Assembly (NCBI GenBank): GCA_963746845.1
Contig: CAVVCZ010000004.1
Span: 384,001-448,000, forward strand
Direction of reading: 5' to 3'
DNA: 64,000 bases
Source of the DNA: an uncultured Chloroflexia bacterium
Lineage (GTDB): Bacteria; Chloroflexota; Limnocylindria; Limnocylindrales; CSP1-4
Positions 1-64,000 of this stretch are shown here, piece after piece. The notes under the pieces are model-generated. The model was not told the origin of the DNA, ran no database searches, and saw only the letters and a list, made by a program, of their open reading frames with translations. Each line of letters starts with the position of its first letter. Positions within the stretch are counted from its first letter, which is position 1. The position numbers and the translations under genes are program-made.

Positions 1-1
1 T

Positions 2-1810
2 TACCAGCTCCGCGACGTCCTCGCCGACGTCCGCCAGGAGCTCGACGACATCGTCGCGCAGGAGCGTGCCGGCATCGAGCGCCGGCTGGACGACGCCGCC
101 TCGCCGCCCGACGGGTCGCCCTCCGACCCGGCGCTCCGGGCGATGCTCCGCGACGCCGCGGCCCGCCGGATCGACCAGCTCGACGACCTGCCGCGCGACG
201 TCGGGGGCCGGATCCGCCGGCTCGAGGAATACGACTTCATGGAGCCGGAGGCGCGCGACCGGTTCAACGCCCTCACGGAGCGGCTCCGGAAGCAGACCCT
301 CGACCGCTTCGTCGACGGCCTGTCGGAGGCGATCCAGGGCACGACGCCCGAGGACCTCGCGGCGAACCGGGAGATGGTCCGCGATCTCAACTCGCTCCTC
401 GAGGAGCGGCTCGACGGCCGCGAGCCGGGCCAGGACCAGGTCGACGACTTCCTCGCGAAGCACGGGCGGTTCTTTCCCGGAGCCCGGACCCTCGACGACA
501 TCGTCGAGCAGCTGACCCAGCGGATGGCCGCGATGTCCTCGCTCCTCCGGTCGATGACGCCGCAGCAGCGCGCCGAGCTCCAGTCGATGATGGACGCCCT
601 GCTCCGTGACGACCGGCTGCGCTGGGACCTCGCGCGGCTGGCGTCGAACATGGACCAGCTGATGCCGGACGGCCTCGGGGAGGGCTACGAGTTCAGCGGC
701 GAGCAGCCGCTCGGCCTGGAGCCGGCGCTCGAGCGGATCGGCCAGCTCCAGTCGCTCGACCGGCTCGAGGACCAGCTGAACGCGATCGAGGAACCGGCCG
801 ATCTCGGCGGACTCGACCCCGATGAGGTCCGCGAGCTGCTCGGGGCCGACAGCGCGCGCGACCTCGAGGCGCTCGACGAGCTCGCCCGGCGGCTCGAGGA
901 GGCCGGCTACCTGTCGCGCAAGGGCGATCGGATGGAGTTGACCCCGCGCGGCAGCCGGCGGATCGGTCAGAAGGTCCTCGACGATCTGTTCGCGCGGCTG
1001 TCCCGCGACGCCTTCGGCGGTCACCGGATCGACCGGGCCGGTCGGGGAGGTGAGCGCGAGGAGACGACCAAGCCCTACGAGTTCGGCGACCCGTTCCACC
1101 TGGATATCCGCGGCACGATCGAGAACGCGCTGAGACGCCCCGAGAACGCGCCGGCCGAACGGCTCGCCCGGGGCGATTCCGGTGTCCGGCTCTCACCCGC
1201 GGACTTCGAGGTCTTCCGGACCGAGCAGATGACCCGGACGTCGACCGTCCTGCTCGTCGACATGAGCCGCTCGATGCTCCTGCGGGGCTGCTTCGTGGCG
1301 GCGAAGAAGGTCGCGGTCGCCCTCGACACCCTGATCCGGACCCAGTTCCCGCACGACGACCTGTCGATCATCGGGTTCGCCTACTACGCCCGCGAGCTGC
1401 GGCCGGAGGCCCTCGCCGAGCTGACCTGGCACGGCTACGAGTACGGCACGAATCTGCAGCACGGGCTGATGCTCGCGCGCAAGATCCTCGCGCGGCAGCG
1501 GGGCGGGGATCGCCAGATCGTCGTGATCACGGACGGCGAGCCGACCGCCCACTTCGAGAACGGCCAGGTCGAGTTCAGCTACCCGCCGACCCGGCGGACG
1601 ATCCAGGAGACCCTCCGCGAGGTCCAGCGCTGCACCCGGGACGGGATCACGATCAACACGTTCATGCTCGAGCGCTCGCGCGCGCTGGCGGAGTTCGTCG
1701 CGCTCGTCACCCGGATGAACCGCGGCCGGGCGTTCTACGCGACCCCGGAGCGGCTCGGCGAGTACGTCCTCGTCGATTTCGTGGCGAACCGGACCCGCGG
1801 CGTGGGCTAG
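2..1810 (+). CDS. VWA domain-containing protein (5' partial)
   Basis: Frame is open from position 2 (YQLRDVLADVRQELDD...). The C-terminal VWA domain has MIDAS-like DMSRSM and ITDGEPT motifs. Confidence 0.85.
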   Translation, partial: YQLRDVLADVRQELDDIVAQERAGIERRLDDAASPPDGSPSDPALRAMLRDAAARRIDQLDDLPRDVGGRIRRLEEYDFMEPEARDRFNALTERLRKQTLDRFVDGLSEAIQGTTPEDLAANREMVRDLNSLLEERLDGREPGQDQVDDFLAKHGRFFPGARTLDDIVEQLTQRMAAMSSLLRSMTPQQRAELQSMMDALLRDDRLRWDLARLASNMDQLMPDGLGEGYEFSGEQPLGLEPALERIGQLQSLDRLEDQLNAIEEPADLGGLDPDEVRELLGADSARDLEALDELARRLEEAGYLSRKGDRMELTPRGSRRIGQKVLDDLFARLSRDAFGGHRIDRAGRGGEREETTKPYEFGDPFHLDIRGTIENALRRPENAPAERLARGDSGVRLSPADFEVFRTEQMTRTSTVLLVDMSRSMLLRGCFVAAKKVAVALDTLIRTQFPHDDLSIIGFAYYARELRPEALAELTWHGYEYGTNLQHGLMLARKILARQRGGDRQIVVITDGEPTAHFENGQVEFSYPPTRRTIQETLREVQRCTRDGITINTFMLERSRALAEFVALVTRMNRGRAFYATPERLGEYVLVDFVANRTRGVG

Positions 1811-1892
1811 CAGAACCGGGTCACGCTCCACGAGGCGCGCCTCTATGCTCGCGAATCGAGCGCGGCGTCCGCCGTGCCATGGCGAGGAATCC

Positions 1893-2369
1893 ATGACGAT
1901 CTGGATCGCGATCTTCCTGTTCCTGCACGTGATGGGCGCGATCATCGCGTTCGGCCCGACGTTCTCGCTCCCGATCATCGGCAAGATGGCCGGCCAGGAG
2001 CCACAGCACGCGAACTTCGCCGCCCGGGTGACCGTGAAGATCGCCGGCCAGCGGATCGAGCCGCTCGCGATCTTCCAGGGCGTCACGGGCCTGATCCTGA
2101 TCTGGCTGACGGGGATCAACCCGTTCTCGACGCTGTGGCTCGGGCTCGGGATCATCCTGTACGTGATCGCGCTCGGCTACGCGCTCGGCGTCCAGCGGCC
2201 GACCGCCGCGAAGATCGCGGAGCTCAGCGCGACGCCGCCGCCTCCAGGTGCCACCGGCCCGTCGCCGGAGCTGATGGCCGCCGTCAAGAAGGCCCAGCGC
2301 GGCGGGATGTTCCTCGGGATCATGATCATCCTGATCGTGATCCTCATGGTGACCAAGCCGACCCTCTGA
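1893..2369 (+). CDS. Integral membrane protein, DUF2269-like
   Basis: GAGGA RBS before ATG 1893; four hydrophobic segments; N-terminal FLHV.GAIIAFG motif. Confidence 0.7.
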   Translation: MTIWIAIFLFLHVMGAIIAFGPTFSLPIIGKMAGQEPQHANFAARVTVKIAGQRIEPLAIFQGVTGLILIWLTGINPFSTLWLGLGIILYVIALGYALGVQRPTAAKIAELSATPPPPGATGPSPELMAAVKKAQRGGMFLGIMIILIVILMVTKPTL

Positions 2370-2459
2370 TCGTCGCAACCGGGGCGCAACCGGGCCGCTC
2401 CCGGCGGGCGGTCTACCATGGGTTCGATCGCCCCGCCTGCCGCTGGAGAGCCCTGACCG

Positions 2460-3872
2460 ATGCCCCACGTCGCCGACCGTGTACCGGACCTGATCGACCG
2501 CCTCGGTGGCGCGGCCCGCCTCGTCGGTGACGCGCTCGTCGTCGACGACGAGGCGACGTTCCGGAGCACGACGATCCGCGACCTCGCCTGGACGGCGGCG
2601 TTCGCGACCGATGAAGCGACGACCGCGGCCGCCCAGTGGCTGATCCACGAGGCCGCTCGGGTCCTCGGGGCGCACAGCGCGAGCATCCACGACCTGTACA
2701 TGGCGCGAGCCCGCGGCGAGGTCTCCGGGTTCACCGTCCCGGCCATCAACATCCGGGCCCAGACCTTCGACATGGCACGGACGGTCTACGAGACCGCGAC
2801 GGCGGCCGGCGTCGGCGCCGTGATCCTCGAGCTCGCCCGGAGCGAGCAGACGTACACCTTCCAGCGGCCGATCGACTACTCGACCGCGGTGCTGGCGGGT
2901 GCGGTTGCCGCGGGCTGGCGGGGCCCGATCTTCATCCAGGGGGACCACTACCAGTTCAACGCGAAGAAGTACGCCGCAGACCCCGAGGCGATGACCGAGG
3001 AGATCCGCCGGGCATGCCGTCTCGCGATCGACGCCGGCTATCGGAACATCGACATCGACAGCTCGACCCTCGTGGATCTGTCGAAGGCCACCCGAGACGA
3101 GCAGCAGCGCGAGAACTACCTGCGGGCGGCCGAACTGACCGCCCTGATCCGATCGCTCGAGACCGACGGGGTGACCGTCAGCGTCGGCGGCGAGATCGGC
3201 GAGGTCGGCAAGGAGAATTCGAACGAGGAGGAGCTGGTCGCCTATCTCGACGGCTACCGCGCCGAGCTTGGGCGCCGCGCACAGGGCGCGATCGGCATCA
3301 GCAAGGTCAGCGTCCAGACCGGCACGTCCCACGGCGGTGTGCCGATGGCGGACGGCACCGTGGCCGCGGTGAAGCTGGACTTCGACGTGCTGCGCCGGCT
3401 CGGCGAGGTCGCCCGCTCGTACGGGCTGGCGGGTGCCGTCCAGCACGGGGCGTCGACGCTGCCGGACGAGCTGTTCCACCACTTCCCGGCGGTCGAGACC
3501 GCCGAGATCCACCTGGCGACCGGCTTCCAGAACGCGCTCTACGAGCACCCCGCCTTCCCGGCCGAGCTCCATCGCGAGATCGAGGGATGGTGCTTCGACA
3601 ATGCGCTCGACGAGCGCAAGGCCGACCAGACCGACCAGCAGTTCGTCTACACGACCCGCAAGAAGGCGATCGGGCCGTTCAAGCGCCAGCTGTGGGACCT
3701 CGCGACGAAGGACGAGATCCTTGCCGCCCAGCGGCGGAAGATCGCGTTCCTGTTCACGGAGCTCGGCGTGAACGGCTCGCGATCGATGGTCGAGCAGTAC
3801 ATCCGGTCGGTCGAGCAGCGGCGCCCGATGCCGGATGCGCTCCGCGCGGCGACGGCGGGGGTCGCGGGCTGA
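2460..3872 (+). CDS. Class II fructose-bisphosphate aldolase family protein
   Basis: VPAIN, QGDH, GEIGEVG, GTSHGG and VQHGAS metal-binding motifs. Confidence 0.85.
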   Translation: MPHVADRVPDLIDRLGGAARLVGDALVVDDEATFRSTTIRDLAWTAAFATDEATTAAAQWLIHEAARVLGAHSASIHDLYMARARGEVSGFTVPAINIRAQTFDMARTVYETATAAGVGAVILELARSEQTYTFQRPIDYSTAVLAGAVAAGWRGPIFIQGDHYQFNAKKYAADPEAMTEEIRRACRLAIDAGYRNIDIDSSTLVDLSKATRDEQQRENYLRAAELTALIRSLETDGVTVSVGGEIGEVGKENSNEEELVAYLDGYRAELGRRAQGAIGISKVSVQTGTSHGGVPMADGTVAAVKLDFDVLRRLGEVARSYGLAGAVQHGASTLPDELFHHFPAVETAEIHLATGFQNALYEHPAFPAELHREIEGWCFDNALDERKADQTDQQFVYTTRKKAIGPFKRQLWDLATKDEILAAQRRKIAFLFTELGVNGSRSMVEQYIRSVEQRRPMPDALRAATAGVAG

Positions 3873-4435
3873 CGGACCCCACGCCACCGGCCGGTCTCCG
3901 GATCCGGCCCGAGACGCCGGCCGACTTCGCGGCGATCGATCGCTTCCAGCTGGCCGCGTTCGGCGATCCGCAGATCCCGCCGTTGATCGCGGCGATCCGG
4001 GCGGATCCCGGCTACATCCCGGAGCTCGCGCTCGTGGCGGAGCTCCCCGGCCACGGCGCCGCGCGGCCACAGGTCGTCGGCCAGATCATGGTCAGCGGGA
4101 CGGTCCTCGGGATCGACACTGGGGCGCGCGTGGCCGTGCTGATGCTGTCGCCGCTTGGCGTGGATCCCGGCTGGCAGGGCCATGGGATCGGCGCGGCGCT
4201 GACCCGCGCCGCCCTCGAGATCGCCGACCGGCGCCCGGAGCCGCTGATGATCGTCCAGGGCCACCCGGGCTACTACCCGCGCTTCGGATTCGTGCGCGGT
4301 CGGACGATCGGCGTGCTCCCGCCCGAGCACCTCGGCACGATCGACCAGGCGTGGATGGCCCGGCGCTCACCCACCTGGAGGCCCTCGATCCGCGGCCGCG
4401 TGGTCTACCCGGGGCACTTCCTCGACCTCGACTGA
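3869..4435 (+). CDS. GNAT N-acetyltransferase (YhbS-like), probable CTG start
   Basis: IRPETPADF, LSPLGVDPGWQGHGIG and GHPGYYPRFGF motifs. Start placed at the CTGA overlap with the upstream stop. Confidence 0.8.
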   Translation: MTDPTPPAGLRIRPETPADFAAIDRFQLAAFGDPQIPPLIAAIRADPGYIPELALVAELPGHGAARPQVVGQIMVSGTVLGIDTGARVAVLMLSPLGVDPGWQGHGIGAALTRAALEIADRRPEPLMIVQGHPGYYPRFGFVRGRTIGVLPPEHLGTIDQAWMARRSPTWRPSIRGRVVYPGHFLDLD

Positions 4436-4677
4436 GGTCCGCCGCCGGGCCGCCTCCGTCTCCGGGGGCTGTCCAGCGGCCCAACCGACCGCCGGACCGG
4501 CTGCGAGCCGCGATCGGGACCGGCTTCCGGGGGCGATGGCGGTCGCGCGGTCTGCCGGACGGCCCGGATCGACCAACCCGACTCGGATGTGGCCGTACAG
4601 GGCCACGTCGGCGGTCGTTTTCGTCCGCCCCATGGCCATCGCGGGATGGAAACGGGCCCGCCGGTTCGGGAACTCCG

Positions 4678-4706
4678 TTGACTCGCCTCGTGGCGATGCC
4701 TATTCT
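4678..4706 (+). promoter_or_regulatory. Sigma70-type promoter of the amino acid permease operon
   Basis: TTGACT-17 nt-TATTCT; GGAGGAGG RBS before GTG 4825. Confidence 0.7.
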
Positions 4707-4824
4707 CGGCCGAAATCGCGTCGCCACGGAGGGGGCGATGCGGTCCGGTGTGCCCTGCGTCCTCGCGTTCCACTCCAGAGGTCAGTCTCGCGCCCGTCGG
4801 GCGCGGCGGTAGGAGGAGGAAACC

Positions 4825-6466
4825 GTGACGGGATCGGTCCAGGACCAGGTAGCGCGCGACGACGCTCAACTGCGATCGCTCGGGATCAAGCCCGAGCTCA
4901 GACGGACGCTCGGGTTCCTGTCGAACTTCGCGATCGCGTTCAGCTTCATCAGCGTCTCGACGGGCAGCTACGGCAACTTCGCGATCGGAATCGGCCAGGC
5001 CGGTCCAGCGTTCTTCTGGTCGTGGCCGATCGTGATCATCGGCCAGTTCATCGTCGCGCTCGTCTTCGCCGAGCTGGCCAGCCACTTCCCGGTCGCGGGC
5101 TCGATCTACCAGTGGTCGAAGCGCCTCTCGAACCGGACCCTCGGCTGGTTCACGGGCTGGTTCTACTTCTGGGCCCAGGTCGTGACGGTCACGGCGGTCG
5201 CGGTCATCGTCGGGTACGTCATCGACGGCATCCACGGTCCGGTTCCCGAAGGACAGACGCCTTTCCTGTCGAGCCCGGATCCGACCGGCCTCACCTCGAT
5301 GTTCACGTTCATCGCGCTGGGGACGCTCGTGATCACGACGGTGATCAACGCCTACGGAGTCCGGCTCCTGTCGATCCTGAACAACATCGGCGTCGGGACC
5401 GAGATCCTCGGCATGGTCGTCTTCGCCCTGATCCTGCTGTTCTTCGCGCACAACCAGCCTGCGAGCGTTCTGTTCGACTCGGCCGGAACCGAGCAGGCGA
5501 CGGGCGGGCAGTACCTGCCGGCCTTCTCTCTCGGCATGTTCATGGCCCTGTTCGTCGTCTACGGCTTCGACACGGCCGGCACGTTCGGCGAGGAGACCGT
5601 CGACGCCGGCCGGCACGCACCCCGCGGCGTGATCTGGTCGGTCGCGATCGCCGGCATCGTCGGGACGATCTTCCTCGTCGCCGTCATCCTCGCGATTCCG
5701 GACATGTCCGCCGCGATCAAGGAGGGTCAGGCTCTCGGCTTCCCGATCGCGACCACGATCACCTCGACACTCGTGTACGACATCGGGGGAACCGGGATCA
5801 CCGTCGGCGAGATCTATCTGTTCGTCATCCTCGCCTCGGTCTTCGTCTGCACGCTCGCGATCCAGGGGGCGGCGAGCCGGATGATGTTCTCGATGAGCCG
5901 CGACAAGCACCTGCCGTTGGGAGGCGTGTGGGGCCACGTCAATTCGAGGTTCCGGACGCCGGCGAACGCCGCCATCGCGGTCGGCATCCTCGCGGCGATC
6001 CCCATCCTCGTCATCGGCCCGGGCGGCGGGTTCTCGGTCTCCATCGCGGCCACCGGGCTGATCTATCTCAGCTACCTGCTCTGCAACATCGGCGTCATGG
6101 CCGCCCGGATGCGCGGCTGGCCACGGACGCCGGCGTGGTTCAGCCTGGGTCGATGGGGAAAGCTGGTCAACGTGGTCGCGATCCTGTGGGGCGGGCTGAT
6201 GCTGATCAACATTGCCATCTGGCAGGACCCGAACCTGTTCGGTAACTTCGGCGGCGCCGGACGTGCGGCAACGAACCCGACGATCGACACGTTCGTGAAG
6301 CCGTTCGGCAACGACGATCGCCGGCATGCCGGCCTGGCCGGTGTTCGAGGTCCTCGTGATCGCGTTGATCCTGTTCGGTGCGCTCTACTACGTCGTGTCG
6401 ATCCGCGGTCGTGCCCCCGACACCGAGGCGGCGGATGCCGCGACGGGCGAAGCGGTGATCGGCTGA
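4825..6466 (+). CDS. APC-family amino acid/amine permease, with a +1 frameshift near 6310
   Basis: LRRTLGFLSNFAIAFS, AELASHFPVAGSIYQW and EETVDA motifs. The last TM helix (PAWPVFEVLVIALILFGALYYVV) lies in a shifted frame ending at TGA 6464-6466. Confidence 0.85.
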
Positions 6467-6545
6467 CAGCCATCCCTGGATCCCTGTCCTCCAGCGGCGC
6501 GCCGTCCCCCCGGCGCGCCGCTGTCCTTGTCCGGGCGACGTCCCC

Positions 6546-7502
6546 GTGACGGAGACGACCGAGCCCGCCCTCCACGGCGAGCTCCGGGACGAGCTCGTCC
6601 GGGCGATGCAGCGCGTGCCGGAGCTCGCCGGCCGTGAGCTGACCCTCACGGCGCTCTCCGGCGGGATCACGAATCGGAACTTCCTCGTGACGGTGGCCGG
6701 CTCGACCGACCGGTACGTCATCCGGCTCGCCGGCAACGACACCCACCTGCTCGGGATCTCGCGGGAGGTCGAGCATGCCGCCACCGTCGCGGCGGCCGGC
6801 GTCGGCGTGGGGCCCGAGGTGACCGCGTTCATCCGGCCCGAGGGCTACCTGGTCACCCGGTTCATCGAGGGCTCGCCCGTCTCGGACGAGGCCGTCCATA
6901 CCGCGGAGACGATCGGCCGCGTCGCGGTGTCCCTTCGCCGGATCCATGACGGCCCGCCGATCCCTGGACTGTTCGTCCCGCTCCGGATCGCCGAGGCGTA
7001 CCGGGCGCTGGCGGTCGCCCGCGGGGTGCCGATCCCGCCGGAGTACGAGCTGACCGCCGCGATCGGCCGGCGGATCGAGCTCGCCTGTCTGGCCAACCCG
7101 GTCGAGCTGCGGCCGTGCCACAACGACCTTCTGAACGCCAACTTCATCGACGACGGGGCGCGGATCCGGATCGTGGACTGGGAGTACGCCGGGATGGGCG
7201 ACCCGTTCTTCGACCTCGGCAACTTCAGCATCAACCACGAGCTGACCGCCGACGAGGACGCGTACCTGCTGTCCATGTACGACGGATCCGATCACGCCGA
7301 CGACCGCGCGGCCCGGCTCGCCCGGCTGACCCTCATGCGGACGGTGTCGGACTTCCGCGAGGCGATGTGGGGCGTGCTCCAGCAGGGCATCAGCACGCTC
7401 GACGTCGACTTCGTCGCGTACGCGGGCGAGCACTTCGAGCGGCTGCTCGAGGGGGCGACGACGCCGCGCTTCGAGCGGGCCCTGCGCGAGGCGGCCGGCT
7501 AG
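6546..7502 (+). CDS. Choline/ethanolamine kinase-family phosphotransferase
   Basis: LSGGITNRN, CHNDLLNAN (Brenner motif) and IVDWEYAGMGDPFFDL. Confidence 0.85.
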   Translation: MTETTEPALHGELRDELVRAMQRVPELAGRELTLTALSGGITNRNFLVTVAGSTDRYVIRLAGNDTHLLGISREVEHAATVAAAGVGVGPEVTAFIRPEGYLVTRFIEGSPVSDEAVHTAETIGRVAVSLRRIHDGPPIPGLFVPLRIAEAYRALAVARGVPIPPEYELTAAIGRRIELACLANPVELRPCHNDLLNANFIDDGARIRIVDWEYAGMGDPFFDLGNFSINHELTADEDAYLLSMYDGSDHADDRAARLARLTLMRTVSDFREAMWGVLQQGISTLDVDFVAYAGEHFERLLEGATTPRFERALREAAG

Positions 7503-7566
7503 CGGCGCAGGGCGGCCGACGACGCCCGCCCGCTGATCTCCCGGTCCCCGGGTACCCTTCCCTCCG

Positions 7567-8589
7567 ATGGACGACCGCGCCTCGACCGCACGCCAGGCGG
7601 GCCTGCTCATCGTGGTCTTCATCGCCACGCTCGTCCTGCTCGCCGGCCTCCGCGCACTGATCGATGGGTCCGGCGCGCGCGACGCGACGGCCTCCCCCCG
7701 CACGAGCGGGCCGACCGCGTCCGCCCCGGGATCGATCGCGAGCAACCCGGCGGGCGGCCCCTCGGCGACGCCCCTCGGCCCGGACCCGTCGGGCACCGTG
7801 GTGATCACCGGCGCCGGCGACATCGCCGTGTGCGGATCGGACGGAGCGAAGCAGACGTCGGACATCCTGCTGCAACAGCAGGGCGCCTTCTTCACCGCCG
7901 GTGACAACGCGTACGACAAGGGCACCGCCACGGAGTTCGCGACCTGCTACGACCCGACCTGGGGCCGCGTGAAGGACCGGACGATCCTGCCGGTCGCCGG
8001 CAACCACGACTGGGACACAACGGGCGCCGCCGGGTACCTGGCCTACTTCGGGACGACGGCCGCGCCGCAGGGCGTGACCTGGTATTCGACGGACGTCGGA
8101 GCGTGGCACGTCATCGTCCTCGACTCGGAGTGCCCTCAGGTCGGCGGCTGCGGCACCGACTCGCCGCAGGGCCGCTGGCTCGCCAACGACCTGACGACCA
8201 GCACGGCCCGCTGCACGCTGGCGATCTGGCACAAGCCCCGATTCAGCTCCGGCGAGCACGGGGACGATCGCGACGTCGGCCCGTTCTGGGACCTGCTGCA
8301 CGAGGACGGCGCGGAGCTCGTGATCAACGGCCACGACCATGACTACGAGCGGTTCGCGCCGCAGGACCCGAGCGGCAACGAGGAGCGGCCCGGCGGGATT
8401 CGGGAGATCGTCGTCGGAACCGGTGGGGCGGAGCTGCGCCAGTTTGGCCGGACGGCCCGGAACAGCGAGTTCCGGATGGCCGGCACGTACGGCGTCCTGC
8501 GCCTGACCCTCCACCCGGCGAACTACGACTGGGAGTTCCTGCCGGTCAGCGGCGACGTCGCGGACTCGGGCTCGACGATCTGTCACTGA
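7567..8589 (+). CDS. Membrane-anchored or secreted calcineurin-like metallophosphoesterase
   Basis: N-terminal TM; AGDIA, GDNAY, GNHD and GHDHDYER motifs. Confidence 0.85.
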   Translation: MDDRASTARQAGLLIVVFIATLVLLAGLRALIDGSGARDATASPRTSGPTASAPGSIASNPAGGPSATPLGPDPSGTVVITGAGDIAVCGSDGAKQTSDILLQQQGAFFTAGDNAYDKGTATEFATCYDPTWGRVKDRTILPVAGNHDWDTTGAAGYLAYFGTTAAPQGVTWYSTDVGAWHVIVLDSECPQVGGCGTDSPQGRWLANDLTTSTARCTLAIWHKPRFSSGEHGDDRDVGPFWDLLHEDGAELVINGHDHDYERFAPQDPSGNEERPGGIREIVVGTGGAELRQFGRTARNSEFRMAGTYGVLRLTLHPANYDWEFLPVSGDVADSGSTICH

Positions 8590-8649
8590 CCGGCGCCGAG
8601 CGGTGACACGGCCCCACGCGACGCACACCCGCCCGATACGCTCTTGCGC

Positions 8650-11112
8650 ATGGTGGACCACGCCCGGGCGGTGATCATCGGCGGCGGCGTCGGCGGGACG
8701 TCGATCGCCTACCACCTCGCCGAGCGCGGCTGGACGGACGTCGTCCTCGTCGACCGCGCGGAGCTCACGTCGGGATCCACGTTCCACTCGGCCGGGCTCG
8801 TCGGGCAGCTCCGGAGCTCGGTGACTCTGACGACGATGATGATGTACGGCGCCGGGCTGTACCGGCGTCTCCGCGACGAGACGGGGGTCGACCCGTCGTG
8901 GCACGAGGTCGGCTCGTTGCGCCTCGCGTCGACGAGGGCCCGGTTCGAGGAGCTCCAGCGCCAGGCGAGCTGGGCGAAGACATTCGGGCTGCCGCTCGAG
9001 CTCATCACCGCCGACGAGGCCCAGGATCGGTTCCCGCTCATGGCGACCGACGGTGTCCTCGGTGCCGTCTGGCTGCCGACCGATGGCTGGCTCGACCCGT
9101 CCGGGCTCGCGATGGCGTTGGCCGCCGGCGCCCGCGGGAAGGGCGTCACGATCCGGACGAACACCCGCGTCGTCGGGATCGGGGTCGAGCGCGGGCGCGT
9201 CACGGGCGTCGTCGTGGAGCTGCGCGACGGCTCCCGCGAGGAGATCGGCGCGGACATCGTGGTCAACGCCGGTGGCATGTTCGCCCCGGAGATCGGGCGC
9301 CTTGTCGGCGTCACGATCCCGATCATCCCGATGGCCCACCAGTACCTGTTCACCGACGCGATCGAGGGCGTCGACGCCGGCCTGCCCCAGCTCCGCGACC
9401 CGGACAACCTCGTCTACTTCCGCGAGGAGGTCGGCGGCCTGTGCATGGGGGGCTACGAGCGCGACCCCGCGCCGTGGTCGCTCGACGGCGTGCCGCCGGA
9501 CTTCAACGGCAAGCTCCTCGCGCCCGACTGGCCGCGGTTCGAGGAGATCATGGCCGGGGCCGTCCGGCGCGTCCCCGCGATCGCCGACGCTGGCGTGTCG
9601 CGGATGATCAACGGCCCGGAGGGCTTCACGCCGGACAGCGAGTTCATCCTCGGCGAGAGCGACGTCCGCGGGTTCTTCGTCGCCGCCGGGTTCTGCGCGC
9701 ACGGGATCGCCGGCGCGGGCGGGATCGGCCGGCAGGTCGCGAGCTGGATCGTCGACGGCGAGCCCGAGCTCGATCTGTGGCACATGGACATCCGACGGTT
9801 CGGTGGTCAGCACTGGCGATCGCGGGAGTGGACGCTCGCCCGGACGACCGAGGTCTACGCGACCTACTACGACATCCACTACCCGAACGAGGAGCGCCAG
9901 GCCGGCCGTCCGCTCCGGACCGCGCCCACCTACGAGCGGCTGCGGGCGCTCGGGGCGTCGTTCGGGGAGAAGTCCGGCTGGGAGCGGCCGAACTGGTTCG
10001 AGTCGACGGCGGACGACGAGCGGTTCGGTGGCCGGGCGGCGCTCGAGCGACTGCGCCCCCGCGGCTGGGCCGGCCAGCACTGGAGCCCGGCGATCGCGGC
10101 GGAGGCGATCGCGACCCGGATCGACGCGGGCCTGTTCGACGAGACGAGCTTCGCCAAGCTCGAGGTGGTCGGGCCGGGATCCGTCGGGTTCCTGAACCAG
10201 ATGGCCGCGAACCAGGTCGACGTCCCCGTCGGACGGATGGTCTACACGTCGCTGCTGAACACCCGCGGGGGCATCGAGTGCGATCTGACGATCACCCGGA
10301 TCGCGCCGGATCGCTTCTTCCTGGTGACCGGCACGGCGTTCGGCCAGCACGATCTCGCGTGGCTCCGGGCGCACCTCCCAGACGACGGCTCCGTCCAGCT
10401 CAACGATCTGACGTCCGGGCGCGTCTGCTTCGGGCTGTGGGGGCCGCGCGCCAGGGACATCCTCGAGCCGCTCACGACGGACGACCTTTCGAACGGGTCC
10501 TTCCCGTTCCTGACCGCCCGCTCGGTCACGGTGGGCCGGGTGCCCGTCCTGGCGCTGCGTGTCACCTACGTCGGCGAGCTCGGCTGGGAGCTGTACGCCC
10601 CGACGGAGTTCGGGCCGGCCCTGTGGGACACCCTGATCGACGCCGGCCGGCCGCACGGACTGACGCCTGCCGGCTATCGCGCGATCGACGCGCTCCGGCT
10701 CGAGAAGGGTTACCGCGTCTGGTCGAGCGACATCACCCCGGACGAGACGCCGTTCGAGGCGGGTCTCGGGTTCGCCGTCGCGCTCGACAAGCCGGGCGGG
10801 TTCATCGGGCGGGAGGCGCTGGTCAAGGCGAGGGCCGCCGGGCCGCGCAAGCGGCTGCGCTGCCTGGTCCTCGACGACCCGCGGTCCGTGTGCCTCGGCA
10901 ATGAGCCGGTCCGCATCGGCGGGCGGATCGTCGGGCGGGTGACGTCGGGCGGATTCGGGTATGCCGTCGAGCGCTCGATCGCCTATGCCTACCTCCCGCC
11001 GGATGCGTCGATCGGCACGCGCGGCGAGATCGACGTCTTCGGGGAGTGGATCGGGTTCGAGGCGGTCCGCGAGCCGCTCTGGGATCCAACCAACGAGCGG
11101 ATCAAGGCGTGA
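8650..11112 (+). CDS. FAD-dependent oxidoreductase with GcvT domain (dimethylglycine/sarcosine dehydrogenase-like)
   Basis: GGGVGG Rossmann motif, SGSTFHSAG, and GcvT motifs TYVGELGWE and LRLEKGY. Confidence 0.9.
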   Translation: MVDHARAVIIGGGVGGTSIAYHLAERGWTDVVLVDRAELTSGSTFHSAGLVGQLRSSVTLTTMMMYGAGLYRRLRDETGVDPSWHEVGSLRLASTRARFEELQRQASWAKTFGLPLELITADEAQDRFPLMATDGVLGAVWLPTDGWLDPSGLAMALAAGARGKGVTIRTNTRVVGIGVERGRVTGVVVELRDGSREEIGADIVVNAGGMFAPEIGRLVGVTIPIIPMAHQYLFTDAIEGVDAGLPQLRDPDNLVYFREEVGGLCMGGYERDPAPWSLDGVPPDFNGKLLAPDWPRFEEIMAGAVRRVPAIADAGVSRMINGPEGFTPDSEFILGESDVRGFFVAAGFCAHGIAGAGGIGRQVASWIVDGEPELDLWHMDIRRFGGQHWRSREWTLARTTEVYATYYDIHYPNEERQAGRPLRTAPTYERLRALGASFGEKSGWERPNWFESTADDERFGGRAALERLRPRGWAGQHWSPAIAAEAIATRIDAGLFDETSFAKLEVVGPGSVGFLNQMAANQVDVPVGRMVYTSLLNTRGGIECDLTITRIAPDRFFLVTGTAFGQHDLAWLRAHLPDDGSVQLNDLTSGRVCFGLWGPRARDILEPLTTDDLSNGSFPFLTARSVTVGRVPVLALRVTYVGELGWELYAPTEFGPALWDTLIDAGRPHGLTPAGYRAIDALRLEKGYRVWSSDITPDETPFEAGLGFAVALDKPGGFIGREALVKARAAGPRKRLRCLVLDDPRSVCLGNEPVRIGGRIVGRVTSGGFGYAVERSIAYAYLPPDASIGTRGEIDVFGEWIGFEAVREPLWDPTNERIKA

Positions 11113-11972
11113 CGACCCTCCTGCGCGACCAGACCGGCGGGTTCGGGCCGGCGTGGAGCGCGAGCCTGGCCGCCGTCCCGGATCACGAGCTCGACGCGTG
11201 GCTGGCGCTCGCGACGGCCGCCTGCGACGAGGCCGACGGCATCGCCCGATCGACGTTCCGGCGCGACCTCGAGATCTCGACGAAACCGGACCGGACGTTC
11301 GTCACGCAGGCCGACCAGGCGATCGAGCGGGCGATCCGGGCCCGGATCCTCGCCGCGTACCCGGACCACGGGCTCGTCGGCGAGGAATACGGCACGGAGG
11401 CCGGCGACGCCGCGACCCGCTGGTACATCGACCCGATCGACGGGACCCACAACTTCATCCGCGGCGTGCCGCTGTTCGGGACGCTGCTCGCGGTCGAGCG
11501 CCTCGGCGAGCTCCAGGCCGCGGTGATCTCGGCGCCGGCCCTCCACGAGCGCTGGTGGGCCCGGCGGGGCGGGGGAGCCTGGGCCCACGGACCGGACGAT
11601 GCCGAGCCCCGCCGGATCCGGGTGTCGGCGGTTACCTCGCTGGACGATGCCCAGGTCCTGTACGGGTCCGGCCACGACATCGAGACATCCGGGCTCGCGC
11701 CCGGTTTCCGGGCGTTGCTGGGCGCCGTCTGGCGCGAGCGCGGATTCGGCGACTTCTGGGGCTACGCGCTCCTCGCCGAGGGCGCGGCGGAGGCGATGGT
11801 CGAGGTCGACCTGTCGTCATGGGACGCCGCCGCGCCGACGGTCCTGATCGAGGAGGCCGGCGGCCGCGTCACGGACTTCGACGGCCGGCGCGCCATCGAC
11901 AGCGGCTCGTTCCTTGCGACGAACGGCCTGCTCCACGACGAGGTGCTGACCCGGCTGGCCCGCTTGCCCTGA
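11109..11972 (+). CDS. hisN: Inositol monophosphatase family protein, histidinol-phosphatase HisN-like
   Basis: GEEYG, WYIDPIDGTHNF, RGFGDFWGY and WDAAA motifs; GTGA overlap start. Confidence 0.7.
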   Translation: MTTLLRDQTGGFGPAWSASLAAVPDHELDAWLALATAACDEADGIARSTFRRDLEISTKPDRTFVTQADQAIERAIRARILAAYPDHGLVGEEYGTEAGDAATRWYIDPIDGTHNFIRGVPLFGTLLAVERLGELQAAVISAPALHERWWARRGGGAWAHGPDDAEPRRIRVSAVTSLDDAQVLYGSGHDIETSGLAPGFRALLGAVWRERGFGDFWGYALLAEGAAEAMVEVDLSSWDAAAPTVLIEEAGGRVTDFDGRRAIDSGSFLATNGLLHDEVLTRLARLP

Positions 11973-12043
11973 TCAGGGCGCGGATGACCGCACGCTTCGA
12001 TCCCTTTGTGTGACCTGACAGCCACGATCGACGAGGCTCGCTG

Positions 12044-12739
12044 TCAGGGCACGTCCGGTTCGGCCGTGGTCGTTTGCCGAGTGCGGGCGCCGAGCGAGAC
12101 GCAGGCCGGGCAACATGCGTCGGCCCAGGCGACGACGGTGGCCCCGATGGACGGCTTGCCCTCGGCGCGTCGACGGCGGATCCACAGCCAGCCGGCGAGG
12201 CCGAGGACCGCCAGCGCGACCCCGGCGATGGCCAGCGGCAGGGTCGCCCGTCCGAGGAGCGCGATCGCCGGCTCGCCGAGGACGTAGCCGATCCCGAAGT
12301 GGGCCGAGATGAACACCGCGTTGCCGAGGGTGAGGCCACCCACGAACGTCCATGCCGGCACGGCGGCCAACGCGCTGGCTGCCACCGTCACCGTCCGGAG
12401 ACCGGGAGTCATCCGCCCCGCCGCAATGGCTGGCGCCCCGTGCCGGCGCAGGCGCTCGGTCTGACTCTCGATCCGGTCCGGCGATGCGAACCGACTGAGG
12501 ACCAGGAGGACCGCGGGACGCGCGAAGGACCGGAAGGCCAGGTACTGGATCAGGCCGCCGGCGATGCTCGCGACGATCAGGGCGGCCAGCGCCAGCCTCG
12601 GGTCGAGATCGCCGCGCGCACCCGCGACACCGGCGCCGAGCAGCAAGAGGTCGCCGGGCACCGGCACGGGCACGCCAGCCTCCTTGACGAGGACAAGGCC
12701 GACCAGCCCAGCGAGCGGCGCGATCTGCTCAGGGTCCAT
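12044..12739 (-). CDS. DedA/VTT-domain membrane protein with C-terminal CCxxC motif
   Basis: KEAGVPVPVPGD and GRMTPGLR DedA signatures; ends WADACCPAC. Confidence 0.8.
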   Translation of the reverse strand: MDPEQIAPLAGLVGLVLVKEAGVPVPVPGDLLLLGAGVAGARGDLDPRLALAALIVASIAGGLIQYLAFRSFARPAVLLVLSRFASPDRIESQTERLRRHGAPAIAAGRMTPGLRTVTVAASALAAVPAWTFVGGLTLGNAVFISAHFGIGYVLGEPAIALLGRATLPLAIAGVALAVLGLAGWLWIRRRRAEGKPSIGATVVAWADACCPACVSLGARTRQTTTAEPDVP

Positions 12740-12772
12740 CGGCGACGCCTTCGTTCAGGGTCCGTCGCCGAA

Positions 12773-13444
12773 TCATCGCTCGGTGGATCGCTGGCGCGGG
12801 AATCGGCCCATCTGCTCCCGGGCACGATCGAGGTCGTCGGCACTCAGCAGCACGGACCCGCCGATCTGCTCCGCGCGCCAGGCGAGCATCGCCAGCTCCT
12901 CGACCCGTTCCGCGCGTCCCAGCGCGCTGGCGAGCGTCCGCGCGACCGCGATCGCCCCGTGGTTCGAGAGCAGGCACGCGTTGTCCGTGCCGAGCGTCGC
13001 GACGGCGTTCCGCGCCAGCTCCTCGGTCCCGAACGTGGCATACGGAGCCACCCGGACCGTGTCCCGGCCGGCCCCGACGAGCGTCGCCAGGACATAGTGG
13101 GCGGCCGGGATCTCGCGGCGAGCGACAGAGTACGTCGTCGCGAACGGCGAGTGGGTGTGGACGATCGCGTCAACGTCGGAGCGCGCCGCGAACAGCGCCA
13201 CGTGGAGCGGCAGCTCCGAGCTCGGACGGCGGCGTCCCTCGGACGGCGTGCCGTCCGGCATCACGACGACGACGTCCTCGACCGTGATCTCGTCGTATTC
13301 CATGGTCGACGGGGTGATGGCGATCCGTCCGTCGTCCAGCCGAGCCCCCACGTTGCCGGATGTCCCGACCGCCAGCCCACGCGTCTGCAGCGCTCGTGCG
13401 ACGCGGACGATCTCCCCGCGGGCCTCGCGCAGCGAGTGACTCAT
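12773..13444 (-). CDS. Class II aldolase/adducin family (L-fuculose-phosphate aldolase-like)
   Basis: GTSGNV, ITPS, PSSELPLH, HTHS and NHG motifs. Confidence 0.85.
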   Translation of the reverse strand: MSHSLREARGEIVRVARALQTRGLAVGTSGNVGARLDDGRIAITPSTMEYDEITVEDVVVVMPDGTPSEGRRRPSSELPLHVALFAARSDVDAIVHTHSPFATTYSVARREIPAAHYVLATLVGAGRDTVRVAPYATFGTEELARNAVATLGTDNACLLSNHGAIAVARTLASALGRAERVEELAMLAWRAEQIGGSVLLSADDLDRAREQMGRFPRQRSTER

Positions 13445-13469
13445 CGAGGCGCGGTCCCCGGGACGGCCG

Positions 13470-13895
13470 CTATGGCAGCAGCCGGGCCCACAGCCCGAGC
13501 AGCTCGGCGTGGTCGTCCGGGTCGAGGCGGTCGCCGAGGATCGTGGCGGTGACCGCGTCCCCGAGCGAATCGAGCATCCGGACCTTGTCGTCCTTGGTGC
13601 CGGACGGCGGGGCGATGTTCATGCCCATGATCGTGCCGCGCATCTGCTCGGATTGATACATGTGGATGACCGCCTCCTGGAGCGCATGACGCGCCGCCCG
13701 GATGCCGTCGCTCAGGCCCGCCTCGTCCGCGACGCCTGCCGCCGTCTCCACGGATCGCTGGTGCTCTTCGTCGGACCGGGTGTCGGCGTAGAGCGGGAGA
13801 TCGTCGAGCGGGACCCGCTCGATCGCCCGGGCGAGCTCGTCGAGTCGTTGCCGGGCATCGGCCGGGAGTCCGTCGATCGCGTCGTCGTCGCTCAT
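13470..13895 (-). CDS. Hypothetical protein
   Basis: 141-aa ORF coupled (ATGA) to the aminotransferase; GC3-biased codons. Confidence 0.65.
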   Translation of the reverse strand: MSDDDAIDGLPADARQRLDELARAIERVPLDDLPLYADTRSDEEHQRSVETAAGVADEAGLSDGIRAARHALQEAVIHMYQSEQMRGTIMGMNIAPPSGTKDDKVRMLDSLGDAVTATILGDRLDPDDHAELLGLWARLLP

Positions 13896-15238
13896 GCGCC
13901 GGCGGCGGCGAGGCTCTCGTCGAGGGTCCGCAGGGCCAGGTCGACCTCGTCCGCCGTCGTGACAAGCGGCGGGATGATCCGGACGACGTTCACGTAGGTG
14001 CCGGCGGTCAGGATGATCAGCTTCCGGTCGAGCGCCTCGGTCTGGACCCGCTTCGTCACGTCGGGATCCGGGACCCGCCCGTCGCCGACGCCGGGCTGGA
14101 CGAACTCGAGCGCGAGCATCAGGCCGAGGCCGCGGACGTCCCCGATCGAGCGGTACTTCGGGGCCAGGGCCCGGAGCCCGGCGAGGAACTGGGCGCCCCG
14201 TTCGCGGGCGTTCGCGACGAGCCCCTCATCCTCGATCACGTCGAGCGTCGCGTTGGCGGCGGCACAGGCCACGACGTTGCCGCCGTAGGTCCCGCCGTGG
14301 GAGCCCGCCGGCAGCTGGTCGAGGATCTCGCGCCGCGCGACGATGCCGCTCAACGGCAGCCCCGACGCGATCCCCTTGGCCATGACGAGGATGTCCGGCT
14401 CGACGTCCCAGTGACGGACCGCGAACAGCTCGCCGGTCCGTCCGAACCCGGTCTGGACCTCGTCGGCGATCAGCAGGATCCCGTTCTGTCGGGTGATCTC
14501 GCGGAGTCGGGGCAGGAACCCGGGCGGCGGGACGAGGTAGCCGCCCTCGCCGAGGACCGGCTCGACGATGATCGCCGCGACGTGCTCCGGGTAGACGTAC
14601 TGGTGGAACGTCAGGTCGAGCTGAGCCTCCCAGTCGCAGACGCAGTCGGCCGGTTCGTGCGCCCCGCCGGCCCACCGATAGCAGTACGGATAGGCCGTGT
14701 GGTAGACGCTGCCGGGCAACGGCTCGAAGTGGCCGCGGTACACGTCCTTCGCGGTCGTGAGGGCCATCGTCTGGCCGGTTCGGCCGTGGTAGCCGTAGCG
14801 GAACCCGAGGATCACCGGCCGGCCCGTCGCGATCCGGGCCAGCTTCACCGACGCCTCGACCGCCTCCGCGCCGCTGTTCGAGAGGAACGCGCCCCACTCG
14901 CCGCCGGCGGCCGGGCCGGGCAGGACGTGTCGGAGCCGCTCGTACAGCCGAAGCCCGGGCTCGTGGTAGGTGATGTTCTGCTGGGCGTGGAGGATCTTCG
15001 CGGCCTGCGCCTGGACCGCGGCGACGACCCGAGGATGGGCGTGGCCGGTGTTCGTGACCCCGATCCCGCTGCTGTAATCGAGGTATCGCTCACCGTCGGT
15101 CGTGATCAGCCACGAGCCCTCGCCGCGATCGACGAGCAGGTTCGTGATCCGGCCCCAGACCGGCGGGATGACCGACCGGTCGGGGAGGGGGGCGCCGGCA
15201 CCGGGGGCCGACCCGACGCGTTCCGCGGTCGTGCTCAT
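13892..15238 (-). CDS. gabT: Class III PLP aminotransferase, 4-aminobutyrate aminotransferase-like
   Basis: NSGAEAVE, EPVLGEGG, DEVQTGFGRTG, AKGIASG and HGGTYGGN motifs; ATG 15238 overlaps the potC stop. Confidence 0.75.
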   Translation of the reverse strand: MSTTAERVGSAPGAGAPLPDRSVIPPVWGRITNLLVDRGEGSWLITTDGERYLDYSSGIGVTNTGHAHPRVVAAVQAQAAKILHAQQNITYHEPGLRLYERLRHVLPGPAAGGEWGAFLSNSGAEAVEASVKLARIATGRPVILGFRYGYHGRTGQTMALTTAKDVYRGHFEPLPGSVYHTAYPYCYRWAGGAHEPADCVCDWEAQLDLTFHQYVYPEHVAAIIVEPVLGEGGYLVPPPGFLPRLREITRQNGILLIADEVQTGFGRTGELFAVRHWDVEPDILVMAKGIASGLPLSGIVARREILDQLPAGSHGGTYGGNVVACAAANATLDVIEDEGLVANARERGAQFLAGLRALAPKYRSIGDVRGLGLMLALEFVQPGVGDGRVPDPDVTKRVQTEALDRKLIILTAGTYVNVVRIIPPLVTTADEVDLALRTLDESLAAAGA

Positions 15239-16104
15239 GGCCGCGGTCCCGCCGAAGCCGATCGGCGGCGACCCGCGAGCGTCGAGAGCAGGACGAACCC
15301 GACGGCCACGAGGAAGATGACCGTGCCGATGACGTTGACCTGGACAGGGACGCCGACCCGGTTCTTGGCGTAGATGAAGAGCGGGAACGTCTGGGTCTTG
15401 CCGGACGTGAAGTTCGTGACGACGAAGTCGTCGATCGACAGGCTGAAGGCGAGCAGCGCGCCCGCGATGATGCCGGGCAGGATCAGCGGGAAGGTGACCT
15501 TCCAGAAGGTGACCCACTCGTTCGCCCCGAGGTCCATCGCCGCCTCCTCGAGGTGGCGCGGGAAGTTCGACAGACGCGCGCGAACGGTCACCACGACGTA
15601 GCTGATGTTGAACATCACGTGGGCGATGAGGATCGTGATGAAGTTCAGCGGGAAGAACGGCACGTTGCCGATCGACACGAACAGGGTCAGCAGGGACGCG
15701 CCGAGGATGATCTCGGGCGTGGCCATCGGCAGGAAGATCAGGGCGTTGATCGCGCCGCGCCCGCCGAAGTTGTAGCGGACCAGGGCGAGCGCGATCAGGG
15801 TGCCCAGTGTGGTGGCGATGGCGGTCGACAGGAACGCGATCGCGAGGCTCGCCCCGAGCGCCTCCGGCAGCCCGTCCACCCCGAGCGGGTTCAGCCAGTA
15901 CTTGAGGGTGAAGCCCGCCCAGGCGGTGTTGCTCTTGCCGGGCGGGTTGTTGAAGCTGAAGAGGATGATCAGGATGACCGGCAGGAGCAGGTAGAAGACC
16001 GCCAGGATCGTGTAGATCACGAGCAGGTACTTGTCCGCCCAGCGCGTGAACACGGTCAGGGGAGAGGCCGCCGGGCGGGGCGCCGCGAGGGTGTCGGTGG
16101 CCAT
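15235..16104 (-). CDS. potC: Polyamine ABC transporter permease (PotC-like)
   Basis: EEAAMDLGA EAA motif and FSLSIDDFVVT. Confidence 0.8.
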   Translation of the reverse strand: MATDTLAAPRPAASPLTVFTRWADKYLLVIYTILAVFYLLLPVILIILFSFNNPPGKSNTAWAGFTLKYWLNPLGVDGLPEALGASLAIAFLSTAIATTLGTLIALALVRYNFGGRGAINALIFLPMATPEIILGASLLTLFVSIGNVPFFPLNFITILIAHVMFNISYVVVTVRARLSNFPRHLEEAAMDLGANEWVTFWKVTFPLILPGIIAGALLAFSLSIDDFVVTNFTSGKTQTFPLFIYAKNRVGVPVQVNVIGTVIFLVAVGFVLLSTLAGRRRSASAGPRP

Positions 16105-16105
16105 G

Positions 16106-17119
16106 TCAGAGCCGCCCGGTGGAGACGTCCTCGGTGCCGAGGACACGGGCATAGATCGCGACGACGACGAGGACGCCGGCCATGAGGATGAACGACATCG
16201 CCGCGGCGGTCGGATAGTCGTTCTGGGTGAGGAACTTGTTCTGGATGACGTTGCCGATCATCCGCGTGTCCGGGTTGCCGAGGAACTCGGCGTTGACGTA
16301 GTCGCCGATCGCGGGGATGAACGTCAGCAGGGACCCGGCGAAGACGCCGGGCAGGGACAGCGGGAACGTTACGCGGACGAATGACTCCGAGACGAGCGCC
16401 CACGCGACCAGGGCACCGAACGCCGCTCCGACCGCGGCCATCACGGGCCACAGCCAGCCGAAGATGATCCCGAGGACGCCGCCCAGCAACCCGCCGACGA
16501 TCGCCCCGGCGATGGCCCCGCCCGGTCGCCACGGACCGGCGTACAGGTCCTTCGCCGCCTCCACCAGCCGCACGTCGATCTTCTCAAGGGCGACGTAGAT
16601 CGGCAGGGTCATGAACGGCAGGAAGTTGTAGGTGATCCCGGAGATCACCGCGACCGGGGTCGCGAGCAGGCGGAAGTCCTCGGGGACGACGCCGACCGCC
16701 TTGAGCGGGCCGAGGAACAGACCGGAGTCGCTCAGGATGATCTTCCACGAGATCGTCCGGAGGAGGAAGCTCGTGAAGAATGGTGCGACGACGAGGAACA
16801 GGAGCAGGTTCTTCTGGCGGCCGCCCTTGAACGCGATCGTGTACGCCAGCGGATACGAGATCAGGAACGTCAGCAGCGTCGCCGCGCCCGCGTAGACGAT
16901 CGAGCGCAGGTAGAACGGCGCGTACTGGTCGATCGCGTCGGTGTAGTTCGAGACGTTATCGAGCGAGAACGTGAACCCTTTCTCGAGGGAGCCGCTCCAG
17001 AGGCTCGTGATGAACATCTGGAACGCGGGGTACACGTAGAAGAAGAGGAGCCACAGGATCCCCGGCGCGAGGAGCAGGTATGGCGTCAGTCCCTTGCGAC
17101 GCTTGAGCCACGCACGCAC
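16106..17119 (-). CDS. potB: Polyamine ABC transporter permease (PotB-like) with a hydrophobic insertion
   Basis: PFFTSFLLRT, YNFLPFM.LPIY, EAAKDL and PLSLPG motifs. Confidence 0.8.
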   Translation of the reverse strand: MRAWLKRRKGLTPYLLLAPGILWLLFFYVYPAFQMFITSLWSGSLEKGFTFSLDNVSNYTDAIDQYAPFYLRSIVYAGAATLLTFLISYPLAYTIAFKGGRQKNLLLFLVVAPFFTSFLLRTISWKIILSDSGLFLGPLKAVGVVPEDFRLLATPVAVISGITYNFLPFMTLPIYVALEKIDVRLVEAAKDLYAGPWRPGGAIAGAIVGGLLGGVLGIIFGWLWPVMAAVGAAFGALVAWALVSESFVRVTFPLSLPGVFAGSLLTFIPAIGDYVNAEFLGNPDTRMIGNVIQNKFLTQNDYPTAAAMSFILMAGVLVVVAIYARVLGTEDVSTGRL

Positions 17120-17143
17120 GGCAACCTCGGTGTGGGCAGTGGG

Positions 17144-18406
17144 TCAGGCGACCCCGATCACCTTGGCGAACTGCTGGTTGAAGTACGTCTCGTCTTCCTC
17201 GCTCAGGGCCCCGAAGATGTGGAGGCGGGCGACCCAGTCCGGCGGCGGGTTGAGCAGGGGGCTGTTCGCGAGCTCGGGGTGACTCTTCGCAAGGATCTCG
17301 TCCGAGCCCTTGACCGGCGAGATGTACGCAACGCCCGCGGAGACCGTCGCCGACACCGCAGGGTCGTAGTAGTAGTTGATCAGCAGCTCGGCCGTGCCCT
17401 TGTGGGCAGCGCCTTTCGGGATCATCAGGTTGTCCGTCCAGAGCATGCCGCCCTCGGTGGCGAGGTTGTACTTGAGGGTCGGCTTGTCGATCTGGCCGTA
17501 GACCATGTCGCCGGACCAGGCCATCGCCAGGACGGTGTCGCCGCTCTTGAGGTCCTCGAGGTAGCTCTGGCCCTTGACGTCGCGGATCACGCCGTCCGCC
17601 TTGGCCTTCTGCATCAGGGCGACCGCCTGGTCGCAGCCGTCGCGCGTCGGCTTCGAGGGATCGAGCCCGAGCTGGAGCATCGACAGCCCGATCGCGTCGC
17701 GCATCTCGGTCAGGTAGTTGACCTTGCCCTTCCAGCGCGGATCCGGCGTGTACAGCGAGGCGAGGCTCGTGACCTCGCCGGCCTTGGCCGAGTCGAACCC
17801 GAGACCGGTCGTCCCCGACCGCCACGGCGCATGGTGGGAGTTGTCCGGATCCCAGTCGAGGTTCCGGTAGACGTCCTTGAGGTTGGCGATGACGTTCGGG
17901 ACGTTGGCCGGATCGAACTTCTCCACCCAGCCGAGCCGGATGAGCCGGGCGGCCATCCAGTCCGTGAGGGTGATGACGTCCCAGCCGGTGTCCTTGCCGG
18001 TGTTGAGCGCATCCTTGATCGTGGCGACGAAGTCCTCGTTGCCCTCGATGACCTCCTGGTAGTGGACCGTCGTGCCGTACTTCGTCTTGAACGCGTCGAC
18101 CGTCGGGAACTTGGTCGCGTCGTTCGGGTCGACGTCCATGTAGGCCGACCAGTTGGCCCAGTTCAGCTCGGGCGACGGGGTCGCGGCGATCGGCGGGACC
18201 GCCGAGGGCGACCCGGCGGACGAGGCCGTCGGCCCGACCGACGACGGCGGGGTCGACGCGACCGCGGCCTCGGATGCCTCCGCGCTCGCGGCGGGCTTGG
18301 TCCCTGTGCAGGCGGCGAGGAACGCCGCGAAGCCCGCCAGGGCCGTGCCCTGGATGAAGCGGCGACGGGTGAGGTCGGGGTTCAGGCGCTCCGGTCGATC
18401 GGCCAT
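17144..18406 (-). CDS. potD: Spermidine/putrescine-binding lipoprotein with Tat signal (PotD-like)
   Basis: TRRRFIQ Tat motif, LAAC lipobox, NWSAYMD, AWSGD and WTDN; GAGGAG RBS. Confidence 0.8.
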   Translation of the reverse strand: MADRPERLNPDLTRRRFIQGTALAGFAAFLAACTGTKPAASAEASEAAVASTPPSSVGPTASSAGSPSAVPPIAATPSPELNWANWSAYMDVDPNDATKFPTVDAFKTKYGTTVHYQEVIEGNEDFVATIKDALNTGKDTGWDVITLTDWMAARLIRLGWVEKFDPANVPNVIANLKDVYRNLDWDPDNSHHAPWRSGTTGLGFDSAKAGEVTSLASLYTPDPRWKGKVNYLTEMRDAIGLSMLQLGLDPSKPTRDGCDQAVALMQKAKADGVIRDVKGQSYLEDLKSGDTVLAMAWSGDMVYGQIDKPTLKYNLATEGGMLWTDNLMIPKGAAHKGTAELLINYYYDPAVSATVSAGVAYISPVKGSDEILAKSHPELANSPLLNPPPDWVARLHIFGALSEEDETYFNQQFAKVIGVA

Positions 18407-18431
18407 TGATGACTCCTCGGTTCCGGCGCCG

Positions 18432-19685
18432 TCAGGCGCCGCTCGTCGCGGCCGGCTCGTCCGTGCCGCTGGTCTCTGACGGCGCACCCACGCCGCTGGG
18501 TTGGGCGGTGTCATCGTCGGCGGATGGCACGACGAAGCTGTGGTCCGGAGCCCACGTGAGCTGGACCTTGTCGCCGCGTGCCCACAGCTCGCTGCGGGTC
18601 GCCCGCTCGACGTTCTGCTCGTACACGGTCAGATTGCCCGCCGGCGACTCGACGAGGTACTGGGTGCTCACGCCCAGGTACGACGCGTCGCGGACGGTGC
18701 CGCTCATCCGGTTGTGGCCGGCCGGCCCCGCCGTCTCGGGATCGCTGAGGCGGATCTTCTCCGGACGAACGCCGATGCCGATCCGCGTCTTGCCGTTGGT
18801 CAGGGCCCGCGGGATCCGGACGGTCGTGTCGTCGCCGAGGCGGGCGCTCGTGTACGAGTCGTCGGATCCGACGATCGTCGCGGCGAGCAGGTTGCTGACC
18901 CCGAGGAACCCGGCGACGAAACGGCTCGTGGGCCGTTCGTAGAGGGCCTCGGGGTCACCGAGCTGCTCGTACTTCCCCTGGTTCATCACGGCGATGCGAT
19001 CGGACATCGTCATCGCCTCCTCCTGGTCGTGGGTCACGTAGATGAACGTGATCCCGACCTCCTGCTGGATCCGCTTCAGCTCGACCTGCATCTGCTTGCG
19101 CAGCTTCAGGTCCAGCGCCCCGAGCGGCTCGTCGAGCAGCAGCACCGCGGGCCGGTTGATCAGGGCCCGGGCGAGCGCGACGCGCTGCGCCTGCCCACCG
19201 GAGATCTGGGTCGGCTTGCGGCCCTCGAAGCCCGGCAGCTCGACGAGGCGGAGCATGTCCGTGACCCGGGTCTTCACCTCGGGCCCCTTGATGCCCTTGC
19301 GGCGCAGGCCGAAGGCGACGTTCTCGAAGATCGTCAGGTGGGGGAAGAGGGCGTAGTTCTGGAAGACCGTGTTGACGTTGCGCTTGAACGGCGGCAGCCA
19401 CGTGACGTCCTGGCCCTGGAGCTCGATCAGCCCGGAGGTCGCCTGCTCGAAGCCGCCGATCATCCGGAGGGTCGTCGTCTTGCCGCAGCCCGATGGCCCG
19501 AGCAGGCTGAAGAACTCGCCGATGCGGACCTCGAGGTTGATGTGATCGACGGCATACGTGTCGCCGAACTTCTTGACGACATCGACGAGGCGGACGTCGA
19601 CCTCAGGCAACTTGTGCACTCCCCAGAGGCCGGAACGCCTCGACCGGCCGACGACGACCAGCTGCGCGTCCCGGGGGACACCCAC
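18432..19685 (-). CDS. potA: Polyamine ABC transporter ATP-binding subunit (PotA-like)
   Basis: [23 protein letters not shown] and a TOBE tail. GTG 19685 has a GGAGGAGG RBS; TTG 19610 is an alternative start. Confidence 0.85.
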
Positions 19686-19719
19686 CGGCGGACCTCCTCC
19701 GTCCGTCGTCGGCAGGCCG

Positions 19720-19749
19720 AGAATAGGTGCCGCCTGAGGAGGGTGTCAA
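19720..19749 (-). promoter_or_regulatory. Sigma70-type promoter of the pot operon
   Basis: Minus strand TTGACA-18 nt-TATTCT. Confidence 0.75.
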
Positions 19750-19786
19750 GAACGCGAACTGCGAGCGTGGATGCACGCCGGCACCA

Positions 19787-19802
19787 CGAGATTCGAATCT
19801 CG
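19787..19802. promoter_or_regulatory. Perfect 16-bp palindrome, candidate operator
   Basis: CGAGATTCGAATCTCG, about 40 bp upstream of the pot -35. Confidence 0.55.
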
Positions 19803-19980
19803 CAGCACGCCTTTCCGCAGTGATTCGCAGGCGTCGCGGGAGCCGTCGACCCGGTCCGAGCGGCCTGGACCGCAGCGGGGCCCGTTCGTGCAAGCCGCGG
19901 TACGATGCGGATATCGACACACGCCTCGTCAGAAGGTCCGTCCCCAGGCCGTCCCCGCCACGCTCCGAGGTTCCGCCCGC

Positions 19981-21060
19981 ATGTCCAACCTGACCGAAAG
20001 CGCCATCACCGACGCGCTCCGCCGGGTCCAGGAGCCCGAGCTCGGCCGGGACATCGTGTCCCTCGAGATGGTCAAGGCGATCGCCATCGACGGAACCGCG
20101 GTCGCCTTCACGATCGAGCTGACAACCCCGGCCTGCCCGCTCAAGGACGAGATCGAGGGCAACGCGCGCGCCGTCCTCACCGAGCTCGGCGCGACGAAGG
20201 TCGACATCACCTGGGGCGCGATGGTCCGGCGGGCCGCGCCGCGGACCGCGGAGCAGCTCCTCCCCAACGTGAAGAACATCATCGCCGTGGGGTCGGGCAA
20301 GGGCGGCGTGGGGAAGAGCACCGTGAGCGTCAACCTCGCGGTCGCGCTGGCCCAGGCGGGCGCGGCGGTCGGGCTCCTCGACGCGGACATCACCGGGCCG
20401 AACATCCCGATGATGCTCGGCGTCGACGGTCAGCCGAAGGCGAGCGACAACAACAAGATCACGCCGCTCGAGCGTCACGGCGTGAAGTGCATCTCGATCC
20501 AGTTCTTCGTCCCCGAGGGCCAGCCGATCGTCTGGCGTGGACCGCTCGTCGGCGGGGCGATCCAGCAGTTCCTTCGCGACGTCGACTGGGGCGATCTCGA
20601 CTACCTCGTCGTCGACCTGCCGCCGGGGACATCGGACGCCCAGCTGACGCTCGCCCAGTCCGTCCCGCTCAGCGGTGCGGTGCTCGTCACGACGCCCCAG
20701 GAGGTCGCGCTGAGCGACGTCGGCAAGGCCCTCGCGATGTTCAAGCGCCTGTCCGTGCCGATCCTCGGGCTCGTCGAGAACATGACCGCGTTCGCCTGCC
20801 CGCACTGCGGCGAGCTGACCGAGATCTTCGGCCGCGGGGGCGGAGAGCGGTTCTGCCAGACCCACGGCCTGGACTTCCTGGGCGGCGTGCCGCTCGACGT
20901 GACCGTCCGCCAGGGCGGCGACGTCGGCGTGCCGGCGGTCGCCCAGCGCGAGCCGGGTCCGGCAGCCCGCGCCCTGACGGCGGTCGCCGGGGCCGTGGCC
21001 GCGCGGATGAGCGTCCGTGCGGCGACCGCGGACCAGCAGCCCCTCCTTTCGATCAGTTGA
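19981..21060 (+). CDS. mrp: Mrp/NBP35 Fe-S cluster carrier ATPase
   Basis: N-terminal TTPACP domain, GKGGVGKST, DLPPGTSD and CPHC. Confidence 0.9.
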   Translation: MSNLTESAITDALRRVQEPELGRDIVSLEMVKAIAIDGTAVAFTIELTTPACPLKDEIEGNARAVLTELGATKVDITWGAMVRRAAPRTAEQLLPNVKNIIAVGSGKGGVGKSTVSVNLAVALAQAGAAVGLLDADITGPNIPMMLGVDGQPKASDNNKITPLERHGVKCISIQFFVPEGQPIVWRGPLVGGAIQQFLRDVDWGDLDYLVVDLPPGTSDAQLTLAQSVPLSGAVLVTTPQEVALSDVGKALAMFKRLSVPILGLVENMTAFACPHCGELTEIFGRGGGERFCQTHGLDFLGGVPLDVTVRQGGDVGVPAVAQREPGPAARALTAVAGAVAARMSVRAATADQQPLLSIS

Positions 21061-21084
21061 TCGTCCCGGTCGCACCGCCTGCGA

Positions 21085-21109
21085 CCGCACCGCACCGCTC
21101 CGCACCGCA
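21085..21109 (+). repeat. Pentamer tandem repeat (CCGCA)x5, one variant unit
   Basis: ccgca ccgca ccgct ccgca ccgca, intergenic. Confidence 0.7.
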
Positions 21110-21225
21110 CCCGCTCGGCGCGTCCGGTCACCACCCGGCCCTCGAGCGCGGCCGCCGCGCGGGGTAGACTCGCCTTCCGGGCAGGTCGCGCGCGGCCGCT
21201 CGGACCGGTAGGGGAGGCGTGTCGA

Positions 21226-23361
21226 GTGCGCTGTCCGGCGTGCGGGGCCGACGCGGGGCCGGCGGCCCGGTTCTGTGCCCAATGCGGTTCCCGACTGTCG
21301 ACGTCGACGTCGAAGTCGACGCCGACGCCGGCCGGCAGTGTGCCGCCGACGGACGTCGTGGCCGTCATGGGCGCCACGGGAGCCGCCGGCGATCGCCGGG
21401 TGGTGACGGCCCTCTTCGCGGACCTCGTCGACTACGTCCGGCTGGTCGCCGAGCACGATCCCGAGGAGGTCCGCCGGCGGGTCGGGGCGGCGCTCGCGGC
21501 GATGGACGAGGCGATCGAGCGGTTCGACGGCACCCGGGAGAAGTTCATCGGCGATGCGGTGTTCGCGGTCTTCGGCTGGCCGGCCGCCCACGACGACGAC
21601 GCGCTCCGGGCGACCCATTGCGCCCTCGCGATCCGGGACGCGCTCGCCCGGCTCGGCGACGTGACCGGTGAGGCGCTCCAGGTGCGGATCGGGCTGGCGA
21701 CCGGCGAGGTCGTCGCGGCCCCGCGTGGCGTGCCAGGCGAGATGGACTGGTCCCTGACCGGTCCGGCGATCACGACGGCCGCCCGGCTCCAGGGCCTCGC
21801 CGGCCCGGGTGAGATCCTCCTCGACGAGCCGACCCGGCGCGCGGCCCGCAAGCGCCTTGCCGTCGAGGACCTCGGGGAGCGTCTCCTGCGCGGCCAGCGC
21901 CATCCGGTCCGGATCAGCCGCCTCGTCGGGGAGACCGGGTTCCAGCCCTGGCAGCCGCCGAGTGGCCGGCTCGTGGGCCGCGACACCGAGCGCGATCGGC
22001 TGAGCCGGCTCCTCGGCCGGCTCCGCGCGGACCACCATGGCGGTGCCGCCGTCGTCCGGGGCGAGGCGGGGATCGGGAAGTCGCGGCTGCTCGCAGATCT
22101 CGAGGGGGAGGCGCGCGCCGCGGGTCTCGCGTGGACCTGGGTCGACAACGTCTCGTACGGCCAGGCCGAGCCGTACCGGTTCGGCCGGTCGCTCGCCCAG
22201 GCCATTGCGGACGAGCACGGGATGGATTCCGGCTCGTACGTCCGCCGGCTGCTCTTCACCGGCGACGTCGACCCGGACGATCTGCGCCGGTGGGCCGGGG
22301 GGATCGCCGCGATCGCGCGGGACGCCGCGTTCTCCGGCTGGGAGGCGGAAGCGGAGCTTGTCCCGCCCGATCCGGCCGACGTCGCCAGCGCGATCCGTTC
22401 CCTCGCGCTCGCGTATCTGGATCGCCTGCTCGATCTCGACGGGCCGCGTGTCGTCGTCATCGACGACCTCCATTGGCTGGACGCGTCGAGCGCCGGCATC
22501 TTCGAGGAGCTAGTCGGCGTGACGGCCCGTGCCCCGCTGGTCCTGCTCGTCGGGAGCCGCCCGGAAGGGGTCACGTACCCGTTCCTCGATCGGCCGGGGG
22601 TCCTCCACCTCGAGCTGACCGGGCTCGACGTGCGACAGACCGGCGAGCTGGCCGGCGAGGTCTCCGGCGCCGTGGTGGACGCCGACGACGCGCAGCGGCT
22701 CCACCTCCGGACGAGCGGCAATCCGCTGTTCATCGGCGAGACGGTCCGGGCGTTCGTCGACGAGGGTGCGATCACCGACGACGGTCGGCTCGACGTGGGC
22801 GGGGCCGCATCCGCGGACCTGCCCGTCACCCTCCGGGCCATCCTCGGGAGCCGGATCGACGCCCTGTCGGCGGACAGCCGGAGCGTCCTTCGCGTCGGCG
22901 CGGTGATCGGGATGTCGTTCCGTGAGCCGGTCGTCGGCGACGTGATCGGCGAGCCGGTCGATCCGGCGCTGTACGAGCGGCTGGCGGAGGCGGCGATGAT
23001 CGTTCCGATCGACGCCACCGGAGGATGGCGGTTCTGCCACCCGTTGATCCACGACGCGGCGTACCGCAGCCTGCTCGCGACCGACCGGGCAATCCTCCAC
23101 ACCCGCATCGCGGACCGGCTCGAGGCCCGTCAGCCGTCCGGCCCGGTCGCGGCCATCGCGCGCCACCGGGCGGCGGCGGGTGATGCCACGCGCGCCATCC
23201 CGCTCCTGATCCGGGCTGCCGACCACGCGGTCGCCATGGCCGCTCCGACGGAGGCCGCAGGCTACCTGGAGACGGCCGCGGGGCTGGAGATGGACCCGAA
23301 CGTCGCGGCCGGGCTGCGCCAGCGAGCGACGGACGTCCGGGGGATGGCGCTCGTCCGCTGA
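21226..23361 (+). CDS. Zinc-ribbon + class III adenylate/guanylate cyclase + AAA ATPase protein
   Basis: CPAC...CAQC; LFADLVD, KFIGDAV and AARLQ; Walker A GEAGIGKS; Walker B DDLHWLD; SGNPLF. Confidence 0.85.
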   Translation: MRCPACGADAGPAARFCAQCGSRLSTSTSKSTPTPAGSVPPTDVVAVMGATGAAGDRRVVTALFADLVDYVRLVAEHDPEEVRRRVGAALAAMDEAIERFDGTREKFIGDAVFAVFGWPAAHDDDALRATHCALAIRDALARLGDVTGEALQVRIGLATGEVVAAPRGVPGEMDWSLTGPAITTAARLQGLAGPGEILLDEPTRRAARKRLAVEDLGERLLRGQRHPVRISRLVGETGFQPWQPPSGRLVGRDTERDRLSRLLGRLRADHHGGAAVVRGEAGIGKSRLLADLEGEARAAGLAWTWVDNVSYGQAEPYRFGRSLAQAIADEHGMDSGSYVRRLLFTGDVDPDDLRRWAGGIAAIARDAAFSGWEAEAELVPPDPADVASAIRSLALAYLDRLLDLDGPRVVVIDDLHWLDASSAGIFEELVGVTARAPLVLLVGSRPEGVTYPFLDRPGVLHLELTGLDVRQTGELAGEVSGAVVDADDAQRLHLRTSGNPLFIGETVRAFVDEGAITDDGRLDVGGAASADLPVTLRAILGSRIDALSADSRSVLRVGAVIGMSFREPVVGDVIGEPVDPALYERLAEAAMIVPIDATGGWRFCHPLIHDAAYRSLLATDRAILHTRIADRLEARQPSGPVAAIARHRAAAGDATRAIPLLIRAADHAVAMAAPTEAAGYLETAAGLEMDPNVAAGLRQRATDVRGMALVR

Positions 23362-23365
23362 CCGG

Positions 23366-24193
23366 TCAGTTCAGCGGCGCCTGCGCAAGGCCCGGGCTGG
23401 CCGTGGTGCCGCCGCCGCTCGCCTCCTCGGGATCGGTGTGATGCTCGACCTCGATCCGGAGGCCCGGGTGGCCGGCAACGGCTCCCGGCCGCGCGGCGCA
23501 GGCGCCGTCGATCCGGGGGCGGAGCTCGGCGCGGAAGTGGACGAGGACCACCTGCGCCGCACCGGCGCGGTCGGCCATGTCGAGCGCTTCCTCGGGCGTC
23601 AGGTGTCCGCGTCGCGGGTCGTCGAACTCGGAGCTCACGAGGGTCGCCTCCGCGACGAACAGGTCCGCCCCGCGGGCGGCCTCGACGAAGCGATCACTCG
23701 GCCCGGTGTCGCCCGAGATCGCGATCGTGGCCCCGGCGGCATCCCTGATCACGCACCCCCACGCCGGGACGTAGTGCTGGCCCTCGACGAACGTGATCGT
23801 GAGGTCGCCGACGTGGAGACGATGGTCCGGGTCGTACTCGAGGACGCTGTAGGCGTCGTCGAAGAAGTGCGGTCGCTCGCTGATCCCGATGGCGAGCGCG
23901 TCGAGCCGGGCCTTGCCGCCGGGCGGCAGCAGGACGGGCATGTGCTCGCCGGCGACGCCCTCCCACGGCAGCAGGTAGCGGAGCGACACCAGGTCGATGT
24001 AGTGGTCGGCGTGCATGTGACCGATCACGATCGCGTCGAGCTCACGCGGATCGCGGATCGACATCAGCTCCCGGATGATCCCCTGGCCGCAGTCGACGAG
24101 CAGCGCCGTCTCGTCCGTCTCGATCAGCAGGCCGGATGCCGGAGTCTCGGGCTGTGGCTGGGAGGTCCCGCTCCCGACCACGGTCAGGCGCAC
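23366..24193 (-). CDS. MBL-fold metallo-hydrolase (RNase Z / cyclic-nucleotide phosphodiesterase-like)
   Basis: RLTVVGSG, VDCGQG, HMHADH, SGDTG, EAT, GHL and LVH motifs. Confidence 0.85.
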   Translation of the reverse strand: MRLTVVGSGTSQPQPETPASGLLIETDETALLVDCGQGIIRELMSIRDPRELDAIVIGHMHADHYIDLVSLRYLLPWEGVAGEHMPVLLPPGGKARLDALAIGISERPHFFDDAYSVLEYDPDHRLHVGDLTITFVEGQHYVPAWGCVIRDAAGATIAISGDTGPSDRFVEAARGADLFVAEATLVSSEFDDPRRGHLTPEEALDMADRAGAAQVVLVHFRAELRPRIDGACAARPGAVAGHPGLRIEVEHHTDPEEASGGGTTASPGLAQAPLN

Positions 24194-24392
24194 GACGGTA
24201 GCCCGGAAGCGCTGAGCATGGAGCGGATCGTACGCATCCGCGCGACAGGGCGTCGAGTCGAAACGGGACGAGTGACCTGTCACGCGTCCGACAACGTCGG
24301 TACCAGGACCCCGACGGGCCGATCCGCGCGTCAACGCCGAACCTGCGTCGCTGGGCAGGATCGCCCGGTTCTGACGCGGTACGATCCGGACC

Positions 24393-25094
24393 ATGGTCGA
24401 CGTCGCATCCATGACCGACACGCTCGCGGCCGTCCCGCTCTTCGCGGGGCTCGACGAGGGCGGCCTCGAGAACCTGATCCGCGGGATGCGAGTGCGTCGG
24501 TTCCGGCGCGGGGAGACCGTCTTCCACGTCGGCGATCCGGGTGACGCGCTGTTCATCGTGATCTCGGGCTCGATCAAGATCACGTTGCCCGCGGACACCG
24601 GCGACGAGGCGATCCTCGCGACGCTCCGGCCGGGCGACTTCTTCGGCGAGCTCGCGCTGCTCGACGGGGCGCCGCGGAGCGCGACGGCGATCGCGATCGA
24701 GGCGACCGAGACGTACATCCTCCCGCGCGACCGGTTCCGGGCCCTGATCGCGACGGAGCCCCTCATGCGCGACACCGTCCTTGCGACGCTCGCCGCCGAG
24801 GTCCGCCGCCTGACCCACCATGTCGAGGAGCTGCACTTCCTCGACATCACGGGGCGTCTGGCGTCGCGCCTTGCGCGCCTCGCGAACGAGAGCGGCGCGA
24901 CACGCCTGCCCGACGGGACGATCCGTCTCGCGGGGCCGCTCACCCAGGGCGACCTCGCGGCGATGATCGGCTGCACCCGCCAGAGCGTGAACAAGCTGCT
25001 CGGGATGTTCACGGACGACGGGCTGATCCGCCTCGACCGCGACCGGATCGTCGTCCTGGACCTCGACGGGCTCCTGCGCGCGGCCCATCGCTGA
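24393..25094 (+). CDS. Crp/Fnr family transcriptional regulator
   Basis: cNMP pocket FFGELALLDGAPRSATA; HTH TQGDLAAMIGCTRQSVNK. Confidence 0.9.
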   Translation: MVDVASMTDTLAAVPLFAGLDEGGLENLIRGMRVRRFRRGETVFHVGDPGDALFIVISGSIKITLPADTGDEAILATLRPGDFFGELALLDGAPRSATAIAIEATETYILPRDRFRALIATEPLMRDTVLATLAAEVRRLTHHVEELHFLDITGRLASRLARLANESGATRLPDGTIRLAGPLTQGDLAAMIGCTRQSVNKLLGMFTDDGLIRLDRDRIVVLDLDGLLRAAHR

Positions 25095-25107
25095 CCCGCG
25101 GCCGGCG

Positions 25108-26316
25108 TCAGCGGCCGGGGGGATGCTCCCGGAGGGCCGTCAGGGCGACGTGGACCGCGGCGAGGGCGGCGCGACTCCGGCCGTTGGCGCCGCCGAGGAA
25201 CACGATCCGGCGCTCGCGATGGACCCAGTCCGGCCCGACGACGACGACCGAGACGGCCGTGTCCGAGCCGCGGGCCCGGGCGCGGACCGCGATCCCGTGG
25301 GTCGCCTCGCCGAGCTCCCGCCCGCGCCGGGCGAGGTGCTCGAGGGCCGTCGGCGTCCCATGGGCCTTCGCCGTCGCCGTCCCTGCGCCGACTGCCTCGG
25401 CGAACGTCAGCCAGTCACGATCCCCGAGCAATGCGGCCAGCGAGCCGGCGGTCCCGACCTCGACCACTGCGAGGGAGCCTCGTCGCTCCCCGAGCGCGGC
25501 TCCGATCGCCTCGGCCCAGCTGGTCGCGCCCTCCGCCCACACGTGGCCGGCGAGGATCGTCGCGATCCGATCCGCATGCTCGTTCACGCGCACGGCCGGC
25601 GGTGATCCGTCCGCGCCCATACCACGGGCAGAGATCCGGACGTCGACGGCATCCGATCGCGCGTAGGTCGCTACCACCGGATCGGTCGCGCGGAGCAGCG
25701 CCTCACCGAGCAGCTCGGCGACCTGCGACTCGCCGATCCCCGCCAGGCGGAGGGTCCGGCTCGCGACGAGCGCGCCGAGACCGCGGGCGGCCAGCCGCGG
25801 CAAGACCTCGCCCGACCACATCGGACCCATCTCCCTGGGCGGCCCGGGCATCGCGACGATCAGCCCCCCGTCCGCTCGCTCGACCCACCAGCCGGGCGCG
25901 GTCCCGTTCGGGTTTGCGAGCGCGGCGGCCGACGGGACCAGCCAGGCCTGCTTGAGGTTCATCGCGGGGAAGGGGAGCCCGCGGCGCGACCAGATCTCGC
26001 GCAGCCACGTCTCCAGGCCCGGATCGACGGCCGGCGTCTCGCCGATGGCGCCGGCGATCGCCTCGCGGGTCAGGTCGTCGGGCGTCGGTCCGAGGCCGCC
26101 CGTGGAGACCATGAGATCTGCCCGGCCGGCACCGTCCCGGAACGCCCCGAGCACGGCCTCCAGGTCGTCCGGCAGGGCGACGATCCGGCGGACCGCGACG
26201 CCCAGCTCGGTCAGGGAGCGCGCAAGGTCGCCGGCGTTGGTGTCCCGCGTCTCGCCGACGGTCAGCTCCGTCCCGATGCTCAGGATCTCGGCGGTCAGGA
26301 TCGGGCGTGTGGCCAC
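25108..26316 (-). CDS. cinA: CinA family protein (MoCF domain + degenerate PncC domain)
   Basis: IGTEL..GETRDTN, GGLGPTPDDLTRE, NPNGTAPG and MPGPPREM motifs. Confidence 0.85.
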   Translation of the reverse strand: MATRPILTAEILSIGTELTVGETRDTNAGDLARSLTELGVAVRRIVALPDDLEAVLGAFRDGAGRADLMVSTGGLGPTPDDLTREAIAGAIGETPAVDPGLETWLREIWSRRGLPFPAMNLKQAWLVPSAAALANPNGTAPGWWVERADGGLIVAMPGPPREMGPMWSGEVLPRLAARGLGALVASRTLRLAGIGESQVAELLGEALLRATDPVVATYARSDAVDVRISARGMGADGSPPAVRVNEHADRIATILAGHVWAEGATSWAEAIGAALGERRGSLAVVEVGTAGSLAALLGDRDWLTFAEAVGAGTATAKAHGTPTALEHLARRGRELGEATHGIAVRARARGSDTAVSVVVVGPDWVHRERRIVFLGGANGRSRAALAAVHVALTALREHPPGR

Positions 26317-26508
26317 GTCGGCAGCCTATCGCACGGGATCCCGGGTCCGTGCCGGCGCTGCGGCCCGCACGCGCGCGTTGCCACCCCGCACACTGAGTAC
26401 CATCGGGCCGGGTGTCACGGAACCTTCGCGCGGTGCCGTCCGGCGATCGCGCGGCGGAACCTCCCGACACGGATCCGGCGTCGTCCGGGTCCGCGGCTGA
26501 GGTGGCCG

Positions 26509-27159
26509 ATGCACGAGATCGAGCGAAGCGGGTTCTCGGAGTTCGATCGCTGGCTCGGGCTGGCGAAGCGGACGCGCGAGCTGCTCGACGCCGCGCTCGG
26601 TGAGGGCGAGCTGCCGCTGGGCGGCGCCGACTACCTCGCCGACCGGACGCTGCCTCACCTCGAGAGCGTGCAGGCCGGGTTCGTGGGCTGGCTCCGATCC
26701 GATGCGGCCGGGGTCGACGAGCTGCGCTACCTGCTCGGCCGCGTGGCGGCGATCCGGGTGGATGCGCCCGCGAACAATGCCGAGCGACGGGCCGCCGCGG
26801 CGGAGGCCGCCGCCGAGCACGCGTTCGCGAGCCGCGAGGGGCGTCGACCGGCGGCGCTGCGGATCGCCGAGCCGTGGAGCCTCGCGGCCCTCGGCCACGC
26901 ACGGGTCGTGCTGGCGATGCTGCCCCGGATCGCGGACGACGCGGTCCGCTACCCGGCAGGGCGGCGAACGTATGCCGACATCTCCGCGCCGCGCGGCCCG
27001 GCCGAGCTGTCCGATCGGCTCGAGGAGCTGGAGCGCTCGCTATGGCACACGGCCACCGGCCACCGGCCCGATCCGACCGATCCGGCGTTCCGCCGCTCGT
27101 ACGGGTTCTTCGACGCGGCCGACCGGCTCGGCCGCTCGGCGTTCGGGATCGCCGCCTGA
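26509..27159 (+). CDS. Hypothetical protein
   Basis: GAGGT RBS; 216-aa ORF with host-like codon bias. Confidence 0.65.
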   Translation: MHEIERSGFSEFDRWLGLAKRTRELLDAALGEGELPLGGADYLADRTLPHLESVQAGFVGWLRSDAAGVDELRYLLGRVAAIRVDAPANNAERRAAAAEAAAEHAFASREGRRPAALRIAEPWSLAALGHARVVLAMLPRIADDAVRYPAGRRTYADISAPRGPAELSDRLEELERSLWHTATGHRPDPTDPAFRRSYGFFDAADRLGRSAFGIAA

Positions 27160-27233
27160 CGAGAGGACGTCGCGGCGCCGCGGCGGGGTATCATCCCGGG
27201 GTTCCCTGATCCCTGCCCACTGGGAGCCCGGCC

Positions 27234-28307
27234 CTGGACGAACCGCAGATCCCACCGCCTCCGTCCGACGTGCCGCCGGCACCGGACCCCGCGCCGGGTT
27301 CCGCGACCGGCTCGTCGTCGGATGCCGCCCCGCCGCCCACCGGCCCGGCCACGCCGCCGCCGAAGCCGCCCGCGAGCTCGGCCCCGCCGCCACCCGGGTC
27401 GGGGCCGCCACCGCCACCGAAGCCGCCGCCCGGCTCACCTCCACCCGGCTCCCCGCCGCCCGGCTCCCCGCCGCCCGGGTCGCCGCCGCCGCCGCCCGGC
27501 CCTGAGCCCGCGCCCGGTCTCGGCGAGCAGGTCTCCGCGACCCGCGAGGCCGCCAGGCGCCTCGTCGAGGCCCATGTCGAGCTCGCCAAGGCCGAGTTCG
27601 CGGAGATCGGCGATTCGGCCAAGCGCGCCTCGATCTACGTGGGGATCGCGGTCGGGACGGCGATCCTCGCGGCGCTGCTCCTGGGCGTCGGCCTGCCGCT
27701 GTTCCTCGGGGAGTGGATCTTCGGATCGATCGGCTGGGGGATCCTGCTCGGGCTCCTGCTCCTGGTCGCCGCCGCGCTCGCCGGCACCCTCCTCGCCCTC
27801 GAGCCCGCGATCAACGCCCACGTCGGCCGGGCGTTCGCGTTCGGAGTCTTCATCGGCATCGTCGTCGCGATCATCTTCGGCGGCAACCTGACGAACGCCG
27901 CGTGGGCCGTGCTCGCCGACAACGTGGCCGGGAACCTCGCGGCCGACTCCCGCCCGCTCGTGGTCGCCCTGATCTCCCTGAGTGCGATCGGGGCCGTGAT
28001 CGGCCTCGTCGTCGGCCTCGCGAATGGGCTCGGCACCCGGGCGATCGGGACGCTCGTCCTCGGTGCTCTGGCCGGCTTCGGGCTCGGCTACCTGACCGCC
28101 GCGGCGCCCGGTCCGCGGGTCGGCATCGCCATCGCGATCGCCGTCGGGCTGGCCGTGTGGATCGCCTACATGGTTCGCGCCCTCGCCGGCGCCGAGTGGG
28201 ACACGGAAGGATTCAAGGCTCGCTACACCCCGACCCGGACCATCCAGGCAACGAAGGAGACCATCGAGTGGGCACGCGAACGGATGCCGCTCTCGAAGCG
28301 CTCGTAG
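27234..28307 (+). CDS. Membrane protein with Pro-rich N-terminus and holin-X/YqjE-like segment
   Basis: HVELAKAE motif, multiple TMs and C-terminal PTRTIQATKETIEW. Start is CTG 27234 (GGGAG RBS) or GTG 27270. Confidence 0.65.
   Translation: MDEPQIPPPPSDVPPAPDPAPGSATGSSSDAAPPPTGPATPPPKPPASSAPPPPGSGPPPPPKPPPGSPPPGSPPPGSPPPGSPPPPPGPEPAPGLGEQVSATREAARRLVEAHVELAKAEFAEIGDSAKRASIYVGIAVGTAILAALLLGVGLPLFLGEWIFGSIGWGILLGLLLLVAAALAGTLLALEPAINAHVGRAFAFGVFIGIVVAIIFGGNLTNAAWAVLADNVAGNLAADSRPLVVALISLSAIGAVIGLVVGLANGLGTRAIGTLVLGALAGFGLGYLTAAAPGPRVGIAIAIAVGLAVWIAYMVRALAGAEWDTEGFKARYTPTRTIQATKETIEWARERMPLSKRS
27426..27500 (+). repeat. 15-bp coding tandem repeat (PPPGS)x4-5
   Basis: Units like ccgccgcccggctcc within the Pro-rich N-terminus. 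Confidence 0.7.
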
Positions 28308-28873
28308 CCGCGCGCTCCGACTTCGCGAACGAGGTCGACCGGCTCGAGGCGGCCGGGCGCGCCGCCGTGGACGTCCCCGCCAAGGTCCGGGCGAACCCGG
28401 GCAAGGCGGCGGGTGTCGCCGCGGGCGGCGCATTCCTTGTGGCCGGCGGGCCGCGCCGGGTCTTCCGCCGCGTCCGGCGGGCGGTGACGGGCAAGGAGGC
28501 CGAGCTGCCGTCGGAGCTGTTGCCGAAGGAGATCGAACGGACGCTCAAGAAGATGGGCACCGACGGGAAGGCCGTCCGCGGGACCATCGAGCGCGATTTC
28601 GCCAAGTACCTGGACGACCGGCAGAAGCAGCGCCAGCAGGAAGGCGTGGTCAACGCGCTGACCGGGCTGGTCTCGACGGCCCTCCGGCCGCTCGCGGTCC
28701 GTGGTGGCCAGCGGATCGCCCAGCGCATGCTCGACCCGGATCAGCCAGGCTTCAACGAGCAGCTCGACAGGATCCGCCAGCGCGCGCAGGCCGCGGCGTC
28801 GTCATCTCGTGGTTCGGGCGGCGAGACCGGGGGGAGCGGCTCGCCGGGTGCCCCGAAGGACGCCGGCCTCTAG
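28268..28873 (+). CDS. Hypothetical protein, DUF3618-like N-terminus
   Basis: AAGGAG RBS and GTG start overlapping the upstream gene; ARSDFANEVDRL followed by a short hydrophobic stretch. Confidence 0.65.
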   Translation: MGTRTDAALEALVAARSDFANEVDRLEAAGRAAVDVPAKVRANPGKAAGVAAGGAFLVAGGPRRVFRRVRRAVTGKEAELPSELLPKEIERTLKKMGTDGKAVRGTIERDFAKYLDDRQKQRQQEGVVNALTGLVSTALRPLAVRGGQRIAQRMLDPDQPGFNEQLDRIRQRAQAAASSSRGSGGETGGSGSPGAPKDAGL

Positions 28874-28916
28874 TCCGTCCCGGCAGCGCATCTTCAGGGC
28901 GTGCGTGAGCAGGCGC

Positions 28917-28922
28917 TAGACT
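28917..28922 (+). promoter_or_regulatory. -10 element of tRNA-Leu
   Basis: TAGACT 7 nt before the tRNA 5' end. Confidence 0.55.
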
Positions 28923-28929
28923 CGCCGAC

Positions 28930-29017
28930 GGGCGAGTGGCGGAATGGCAGACGCGCCGGCCTTAGGAGCCGGTGTCCCGTGAGGGACGTGGAGGTTCGAC
29001 CCCTCTCTCGCCTACCA
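28930..29017 (+). tRNA. tRNA-Leu(TAG)
   Basis: Acceptor stem GGGCGAG/CTCGCCT plus ACCA; anticodon arm CCGGC-CTTAGGA-GCCGG; long variable arm; T-loop GGTTCGAC. Confidence 0.95.
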
Positions 29018-29200
29018 CGTTCGGCGTTGCGACCGATCATCCGGCGACCCGACCGGGCCCGTGGCCACGCGACCCGCCGTTGGTCCGACCGGCCCAGCTC
29101 GGCCGACCCACGCGGATGCCGTTCGGCTCGGGATTCGGTCGAAACAGCACTGACCTGCGAGCCCTGGCGATCGACACCATCGGATCCAGGAGGTGTCGGC

Positions 29201-29722
29201 ATGCGCAGGATCGTCATGGGCATCGCAGCGGCGACGACGGTGGTGATCGGAGCCTTCTGGGTGTGGCGTCGCGACCCGAGGATCGGCTCAGGGTTCGTGA
29301 ACTCGGTCATGAACCCGTGGCTGATCAGCCGCGGGCTGGCGGGCGGCGAGGCGTCCGAGATCGGCATGCTCGAGCACGTCGGACGGAAGTCCGGGATCCG
29401 ACGGCTGACACCAGTGCATCCCGAGCCGACCAGTGAAGGTTTTCGGATCGTGCTGCCGCTCGGGCCGAACTCGCAGTGGGCGCTCAACGTTCTGGCCGCC
29501 GGGCATTGCCGAATGCAGCTCCACGAGACGGTCTACGACCTCGCCGAGCCGACGATGATCCCGGCGGACGACGCCGACAACCTGCCGGCGGCCGTGCGCG
29601 CCGCGATGGCGGGCCTCGGCTTCCGGTACCTCACCCTGCGGACGACCGGCGAACGTCGCGGGGCGCTCATGGCGGCACGCGCTGAGGATTCGCCCGGCCC
29701 CGGGATGCCGGCAGCGGCCTGA
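29201..29722 (+). CDS. Deazaflavin (F420)-dependent nitroreductase family protein
   Basis: AGGAGGT RBS; HVGRKSG..R.TPV and W.LNVLAAG motifs; N-terminal TM. Confidence 0.7.
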   Translation: MRRIVMGIAAATTVVIGAFWVWRRDPRIGSGFVNSVMNPWLISRGLAGGEASEIGMLEHVGRKSGIRRLTPVHPEPTSEGFRIVLPLGPNSQWALNVLAAGHCRMQLHETVYDLAEPTMIPADDADNLPAAVRAAMAGLGFRYLTLRTTGERRGALMAARAEDSPGPGMPAAA

Positions 29723-29799
29723 CCGGCCGGATCCGGGCTTCGGTCGCGGTTCGCCCCGATCCGGCTTGCCCGGACAACCTTGGGCTATCCTTCGCGGCG

Positions 29800-31248
29800 A
29801 TGCAGATCACGACCACACCCGCTGCCAAGAGCACCGTCGTCGTCGAGGTCGAGGTCCCGGCCGAACGCCTGACCACAGCCGTGGGCGAGGCGACCCGCGC
29901 CCTCTCCCGCCGCACGCGCGTCCCGGGCTTCCGCCCCGGCAAGGCCCCGCGCGGCGTCCTCGAAGCCGTCCTCGGCCATGGGGCCGTCCTCGATGAAGCC
30001 GTCGACCGGGTCGTCCAGTCGGCCTACCGGGACGCGCTGATCGAGAAGGAGATCCTGCCCCTCACGAACGCCGACGTGGAGATCGTCCAGGCGGAGGAAG
30101 GCAAGCCGCTGATCTTCAAGGCGACGGTCCCCGTCCGCCCGGAGGTCGAGCTCGGTGACTACCGGAACTTCAAGTTCACGCCGGAGATCGAGCCGACAGA
30201 CGACGCCCGAGTCGACAAGGTGATCGAGGAGATGCGCGACACGGGCGCGACGCTCGCCCCGGTCGAAGACCGGCCGGCCCGGAAGGGCGACTACGCCGTC
30301 ATCAAGTACGAGGGCACCCGCGACGGCGTCCCGTTCGATGGCGGCTCGACCGAGCGGATGCCGCTGATCATCGGTGAGGACCGCCTGATCCCGGGCTTCG
30401 AGGACGAGCTCGTCGGTCTGAACGTCGGCGACACGAAGGGCTTCGACATCACGTTTCCCGCCGACTACGGCGAGGAGTCGCTCGCCGGCAACCAGGCCCA
30501 TTTCGAGGTCGAGCTGCGCGAGCTCCGCGAGAAGGTCCTGCCCGACCTCGACGAGGACTTCGTGCGCTCGATGGGCGATTTCGAGGACATGGCCGAGCTC
30601 CGGAGCGAGATCCGCAAGCGGCTCGAACGGAACGCTCTCGACAAGGCGCGACACGGCTTCTCGGACCGGATCATCGAGTACGCGGTCGCGAACTCGACGA
30701 TCGACCTGCCCGACATCCTCGTCGAGCAGGAGGTCGAGGTGATGCACGACGAGTTCCGGAGCGCCCTCGCCCGGCAGGGGATCAGCGACGAGGCGTATGA
30801 GAAGGTCTCGGGCAAGAGCCACGAGGACCTCCACACCGACTTCCGGCCCGACGCCGAGAAGCGCGTCCGGGTCCTCCTCGTTCTGAGCAAGATCGCCGAG
30901 GTCGAGGGCCTGACGATCTCGGACGCCGATGTCGAGACGGAGATCGCCAAGGCTCGCGTCCGGTACGACGGGGACCAGAAGACCCTCCGCTACTTCGACA
31001 GCGAACGCGGCCGGAGCTACATCCGCTCGACGCTCCGCCGCAGCCGCGTCATCGAACAGCTCGTCGACGACTGGCTCGCCGCCCATCCGGAGCAGCCCCC
31101 GATCCCGCACATCGAGGACGGCCCGGCCGAGAGCGTCGACGAGGATCAGGCCCGATCGGTGGCCGCGGTCGACGCGACGGATCCGGGGTCCATCCTGGAG
31201 CCGGACCGCTCCGAAACACCGAGCGACGCCGCGGCGTCCCCCGGTTGA
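29800..31248 (+). CDS. tig: Trigger factor
   Basis: [10 protein letters not shown] signature and FKBP domain ([13 protein letters not shown]). Confidence 0.95.
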
Positions 31249-31304
31249 TCAGCCAGCCCCAGTCCGCCTTCGAGCGACACCCACCGCAGCCCGGGAGACC
31301 CCAG

Positions 31305-32000
31305 ATGCTCGTTCCGATGGTCATCGAGTCCAGCAGCCGTGGAGAGCGCGCCTACGACATCTACTCGCGGCTGCTCCGGGAGCGGATCATCTTCCTCGGC
31401 GACCAGATCGAGGACCATGTCGCCAACCTGATCATCGCCCAGCTCCTGTTCCTCGACTCCGAGGATCCCGAGAAGGACATCAGCCTCTACATCAACTCGC
31501 CCGGCGGCGTGGTGACGAGCGGGCTCGCGATCTACGACACGATGCAGTACGTGCGGGCCCCGGTCGCGACGATCTGCCTCGGGATGGCGGCCTCGATGGC
31601 GGCCGTCCTGCTGGCGGCCGGCGCGGAGGGCAAGCGGTACGCGCTGCCGAACAGCCGGATCATGATCCACCAGGGGTCCGGCGGGTTCCGGGGCGCGGCG
31701 CCGGACGCGATCATCCAGATGAAGGAGTGGGAGTTCCTCGTCCAGCGGAACCACGAGATCCTTGCGAAGCACACCAAGCAGCCGCTGGACAAGGTCATCA
31801 CGGACACGAACCGGGACTTTTTCATGGCTCCCGAGGCGGCCAAGGACTATGGCATCATCGATTACGTCTACACGGCCACGGGCGACTCGCTGATCGCGCG
31901 CGCACATGATCTCGGCCTCGCGGGCGGGGAAGGGGGCGGGGTCCCCAACGCCGCGACGGAGGCCGAGGCCAAGTCCGACGGGGACAAGAAGACGAAGTAG
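31305..32000 (+). CDS. clpP: ATP-dependent Clp protease proteolytic subunit
   Basis: [25 protein letters not shown] and MIHQ. Confidence 0.95.
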
Positions 32001-32021
32001 TTCAGGGAGCTCGCGATCTCG

Positions 32022-33332
32022 GTGACCACCAGCGGCACGTCCAAGGGACCCAAGGTTCCGTACCGCTGCTCCTTCTGCGGCAAGAGCCAGGAGCAGGTGC
32101 GGAAGCTCATCGCGGGCCAGGGCGTCTACATCTGCGACGAGTGCATCAACCTCTGCCAGGAGATCATCGAAGAGGAGATGCTCGAGGCGCCGAAGGCCAA
32201 GCCGGCGGTCGCCAAGCTCCCGAACCCCCGCCAGATCAAGTTCGCGCTCGACCAGTACGTGATCAGCCAGGAGCGGGCCAAGAAGGTCCTCTCCGTGGCG
32301 GTCTACAACCACTACAAGCGCGTGAACGCGGGTCACGCGGTCGACGAGGTGGAGCTCCAGAAGTCGAACGTCCTGCTCGTCGGGCCGACAGGCTCGGGCA
32401 AGACGCTCCTCGCGCAGACGCTCGCCCGGGTCCTTGACGTCCCGTTCTGCATCGCCGACGCCACGTCGCTGACCGAGGCCGGCTACGTCGGTGAGGACGT
32501 CGAGAACATCCTGCTGCGCCTGATCCAGGCGGCCGACTTCGACGTCGCCCGGGCCCAGCGCGGGATCATCTACATCGACGAGATCGACAAGATCGCCCGC
32601 AAGGCCGACAACCCGTCGATCACCCGCGACGTGTCCGGCGAGGGCGTCCAGCAGGCGCTCCTGAAGATCCTCGAGGGGACCGTCGCGAACGTCCCGCCGC
32701 AGGGCGGCCGGAAGCACCCCCACCAGGACTTCATCCAGATCGACACGACGAACGTGCTGTTCGTGTGCGGCGGCGCCTTCGACGGGCTCGAGAAGATCGT
32801 CGAGGAGCGCGTCGGCCGGCGGTCGATCGGGTTCGGCGCCGACGCCGGCGTCGCCAAGGCGGATCGCGGCAAGATCCTCGAGCGGCTGATGCCGGAGGAC
32901 CTGCTGAAGTTCGGGCTGATCCCGGAGTTCATCGGCCGGTTGCCGGTCATCGTGACGCTGACCGCGCTGACCGCGGAGGACCTCGTCCGGGTCCTGACCG
33001 AGCCGAAGAACGCGGTCACCCGCCAGTTCCAGAAGTTCCTCGGTCTGGACAAGGTGGAGCTCGTCTTCACCGAGAGCGCGCTCAAGGCCGCCGCCGACGT
33101 CGCGCTCGAGCGGAAGACCGGCGCCCGGGCGCTGCGGTCGATCGTCGAGGAGGCGCTCCTCGAGGTGATGTACGACATCCCGGAGCGCTCCGACGTCCGC
33201 AAATGCATCATCACCGAGGAGACGATCCGCGAAAGTCGGCTCCCGCTCCTCCTCACCAAGACCGAGGTCGACCGCGGCGTCGACGAGACGAACTACGAGG
33301 AGTGGCTCGCCGCCCGCGGCGAGACGGCGTAG
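32022..33332 (+). CDS. clpX: Clp protease ATP-binding subunit
   Basis: CSFCGK zinc finger, [19 protein letters not shown] and IGF loop. Confidence 0.97.
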
Positions 33333-33756
33333 GGCCGCGCTCCTTCGCGGTCTTCGCCCCGCCACCGCGGCCCCGCGACCGAGGCCCGACGCCCCGCGGC
33401 CTCCCGCACGTTCGGTCCGCCGCCTCCAGTCGCAATCCGTAGGCGCCCCATTCATGGCGCGAACTCAGGCCACTGCCGAAGCCGCTCGTTGAGGCCACTT
33501 GGCGGAGGCCGCAGTCGTCGGGCGACTGGCCAGGCCGCGAAGCCGCCAGCCGCGGTTCGCTCGCTCGCGCCCCTTCGACCCGACGCGCTCACCCCATGCG
33601 CGTTGTCTGGCCAACAGAGGATCTGACCCGATCGTCGCGCCGATCCTCGGTGCCTGAACCAAGTCCCGCGCGCACCCGATGCGCGCGTCGATCGATACCG
33701 GCTCGCCATCGCCACGTAAGTGGCAACGAAGCCCGGACAACGATCCTGGGGCGTGC

Positions 33757-34506
33757 ATGGCCCGTGTCAGACGCCCGAACCTTGGTCCCGAAGCCGCACG
33801 ACGCAACCGTCAGCAACTCGCTCGCGCTGGCGCGGAGCTGCGAGACGGCCGCACCCGCCGGCAGTTGACGCAGGCGGCGGCGGGCGAGCGTGCCGGCATC
33901 GGGCGAAGCATTGTGTCGCGCATCGAGCGTGGGTTGGGCGGATCCGTCCCGATGGATGCTTGGCAGCGGCTGGGTCTCGCGGTCGGTCGACCTCTGGTGG
34001 TGACGCTGCAACGCGACATCGGCGGCGAGACGGCCGACGCGGGTCACCTGGCGATCCAGGAGCTCGTCCTTCGACGTGGACGGGCCGCCGGATACGCGAC
34101 CTCGTTCGAGCTCCCGACCCGTCCGGCGGACCCGTGGCGCTCGGCCGACGTCGGCCTCGCATCGGCAGCTCGCCGGCAGCTGGTTCACGTCGAGTGCTGG
34201 AACACGATTGGTGACATCGGAGCCGCGGTCCGGTCGAGCACCCGCAAGCGCGCCGAGCTCCACGACCTCGCGATCGCCCGGTGGGGCACGGCCGCGACCA
34301 CCGGCCTCGTCTGGGTCGTCCGCGCGACAAGCCGGAACCGCGCCCTCGTGGCCCGCTATCCCGAGGTGTTCGCCCGCGCGTTCGGCGGTTCGTCCCGGCT
34401 CTGGCTCGACGCCCTGACGACCGGCAGCCGACCGCCGACGGACCCCGGCCTGGTGTGGTGCGACGTCGGTGCGACCCGCCTCAGCGCCTGGCGCCGCACC
34501 GGCTAG
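33757..34506 (+). CDS. XRE-family HTH fused to a restriction-endonuclease-like (PD-(D/E)xK-type) domain
   Basis: LTQAAAGERAGIGRSIVSRIERG HTH; C-terminal H..IQE, FE, SADV and VECWN pattern. The nuclease fold is inferred. Confidence 0.7.
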   Translation: MARVRRPNLGPEAARRNRQQLARAGAELRDGRTRRQLTQAAAGERAGIGRSIVSRIERGLGGSVPMDAWQRLGLAVGRPLVVTLQRDIGGETADAGHLAIQELVLRRGRAAGYATSFELPTRPADPWRSADVGLASAARRQLVHVECWNTIGDIGAAVRSSTRKRAELHDLAIARWGTAATTGLVWVVRATSRNRALVARYPEVFARAFGGSSRLWLDALTTGSRPPTDPGLVWCDVGATRLSAWRRTG

Positions 34507-34515
34507 GCTCGCGCG

Positions 34516-35088
34516 GTGAACCACGACGACCACGTCCGCCTGATCCGCGCCGGCGTCGAGGGCGCCGGTCCGCGCTGGCTCGAGCTCGGGGCGGGGGAGG
34601 GTGCTTTCACGCTCGCCCTCGCGGACCTGCTCGGCCCGAACGGGGCCATCACCGCCGTCGACCGGGACGGGGCCGCCCTCGAACGGCTGCGCGTGACGAT
34701 GAGCCGCCGTTTCCCGGCGACGACGCTGGACACCACGGTGATCGACTTCGGCCGCGCCCTCCCCGACGGCCCATTCGACGGCATCCTCGCCGCGAACTCA
34801 CTCCACTTCGTGACGGACCCGGCTGCCGTCCTCGGGCGGGCGGTCAGCGCGCTCGGGCCGGGCGGCCGGGTGATCGTCGTCGAGTACGACGCGGATCGCG
34901 GCAACCCCTGGGTCCCGCACCCGTTCTCCGCCCGTCGCTTCCCGGAGATCGCCGCTGCGGCCGGGCTGACCGAAGCGCGCGAGATCGGCCGCGTCCCCAG
35001 CCGGTTCCTGGGCGCGATCTACGCTGCCACGGCACGCCCGGACGGCCTGCTACACTCCCGGCCTCACGGTGAGGACCGAGACGAGTAG
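34516..35088 (+). CDS. Class I SAM-dependent methyltransferase
   Basis: ELGAGEG motif I, FDGILAANSLHFV and LGPGG. Confidence 0.85.
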   Translation: MNHDDHVRLIRAGVEGAGPRWLELGAGEGAFTLALADLLGPNGAITAVDRDGAALERLRVTMSRRFPATTLDTTVIDFGRALPDGPFDGILAANSLHFVTDPAAVLGRAVSALGPGGRVIVVEYDADRGNPWVPHPFSARRFPEIAAAAGLTEAREIGRVPSRFLGAIYAATARPDGLLHSRPHGEDRDE

Positions 35089-35298
35089 GCCCGGAACGGC
35101 CACGAAGCGAGCGCGGGATGGTGCGAGCCGCGCGGGTGCGCCGGGACCGAAGTCGCTCGCGAGCCGTGCGGCTGGCGCCCGATAGCGCGCCACGAGGCCA
35201 CCCGGACCCGGCGCCCGCGATGAGCGGACCGCCCCGGGCTGGCGAACCAGCAGGTGGTACCACGACCCCGTTCGTCCGCTGGACGAGCGGGGCGTTTC
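35062..35298 (+). promoter_or_regulatory. T-box riboswitch leader (Val)
   Basis: AGTA box 35084, GAA-GTC specifier (Val codon 35152-35154), T-box AGGTGGTACCACG 35252-35264, terminator CCCCGTTCGTCC/GGACGAGCGGGG plus GTTT; -10 TACACT at 35051. Confidence 0.9.
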
Positions 35299-35316
35299 GA
35301 TTCCGAGGCCCGACCC

Positions 35317-38064
35317 ATGACCGAGACCGCAGGCGACCGACCGACGACGACCGACCTTCCGAAGGCCTACCAGCCCGGCGAGGTCGAGGGCGCCGTCTAC
35401 GAGCGCTGGCTGGCGGCCGACGTCTTCGCGCCCGACGGACCTGGCTCCACGGCCGACCCCGCCGCCGAGACGTTCACGATCATCCAGCCGCCGCCGAACA
35501 TCACCGGCTCGCTCCACCTCGGCCACGCCCAGCGCGCCACCGTCGAGGACCTGATGATCCGGCACGCCCGGATGACCGGCCGGCCGACTCTTTTCCTGCC
35601 GGGGCTCGACCACGCGTCGATCGCCGCCCAGTTCGTCCTCGACGGGATCCTCGCCCGGGAGGGCGAGAGCCGCCAGAGCCTCGGCCGTGAGCGTTACCTC
35701 GAGCGGATGGGGGAGTTCGTGGCCGCGACGCGGGCGACCATCCTCGACCAGGAGCGCCGTCTCGGCGCGTCCTACGACTGGAGCCGGCTCCGGTACACGA
35801 TGGACGACGGCTCCGCCAAGGCGGTCCGAGTCGCGTTCAAGACGCTGTTCGATCGCGGGTTCGCGTACCGGACCGAGGCCCTCGTCAACTGGTGCCCCGG
35901 GTGCCGGACGAGCGTGAGCGATCTCGAGGTGATCTCGACCCCGGAGACCGGCACGCTCTGGTCGATCCGCTACCACCTGCTCGACGAGGCCACCGGCGAG
36001 CCCGACCCGGATCGGACGATCACGGTCGCGACGACCCGGCCCGAGACGATCCTCGGCGATACCGCGGTCGCCGTCCATCCGGACGACGACCGCTACGCGG
36101 ACGTCGTCGGTCGCCGTGTACGGATTCCCTTCGTCGAGCGCGACGTCCCGATCATCGCCGACGAGGTCGTCGACCGCGCCTTCGGGACCGGCGCCCTGAA
36201 GATCACCCCGGCCCATGACCACGACGACCACGAGACCGGAGTCCGCCACGGCCTGCCGATGCCGACGGTCCTCGACGATGCGGCCGCGGTCGTCGACACC
36301 GGGACGCGCTATGACGGGATGGACCGGTACGCGGCACGGACGGCGATCCTCGCGGATCTCGCGGCCCGTGGCGACCTCGCCGGTGAGAGGCCACACGAGA
36401 TGGTGATCGGCCGCTGCCAGCGCTCCGACGACGTCATCGAGCCACGCCTCAAGACCCAGTGGTTCATCCGGACGAGGCCCCTCGCGGCCGCCGCCCTCGA
36501 GGCGACACGGAGCGGCCGGACGCGGATCGTGCCGCCCGTCTTCGAGAAGACGTGGGTGCACTGGATGACGACGATCCGCGACTGGAACGTCTCGCGTCAG
36601 CTCTGGTGGGGCCACCGGATCCCCGCCTGGTACTGCCCGGACGGTCACGTCACGGTCAGCGCGGAGGAGGGTGGGCCCACCGCCTGCGAGACCTGCGGCC
36701 GGCCCGCGGCGGACCTCCGCCAGGACCCGGATATCTTCGACACGTGGTTCAGCTCGGGGCTGTGGCCGTTCTCGACCCTCGGCTGGCCCGACGACACGCC
36801 CGACTACCGACGGTTCTACCCGACGTCGGTGATGGAGACCGGCTACGACATCATCTTCTTCTGGGTCGCCCGGATGATGATGCTCGGGATCGAGCTGACC
36901 GGCGACGCGCCCTTCCACACGATCGCGCTGTCCGGGCTGATCCGGGATCCGCTCGGCAAGAAGATGTCGAAGACGACGGGCAACGTGGTCGACCCGCTCG
37001 CGGTCATGGCCGAGTCCGGCGCCGACGCTCTCCGGTTCGCCCTGATCCACGGCGCCACCCCGGGGCAGGACCAGCGATTCGGGTCGCAGAAGCTGGAGCT
37101 CGCCCGGAACTTCGCGAACAAGCTCTGGAACGCCGCGCGCTTCGTGCTCGGCGCGCGCCCGGCATCCCTTGCCCCGGACGCCGGGCGGCCCGCGGCCCTC
37201 GACGACGCCCTCCTCGGGCCGACCGAGCGCTGGATCCGCTCTCGTGCGGCGGCGGCGACGGCGGCGGTCGACCGCGGGATCGCGGAGTACCAGTTCGCCG
37301 AGGTCACCCGCGCGCTCCACGACGGCATCTGGTCCGAGTTCTGCGACTGGGGCATTGAGCTTGCCAAGGTCCACCTCGCAGACGACTCCCTGTCCGACGA
37401 CGAGCGCGCCGCCACGTGGTGGACCCTCGTCGACGCGCTCGATACCTATCTGCGGCTCCTCCACCCGGTCATGCCGTTCGTGACCGAGGCGATCTGGGGC
37501 TCGCTTCCGCACCGTGCCGGCGACCCCGAGCTGCTGATGGTCGCCCGCTGGCCGTCGCCAGGTGACGGGGCGGACGCGGCCGTCGATGCCCGCTTCACCC
37601 AGATCGTCGACACGATCGTCGCGATCCGCAACGCGCGGGCCACGGCCGAGGCGCCCGCGGCCGGGTGGCTGGAGACGCATCTTGCCCTGCCCACGGATGC
37701 GTTCGACGGGTTCGAGGCGATCGCGCCGGCGATCGCCCGGCTGTCGAGGGCCCGACCGCTGGTGCTCCATCGCGACGCAACCGAGCTGCCCCGACCGGGC
37801 GGGGCGCTCGAGATCGTCCTCCCATCGGGCGACATCGAGGCGACGGTGATCCTGGCCGCGGCCGGCGATGGCGTCGCGGTCGACCGGGCGCGGCTCGAGA
37901 AGGAGCTTGGCGAAGCGGAAGGCCACCTGACCGCGGCGCTGGCGCGGCTCGCGAACCCCGCGTTCACCGAACGGGCGCCCACCGCGGTCGTCGACGGCGC
38001 GCGGACTCGGGCGGCCGAGCTGTCCGAGCAGGTCGAGCGACTGCGAGCGCGCCTGGGTCGCTAG
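35317..38064 (+). CDS. valS: Valine--tRNA ligase
   Basis: PPPNITGSLHLGH, DWNVSRQLWWGH, DTWFSS, KMSKT and C-terminal coiled coil. Confidence 0.97.
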   Translation: MTETAGDRPTTTDLPKAYQPGEVEGAVYERWLAADVFAPDGPGSTADPAAETFTIIQPPPNITGSLHLGHAQRATVEDLMIRHARMTGRPTLFLPGLDHASIAAQFVLDGILAREGESRQSLGRERYLERMGEFVAATRATILDQERRLGASYDWSRLRYTMDDGSAKAVRVAFKTLFDRGFAYRTEALVNWCPGCRTSVSDLEVISTPETGTLWSIRYHLLDEATGEPDPDRTITVATTRPETILGDTAVAVHPDDDRYADVVGRRVRIPFVERDVPIIADEVVDRAFGTGALKITPAHDHDDHETGVRHGLPMPTVLDDAAAVVDTGTRYDGMDRYAARTAILADLAARGDLAGERPHEMVIGRCQRSDDVIEPRLKTQWFIRTRPLAAAALEATRSGRTRIVPPVFEKTWVHWMTTIRDWNVSRQLWWGHRIPAWYCPDGHVTVSAEEGGPTACETCGRPAADLRQDPDIFDTWFSSGLWPFSTLGWPDDTPDYRRFYPTSVMETGYDIIFFWVARMMMLGIELTGDAPFHTIALSGLIRDPLGKKMSKTTGNVVDPLAVMAESGADALRFALIHGATPGQDQRFGSQKLELARNFANKLWNAARFVLGARPASLAPDAGRPAALDDALLGPTERWIRSRAAAATAAVDRGIAEYQFAEVTRALHDGIWSEFCDWGIELAKVHLADDSLSDDERAATWWTLVDALDTYLRLLHPVMPFVTEAIWGSLPHRAGDPELLMVARWPSPGDGADAAVDARFTQIVDTIVAIRNARATAEAPAAGWLETHLALPTDAFDGFEAIAPAIARLSRARPLVLHRDATELPRPGGALEIVLPSGDIEATVILAAAGDGVAVDRARLEKELGEAEGHLTAALARLANPAFTERAPTAVVDGARTRAAELSEQVERLRARLGR

Positions 38065-38921
38065 TGCCGGCCGACGTCCGCGACCACCGGCCAGTGGTCG
38101 GACCGGTCGCCGGCCTCGGTCGCGACCCGGCACGCGACGACCTCGAGGCCGCGGACGAAGACGTGGTCGATCGCGGCCGGCCCGGACGACGACCGGCGAG
38201 GGTCGCCCGGGCGGACGCCGACGATCGCGAACGCATCGTGGAGTGCGGCCGTCAGGGCCCGGGTCTCGTCCGCCTCGACCGGCGCGTTGAGGTCGCCCGT
38301 CACGACCAGCGGTCGGTCGCCCTCGGCGGCGATCGATGCCAGCGCCTCGACCTGCCGCCGGCGCTGCTCGCGCCCGATGTAGGTCAGGTGCGTCGTGAGG
38401 ATCGCGACGCCGTCGACGACCACGCCCACGACGCAGCGCCCCTCGCGGTGGCCGGGCTCCACATCGCCGTACCGCGCGCCCGCCAGCGGGTGATCGGCGC
38501 CGGGGGGCTCGACCAGGTCGTCATCGGCCGCCCGGGGGAGGTCGCGCGTGAACGCCCCGGCGAGCGGCCCGCGGGTCAGGATCGCGTTGCCCCACATCGC
38601 CGCGCCGACCGCCCGACCCGTATGGGGCTCGACCAGGGGGAACGCGTGGACGGCCCCGTAGTGGACCCGCATCCCGGTGAGCCGGGCCAGCTCTGCCGGC
38701 TGGTCGACGACCACGCCGTCGGCGGTCAGGATCGCGACCTCCTGGAGGGTCACGATATCGGCCGCGAGCCCGCCGATGAACGCGGCGATGGACGCCAGCC
38801 GCTCGGCGCGGATGTGGCGCCACCAGGCCGGCGGGAACGGCTCGCCGGGGCCGATCGCGGCCCGGATGTTCCAGCTGACGACCCGGAGGCCGTCGGACCC
38901 GGCGGCCGGGCCCGACGCCAC
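38061..38921 (-). CDS. Endonuclease/exonuclease/phosphatase family protein
   Basis: SWNI, LQEV, GNAIL, THL, GDLN, IDHV and SDH motifs. Confidence 0.85.
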   Translation of the reverse strand: MASGPAAGSDGLRVVSWNIRAAIGPGEPFPPAWWRHIRAERLASIAAFIGGLAADIVTLQEVAILTADGVVVDQPAELARLTGMRVHYGAVHAFPLVEPHTGRAVGAAMWGNAILTRGPLAGAFTRDLPRAADDDLVEPPGADHPLAGARYGDVEPGHREGRCVVGVVVDGVAILTTHLTYIGREQRRRQVEALASIAAEGDRPLVVTGDLNAPVEADETRALTAALHDAFAIVGVRPGDPRRSSSGPAAIDHVFVRGLEVVACRVATEAGDRSDHWPVVADVGRH

Positions 38922-38936
38922 GACGGGTTCCCGCAG

Positions 38937-39827
38937 CTACTTGACGGAGCCTGCCAGCAGGCCCTGGACGAAGTAGCGCTGGAGGCTGAAGAACACGAGC
39001 AGCGGCACGGCCATCAGCAGGAACGCCGATGCCGCGAGCAGGTGCCACTCGGTGCCGTACGTGCCGAGGAGCGTGGTGACCTGGATCGTCATCGGGTAGT
39101 TCTCGTTCTTGCCGACGAAGATCAGGGCCATCAACAGGTCGTTCCAGACCCACAGGAACTGGAAGATCCCGTAGGCCGCGAGGGCCGGCACCGACAGCGG
39201 GATGACGATCGTCCGGAAGACGCCGAACACCGACGAGCCGTCGATCCGGGCGGCCTCGATCAGGTCCTTGGGCAGGGTGATGAAGAAGTTCCGCAACAGG
39301 AAGATGCCGAACGGCAGGGCGAACGCGGTGTGGGCGAGCCAGATCCCGACGAAGCCCTGGGTCAGCCCGAACGGGCGGAACAGCTGGAGGACCGGCAGGA
39401 ACGCGACCTGGACCGGGACCATCATCAACGCGATGATGATCAGGAAGATCGTGTCCCGGAACGGGAACCGCAGCCACGAGAACGCGTAGGCCGCCAGCGA
39501 GCAGACGACGAGTGGCAGGATCGTCGAGGGGATCGCGATGATCAGGCTGTTGATGAACGCCTGGCCCATCCCCTGGGCGTTGAGGACCTGTTGGTAGTTC
39601 TCCGTCGTCAGCTGGAAGCTGCCGAGCGTCGTCCACCAGCCGGATGACTGGATCTCGGTCCGCGGCCGGAACGACGTCACGAGCAGGCCGATCGTCGGGA
39701 CCAGCCAGATGATCGCGATCAGCCCGAGCGCGAGATGGATCGGCAGGCGGTTGAGCGCGTGAAGGATCCGGGCGCTCGTCGTCTGGGCCGGGGCGACAAC
39801 GCTCTCGGTTGCAGCGGTCGTGCTCAT
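38937..39827 (-). CDS. Carbohydrate ABC transporter permease (AglG-like)
   Basis: EAARIDG and FQFLWVWNDLL motifs. Confidence 0.88.
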   Translation of the reverse strand: MSTTAATESVVAPAQTTSARILHALNRLPIHLALGLIAIIWLVPTIGLLVTSFRPRTEIQSSGWWTTLGSFQLTTENYQQVLNAQGMGQAFINSLIIAIPSTILPLVVCSLAAYAFSWLRFPFRDTIFLIIIALMMVPVQVAFLPVLQLFRPFGLTQGFVGIWLAHTAFALPFGIFLLRNFFITLPKDLIEAARIDGSSVFGVFRTIVIPLSVPALAAYGIFQFLWVWNDLLMALIFVGKNENYPMTIQVTTLLGTYGTEWHLLAASAFLLMAVPLLVFFSLQRYFVQGLLAGSVK

Positions 39828-39828
39828 G

Positions 39829-40752
39829 TCAGACCACCGATCCGCTGCGGAAGCGACGGACGTTGAAGATCATCACGGGGATCAGGAGGACCAGCATCAC
39901 GACGGCCACCGCGGCCGCCTTGCCGAACTGGCCCGACGAGAAGTCCTGCTTGTAGAACTCGAAGGCGATCACCCGGCTCGCGTTGCCCGGGCCGCCGCCC
40001 GTCATCACGTACGGGATGTCGAACAGCTTGACGACGTTCACGATCAGCGTGACGGCGAGGACCGAGATCGGCAGGCTGACCATCGGCAGGATGATCCGCC
40101 AGAAGATCTGGAACTCGTTCGCGCCGTCGGTTCTCGCGGCCTCGAGGATCTCCGGAGAGATCCCCTTCAGGGCGGCCGACAGGATGACGGTCGCGAAGCC
40201 CACCGACCCCCAGATGCCGACCGCGATCAGCGACGCGTTCACGAACGCCGGGTCGCCGAGCCAGGACACGGGACCGACCCCGAAGATGCCGAGGAGGGCG
40301 TTCAGGAACCCGACGTTCGGGTCGAGCTGGTACATGAACGTCCAGATGACGCCGAGGGCCGTCGCGGCGATGGCCATGGGCAGGAAGACGATCGCCTTGA
40401 TGATCGATTCGTAGCTCACGCGCATCGCGACCACCGCGATGACGAGGCCGAAGAAGATGACGAACCCCGTGTAGAAGATCAGCCAGAGGACGTTGTTGAC
40501 GATCGACTGGACGAAGGACGGGGTCTGGAAGAGCGTGATGTAGTTGTCGAGCCCCACGAACCGCGTGAAGTTCCCGCCGAGTCCGCGGTCGAAGCTCATC
40601 CGGATGGTCGAGATGACCGGGTAGACGAGGAAGACCAGCAGGAGGACGAGGGCGGGCGCGAGGAACGCCAGGGCGGTGAAGCCGCCCGGGACGCCTCGCC
40701 TCGGCTTGCCCATGGTCGCGGTGGCCGGAAGTTGTTGCGGAACGGTCGCCAC
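39829..40752 (-). CDS. Carbohydrate ABC transporter permease (AglF-like)
   Basis: FVGLDNY, EAARTDGA and FDIPYVMTGG motifs; GGAGGA RBS before GTG. Confidence 0.88.
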   Translation of the reverse strand: MATVPQQLPATATMGKPRRGVPGGFTALAFLAPALVLLLVFLVYPVISTIRMSFDRGLGGNFTRFVGLDNYITLFQTPSFVQSIVNNVLWLIFYTGFVIFFGLVIAVVAMRVSYESIIKAIVFLPMAIAATALGVIWTFMYQLDPNVGFLNALLGIFGVGPVSWLGDPAFVNASLIAVGIWGSVGFATVILSAALKGISPEILEAARTDGANEFQIFWRIILPMVSLPISVLAVTLIVNVVKLFDIPYVMTGGGPGNASRVIAFEFYKQDFSSGQFGKAAAVAVVMLVLLIPVMIFNVRRFRSGSVV

Positions 40753-40764
40753 TTCGTCCTCCAG

Positions 40765-40804
40765 CGAAAGAAAGGCGCGAACGGGCTGAGCCCGTTCGCG
40801 CCTT
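40765..40804 (-). terminator. Intra-operon stem-loop/terminator after the solute-binding gene
   Basis: 15-bp perfect stem AAGGCGCGAACGGGC/GCCCGTTCGCGCCTT followed by TCTTT on the minus strand. Confidence 0.75.
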
Positions 40805-40825
40805 CGGATGCCTAGTGGCTCGAGA

Positions 40826-42187
40826 TCACTTCTCGCTGTCCCAGGCGCCCTTGACTCCGGTCTGGAACGTGCCCAGGAGCCCAGCAGCGTCCTTGCCCTG
40901 GATGACGTCCTGGAGCATCGCGCCCATGTCGGGAGCGCCGGCCGGCAGCGTGTCGGAGCCGTCATAGACGACTGCCGATGCGCCCGCGACCTGAGCGGCT
41001 TCCTTCTTGGCGAGATCGTTCGGGTAGTTCTCGGCCCCGACCGCCTTGACCGGCGAGATGATCGCACCGGTCTTGGCCCACGTGGAGCCGGCGTCAGCGG
41101 TCGTCATGAACGTGATGAACTCCTTGACGCCGGGGTTGGTCGTCAGCGCCGCGATCTCGTCGCCGCCGATCTCCGCCGCGGTGTCACCGGCGCCACCGAA
41201 GGTCGGGAAGTCGAACCAGTCGATGGTCTTGCCGATCTCCAGCGCCTTGTTGGTCTGGCCCGTGGCGATCCCGCCGACGAAGCCGCCCTCGTAGTAGAGC
41301 GCCGCCGTCGGGTTGGTCCCGAAGGCCTGCGCGATCCCGTCCGTGAAGGCGACGCCGAGGGCGCCAGTGATCCCACCCGGGACGTTGGCGTTCGTGATGA
41401 CTTCCTTCATCGTGTCGAGCGCCTTCGTGACGGTCGGGTCGGTCCAGTTGCCGTCCGGGCTGAAGAGCTTCTTGTACGCGTCCGGGCCGTTCTGGCGGAG
41501 GTAGACCTCCTCGAACCAGTCGGTCAGCGTCCACGAGTCCTTCGCGCCGAGCGCGAGCGGGGTCTTCGTGCCCTTGCCCTGGAGCGTCGTGATCAGGGCC
41601 TTCAGGTCGTCCCAGCTCTTCGGCGCGGTCGCTCCGGCCGCGGTCAGCGTGTCCGGCCGATACCAGAACGTACTCTTGCTGTTGAACTTGACCATGATCC
41701 CGTAGAGCTCACCGTCGACCTTGCCCGGATCAAGGATGCCGGGCGGGTAGTTCGCCTCGAGGCTCGCGGGATCGATCCCGAGGTCGCTGATCTTCTTGAT
41801 GCCACCCGAGCGGGCGAACTGGCGCAGGAACCCGAGGCCCGGCATGATCGCCACGTCGGGCGGGCTGCCGCTCGTGATCTTGCTCTGGAGGACCGTCGCG
41901 TAGTCGGTCCGCTGTGCCTGGTAGGTGGCCGTGTTGCCGGTCGCCTTGTTGAACTCGTCGAGGACCTTCTGGAACGATTCCTGCTCGCTGCCACCCCACA
42001 GAGAGGTGACGGTGATCGTCGCCCCGGTCACGGCGGACCCGGCGGGGGCCGACGAGGTACCCGGAGCGGACGACGCGCCACCTGGCGCGCTGGATCCGGC
42101 CGGCGACGGCGTGGCACTGCTGCCGCACGCCGAGACGATCATGACGGCCGCGATCGGCAACGCCACGAATCGCGAGAACTTGGCCAT
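40826..42187 (-). CDS. Sugar ABC transporter substrate-binding lipoprotein (AglE-like)
   Basis: VSAC lipobox, KSTFWY and WTLTDWFE; GGAGGAGGAG RBS. Confidence 0.85.
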   Translation of the reverse strand: MAKFSRFVALPIAAVMIVSACGSSATPSPAGSSAPGGASSAPGTSSAPAGSAVTGATITVTSLWGGSEQESFQKVLDEFNKATGNTATYQAQRTDYATVLQSKITSGSPPDVAIMPGLGFLRQFARSGGIKKISDLGIDPASLEANYPPGILDPGKVDGELYGIMVKFNSKSTFWYRPDTLTAAGATAPKSWDDLKALITTLQGKGTKTPLALGAKDSWTLTDWFEEVYLRQNGPDAYKKLFSPDGNWTDPTVTKALDTMKEVITNANVPGGITGALGVAFTDGIAQAFGTNPTAALYYEGGFVGGIATGQTNKALEIGKTIDWFDFPTFGGAGDTAAEIGGDEIAALTTNPGVKEFITFMTTADAGSTWAKTGAIISPVKAVGAENYPNDLAKKEAAQVAGASAVVYDGSDTLPAGAPDMGAMLQDVIQGKDAAGLLGTFQTGVKGAWDSEK

Positions 42188-42414
42188 CGGCCTACTCCTC
42201 CTCCTGCCGTCGAGACGATCCATCACGTCCGGGGCCCCCATGGTCCCGGAAGGGTCGGCTCAGCGGCGGTTCCACCCGATCTCGGGTGACTGACCCGGCG
42301 ACGCCGGGAAGATGGTCGACGCCGACCGACTGGACGCTGGCGATGCCTCCGACGCGCGGTGCGCTATGCCGCGACGCCGGGGAGCGTCAGCGAGGAGCCG
42401 GGCGGGTCGCCGTG

Positions 42415-42480
42415 TGGGAACGTGTCATTCATCGCGAGACTAATCGCGGCCTCGCCAGGGTGTCAACGGTAATCGATTTC
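42415..42480 (-). promoter_or_regulatory. Sigma70 promoter with LacI-type operator candidates
   Basis: Minus strand TTGACA(42466-61)-18 nt-TAGTCT(42442-37); GAAATCGATTAC palindrome at 42469-80; TGGGAACGTGTCA at 42415-27. Confidence 0.65.
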
Positions 42481-42519
42481 GCGAGCGTGGATCGCCGCCT
42501 GAGCCGGACTCGCCGGGCC

Positions 42520-45312
42520 TCATCCGCGTCCGCTCGCCGGAGCCAGCCGGACCGTCCGGATCTCCCACGCACGGAGCGGGATCCGGAGCGATCCATCCGG
42601 CTCCGGTGCGATCGATCCGCCGACCCGGCCGAGCAGGTCGACGTCATGGACCGACGCGATCCCGCCGGGCAGGCGCGCGGTCGCGATCGTCGCCTCCGGG
42701 GTCTCGGCGACGAGCCGGAGCTCGAGCACCGTCCCGCGTCGGCGCAGGGCCGAGAGGACCACACCGGCGCCGTCGACGGCGAGGCCCTCGGCGGTCCGCG
42801 CCGGCGCGTCGACCGGCGCGCGTCCGGCCGCGGTCAGCGCCGGCAACCGGAACCGGTCGCCCGCACGCAGGGCGTCGACGGCCGCCCAGGAGCCCGCGTG
42901 GGGCAGGACCGCGAAGCCGAACCACCACGGCCCGAGGAGCTGGGCGCCCGGGACGGGCACCTCGGGGCCCGCCGGGTCCTCCCGGAACGGGTTGTCGTTG
43001 CGGCTGATCAGGCCCGTCGAGCGGAGGGCAGTCAACGCGAGCTCGCGCCCTTCGACGAGCTCGTACTCCGTGACGTGCTCGAGCAGGATCGTCACGCCCG
43101 CCGCGTGCACGAAGCCGTGCGCCGGGAAGGTCGGCGTCGGGATCTCGCCGTGCCCGGCCTCGACCGTGAGGCCGCGATCGACGACCGCGAACTGGCCCTC
43201 GGCGGACGACTGGTCGGTGGCCGCCGGCAGCGGGATATGGACCCGGACACGGTGGTCACGCGACGGGTTGGTGAACGAGATCGCGACCCGGACGAACGGC
43301 TCGCCCGTCCGCAGTTCGAGCCGCGTCGTCACTTCGACGGGCGCCGTCGTCTCGGACCGGGATCCACCATCCGGGGCCAGCCCGACCGGCCAGTCGTACC
43401 GGGAGACGACCTCGAGACTGCCCCGCACGGGGCCTCGCTCGATCGGCTGGACGACGACGACGGACGGCGTCTCGACGAGGCGATCCACCGCCGGCGGGCC
43501 GTAGTTGTAGGTGTCGCCGTAATCGCCGCCATCCACGATCCTGCCGACCCCCGTCAGCCGGGAGCCGCCACCCTCGATGGTGGACGTCCCGTCGTCGGCG
43601 ACGTCGAGGCGGACAAGGCCGTTCGCGAGCGACCGGTCGCCGACGATGACGGCGGGCATCGGCAGCTCCCCGCCGGCGGTCGCCTCGACCGGCACGACGA
43701 CCGTCGAACCGAGCGCCGGCAGCGGGACCGGGGCCGCAAGACGCCGTCGGTCGCCGCGGACGACGACGACGTCCCACGGCCCGTCCGGCGCCTCGGCCGT
43801 CGCCGCGGCCACCGCGTCGAGGAGGGCATCGACGTCGAAGTCGTCGGGCGCCGCCGGGTCGTCCATCAGCAGGGCCAGCTCCGGAACGTCGCCGTCGCGG
43901 CGGATCAGGTGGCCATCGAGCGAGTGGCCGAACAGCTCGCGGCCGTGGAGCCGCCGGGCGAACAGCTCCGGGACCTGCCGACCCGCGAGTCGCATCCGGC
44001 GCAGGGCCGTCTCGGGTCGGTCGACCAGCTGGGTCGGGATCCGACGGCCGTCCGGCAGCGCGAGCTCCACCGTCTCCCACGCCGCCGGGACGTCCAGGTC
44101 GACCTCGACGACGTCCGTCCGCGCGAACGGCGACGGATTGACGACCGCGACGCTGCCCCGCGGTGCGGCCGCGGCGAGCGGCCGGATCGCCGTCGTCACG
44201 ATCCCCCGGCCGATCTGCTCGGCCTCCGCGAACCGGGTGAGCACCTGGTTGACGACCACGTCCTGGGAGCAGCCGCAGATCGAGTCGTGGGCCGAGTTCT
44301 CGACGACCCGCCGCCACGCGAGCTCGAGCAGGCGCTCCGGCCAGGCCGTGCCGTGGATCGCCGCCAGCGGCTCGGCGCAGCGTTCGAGGGCGCGCTCCGC
44401 CCGGCCGGCGGCGGCCTTGATGTCGATCCGGGCCGAGGTGACGTTCGACAGCATGTTGGCGCGCGCCGCCGACCGGAGCTCGCCCGTCCAGATCGGGGCG
44501 ACCGCGGGATCCGGCTGGTCCGGGTCGGCGACCGCGGCGTCGAACGCGCGGATGTAATCGCTCAGCGTCTCGATCCGGACGACGATGTCGGTCCGCTGCG
44601 CGTTGGCGTCCGCGACGATCGTCGCGAGACGCGGGGAGGGGACCGCGTGGTCCGTCCCGTACATGGCGAGGATCGAGCGGTCGCCGTAGAACGCCCGGCT
44701 CGCGGCGGCGAACCGGCCGACCTTCTCGGCGAGACGGTCCGGGATCGCGAGCAGGTACGCCCCGTTGCCGTAGCCGCCGACGAGGTACTCCGCCCGGACC
44801 GACGAGCCGTCCGGGGCCCGCCACGTGAACGCGTGGCGGTCGATGGACCCAGGGACCCCGCGCCAGACGACCGCGTGCCGGATCCCGGCCCGACGGAGGA
44901 TCTGGGGCATCTGCGCGACGTGCCCGAACATGTCCGGCAGGTAGCCGACCGGCATGGCCGCGCCGAAGGTCTCCGCCGCGTGCCAGCCGATCTCCAGGTT
45001 CCGGATCATCGTCTCGCCCGAGACGAGGAACTCGTCCATGAGGATCTGCCACGGCCCGATCGCCAGCCGGCCCTCGGCGATGAGCCGTTCGATCCGGGCG
45101 CGACCCTCGGGTCGCACCTCGAGGTAGTCGTCCACGGTCGCGACCTGGCCGTCGAGCGTGAACGCGAGCCGGTCGTCCGCCTCCATCGAATCGAGGAGCT
45201 CGTCGACGAGCTCGACGAGGCGCATCCGGAACACCTGGAACGGCTCGTACCACTCCCGATCCCAGTGGGTGTGTGGGACGAGGTGGATGACGGCCGGCGC
45301 CTCGACGGCCAT
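42520..45312 (-). CDS. Glycoside hydrolase family 38 (alpha-mannosidase / MngB-like)
   Basis: HTHWDREWY, LDGQ, YLPDMFGH, GTDH and AHDSICGCS motifs. Confidence 0.9.
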   Translation of the reverse strand: MAVEAPAVIHLVPHTHWDREWYEPFQVFRMRLVELVDELLDSMEADDRLAFTLDGQVATVDDYLEVRPEGRARIERLIAEGRLAIGPWQILMDEFLVSGETMIRNLEIGWHAAETFGAAMPVGYLPDMFGHVAQMPQILRRAGIRHAVVWRGVPGSIDRHAFTWRAPDGSSVRAEYLVGGYGNGAYLLAIPDRLAEKVGRFAAASRAFYGDRSILAMYGTDHAVPSPRLATIVADANAQRTDIVVRIETLSDYIRAFDAAVADPDQPDPAVAPIWTGELRSAARANMLSNVTSARIDIKAAAGRAERALERCAEPLAAIHGTAWPERLLELAWRRVVENSAHDSICGCSQDVVVNQVLTRFAEAEQIGRGIVTTAIRPLAAAAPRGSVAVVNPSPFARTDVVEVDLDVPAAWETVELALPDGRRIPTQLVDRPETALRRMRLAGRQVPELFARRLHGRELFGHSLDGHLIRRDGDVPELALLMDDPAAPDDFDVDALLDAVAAATAEAPDGPWDVVVVRGDRRRLAAPVPLPALGSTVVVPVEATAGGELPMPAVIVGDRSLANGLVRLDVADDGTSTIEGGGSRLTGVGRIVDGGDYGDTYNYGPPAVDRLVETPSVVVVQPIERGPVRGSLEVVSRYDWPVGLAPDGGSRSETTAPVEVTTRLELRTGEPFVRVAISFTNPSRDHRVRVHIPLPAATDQSSAEGQFAVVDRGLTVEAGHGEIPTPTFPAHGFVHAAGVTILLEHVTEYELVEGRELALTALRSTGLISRNDNPFREDPAGPEVPVPGAQLLGPWWFGFAVLPHAGSWAAVDALRAGDRFRLPALTAAGRAPVDAPARTAEGLAVDGAGVVLSALRRRGTVLELRLVAETPEATIATARLPGGIASVHDVDLLGRVGGSIAPEPDGSLRIPLRAWEIRTVRLAPASGRG

Positions 45313-46484
45313 CAGGCGTCCGTCCCGAGCGCCGCGGCCTCGCCGCCGATCGCGACACCGCGCTGCGCGGCGAGCCGGGCGATCGCTCGCTGGCAGGTGA
45401 CGATGTCCGCCCGGCCGTCGGCGATGCCCGTGGACGGCTTCGACCCGTGGTGGACCAGGTCGGCGAAGGCGAGCAGCTCGCGCTCGAACGCCTCCTCGAT
45501 CGAGTCGAGGACGACGCGACGTCGAGTCTCGTCACCCCCGGTCGACACGACGAGCGACGTCGGCGCGTGGAGCCGGTACGGGGCCGGGAACGACAGCTCG
45601 ACCGACCCGCCGACGTGGTGGAACCGGACGTCCTCCCGGTAGGCCGGGTAGTCCGGCAGGAAATGCCAGCCGATCGTCACGCGCGACCCGTCGTCGAGGC
45701 GGCCGACGAGCAGGACGGATCCGGGCTCGGTCGCGGTCCCGGCCCACGTGTCGACGTGGTCGATCGCGACGACCTCGCCGGCCACCGCGCGGATCACCGA
45801 CAGCTCGTGGACGACGCTGCTCAGGAGGATCCCCGCATACAGGTCCGCGAGGTCTGCGCCCACCGCGCCGATCGCCGTCTCGACGAGCCGTGCGCCATCG
45901 GCTCGCAATGCGGCGAGGACGGACGCATCGGCGTCCGTCGGCGGCGGCAGGAGATGGGCGAAGGCCAGCTGGGAGGCGCTCGTCGGGTGGAGCACCGCGA
46001 CCTCGATCGCCCGTCGCGGTCCGAGACCGGTCGCGGGGTCGTCGACGAGCCGCCGCGCCTCCACCACCGCCGGGTCGAAGGTCTTCATGTACCCGAGCAG
46101 GAGGCGATCGGCGTCCGGCGACGCGGCGAGGCGGTCTGCCTCGGCGACCGTGAACGCCAGGGGCTTCTCGCACAGGACCGGGAGGCCGCGGTCGAGCGCG
46201 GCGAGGGCGTCGGCGCCGTGCGAGCCGGAGGTCAGGACGATGACGCCGTCGAGGTGCGGCACGTCGAGCAGCTCGGCGACCGACCGGACGCGGTTCGCCG
46301 TCGGGACACCGTGGCGGTCGCCGATCGCGTCACGGAGCGACGGCGACAGATCGCAGATCGCGGCGACCTCGAACACGTCCGGAAGCCGGGCGAGCAGCGG
46401 AAGGTGAACGGCCTGGGCGACGGCGCCGAGACCGGCGATGCCCAGCCGAAGCCGTCCGTCCGGCGGCGTGGTCGATCGTTCCAT
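45312..46484 (-). CDS. Gfo/Idh/MocA family oxidoreductase
   Basis: GIAGLGAVA, CEKPLA and GYMK motifs. Confidence 0.88.
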   Translation of the reverse strand: MERSTTPPDGRLRLGIAGLGAVAQAVHLPLLARLPDVFEVAAICDLSPSLRDAIGDRHGVPTANRVRSVAELLDVPHLDGVIVLTSGSHGADALAALDRGLPVLCEKPLAFTVAEADRLAASPDADRLLLGYMKTFDPAVVEARRLVDDPATGLGPRRAIEVAVLHPTSASQLAFAHLLPPPTDADASVLAALRADGARLVETAIGAVGADLADLYAGILLSSVVHELSVIRAVAGEVVAIDHVDTWAGTATEPGSVLLVGRLDDGSRVTIGWHFLPDYPAYREDVRFHHVGGSVELSFPAPYRLHAPTSLVVSTGGDETRRRVVLDSIEEAFERELLAFADLVHHGSKPSTGIADGRADIVTCQRAIARLAAQRGVAIGGEAAALGTDA

Positions 46485-46578
46485 AAGCGGACGAGTATAG
46501 GCAGGCCGACCGGGGGGATCGCGGCCGTCCCCGGCGTGGTTTGACCAGCCGCCGCGCGCTCCGCCAGACTGCACGGCC

Positions 46579-48249
46579 ATGACCCTCCACGACCCCGTCG
46601 CGCCGACGCCGGCGATCGATTGGCGCGACGGCGTCGTCTACCAGATCTATCCGCGCAGCTTCGCCGACGCCGATGGTGACGGGACGGGCGACCTGCGGGG
46701 GATCGTCGATCACCTCGATCACTTCGGGCCGGACGCGCTCCCGATCGAGGCGATCTGGCTGTCGCCGATCTACCCGTCGCCGGGGCGGGATCTCGGCTAC
46801 GACGTGACCGACCACACGGCGGTCGACCCGCTGCTGGGGACGGATGCCGACTTCGACGAGCTCGTGGCCGGGTGCCACGCCCGCGGGATCAAGGTGATCC
46901 TCGATCTCGTGATGAACCACACGAGCGACGAGCATGCGTGGTTCCTCGCCTCGAAGGAATCGCGGGAGGGGCCGTACGCCGACTTCTATCTGTGGCGCGA
47001 CCCATCCGGATGGGACGCCGAGGGCCGGCCGCTGCCGCCCAACAACTGGGTGTCGTTCTTCGGCGGGTCAGGCTGGGAGTGGGTCCCGGAGCGCGGGCAG
47101 TTCTATTACCACACCTTCCTCGTCGGCCAGCCGGAGATGAACTGGCGCAACCCGGCCGTCGAGGCGGCCCAGTGGTCGATGGTCCGCGGCTGGCTGGCAC
47201 GGGGCGTCGACGGCTTCCGGCTCGACGTGTTCAACGCGTTCCTGAAGGACCCCGAGCTGCGCTCGAACCCGGTCATCGACGGCGACTCTCCATGGTCCCG
47301 CCAGGATCACCGCTACGACATCGACCAGCCCGACTTCCTCGATCTCATCGAGCGGTTCCGGACGATCGTCGACGAGGAGCCGGGGCGGATGACGATCGGC
47401 GAGCTGTTCTCGCGCGAGACGGACCTCGCCGCGAAATACGCCCGCGACCGCCACCTCGTGTTCGACTGGTCGCTGATGGAATCGCCGTGGACGGCGGCGG
47501 CGTTCGGATCGGCGATCGACCTCCGCGAGCGCCTCTTCGGGCCGGACCTGTGGCCGACCGTCGCCCTGTCGAACCACGATCGGGAGCGCCAGGCGACCCG
47601 GCTCGCGGCATCCGTCGAGCGCGACCGGCTCCCGGACCGGGATGCGATCGCGAAGGTGGCCGCCGTCGTGATCCTGGGCCTGCGCGGCACGCCGTTCTTC
47701 TATTACGGCGAGGAACTCGGCATGGTCGACGTCGATATCCCGCGCGACGAGATCGTCGACCCGCCTGCGCTCCGGGCCGGCCCCGACTTCCCGTGGTACG
47801 ACCGGTCGCGCTGCCGGACGCCGATGCAGTGGACGCCCGAGCCGGGCGGCGGCTTCACGACCGGCCGGCCGTGGCTCCGCCTCGCGCCGGATGCCGACGA
47901 GCGGAACGTCACGACCGAGGCAGCCGATCCGGACTCCGTCCTGGCCTGCTATCGCCGGCTGGTCTCGTTCCGCCACGCGTCGCCGGCGCTCCGGACAGGC
48001 ACGATGGCGCGGCGCGACAGCGGCACGCCCGACGTCCTCGCATGGACGCGGAGCGGTAACGGTCAGCGGCTGCTCGTCGTCACGAGCTTCGTCGGCGAGC
48101 CGCGGACGGTGGACCTGGCACGGATCACCGGAACGGCCACCTGGGTCGCACGGGTGGGCACTGCGCGCGAACCGTCGCAACCGGATGCGTCGGGGCGGCT
48201 CGCGCTCCGGCCGGACGAGGGCGTCATCCTCGAAACCACCGGGGACTGA
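46579..48249 (+). CDS. GH13 alpha-glucosidase / oligo-1,6-glucosidase
   Basis: YQIYPRSF, DLVMNHTSDEH, GFRLDV, GE, SNHD and YYGEELG motifs; TTGACC-18-CAGACT promoter. Confidence 0.92.
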   Translation: MTLHDPVAPTPAIDWRDGVVYQIYPRSFADADGDGTGDLRGIVDHLDHFGPDALPIEAIWLSPIYPSPGRDLGYDVTDHTAVDPLLGTDADFDELVAGCHARGIKVILDLVMNHTSDEHAWFLASKESREGPYADFYLWRDPSGWDAEGRPLPPNNWVSFFGGSGWEWVPERGQFYYHTFLVGQPEMNWRNPAVEAAQWSMVRGWLARGVDGFRLDVFNAFLKDPELRSNPVIDGDSPWSRQDHRYDIDQPDFLDLIERFRTIVDEEPGRMTIGELFSRETDLAAKYARDRHLVFDWSLMESPWTAAAFGSAIDLRERLFGPDLWPTVALSNHDRERQATRLAASVERDRLPDRDAIAKVAAVVILGLRGTPFFYYGEELGMVDVDIPRDEIVDPPALRAGPDFPWYDRSRCRTPMQWTPEPGGGFTTGRPWLRLAPDADERNVTTEAADPDSVLACYRRLVSFRHASPALRTGTMARRDSGTPDVLAWTRSGNGQRLLVVTSFVGEPRTVDLARITGTATWVARVGTAREPSQPDASGRLALRPDEGVILETTGD

Positions 48250-48338
48250 GCCCGCAACCGGCCGATCGTCATGGTGACGAAGCGTCCGATGCCGCTGCTA
48301 CCATTCGGCCCAGCGATCCCGTTGCCGCGGAGCCTGCC

Positions 48339-49112
48339 GTGCCGCTCGAGTTCCTGAAGCGAAAGTCCACCGATCCGGCCGGAACCCCGACCGACGCTCC
48401 GCCGTCCGGGCCGACCGCCGGTGCGCGCGGGCCGATCACGCTGCCCGAGGAAGTCGTCGCGCAGGACTACCAGCTGAAGCTGTACTACGCGGGCAAGTCC
48501 AGCGAGGGCGTCCGGATGAAGGCCGGGCCCCGCGCACTCGCCGAGCTCCCATCGATGCTCCACGGGCTCGCCAAGGGCGAGATCGAGGTCGTCGATCCGC
48601 TGCCGATCGAGTTCAGCCAGGCGACCCCGGTCATGGCCCGGCCGTCCGAGGCGATGCAGTGGCTGAACGCCCACCACGTCCACTCCCCGGTGACCCGGCA
48701 CGCGCTTGTCGTCCTCGAGTCGATCGACGCGATCGACCTGGCGTTCGACACGTTCGTCTGCACGCTGCTCGACGGTGAGGTCGACACCAGCGGCTACCCG
48801 GAGTACAGCGCGATCGTGGGTGGCGTGGCGTCCCACTGGGACGAGGCGACCGGCGACATGATCGCCCGGGCTGTGGTCGGCTGGGGTGGCAAGGGCGTCC
48901 GTGGTGACACCGACCGGGTTGCCGCCAAGCTCCTCTCGGGCGTTCTCACGAACATCCTCGCGAGCCAGTACGCGCTGGGCCTGACGCCCGTGGACCGTCC
49001 CGTGCCGGCCGCCGGTCGGGGCGGGCTGGTCTGCGCCCACTGCGGCTTCGCGTCGGGCCACGAGCGTGCCTTCTACTGCCCGAAGTGCGGCATGCGCCTC
49101 CTCCGCGGCTGA
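48339..49112 (+). CDS. Hypothetical protein with C-terminal zinc ribbon
   Basis: Ends CAHCG...YCPKCG; GGAG RBS. Confidence 0.7.
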   Translation: MPLEFLKRKSTDPAGTPTDAPPSGPTAGARGPITLPEEVVAQDYQLKLYYAGKSSEGVRMKAGPRALAELPSMLHGLAKGEIEVVDPLPIEFSQATPVMARPSEAMQWLNAHHVHSPVTRHALVVLESIDAIDLAFDTFVCTLLDGEVDTSGYPEYSAIVGGVASHWDEATGDMIARAVVGWGGKGVRGDTDRVAAKLLSGVLTNILASQYALGLTPVDRPVPAAGRGGLVCAHCGFASGHERAFYCPKCGMRLLRG

Positions 49113-49131
49113 GGCGGCGCTCCCGCGATCG

Positions 49132-49488
49132 ATGCCCACCTACGACTACGTCTGTCACCACTGTGGCCATCGCTTCGAGGTGATCCACGGGGTCCACGCC
49201 GACGGACCGTCGCACTGCCCCGTCTGCCACAGCACCTCGGTCCGGAAGGGGTTCGCCGCGCCGGCGGTCCACTTCAAGGGATCCGGGTGGGCCAAGAAGG
49301 ACCGCGGCTCGGCCGCCCGGAAGAGCGCCGCAGCGAGCGCCGACACATCGCCCGCCGCCCCGAACGAGAGTGCGGCGACGGGCGCATCCCCGTCGGACAC
49401 GACGACCGGGTCCTCGTCATCGAGCACCGACTCGAGCGCGTCGTCCGAGTCGTCCGGCGCCGCCCCCGGCAGCTCGACCGCCGACTGA
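49132..49488 (+). CDS. FmdB family zinc-ribbon protein
   Basis: MPTYDYVC..CGH.FE, CPVC and FKGSGW; Ser-rich tail. Confidence 0.85.
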   Translation: MPTYDYVCHHCGHRFEVIHGVHADGPSHCPVCHSTSVRKGFAAPAVHFKGSGWAKKDRGSAARKSAAASADTSPAAPNESAATGASPSDTTTGSSSSSTDSSASSESSGAAPGSSTAD

Positions 49489-49730
49489 TGGCCGGCTCGT
49501 CGGCAGACTGGATCAGCCTCGCCGAGGCGGCCGAGATCCTGAGCGCGTCGAACGTCCACTTCCGACCGTCGACGATCGGGAGCTGGGCGCGGACCGGCAA
49601 GCTCCAGAGCATCAAGCTGGGCGGTCGCCGGTTCGTCCGCCGCGGCGAGGTCCGGGCGCTCGTCACCGGCCCGCGTCGGGTCCGGGCCAGCGATCTCCAG
49701 CCGGGCCTGTTCGAGGAGATCCGGGACTGA
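49488..49730 (+). CDS. Small MerR/excisionase-like HTH DNA-binding protein
   Basis: SLAEAAEIL...STIGSWARTGKL.SIKLGGRR; TGATG coupling. Confidence 0.75.
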   Translation: MAGSSADWISLAEAAEILSASNVHFRPSTIGSWARTGKLQSIKLGGRRFVRRGEVRALVTGPRRVRASDLQPGLFEEIRD

Positions 49731-50665
49731 CCGGCGACGGGGGAGACGCGCCGCCGCCGGAGCCCACCGGCATCGGCGACCGTGTGGGTGCGATCGTGGA
49801 CACCGTCCTGCGCTGGCCGATCGCCCTCCTCGTCGTTCGGGTCATCGACCGCTTCGGGGCCGCCGACGGCGGCCTGCTCGCCGCCGGGATCGCCTTCAAC
49901 TCCGTCTTCGCGCTGATCCCGCTGGCGCTGTTCGCGAGCGGTCTCGCCGGCCTGTTCCTGACGGACCCGGCGGCGCGGGACGAGATCGTCGCGAAGGTCG
50001 GCGAGATCTTCCCGCCACTGAAAGCCATCGTGAACGACATCCTCACGGGCCTGGCCGCGTCGTCGCCGACGGCCTCGATCGTCGGCCTCGTGCTCGCCGG
50101 CTGGGGCACCTCCCGGCTCTTCGCCTCGCTCGAGTCCGCGGTGGGCCAGCTCGACCCGACATTTCCGCGGCGCGGCATCGTCCATCAGACGGCGCGACGG
50201 ATCGGATGGGTGGTCGCCGTGGCCGGGATCGTGATCGTGGCCCTGCTGGCCGCGCCCGTCCTCGCGATCATGGAAGACCTGGCGGACACGGGCTCCCTCC
50301 TCCAGGGGATCTTCCAGGTCCTGCTCGCCGTCCTTCCGCCCGCCCTCGCCGTCGTGGCGCTCGCGGTGATCTATCGCGTCCTGCCGCGGGTCATCCCGAC
50401 CTGGCAGGAGATCCGGGTCCCGGCGGTCGTCGGGGCGATCGCGCTGTATGTGCTGACCCGCGGCTTCGTGTTCGTGGCGCCCCGGGTGTTCGCCGGGAAC
50501 CTCGTCTACGGAACGCTCGGCGCGATCCTCATCGGGTTCATCTGGCTCAACCTGGTGTTCACGATCGTCGTGATCGGGGCCGCCTGGGTCATCGAGAGAC
50601 GCGACCCGGCCCGGCCCGGCATACCGCCGGAGCGAACCGAGGTTGTCGATCCGCCGTCCGCCTGA
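49727..50665 (+). CDS. YihY/BrkB family membrane protein
   Basis: LAAGIAF.SVFALIPL, YRVLP and YGTLGA motifs. Start is CTG 49727 (CTGA overlap) or GTG about 49784. Confidence 0.8.
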   Translation: MTGDGGDAPPPEPTGIGDRVGAIVDTVLRWPIALLVVRVIDRFGAADGGLLAAGIAFNSVFALIPLALFASGLAGLFLTDPAARDEIVAKVGEIFPPLKAIVNDILTGLAASSPTASIVGLVLAGWGTSRLFASLESAVGQLDPTFPRRGIVHQTARRIGWVVAVAGIVIVALLAAPVLAIMEDLADTGSLLQGIFQVLLAVLPPALAVVALAVIYRVLPRVIPTWQEIRVPAVVGAIALYVLTRGFVFVAPRVFAGNLVYGTLGAILIGFIWLNLVFTIVVIGAAWVIERRDPARPGIPPERTEVVDPPSA

Positions 50666-50677
50666 GAAGCGCGGGGA

Positions 50678-52469
50678 TCAGCCCTGGCGCGTCCCGCAGC
50701 GGCGGCAGAAGCGGGCCGTCGCCGACAGGGACAGCCCACAGCTCGAGCAGGGCTGGACCCCGGCGATCGGGGCGACGCCCTTGACGGGAACGGCGAGGAC
50801 CTCGCGAGCCGAGGCGGCCCACAGGTCGTCGCTCGACTGTCGGGTCTTGCTGGCGAGGAGGGCCATGCTCGGCGACTCCTCGAGATCCGCCCGGACCGGC
50901 CACTGGGGCTCGCCCGCGGCACGAGCCGGCGTCTGGCCCGGGGTCGCAGGGGCGACTGGCGGGACCACGGTCGGGGGACTGGTCTGGTCCGGCGCGAAGA
51001 TCTGCCAGGTGGGCTGCTCGATGCGGTCCTCGCGGACGGGCAGCATCGGCTCGACGATCGGCTCGGGCTCCGGCGCCGGTGCGGCGGCGACGGGCTCCGG
51101 CTCGGGCTCCGGTTCGGCGGCGACCGGCTCCGGCTCGGGTGCGGCGGCGACCGGCTCCGGCTCGGGTGCGGCGGCGACGGGCTCCGGCTCGGGCTCCGGC
51201 GTCGCGAGATCAGCGGCGACGAGGCCGCCGGCGGCGAGCGCGGCCAGGCCGTGGCCGCGCGGTTCGACGACCTCGGGCTCCGCGACCTCGGGCTCGGCCG
51301 CAGCGACGGGGGCGACCTCGGGCTCGGCCGCCACGACATCGGGCAGCGGGGTGTCGGTCAGGGCAGCCGCGGCTGCCAGCTCTTCGGCGACCGGCGGCGC
51401 GAGCTCGTCGACCGGCGCGGTGTCCACGCCCGGCGTGGAGTCGAGCTGCGCCTCGTAGGCCGCCAGCTCGGCATCGATGTTCTGACCCGGCCGGAATCGG
51501 TTCAGCAGGTCCGCCGTGCGCGCCGCGCCGTCCGCGGCACGCTGCTCGACCGCCGGATCGATCGGCATGACCTCGGCCGGCATGGCCGGCGCTTCGGCGA
51601 CGACGGCGTCCGGCACGTCAACGACGGCCGGGCTCACGGGCGCGGTCTCGAAGACGACCGGCTCCGGCTCCTCGGCCTGCGGCTGCACCGGATGCAGCGC
51701 CGAGGGCTCCGGCGACGCGGCTTCGTACGCGACAGCTGCTGCCGGCGCGAGCCACTCGATGTCGGACGCCTCCGCGGCGACCGGCTCCGGTGCCGCGGGC
51801 TCGGGCCACGCCGGGAGCTCGGCAACGGGCTCGGGCACCGCAGCGGGCTCGGGCTCGGGCTCGGGTGCGGGCGGCGGCGCCGTCGTCTCGCCCGACAGGA
51901 ACGCGAGGCGGGCGGCCGCGTCGAACTCGGGCATGTCGTCGGCGTGACCGGCGCCGTTGGTCCGCGGGGCGAACCCGTTGCCGGCAGGGTGCGCCCCGTT
52001 CGAGGGGAGGCCCTCGATGCCGAGGAGCGCGCCGTTGGCAGAGGCGGCCGGCGCCGTGAGATCGATCTCCGGCCAGGCCTCGGCCTCGAGGCGGACGGGT
52101 TCGAACGCCGGCGCGTCCTGGAACGGCGCGGGCAGCAGGTCCTGTGCGAGATCCGGGACGCAGCTCAGGCAGTGCCCGGCGGCGGGGTTCCAGCAATTGC
52201 CGCACGTGTACTGGCGGCACGACATGCAGAAGTTGAACGTCGAGTGGAACGCGTCGAGCTGCTGCGTCGTGAGCTCGCGCTCCTCGTCGCTCCGGGCCTC
52301 GGCCAGCGCCTCGTCGAGCGACGAGTCGTCGCTCATCACCCAGTTCTTGACGCCCTTGCTCAGGGTCTTGAACTGACCAAGCCGCCGAGTCTTGCGAGGC
52401 GCGCTCGAATTCAAACGTATAGCGAGTGCCGCAACGCTCGCAGAAGGACTCGGTGAGGATCTCGGGCAT
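50678..52469 (-). CDS. Multi-zinc-finger protein with long acidic Pro/Ala/Glu linker (frameshift near 52408)
   Basis: N-terminal FCERCG joins FCMSCRQYTCGNCW...CLSC through a 1-nt shift; C-terminal CSSC...CRRCG. Confidence 0.7.
51078..51200 (-). repeat. 27-bp coding tandem repeat (EPEPVAAAP)x~4
   Basis: Plus-strand units ggtgcggcggcgaccggctccggctcg. Confidence 0.8.
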
Positions 52470-52683
52470 CGTGCCCTCGGGTACGCGATGAAACCGACGG
52501 CCGGAGGCCGACCGAAACGTGCCGAGACTATATCGCAGGGCCTCGCGCGAGCCTCCACCGCTGGTACGGCCGACCCAGGGACGATGGTCCCGACGGGCCC
52601 TGGACGGAATCGGGGCGCCCCGGCGCACCACGGCCCTCCGAGGCCGGAGTTCACAGAGTCGTCTGCTAGACTCCGCCCCCGAC

Positions 52684-53621
52684 ATGGGAGCCCTTGCCGC
52701 CGTCGAGCGGTTTCTCGAACGGCTCTTCGAGGGCCAATCCGCCCGACTCTTCCGGACCGGGCTCCGCCCGATCCAGGTCCAGCGCCGGATCGAGCGCGCC
52801 ATGGAGTCGCACCGGGTCCGCGACGGGCAACGCACCATCGTTCCGCACCGGATCGTCGTGCGTCTTTCGCCGAACGATCTGACTGCACTTCGTGCGGCCG
52901 AGCCCGGGCTCGCGGCCGGGCTCGCGGACGCCGCGCTCGCGTTCGCCCGCGCGCACGCCTACACGCTGCTGGACCGCCCGTCCGTGACGCTCCGGGCCGA
53001 TCCCACCGTCGAGCCGGGCGACATCGCCGTCGACACGGACGGCCTGCCGGTGGGCGCCCATGGCCTCGGCCCGGGGACGGTCCAGCCGGGGAGCGTTGAT
53101 GCCCAGGTCGTCGCCGCCTGGACCGGGACATCGACGCCGCCGCTCGATCCACCCCCCGGCGCCGTGCCGCGCCGCCGCCGCCCGCGCCGAGCCGGAACAC
53201 CGCGGTGTTCGTCGTCCCGGGCGCGGAGGGGCCGCGCGCGACGATCCGCGAGATCCGTCCGGACCGGTCCAGCCGCGCCCTCGCGTTCGACGGACGGCCC
53301 CTGACGATCGGCCGGGCATCGGACAACGGGCTGGTTCTGCGCGACGGTCGCGCGTCACGGCACCACGCTCGGATCGACGTCCGACGCGGATCGCTCGTCC
53401 TGACCGACCTCGGCAGCATGAACGGGTCCTGGGTGAACGATCGGCGGGTCGAATCGATCGCCCTGGGCGAGGGCGACCAGGTCCGGCTCGGGCTGACGAC
53501 CCTGATCATCGAGGCGGTCGAGGCGCTGCCGCGACCTCATCACGAGCATCCGGCGAGCGGCGCTCCGGCGAGCCCGATCCGGACGACAAGCGGGATCCCG
53601 GATGGCCCCGTCGCGAGCTGA
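52684..53621 (+). CDS. fhaA: FhaA-like protein (DUF3662 + FHA), frameshift near 53150-53170
   Basis: ERFLERLFEG..ARLFR N-domain; FHA motifs IGRAS, SRHHA and DLGSMNG lie in a shifted frame. Confidence 0.75.
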
Positions 53622-54073
53622 TGGACCCCTTCCTCCTGACGGTCTGGATCGTCCGTCTCCTGTTCCTCGCGCTGCTCTACGTCTTCCTCTTCCGGATCGC
53701 GCGGACGCTTGTCGGCGACCTGCGGGCGGCCGCCCGCGAGCCGGGCGCCGAGCTCGGCCGGCTCGTCGTCGTCGCGTCGCCGGCTGGTGAGCCGGAGGAG
53801 GGGACCTCCCTCGCGCTGGACGCGATCGCCACCCTCGGCCGGGACGTCAACAACGCGATCGTCGTCGAGGACCAGTTCGTCTCCGCGGAGCACGCGATCC
53901 TCACGTTCCGCGGGCGGGCCTGGTATGTCGAGGACCTCGGCAGCACGAACGGGACGTTCGTCAACGGCATCGCGGTCACCGAGGTGACGCCACTCGGGTT
54001 CGGCGACGTGATCCAGCTCGGGCAGGTCCGTCTGCGGCTGGAGCGGCCGCGATCGGTCGGGAGGAAGAAGTGA
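53621..54073 (+). CDS. fhaB: FhaB-like membrane-anchored FHA protein
   Basis: RLLFLALLYVFL TM; LGR, VSAEHA and EDLGSTNGT motifs. Confidence 0.8.
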   Translation: MDPFLLTVWIVRLLFLALLYVFLFRIARTLVGDLRAAAREPGAELGRLVVVASPAGEPEEGTSLALDAIATLGRDVNNAIVVEDQFVSAEHAILTFRGRAWYVEDLGSTNGTFVNGIAVTEVTPLGFGDVIQLGQVRLRLERPRSVGRKK

Positions 54074-55575
54074 TCGCGACCGCTCCGGGCCTGCCGGCGA
54101 TCCTCGGCCCGATCCGTCCCCGCCCGCGCTGGCGCGAGACGCGTCTGCTGCTGATCGTCGCGGCCGCGATCGTCGTCGGCAGCGTGTCGCTCGCGCTGAC
54201 GAGCCAGGTCGCCGATCCCGGCGAGTCGCACGGTCTGAGCCTCGCGAACCCACTCCACGTCGCGATCTACCTCGCCCTGCTGGCCGTGGCCCACCTGACG
54301 CTGGTCCTGTCCGGGCGTCGGGTCGACGAGATCCTCCTGCCGACCGCGGCGATGCTCGGCGGGATCAGCCTGCTCCTGATGGAGCGGCTGCCGCAGGACC
54401 AGGTCGTCCAGACGGTCGGGCCGTGGCAGCTCGGGCTCGGCGACATCCAGCTCGCCTGGCTCGTCCTGTCGTTCGGTCTGGCGACGATCCTCGCGGTGAC
54501 CGTCCGAAGCGACGGCTGGCTGCGTCTCTACAAGTACACCTGGGCGGCGGCGGGGATCGCGCTGCTGCTCGCCACGTTCGTGTTCGGCGACGACATCAAC
54601 GGCCAGCGACTGAGCCTGACGATCGGACCGGTGACCGGCCAGCCGGCCGAGCTGCTGAAGGTCATCCTCGTCGTCTTCCTCGCCGGCTACCTGTCCGAGA
54701 ACCGGCCGCTGCTCGTCGAGGAGTCGACCCGGATCGGCCCGATCAAGCTGCCGCCCCTGCCGTTCCTCGCCCCGATGGCGGCGATGTGGGCGATCGCCCT
54801 CGCGATCGTCGTCCTCCAGCGGGACCTCGGCGCGGCGCTTCTGTTCTTCACCGTGTTCCTGAGCCTGCTGTACATCGCCACCGGACGCGTCGGCTACGTG
54901 ATCGTCGGGATCCTGCTGTTCCTCGCGGGCGCGTACGTCATGTACCTGATCTTCCCGACGGTCCAGACCCGCGTCGACATCTGGGTCGACCCGTTCCGCA
55001 GCCCGACCGGCAGTGGCTACCAGATCATCCAGTCGCTGTTCGCCTTCGGCCGCGGCGGCCTCCTCGGAACCGGTCTCGGGGCCGGGCTGCCGACCGTCGA
55101 CGGCAACCTGCCGATCCCTGCCGTCCACACGGACTTCCCGCTCGCCGCGCTCGGCGAGGAGCTCGGGATGGTCGGGGTGACCGCGATCCTCGGGCTCTTC
55201 CTGGTGATGGTCGAGCGTGGGCTGCGGATCGCCGCCTCCGCCGCGGACGAGTTCCGTGCGCTCCTCGCCGCGGGTCTTGCGCTCGTGATCGGCACCCAGG
55301 CGTTCATCATCGCCGCCGGCAACCTGAAGCTGATCCCGCTCACCGGGATCACGCTCCCGTTCATCAGCTACGGCGGCTCCTCGCTGCTCGTCAACGGGAT
55401 CATCATCGGCTTCCTCCTCGCCCTTTCCGATCACGGGGTCGAGCCGCCGCCACCGCCGCGTCCGCGGGGCCGGCTCGCCCGCCTCACCGGCCGGGTCGCC
55501 CGCCTCGAGACGCCGGCCGCCGGTCGTGCGCCGATCCCGCCCCTCCACGCCGGCGACGGCGGAGGCGTCCGATGA
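54070..55575 (+). CDS. rodA: SEDS family protein (FtsW/RodA/SpoVE)
   Basis: QPAELLK, QRDLG, GYQI, HTDF and TGITLPFISYGGSS motifs. Confidence 0.88.
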   Translation: MIATAPGLPAILGPIRPRPRWRETRLLLIVAAAIVVGSVSLALTSQVADPGESHGLSLANPLHVAIYLALLAVAHLTLVLSGRRVDEILLPTAAMLGGISLLLMERLPQDQVVQTVGPWQLGLGDIQLAWLVLSFGLATILAVTVRSDGWLRLYKYTWAAAGIALLLATFVFGDDINGQRLSLTIGPVTGQPAELLKVILVVFLAGYLSENRPLLVEESTRIGPIKLPPLPFLAPMAAMWAIALAIVVLQRDLGAALLFFTVFLSLLYIATGRVGYVIVGILLFLAGAYVMYLIFPTVQTRVDIWVDPFRSPTGSGYQIIQSLFAFGRGGLLGTGLGAGLPTVDGNLPIPAVHTDFPLAALGEELGMVGVTAILGLFLVMVERGLRIAASAADEFRALLAAGLALVIGTQAFIIAAGNLKLIPLTGITLPFISYGGSSLLVNGIIIGFLLALSDHGVEPPPPPRPRGRLARLTGRVARLETPAAGRAPIPPLHAGDGGGVR

Positions 55576-55621
55576 CCGAGGAAGAGCGCCCGATGACCGA
55601 GGAAGAGCGCCCGATGACCGA
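55569..55621 (+). repeat. 21-bp tandem duplication spanning the pbpA start
   Basis: (ccgATGaccgaggaagagcgc)x2 plus ccgATGaccga. Confidence 0.9.
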
Positions 55622-57164
55622 CGTCCAGGACGAACCCGCGGTCGCCGACGCGGCGGACGAGCCGGTCGGTCCGACGCGACGGCAGGCGGCCCGGCCCGCG
55701 CCCCTCGGCCGGACGATCGGCCACGTCGGGCTGGCCCTCACCGTCGCCTTCGCCGGCCTCGCCCTCGGCGCCGGATACTGGCAGGTCGTCCGCTCCGCGG
55801 ACCTCACGACGGACCCGACGAACCCGCTCGTCATCGCCGCCGCCCGGAACGTCGTGCGCGGGACGATCGTCGACCGCGACGGGAAGGTCCTCGCCTCGAA
55901 CGCGCGGGACAAGGCCACCGGCCAGCCGTACCGCGTCTACAGCAGCGACGCGTTCAGCGCGGTCATCGGGTACGCGTCGCGCCAGTTCGGGACCGCCGGC
56001 CTCGAGCGGGCGTTCAACGCACAGCTGACCGGCATCTCCAACGGCAACCCGATCGGCGACGCCCTGCGCAAGTTCGAGATCGACCCGTACGACCCGCAGA
56101 AGCTGACCCTGAGCCTGTCGACCCGGCTGCAGCGGGCGGCGGTCCAGGGGCTCGGCTCGGACCGTGGCGCCGTCGTGATGCTCGATCCGCGGACCGGTGA
56201 GATCCTCGCCATGGCCTCGACGCCCACCTTTGACAACGGTGCCGTCGCCAACCCGGCGACGGCCGCCGATGCCTTCGCCGCCCTGCGGGTCGACAAGACC
56301 CAGCCGCTGCTCAACCGGGCGACCCAGGGCCTGTACGTCCCGGGCTCGGTGTTCAAGATCGTCACCGCGATCGCGGGCCTCGGGTCGGGCGCCATCGACC
56401 CAGACACGACCTTCCCCGAACAGCCGAAGGCCGAGAAGTCCGGGCTCGTCGTGTCCGGCTTCCGGATCCGCGAGCACCCGGGCGTCCCGAGCAAGAGCTT
56501 CGATCTCGAGGCCGCCACCGAGTGGTCGTCGAACATCTGGTACGCGCTGGCGGGTCTCCGGACGGGCGGCCAGGATCTCGCCGACGTCGCCGGTCGCATG
56601 GGGTTCGGGCAGACGCTCGCCTTCGATCTGCCGACGGTCCGGTCCCAGGTGAGCGGCGGCGGCGCCGGCCCGGGTGGCTTCGCGGACGACGTCGAGCTCG
56701 CGAACGCCGCGTACGGCCAGGCGAAGACCCTCGTGACCCCGCTCCAGATGGCGCTGGTCGCCTCGACGGTCGCGAACCACGGGATCCTCATGCGGCCCCA
56801 CCTCGTCATCGCGACGAGCGGCCGTGACGGGACGAAGAACGTCGCCCCGTCCGAGATGGCCCGGGTGATCACGCCGGGGGACGCCGCCTCGATCACCGCG
56901 GCGATGCAGGGGGCGGTCGAGAGCTCCATCGGACGGCAGTTCACGACCGGCGCGAAGGTCCGCGGCGTCCCGACGGCGGGCAAGTCGGGCACCGCCGAGC
57001 TCGGCGGCACCGGGGCGCCCCACTCGTGGTTCATCGGGTTCGCACCAGCGGACGACCCCCAGGTCGCGATCGCGGTGATCGTGGAGCGTGGTGGCCGCGG
57101 CGGCGCCCGGGCCGCGCCGCTCGCGGGTGACCTGCTCAGCCTCTACTTCGCGCTGAACCGATGA
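55572..57164 (+). CDS. pbpA: Class B penicillin-binding protein (PbpA-like)
   Basis: RGTIVDRDG; SVFK (SxxK), SSN and KSG(T) motifs. Confidence 0.88.
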   Translation: MTEEERPMTEEERPMTDVQDEPAVADAADEPVGPTRRQAARPAPLGRTIGHVGLALTVAFAGLALGAGYWQVVRSADLTTDPTNPLVIAAARNVVRGTIVDRDGKVLASNARDKATGQPYRVYSSDAFSAVIGYASRQFGTAGLERAFNAQLTGISNGNPIGDALRKFEIDPYDPQKLTLSLSTRLQRAAVQGLGSDRGAVVMLDPRTGEILAMASTPTFDNGAVANPATAADAFAALRVDKTQPLLNRATQGLYVPGSVFKIVTAIAGLGSGAIDPDTTFPEQPKAEKSGLVVSGFRIREHPGVPSKSFDLEAATEWSSNIWYALAGLRTGGQDLADVAGRMGFGQTLAFDLPTVRSQVSGGGAGPGGFADDVELANAAYGQAKTLVTPLQMALVASTVANHGILMRPHLVIATSGRDGTKNVAPSEMARVITPGDAASITAAMQGAVESSIGRQFTTGAKVRGVPTAGKSGTAELGGTGAPHSWFIGFAPADDPQVAIAVIVERGGRGGARAAPLAGDLLSLYFALNR

Positions 57165-57394
57165 CCGACGCGCCCGATCCGGAGGCGACCGCGTCAGCCG
57201 CCGAGGAGGCGCCCGGCCCCCGGCCGTGGCTGGAGCGGATCGGGCTGGCGGCGATCGCGGTCGTCATGAGCGCGCTGTTCGCGGTCGTGGCCCTGGCGGC
57301 CGGTTCTGGCGGTGAATGGATCCTCGCCGCGATGAGCGCCGTCGGGGCGTTCGTGACGATCGCGGTCGGCCTGGCGACGCTCGTCCGGGGCTGA
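57161..57394 (+). CDS. Small two-TM membrane protein
   Basis: ATGA-coupled to pbpA; two hydrophobic helices. Confidence 0.65.
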   Translation: MTDAPDPEATASAAEEAPGPRPWLERIGLAAIAVVMSALFAVVALAAGSGGEWILAAMSAVGAFVTIAVGLATLVRG

Positions 57395-57452
57395 TCGGCG
57401 GGCTCCCGCACGCTCGCGCGGGCGTGCGCCCGGGGATTTCGAACGATCTGGC

Positions 57453-57472
57453 TCTCCGTGACGTCATGGAGA
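57453..57472. promoter_or_regulatory. Near-perfect 20-bp palindrome upstream of the moxR promoter
   Basis: TCTCCGTGACGTCATGGAGA; -10 TACTAT at 57544-57549. Confidence 0.5.
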
Positions 57473-57604
57473 CACAGGAGGGTGATGCTGCACGTCGTGA
57501 CTGCGATCAAGAGGCGGCCCGAACCTCAACGAGCGTCGCAGCGTACTATCCGTCAAACCCCCCGGGAGCCCGACGTCCCGTCCGCCCCACCCCCGAGGAG
57601 CCCG

Positions 57605-58609
<1,005 letters not shown>

Positions 58610-58658
58610 GGGAGCCTGCCACGAGCAGAGGACGACGCGCGATCGACGCGGGAACCCG

Positions 58659-59915
58659 ATGATCCGTCGCTTCCAGCTGATCCTCATCGCGGCGATCCTG
58701 CTGATCGCCGCGTTCTCGACCGAGCTCGAGTTCCTCTTCTACCTCGTCTACCTCGCGATCCTCGTGATCGGCGGGTCGTACATCCTGACCCGCCTCGGGC
58801 TCGCCGACCTGGAGGCCGGCTACGCCGTCAGCCAGCTGACCGGCCACGTCGGCGACCGGCTCCAGATCACCTACACGCTCCGCAACACGAGCCGCCTTCC
58901 CAAGCCCTGGCTCGAGGTCCACAACCCCACGACGCTGCCGGGCGGTCTGCCCGGCCGGGCGATCGCGCTCGGGTCCCGGGCCGAGCGCTCATGGCTCGTC
59001 CGGGCTCCTCTGATGCGGCGCGGCCACTTCCGGGTCGAGCCGCTCCAGATCCGGACCGGCGACCCGTTCGGCTTCTTCGAGGCGTCGGCGTCCGTTGGAC
59101 AGGGCGTGGCGGTGGTGGTCTATCCGCGGATCGACAAGCTCCCGTTGTGGCGGCTGCCGGCCGCGAGCATCGAGGGCAGCCACTCGGCGCCCGAGCGCAC
59201 CCTCCAGACGTCGCCGCTGGCGACGGCGGTCCGGCCGTACGCACCCGGCGACAGCTTCAACCGGATCCACTGGCGGTCGACCGCGCGCCACGGCGAGATC
59301 CAGGTCAAGGAGTTCGAGCTCGAGCAGACCGCCGACGCGTGGATCTTCGTGGACCTGGAGCGATCGGTGCAGGGCGGGCGCGGCGAGGAGTCGACCGTCG
59401 AGATCGGCGTCCGCGCCGCCGCATCCATCGCGGACAAGGCGCTCCTCGAGAACCGCGCGGTCGGCCTGACGGTCAACGGTCATCGCCAGGCGATCGTCCC
59501 GGCGGACCGCGGCGGCCGCCAGCACCTGAAGATCATGCAGCTGCTCGCGGCCGTGGACGGCGACGGCACGACGCCGCTCGCCGAGTCGCTCGTGGCGGCG
59601 GCGGGCCGGCTCCGGCGCGGCATGACCGCGATCATCATCACGCCGTCCCTCGATCGCGGCTGGGTCCGCCCGATCGCCGCGCTCCGGACCCGCGGCATCG
59701 CATCGGTCGTCGTGACGCTCGATGCCGCGGCCGCGGACCGGATCGACCGCGCGGAGCGGCGCCGCACCGGTGACACGGTCGCCGAGCCCACCGACGCGGC
59801 CGAGGAGCAACGCGCGCAACGGGCGCGGGCGCTCCGCCACGCACTCGCCGAGTACGAGCTCCGGGTCTACGCGCTCAGTCCTGGCCGCTCGCTCGCGGAG
59901 GCCCTGGGCGGATGA
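58659..59915 (+). CDS. DUF58 domain-containing protein
   Basis: DPFGFF, VYP, RPY.PGD..NRIHWRSTAR and VKEFE motifs. Confidence 0.9.
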   Translation: MIRRFQLILIAAILLIAAFSTELEFLFYLVYLAILVIGGSYILTRLGLADLEAGYAVSQLTGHVGDRLQITYTLRNTSRLPKPWLEVHNPTTLPGGLPGRAIALGSRAERSWLVRAPLMRRGHFRVEPLQIRTGDPFGFFEASASVGQGVAVVVYPRIDKLPLWRLPAASIEGSHSAPERTLQTSPLATAVRPYAPGDSFNRIHWRSTARHGEIQVKEFELEQTADAWIFVDLERSVQGGRGEESTVEIGVRAAASIADKALLENRAVGLTVNGHRQAIVPADRGGRQHLKIMQLLAAVDGDGTTPLAESLVAAAGRLRRGMTAIIITPSLDRGWVRPIAALRTRGIASVVVTLDAAAADRIDRAERRRTGDTVAEPTDAAEEQRAQRARALRHALAEYELRVYALSPGRSLAEALGG

Positions 59916-62224
59916 TCGAACGGCTTCGTCTCGGTCTCTTCCGCAGCCCGCCCCAGGGCTGGCTCAGCCTGTTCCTCGTCGCGGTCCTCGCGGTCACGGT
60001 CGCGTGGTCCCTCGACGACGCGGCGCTCGTCCTCGGCCAGCGCGACTGGACCGACTTCCTCGCCTGGGCGTCCCTCGGCGGCGTGGCCGTCGCGTTCGTC
60101 GGGGCGCGGGTGGGCTGGAACCGGCCGCTCGCCCACCTCATCGGGGCGATCTTCGCGGCGCTGATCGTGTCGATCATGGTCGGCAACGTGCTGGTCGCGC
60201 ACGCCTCGCCGGGCGTCGCCTTCCGGGCGACCGCCGATGCGGCGACGAACGCGATCATCGACTTCGCGGTCCGGGCGCTGCCCGTGACCCGCGAGACCGG
60301 TCACTACCTGCTCGCGTTGGGGCTCCTGTGCTGGGCGAACGGGATGTTCGCTGCCTCCGCGGTGTTCCGCCAGAGCCGGCCTGTCGGCCCGATCGTCGTC
60401 CTCGGCGCGGTCCTCGTCGCGAACATGTCCGCGACCGTCCACGACCAGATCTGGTTCCTCGTCCTGTTCTCGCTCGCGTCCCTGTTCCTGCTGATCCGGC
60501 TCCACGCCCTCGAGGAGCGCGCGACGTGGATCCGCCGCCGGATCGGTGACCCGGCGATCGTCGGCTCGCTCTACCTCCGCGGCGGGACCGTCTTCATCAT
60601 GATCGCCGTCTTCCTCGCCCTGGCCCTGACCGCGAGCGCGCGATCGGCGCCCCTCGCCGGCTTCTGGGAGGACGCCAAGCCGGCCCTCGTCGACATCTCC
60701 CAGTGGCTCCAGCGGATCATCCCGGCGGCCCCGGACAGCAAGACGATCGGCGTGCCGGCCTTCGGGAGCCAGGTCGTGATCGGCGGGCTGTGGTCGACAT
60801 CCGACGAGCCCGCCCTCCAGATCCGACGGCCCGCCGGCGATGACCGGGCGATCTACTGGCGGGCGACGACGTACGACACGTTCACCCTGCGTGGCTGGAC
60901 GACGTCGATCCCGAAGACGGATGAACGAGCCGCCGGCAGCGACCTCCTGGCCGGGACGCTCGACGCGATCCCGCCGACCTCCGCGCGGACGACCGAGCCG
61001 TTCCAGGTCACCCCCCAGAGCTCGTTGTTCCGGGTGGCCTTCAGCCCGATCGACCCGGTCTCGATCGATCGGGATGTGACCCTGAGCCTCGTGGGAGACG
61101 ACGGGTTCCTGCAGTCCATCCAGATCGACGGACACGGCTCGTACGTCGTGAACGCGGCACTCCCGAAGATCGCCGATGTCGCGGGCGGTCTGACCGACAA
61201 CCGGCTGCGCGCCGCGGGAACGAACTATCCACTCGGGATCACCGCGCGCTACCTGTCCGTGCCGATCGACGCGATGGGTCCGGCCGCCAACCAGCTCTAC
61301 AACGACATCATCGCCCGGACGAAGGCGGCCGGCCGGACGACGCCGTTCGACATCGCCACGGCCATCGTCAACGAGCTCCACAGCTCGACGTACCGCTACG
61401 ACACGAACGTGCTCGGCGTGTGCGACCGCGATCCGAGCATCGTCGAGTGCTTCGCCGCCCACAAGGTCGGCTTCTGCGAGCACTACGCCAGCACCATGGC
61501 GATCTTCCTGCGCAGGGCCGGGGTCCCGGCCCGGCTCGTCGAGGGCTTCCTCCCGGGCGACCTCGACACGGCGACCGGCATCGAGAACATCCGGACGGGC
61601 GGCGCCCACGCCTGGGTCGAGGTGTACTTCCCGGCCTACGGCTGGTGGATGTTCGACCCGACGGGCGGCTCGGTCTCCCAGAACGCGCCGAAGCTGCCCG
61701 AGGGCACGATCGTGCCGCTTCCCTCGGTGACCCCGTTCCCGTCCTTCGGACTGGCGAGCATCGGCCCGGACGACCGCGGCGCCGACTTCAGCCGGCGACC
61801 GGGGGCGGTGGCGGCCGGGACGACGTCCGGCGGCCCGTCGGCCGGGATGCTCGTGATCATCACGATCGTCCTCCTCGGATCCGTCCTGCTGCTGGCGTTC
61901 CTCGCCTGGCGGCGCGGTCCGCGCAGCGCGTCCACGCCCGAAGGGGTCTACGCCTCGGTGACATCGCTCGCGCGACGGTTCGGGTTCGGTCCGCGGCCCA
62001 CCCAGACCGCGTTCGAGTACGCGACGGCGCTCGGCGACATCCTGCCGGGCGTCCGGCCGGAGCTCCAGACCGTCGCCACGGCGAAGGTCGAGGTGGCCTA
62101 CGGACGGCGCGAGCTCGGCGAGGACCGGATCCGGGCGCTGCGCGACTCGTACCGCCGGCTGCGCGTGAGCCTGCTCCGGCTCGCCTTCCGACGCGGCGAT
62201 CGGAAGAAGATGCGGAAGGGCTGA
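59912..62224 (+). CDS. Transglutaminase TgpA family membrane protein
   Basis: N-terminal TMs; YWR, GFCEHYAS, HAWVEVYF and FDPT catalytic triad motifs; DUF4129-like tail. Confidence 0.9.
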   Translation: MIERLRLGLFRSPPQGWLSLFLVAVLAVTVAWSLDDAALVLGQRDWTDFLAWASLGGVAVAFVGARVGWNRPLAHLIGAIFAALIVSIMVGNVLVAHASPGVAFRATADAATNAIIDFAVRALPVTRETGHYLLALGLLCWANGMFAASAVFRQSRPVGPIVVLGAVLVANMSATVHDQIWFLVLFSLASLFLLIRLHALEERATWIRRRIGDPAIVGSLYLRGGTVFIMIAVFLALALTASARSAPLAGFWEDAKPALVDISQWLQRIIPAAPDSKTIGVPAFGSQVVIGGLWSTSDEPALQIRRPAGDDRAIYWRATTYDTFTLRGWTTSIPKTDERAAGSDLLAGTLDAIPPTSARTTEPFQVTPQSSLFRVAFSPIDPVSIDRDVTLSLVGDDGFLQSIQIDGHGSYVVNAALPKIADVAGGLTDNRLRAAGTNYPLGITARYLSVPIDAMGPAANQLYNDIIARTKAAGRTTPFDIATAIVNELHSSTYRYDTNVLGVCDRDPSIVECFAAHKVGFCEHYASTMAIFLRRAGVPARLVEGFLPGDLDTATGIENIRTGGAHAWVEVYFPAYGWWMFDPTGGSVSQNAPKLPEGTIVPLPSVTPFPSFGLASIGPDDRGADFSRRPGAVAAGTTSGGPSAGMLVIITIVLLGSVLLLAFLAWRRGPRSASTPEGVYASVTSLARRFGFGPRPTQTAFEYATALGDILPGVRPELQTVATAKVEVAYGRRELGEDRIRALRDSYRRLRVSLLRLAFRRGDRKKMRKG

Positions 62225-62231
62225 CCGCCCG

Positions 62232-63113
62232 CTACAGCGCCCCCGACCGTGTCCGCTCCTCGGACGCGTCCCGGGCCGCCTCGTCGAGCAGGCCCGCGAG
62301 GTGCTCGGTCAGGTTCATCGCCCGGACGACCGGCCGGCCCGCCCGGACCTCGACGATCGAGATCCCGCACAGGTCGCTGGACCACATCCAGAACCGCTCG
62401 AGCGGCAGGTCGAACAGGGTCAGCAGGGCAACCTTGAAGACCCCGTCATGGCCGACGAGGATCGACCACGGGTGGGTCGCGGGGGCGTCGTGGTAGCCAC
62501 CGACCTGGGGTGCCATCAGCGTCCCGGGTGAGCCGGCGGAGGCGAGCGTCGCCAGCAGGTCCTCCAGACCGTCCATGACCCGCTCGCGAACCTCGACGAG
62601 GCGCTCCCCACCGGGCGCCCAGGTCTCGGTCGGGCGCTGCCGCCACGCGGCCAGGCGCTCGCCATCCATTTCCGCGATCTCGCTCGCGAGGCGGCCCTCC
62701 CATTCGCCCTGGCCGATCTCGACGAACCGGCCGTCGGCGCGGATCGGGACGCCGCCCCCGGCGCCTCCGGCACCGTCCGGCGTGGCGGCGATCGCCCGGC
62801 CGATCGCGACCGCGGTGTCCGCCGCCCGGGCGAGCGGCGAATGGACGATGGACCGCGGGTTGCCGACCGGGATCGGCAGCAGCGGCGGCTCGTGCGGACG
62901 GGCGAGCCGGGCGGCGACCCGCTCCGCCTGTGCCCGCCCGAGGGCCGACAGCTGCGACTCCAGCTGCCCCTGGAACCTGCGCTGGACGATCAGCTCGGAC
63001 TCGCCGTGGCGGACGAGGACGAGGGTGGCGTCGAGCCGATCGGGGATCGCAAGACGGACGCCGGCGGAGCCGCTCGACCCGGCCGGCCCGCCCGAACCCG
63101 CCGCGCCGCTCAG
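62232..63113 (-). CDS. Histidine phosphatase family protein (possible phosphoserine phosphatase), probable CTG start
   Basis: LVRHGES, HSPLARA..TA, EIGQGEWEG, PGGE and VGHDG motifs; frame open from CTG 63113 at the serA stop. Confidence 0.8.
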   Translation of the reverse strand: MSGAAGSGGPAGSSGSAGVRLAIPDRLDATLVLVRHGESELIVQRRFQGQLESQLSALGRAQAERVAARLARPHEPPLLPIPVGNPRSIVHSPLARAADTAVAIGRAIAATPDGAGGAGGGVPIRADGRFVEIGQGEWEGRLASEIAEMDGERLAAWRQRPTETWAPGGERLVEVRERVMDGLEDLLATLASAGSPGTLMAPQVGGYHDAPATHPWSILVGHDGVFKVALLTLFDLPLERFWMWSSDLCGISIVEVRAGRPVVRAMNLTEHLAGLLDEAARDASEERTRSGAL

Positions 63114-64000
63114 CGCTCGCGCCCCAGGCGGATTGTCCAGAGCTCGACCACGGACTCCTGGCCGCGGATCGCCTCCTCGACCTCGGGCGGGACGTCGTCG
63201 TCGAGGGCGAGGATCATCAGGGCGTCGGCCCGCGGGGCACTCCGCCCGACGTGCATCGCCGAGATGTTCACGTCGGCAGCGCCGAGCGTCTGCCCGATCC
63301 TGCCGATCATCCCGGGCCGGTCGTGATGGTGGGTGATCAGCATCACGTCGGTCGCCTCGATGTCGAGGCGGTACTCGTTGAGCCGCGTCAGGCGGATCTC
63401 GCCGGCGGCGACCGTGCCGGCGACCGTCGTCGGCCCGCCCCCGCCCCCGCCCTCGCCCGACAGGCTGAGCTGGGCGGCGAACGCGCCCGCATCCGGGCTC
63501 TTGCGCTCGACGACGGTGATCCCGCGCGCCTTGGCGAGCGACGCCGCATTGACGAGGTTGACCCGCTGCGTCGTCGACGTCTCGATCATGCCGCGCAGGA
63601 CCGCCGCCGTCAGCGGCGAGGCGTCGAAGGTCGCCAGCTCGCCGGAGATGTCGAGCGTGATCGTCCGGACGCCACCGTGCGCGAACTGGGCGAAGAACCG
63701 GCCGAGGAGCTCGGCGAGCGGGAGGTACGGGGCGATCGCCCGGGCCGTCTCGGGCGTGAGCAGCGGCGCGTTCACCGCATAGCGTGCCGGCCGCCCCGCG
63801 AGAACGTCGAGGACCTGGTCGGCGACCTCCTCCGCGACGAGGACCTGGGCCTCCGCCGTCGAGGCGCCAAGGTGTGGCGTCAGGAGCGTGTTCGGCGCGT
63901 CGAGGAGCGGGGAGCCGATGGGAGGCTCGGCCTCGAAGACATCGATCCCGGCGCCACCGAGATGGCCGCTCGCCAGCGCCTCGGCGACCGCCGCCTCGTC
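63110..64000 (-). CDS. serA: D-3-phosphoglycerate dehydrogenase (5' partial)
   Basis: GIDVFEAEP, TPHLGASTAEAQ, ASB domain (VNLVNA) and C-terminal ACT domain (DRPGMIG..G.TLG..DVNI). Confidence 0.92.
   Translation of the reverse strand, partial: DEAAVAEALASGHLGGAGIDVFEAEPPIGSPLLDAPNTLLTPHLGASTAEAQVLVAEEVADQVLDVLAGRPARYAVNAPLLTPETARAIAPYLPLAELLGRFFAQFAHGGVRTITLDISGELATFDASPLTAAVLRGMIETSTTQRVNLVNAASLAKARGITVVERKSPDAGAFAAQLSLSGEGGGGGGPTTVAGTVAAGEIRLTRLNEYRLDIEATDVMLITHHHDRPGMIGRIGQTLGAADVNISAMHVGRSAPRADALMILALDDDVPPEVEEAIRGQESVVELWTIRLGRER

Follow-up and report, generated by a model that had tools for sequence, protein, structure and literature searches.

A probable lineage-specific regulator with an XRE helix-turn-helix, a nuclease-derived domain and a conserved inverted pair at its start codon, encoded downstream of clpX in an uncultured Chloroflexota

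Introduction

Many regulators of the XRE/Cro-C1 family repress their own promoters, and one of them, ClgR, controls clp genes in actinobacteria. Members such as C.AhdI, C.BclI, HipB/HigA and ClgR carry a five-helix helix-turn-helix (HTH) at the N-terminus and are single-domain proteins of about 70–120 amino acids or have some other C-terminal domain; C proteins and antitoxins come with a restriction-modification or toxin partner. In the PD-(D/E)xK nucleases, which include the C-terminal domain of Upx, AF1548, NucS/EndoMS and XisH, a common core places an aspartate on strand 2 and a glutamate on strand 3, and some active enzymes of this type, e.g., BglII and BamHI, lack the lysine of the motif. 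As for the control of expression, RNA thermometers, the expression platforms of translational riboswitches and two-operator looping repressors are the systems to which a gene with paired elements around its start can be compared.

Here, we describe a gene of an uncultured Chloroflexota bacterium in which an XRE HTH is fused to a domain of the nuclease fold, and which is preceded by a long non-coding region. It lies downstream of clpX in a window of 64,000 nucleotides, i.e., the whole stretch of DNA analysed.

Results

The Gene and Its XRE Domain

The XRE ORF (33757..34506, + strand) encodes 249 amino acids plus the stop and starts with the ATG at 33757. An ATG was found at the position extrapolated from tblastn in 29 of 29 clpX-linked loci, and the N-terminus of the protein is conserved; the alignment places the start differently in three loci (L050, L065 and L075). 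An in-frame ATG further upstream, at 33679, falls inside a palindrome (33667-33687) and differs from the conserved start.

The XRE HTH proposed by the first-pass annotation was confirmed by Pfam: residues 25–76 (33829..33984, +) matched HTH_31 (5.2e-8; 33.5 bits, cut-off 27) and HTH_3 (24.3 bits, cut-off 23), and both families were matched by 39/39 family members. In the full-length model (pLDDT 90.6) the fold is that of a five-helix lambda-repressor-like domain, with helices modelled at residues 9–34, 39–46, 50–57 and 66–75. Structural matches were C.AhdI (Z 10.6, rmsd 1.8 Å over 64 residues), HipB (Z 10.5) and ClgR (Z 10.4), and a profile of the HTH searched against PDB sequences recovered C.BclI (2.9e-10) and ClgR (1.1e-7). 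NCBIfam, PHROGs and PADLOC gave nothing beyond HTH matches for this protein, those of PADLOC being weak.

The 5′ half of the ORF is indeed richer in A/T-ending codons, as had been remarked: GC3 is 0.72 in codons 1–87 and 0.88 in codons 88–249, compared to 0.91–0.97 in tig, clpP, clpX, the methyltransferase gene and valS. The low 5′ value is peculiar to the copy of the window genome (G000), the 29 orthologues averaging 0.84 in both parts.

The C-Terminal Domain and the Replaced Lysine

Residues 88–249 (34018..34503, +) have no Pfam model, and in 39/39 family members the HTH families alone were found. The domain was modelled with pLDDT 93.2 and pTM 0.89 as an alpha-beta-beta-beta-alpha-beta core (helix 95–110, strands 114–120, 129–136 and 141–148, helix 154–176, strand 181–189). 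The active-site region (34147..34203, +) comprises D131 in strand 2 (34147-34149) and, in strand 3, E146-C147-W148-N149 (E146 at 34192-34194, W148 at 34198-34200); thus, D131 and E146 are kept and a tryptophan occupies position 148, so that the full D...(D/E)-x-K motif is absent from this protein. Restriction-endonuclease-fold nucleases accounted for nearly all of the 50 structural matches listed for the domain, among them the Upx C-terminal domain (9wuf; Z 9.7, 124 residues aligned), AF1548 (1y88; Z 9.0) and NucS (2vld; Z 8.8) by VIA-align, and XisH (2okf) matched the full-length model with Z 9.7; the Foldseek E-values for the domain were weak, the best being 2.7e-3. The first-pass reading of a PD-(D/E)xK-like core with W where the lysine is expected therefore holds, and the nuclease fold was recovered.

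D131 and E146 are invariant in two alignments (A2 and A4) and, together with E118, D94, H97 and K164, across 34 diverse family sequences. By contrast, position 148 varies over 115 rows (W 91, K 13, V 6, E 4, L 1): distant paralogues have E-x-K (E-V-K-S and similar) at the same columns where the gene's clade has E-C-W-N, and the W148 clade forms one branch of the family tree. One paralogue (L006) matched the PADLOC Upx profile at positions 1120–1177, the D...ExK region, with E 6.5e-5; the paper on Upx (PMC13099982) names the residues D1161, E1176 and K1178. The model points to a protein of PD-(D/E)xK fold and ancestry, which, with a tryptophan at the lysine position, may no longer be an enzyme. 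On the alignments, the lysine appears to have been replaced once, in the gene's clade, with the acidic residues staying invariant, and we infer that catalysis was lost in the lysine-less clade. Since the fold is that of PD-(D/E)xK and its catalytic lysine is replaced, 'nuclease-derived regulator', one of the descriptions offered by the first-pass annotation, is a fair one.

Synteny, Empty Sites and Family

Upstream, the neighbour is clpX (32022..33332, +; Pfam AAA_2 1.6e-34, zf-C4_ClpX 1.4e-19); downstream, 9 nt after the XRE stop, lies a gene for a class I SAM methyltransferase (34516..35088, +; Pfam Methyltransf_12/31/25/11). The orthologue is found directly after clpX in 29 of 81 other loci, in 29 other genomes, often with valS downstream, while the neighbours of other orthologues include an aldehyde dehydrogenase, an amidohydrolase, a histidine kinase and an ABC ATPase. 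Four relatives of the genus are without the gene. Two of them (G012 and G009) have a clean empty site, with the clpX stop about 35 nt from the start of the methyltransferase gene, which there directly follows clpX; the methyltransferase is a resident gene and stands outside the unit. In G004 and G005 the same slot has a different content, and a remnant of the gene was sought in the G004 gap and rejected, the best HMM E-value being 0.12 and the gap containing a different, hydrophobic ORF of 183 codons.

It follows from these four relatives that the gene is dispensable. Comparison of the clpX-valS synteny thus did reveal the empty site that an insertion between clpX and valS would leave; on the other hand, the clpX-XRE adjacency recurs in so many loci that loss is at least as likely as insertion. 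clpX is 98.6% identical in G016 and 91–93% in four other genomes of the genus, and where it is 98.6% identical the orthologue is 63%, the methyltransferase 67% and valS 85% identical; as the latter two are also far more diverged than clpX, the low identity of the orthologue needs no replacement event. A search of the junctions of the unit for repeats (direct, inverted or terminal) and for target duplications found none, and no recombinase gene lies near the XRE ORF. Neither a partner methyltransferase, an immunity gene nor a defence neighbourhood was found, the neighbours being housekeeping or metabolic genes.

The gene is not single-copy: the family counts about 12 divergent copies per genome, and the other copies in G000 are 26–44% identical paralogues that stand in unrelated contexts. 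The clpX-linked orthologues form one clade, and the paralogues keep conserved contexts of their own. Full-length members were found solely in the class of Chloroflexota to which the window belongs (Candidatus Limnocylindrales in the record titles), in 15/16 and 14/15 genomes of two of its families; outside the class the matches were weak, with best E-values of 1e-11 to 1e-13. In public gene calls, members of the family often lack their HTH through truncation. Fused or longer forms were sought among longer proteins, and one relative, of 448 amino acids, was found. A full-text literature search, mostly at the level of listings and abstracts, found no publication on this XRE/PD-(D/E)xK family. 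Distances between orthologues correlate weakly with those between clpX sequences (Mantel r 0.24; 11 of 2000 permutations as high). Judged from these sequence comparisons, it appears to be a normal chromosomal gene that is passed on vertically and belongs to a multigene family.

The Upstream Spacer

The region preceding the ORF, for which about 420 non-coding nucleotides had been proposed, runs for 424 nt from the clpX stop to the ATG (33333..33756) and has no codon-phase GC signal, no tRNA and no Rfam match at E<=1 (Rfam 15). It is mostly unconserved spacer, which aligns poorly even with G016 and corresponds to gaps of 205–706 nt upstream of the orthologues; outside the arms of the inverted pair, a block near −100 and a motif at −40, all described below, neither its sequence nor its length is conserved. 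The first-pass annotation had placed it among the longest non-coding stretches of the window; a crude gene calling left 10 uncalled gaps of 588–1612 nt, each larger than this region. Directly after the clpX stop, a 7-bp hairpin (33333..33352, +) is the first helix of the minimum-free-energy fold and is possibly the clpX terminator; a scan with consensus terminators and promoters found no terminator and no sigma-70-like promoter.

Four hairpins had been listed in this region, and all of them are present: CAGTCG/CGACTG (33512-33528), GAGGATC/GATCCTC (33617-33648), a perfect 8-bp palindrome, CGCGCGCA-N5-TGCGCGCG (33667..33687, +), and GCCAC-GTAA-GTGGC (33711-33724). However, they are no more numerous than chance and are unconserved: perfect hairpins with a stem of at least 6 number 9, where dinucleotide shuffles give 5.2 ± 2.9 and 38 of the 300 have 9 or more, and those with a stem of at least 7 number 3, where the shuffles give 1.9 and 90 of the 300 have 3 or more. 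The palindrome at 33667-33687 is an 89% direct copy of 33584-33602, in the distal arm of the pair (direct-repeat family D3), and is part of a block around −100 that is weakly conserved in alignment A3. Folding of the whole 424 nt gave z-scores of −1.96 (+ strand) and −2.75 (− strand).

The analysis gave no support to the cognate ncRNA that the first-pass annotation had suggested, and none of its tests connected the protein with RNA. In the proximal 150 nt RNAalifold returned a mere 4-bp CAUG/CAUG helix (−1.23 kcal/mol) without co-variation, and the arm-bounded leaders of six orthologous loci had no Rfam match. Upstream of the arms in one locus (L092, 830–880) a weak Rfam match to sul1 was seen (E 0.62). 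Palindromes are slightly enriched at −135..−66 (mean best arm 5.0 vs. 4.48 ± 0.18); a conserved palindrome there was rejected, its positions and sequences being inconsistent among loci. Likewise, a small upstream ORF ending at the invariant TAA at −40 was dismissed, with most loci having no start codon for it and the open lengths ranging from 0 to 145 codons. Conserved upstream structure was, nevertheless, found in a co-varying pairing element that is none of the listed hairpins.

A Conserved Inverted Pair Including the Start Codon

This element consists of a distal arm at 33584..33610 (+; alignment A6, columns 76–102) and a proximal arm at 33733..33759 (+; columns 309–335) that ends with the ATG start. 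The arms are about 150 nt apart in the window and 125–190 nt across loci. In G000 the pair is weaker, with 19 Watson-Crick and 2 G-U pairs over 27 positions, and the repeat search had recorded the pair as I5 (33587-33610/33733-33756, 75% complementary). Nowhere is the upstream region better conserved than in the proximal arm, and an nhmmer profile of this arm recovers its own site at E 3.2e-6.

When all 30 clpX-linked loci were aligned by MAFFT without fitting, 71.7% of the cells paired, against 63.3 ± 0.9 in shuffles (0 of 500 as high) and 28–45% in slid registers. Compensatory changes occur in 20 of 27 pairs, compared to 15.0 ± 1.5 in shuffles (0/500); in both comparisons, the structure under test came from the sequences themselves. 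The block of a locus scores 9.93 against its own upstream region and the blocks of other loci 7.07, with the own block strictly the best match in 13 of 57 loci. A long-range helix is part of the minimum-free-energy fold of 24 of 30 loci, with up to 23 pairs predicted, and that of G000 has 0 pairs between the aligned arms. Groups defined by the HTH recognition helix track the variants of the block, an association confounded by phylogeny. Near −100, a third copy of the block in direct orientation is plausible by eye in A3 and A6 and clear in G000 (D3); we do not claim it, as direct-orientation scores (7.2) were no better than in shuffles (6.9). The same inverted pair was not found at other G000 paralogues, the closest of which is marginal.

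G-U mismatches outnumber A-C ones by 75 to 39, by 54 to 39 without one conserved pair (p 0.15), and by 26 to 21 loci in a free register; as this gives no clear strand signal, the RNA and the DNA readings of the pair are inseparable. The alignments indicate that the upstream region carries a conserved, co-varying inverted pair including the start codon, which probably controls the expression of the gene.

The −40 Motif and the Search for a Regulon

Comparison of orthologue upstream regions revealed a second element, TAAG-N7-GAAG (33717..33731, +), which lies forward near −40 in 31 of 70 of these regions, with 2 reversed matches anywhere in 400 nt; a weaker version occurs upstream of three G000 paralogues. 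It is possibly a promoter or transcript-start element. Neither the TAA as a stop codon nor TAAG as a textbook −10 box fits well, and the promoter scan found nothing there. The profile of the proximal block, searched in G000, returned its own site, weak matches upstream of paralogues and nothing near clpP or tig, and a second profile (−22..+3, 18 loci, commonest variant) run on the 8-kb loci returned own sites, weak inverted copies upstream and nothing else. The proximal-block profile thus pointed to no other gene, clpP and tig included, and no regulon was identified.

Discussion

We consider that the gene probably encodes a sequence-specific DNA-binding regulator with a nuclease-derived domain, vertically inherited and controlled through its leader. 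The HTH would provide the sequence-specific binding to DNA, and the nuclease-derived domain could serve in oligomerisation, in metal or ligand binding or, at most, retain a residual activity. Expression would be controlled by a module made of the 27-nt block containing the ATG, its inverted copy 125–190 nt upstream and the TAAG-N7-GAAG at −40, set in an upstream spacer that otherwise seems to drift freely. Two mechanisms, which are not mutually exclusive, both fit the pair. The two blocks might be operator sites bound by the protein itself, leading to autorepression, perhaps with a DNA loop, to which we give nearly an even chance; with somewhat less confidence, the blocks could pair in transcripts initiated farther upstream, among them those reading through from clpX, and so hide the start codon. 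We infer the binding of the protein to the blocks, the autoregulation and any link to clpPX. A bolder version, which we regard as rather unlikely, is that the co-varying pair is an undescribed cis-regulatory leader hiding the start codon in clpPX read-through and opened or bypassed via the protein, the latter being the proteostasis/stress regulator of this class, a counterpart of ClgR derived from a disarmed nuclease.

The alternatives bear on the protein as well as on its upstream region. An active nuclease guided by its HTH, which would cut at or near HTH sites in defence, repair or DNA rearrangement, requires that catalysis survives the change from lysine to tryptophan, as it does in the lysine-free enzymes mentioned above. 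The invariance of D131, E146, E118, D94 and H97 speaks for a metal site that still works, so that catalysis may persist even without the lysine; K164 is invariant too, the distant paralogues with a full E-x-K are probably real nucleases, the closest solved matches (the Upx C-terminal domain, NucS and Can2) are active nucleases, and the gene is patchy within the genus. However, a bulky tryptophan, with few valines or leucines, throughout the clade resembles a fixed loss and not a conservative swap; moreover, there is the lack of a partner methyltransferase, immunity gene or defence neighbourhood in our searches, together with the merely weak HTH hits in PADLOC and the stable place beside clpX, and we consider an active enzyme unlikely. 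Much less probable is the self-contained mobile or selfish cassette of the first-pass annotation, a gene with its structured leader inserted between clpX and the methyltransferase/valS. The clean empty sites, the other content of the slot in G004 and G005, the multi-copy family, the GC3 lower than that of the neighbours and an orthologue so diverged beside a nearly identical clpX would all suit it, but this reading is largely refuted by synteny: the place after clpX is kept in many genomes, the orthologues are one clade whose paralogues have their own conserved contexts, the divergence of the copies within a genome speaks against recent transposition, the methyltransferase and valS have diverged far beyond clpX as well, and terminal repeats, target duplications and a nearby recombinase were all missing from the locus.

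The length of the upstream region (median gap of 302 nt in 55 orthologues vs. 80.5 nt for 408 other gene pairs) and the folding z-score of −2.41 for 33560-33775 could instead suggest an independent small RNA or a small protein partner, for instance of a toxin/antitoxin pair. This we hold to be very improbable, given a spacer that is unconserved outside the arms, the −100 block and the −40 motif, the want of a coding phase signal and, in most loci, of a start-bearing frame ending at the conserved TAA, the absence of Rfam matches in the window or in the six orthologous loci, and a consensus fold of the proximal 150 nt that goes no further than four base pairs. Least credible is that the pair flanks an invertible promoter segment acting as a phase-variation switch. 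Inverted repeats of 15–27 nt, about 150 nt apart and alike within each locus, would be expected of such a device; the −40 motif, though, is forward in 31 of the 70 assemblies and reversed in 2, at positions consistent with chance, and the candidate was rejected because of these orientation counts. In addition, no recombinase gene is adjacent, and an inversion would break the 5′ end of the gene because the proximal arm contains the start codon.

Returning to the regulator, the gene itself is unsurprising, since HTH-nuclease fusions and autoregulated XRE proteins are common. On balance, we favour describing it as a regulator that is specific to its lineage, has yet to be characterised and comes with a new control element. 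Its family defines an uncurated domain, found within one uncultured and little-known class of Chloroflexota, and passes clearly from canonical E-x-K members to a lysine-less clade, which may be a natural case of a nuclease that has taken on another role. The inverted pair, which matches no known RNA family, is a concrete candidate, open to testing, for either a looping pair of operators or a new kind of leader. As many genomes keep the gene after clpP-clpX, it may also be linked to proteostasis. Moreover, the synteny and family data correct the reading of the gene as a mobile cassette.

Compared to the XRE/Cro-C1 regulators, the protein has the same N-terminal HTH but continues into a nuclease fold of 160 amino acids. 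Where C proteins and antitoxins have their partners, the neighbour here is a small-molecule methyltransferase, present also at the empty sites, and no restriction-modification genes or toxin partner are adjacent in one operon. ClgR is alike in its HTH and acts on clp genes, and the XRE gene lies after clpP-clpX; the architectures differ, and the search with the conserved block gave no match ahead of clpP or tig, either in G000 or in 18 loci. With the PD-(D/E)xK nucleases the protein shares the core and its acidic residues at 10–15% identity, the lysine having given way to tryptophan in its clade, and the matched proteins have domain contexts other than a fusion to an XRE HTH. Upx, in particular, is a three-domain defence protein whose PADLOC profile spans 1271 positions; its nuclease core alone matches our protein of 249 amino acids, in which the Upx-type architecture (about 1270 residues, three domains, two of them nuclease domains) is absent. 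As regards the upstream region, known leaders differ from this one, whose predicted helix is long-range and would close an unconserved loop of 125–190 nt, and which has no Rfam match and no evident ligand-binding core or Shine-Dalgarno sequence. As in leaders that hide a start codon, the ATG and the preceding 24 nt fall within one arm of the complementary pair; alternatively, as in two-operator looping repressors, the locus has two related sites, about 150 bp apart, around a putative promoter.

Locus and genomic context

In the window (G000:C4:384001-448000), the gene under study follows tRNA-Leu, tig, clpP and clpX (32022-33332), from which a non-coding gap of 424 nt separates it, and encodes an XRE HTH/nuclease-fold protein (33757-34506, + strand). 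A class I SAM methyltransferase gene (34516-35088) starts 9 nt past its stop and is followed by valS (35254-38064). The protein recorded for 33757-34506 is only 184 aa long (P0004, 100% identity, 74% coverage), so its start falls downstream of the HTH; since the N-terminus of the XRE protein is conserved, the complete ORF is 249 aa. Chloroflexota 'hypothetical protein' Atlas clusters of 176-185 aa resemble the same truncated calls. As the first-pass annotation had observed, the 5' part of the ORF has fewer G/C-ending codons (GC3 0.72 in codons 1-87 vs 0.88 in the remaining codons, and 0.91-0.97 in the neighbour genes); the orthologues (n = 29) have a mean GC3 of 0.84 in both parts and, therefore, the low 5' GC3 is no family trait. 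Upstream of valS, a sub-threshold T-box leader match was detected (35069-35164, + strand, 24.2 bits, E 0.016). Matches to the same leader at valS of three related loci, L046 (4776-4883), L064 (5520-5616) and L028 (4154-4249), scored 36.8, 29.6 and 21.8 bits, with a gathering score of 93, and this recurrence suggests a divergent T-box leader of valS in the lineage.

The gene had been described as a mobile cassette inserted after clpX. Long contigs of five relatives from the genus were compared. G016 has the order clpP-clpX-XRE-methyltransferase-valS, as in the window's genome (G000), with identities of 67% for the methyltransferase, 85% for valS and 98.6% for clpX, and a clean empty site was found in G012 and G009, where the clpX stop lies ~35 nt from the methyltransferase start. 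In G004 the clpX-methyltransferase interval measures 587 nt and holds a different, hydrophobic ORF of 183 codons with no remnant of the XRE gene, and the interval at the same place in G005 measures 6.2 kb. The empty sites agree with an insertion, but in 29 of 81 loci (80 from named MAGs, plus G016) the gene directly upstream of the orthologue is clpX, at gaps of 205-706 nt, which favours loss. This kept position, together with unit junctions that no repeats mark, speaks against a mobile cassette. Downstream of the clpX-linked orthologues valS is often found past a variable stretch, and another part of the clade has a recurring context of its own, with an aldehyde dehydrogenase gene 5' and a convergent amidohydrolase gene 3'. 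The distances of orthologue and clpX were weakly correlated (r 0.24; 11 of 2000 permutations as high), with mean p-distances of 0.39 for the XRE protein and 0.145 for clpX. The slot between clpX and valS (33333-35253 in the window; loci L028-L032 and L033-L112) is itself variable, containing in some genomes the XRE gene with or without the methyltransferase gene and in other MAGs assorted reverse-strand genes. We read the XRE gene not as a mobile cassette but as a dispensable resident of the variable slot that follows clpX. Its 'insertion' is better taken for a presence/absence polymorphism, with loss in some lineages more probable than insertion in the G000 lineage.

A co-varying inverted pair that includes the start codon

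The gap upstream of the orthologue is long (median 302 nt, n = 55, vs 80.5 nt between neighbouring genes in 408 other pairs from the same loci, as called by a crude gene caller), and most of it cannot be aligned among orthologues. In the 424 nt of the window we found no codon-phase GC signal, no tRNA and no Rfam match at E ≤ 1, and a separate cognate ncRNA, as had been proposed, is unsupported. The four hairpins named in the first-pass annotation had been placed exactly, but hairpins are no more frequent here than in dinucleotide shuffles: nine with stems of at least 6 vs 5.2 ± 2.9 (38/300 shuffles as high) and three with stems of at least 7 vs 1.9 (90/300), so these hairpins are at chance level. 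Folding z-scores of the whole region were only −1.96 and −2.75 on the two strands.

What is conserved upstream falls in three parts: the last ~45 nt before the ATG, with a block running into the ATG, TAAG placed exactly at −40 in 25/30 loci (TGA there in one further locus) and GAAG near −29; a weaker block near −100; and a block ~150-215 nt upstream, visible only when all 30 loci are aligned over 236 nt. This distal block reads as the reverse complement of the block that runs into the ATG. The best inverted local match of each locus's −30 to +3 block in its own upstream region scored on average 9.7 (direct 7.2, shuffled 6.9), exceeding the direct match in 24/30 loci, and direct copies of the block across orthologues were at chance level. 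When blocks were swapped among 57 loci, the own block scored 9.93 vs 7.07 for those of other loci, being strictly best in 13 and ranking in the top three in 23; 12 of the 27 orthologues without clpX linkage scored at least 10.

In the window, the distal arm (33584-33610) and the proximal arm (33733-33759, start codon included) would form 19 Watson-Crick and 2 G-U pairs over 27 positions. This 27-pair register was derived by eye from 10 strong cases and then imposed on a MAFFT alignment of the full set of 30 loci linked to clpX, which had been made without fitting to a structure. Paired cells made up 71.7% of 802 (shuffles 63.3 ± 0.9, 0/500 as high), both sides had changed in 20/27 pairs (15.0 ± 1.5 in shuffles, 0/500) and in 91 cells (44.5 ± 5.3), and the covariation score was 0.285 (shuffles 0.168); because the loci share ancestry and the register comes from the same data, these shuffle counts are no probabilities. 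The fairer control for the register is slid registers, which reached 28-45% pairing and a covariation score of at most 0.116. A conserved element does exist upstream, as a co-varying long-range pair, but it is not among the hairpins originally named. A 19-nt near-palindrome is present in two copies of 89% identity, spaced 83 nt apart: one, at 33584-33602, is part of the distal arm; the other, at 33667-33685, is the perfect 8-bp palindrome noticed in the first pass, and the repeated element may be a third related site.

The pair could act as an RNA helix or as two DNA sites. The long-range helix (9-23 pairs) was present in the minimum-free-energy fold of 24/30 loci, with a mean z of only −1.33, and in one locus, L036, also in the centroid structure (z −2.99); for G000, the z of 33560-33775 was −2.41 and the minimum-free-energy fold favours local hairpins plus a pairing of 33563-33573 with about 33745-33758. 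In the fixed register, the strand test counted 75 G-U vs 39 A-C cells; 21 of the G-U cells come from a single conserved pair facing the U of the start codon, and their exclusion leaves 54 vs 39 (p 0.15). The free register gave 26 vs 21 loci. Moreover, variants of the proximal block track those of the HTH recognition helix: G-R-M-x-x-S-R helices go with AACATG-N-CGATCATG, S-Q-S-x-I-S-R helices with GCATGCAGCGACTATG, and the G-R-S-I-V-S-R helix of the window's protein with a block variant of its own. This is as co-evolution of protein and operator predicts, but the groups are clades in the tree as well. A proximal-block profile recovered its own site at E 3.2e-6; further matches, all weak, lay directly upstream of three paralogues, and none near clpP or tig. 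Upstream of the other G000 paralogues a significant inverted pair is absent. It is unlikely that the pair flanks an invertible segment, since TAAG-N7-GAAG, the landmark inside it, has forward orientation near −40 in 31/70 regions and reverse orientation in only 2. The upstream blocks are not explained by any small ORF, Rfam family or consensus promoter.

Family range and the lysine-less nuclease fold

A word-indexed search scored 1590 of 8000 candidate proteins at E ≤ 0.001, the best matches being 61-79% identical and almost all 247-262 aa long; an exhaustive representative search gave 576 clusters at E ≤ 0.001, of which 83 reached E ≤ 1e-30. Since a search of longer proteins turned up one relative only (448 aa), the two-domain protein stands alone. 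The related loci are titled Candidatus Limnocylindrales or Chloroflexota. Among 301 genomes drawn from the phylum, strong full-length matches occurred in 15/16 and 14/15 genomes of two families of the window's class, and elsewhere the best E was only 1e-11 to 1e-13; none of 16 small genomes of the same order (G025-G040, family f2; 1.0-1.4 Mb, 84-93% complete) had a member at E ≤ 0.001. The genus tally is 23/23 without the unpublished genome G010, which was counted there alone and on which none of our conclusions depends. The gene is not single-copy: a family HMM detected in G000 12 full-length copies, one split over two frames and four HTH-only, but the copies are only 26-44% identical to the query. 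In the split one (C8:67013-67968, − strand) the HTH and C-domain parts are in overlapping frames, probably because of a frameshift in a pseudogene or an error of the assembly; it is preceded by a weak copy of the TAAG-N7-GAAG leader.

Residues 25-76 exceed the Pfam cut-offs for HTH_31 and HTH_3, and for this protein the sequence searches of solved structures, NCBIfam, PHROGs and PADLOC yield HTH matches only. The C-domain has no Pfam family in 39/39 members and 7 paralogues, its sole Pfam trace being a sub-threshold MmcB-like match in one paralogue (E 0.035). A full-length AlphaFold2 model built from 39 diverse relatives (mean pLDDT 90.6) has a five-helix HTH followed by an alpha-beta-beta-beta-alpha-beta core, and the C-domain alone (34 sequences) reached pLDDT 93.2 and pTM 0.89. 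D94 and H97 (helix 1), E118 (strand 1), D131 (strand 2), E146 (strand 3), K164 (helix 2), R195 and G231 are invariant across 34 sequences. Strand 3 of the window's protein reads V-E-C-W-N, and the same columns in distant G000 paralogues read V-E-V-K-S, V-E-A-K-T and similar, i.e., the canonical (D/E)-x-K; three E-x-K paralogues lie within ~80 kb of contig C6 (207502-208350, 269613-270380 and 284022-284849). In a FastTree tree of 115 rows, including 7 duplicate G000 paralogues and excluding the locus from G010, the E-x-K branch is apart from a single lysine-less branch with W (91 rows), V (6) or L (1), with an additional E-A-E-T group (4 rows). New here are an uncurated, class-restricted HTH/PD-(D/E)xK family with a lysine-less clade, and the co-varying long-range element, including the start codon, that this clade carries. 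The first-pass annotation was largely right about the individual features and half right in its interpretation: the protein is nuclease-derived and probably regulatory, but not mobile. What it does, where it binds, whether it is catalytic and how it may be tied to clpPX are matters of inference.

The structural comparisons relate the C-domain to known nucleases. The first match in a fold search other than Foldseek was the C-terminal nuclease of the anti-phage defence protein Upx (9wuf, Z 9.7, 124 aligned), followed by AF1548 (Z 9.0), NucS (Z 8.8) and SPO1766 (Z 8.7), and restriction-endonuclease-fold proteins were nearly all of the 50 matches listed; the full-length model matched XisH (Z 9.7), and Foldseek on the C-domain returned like kinds of protein with weak E-values (2.7e-3 upward). 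These matches, with the E-x-K columns of the paralogues, bear out the early guess of a PD-(D/E)xK core in which W occupies the lysine position. The active site of Upx is given as D1161, E1176 and K1178 (PMC13099982). The PADLOC Upx profile matches one E-x-K paralogue over exactly the strand 3 motif region (E 6.5e-5).
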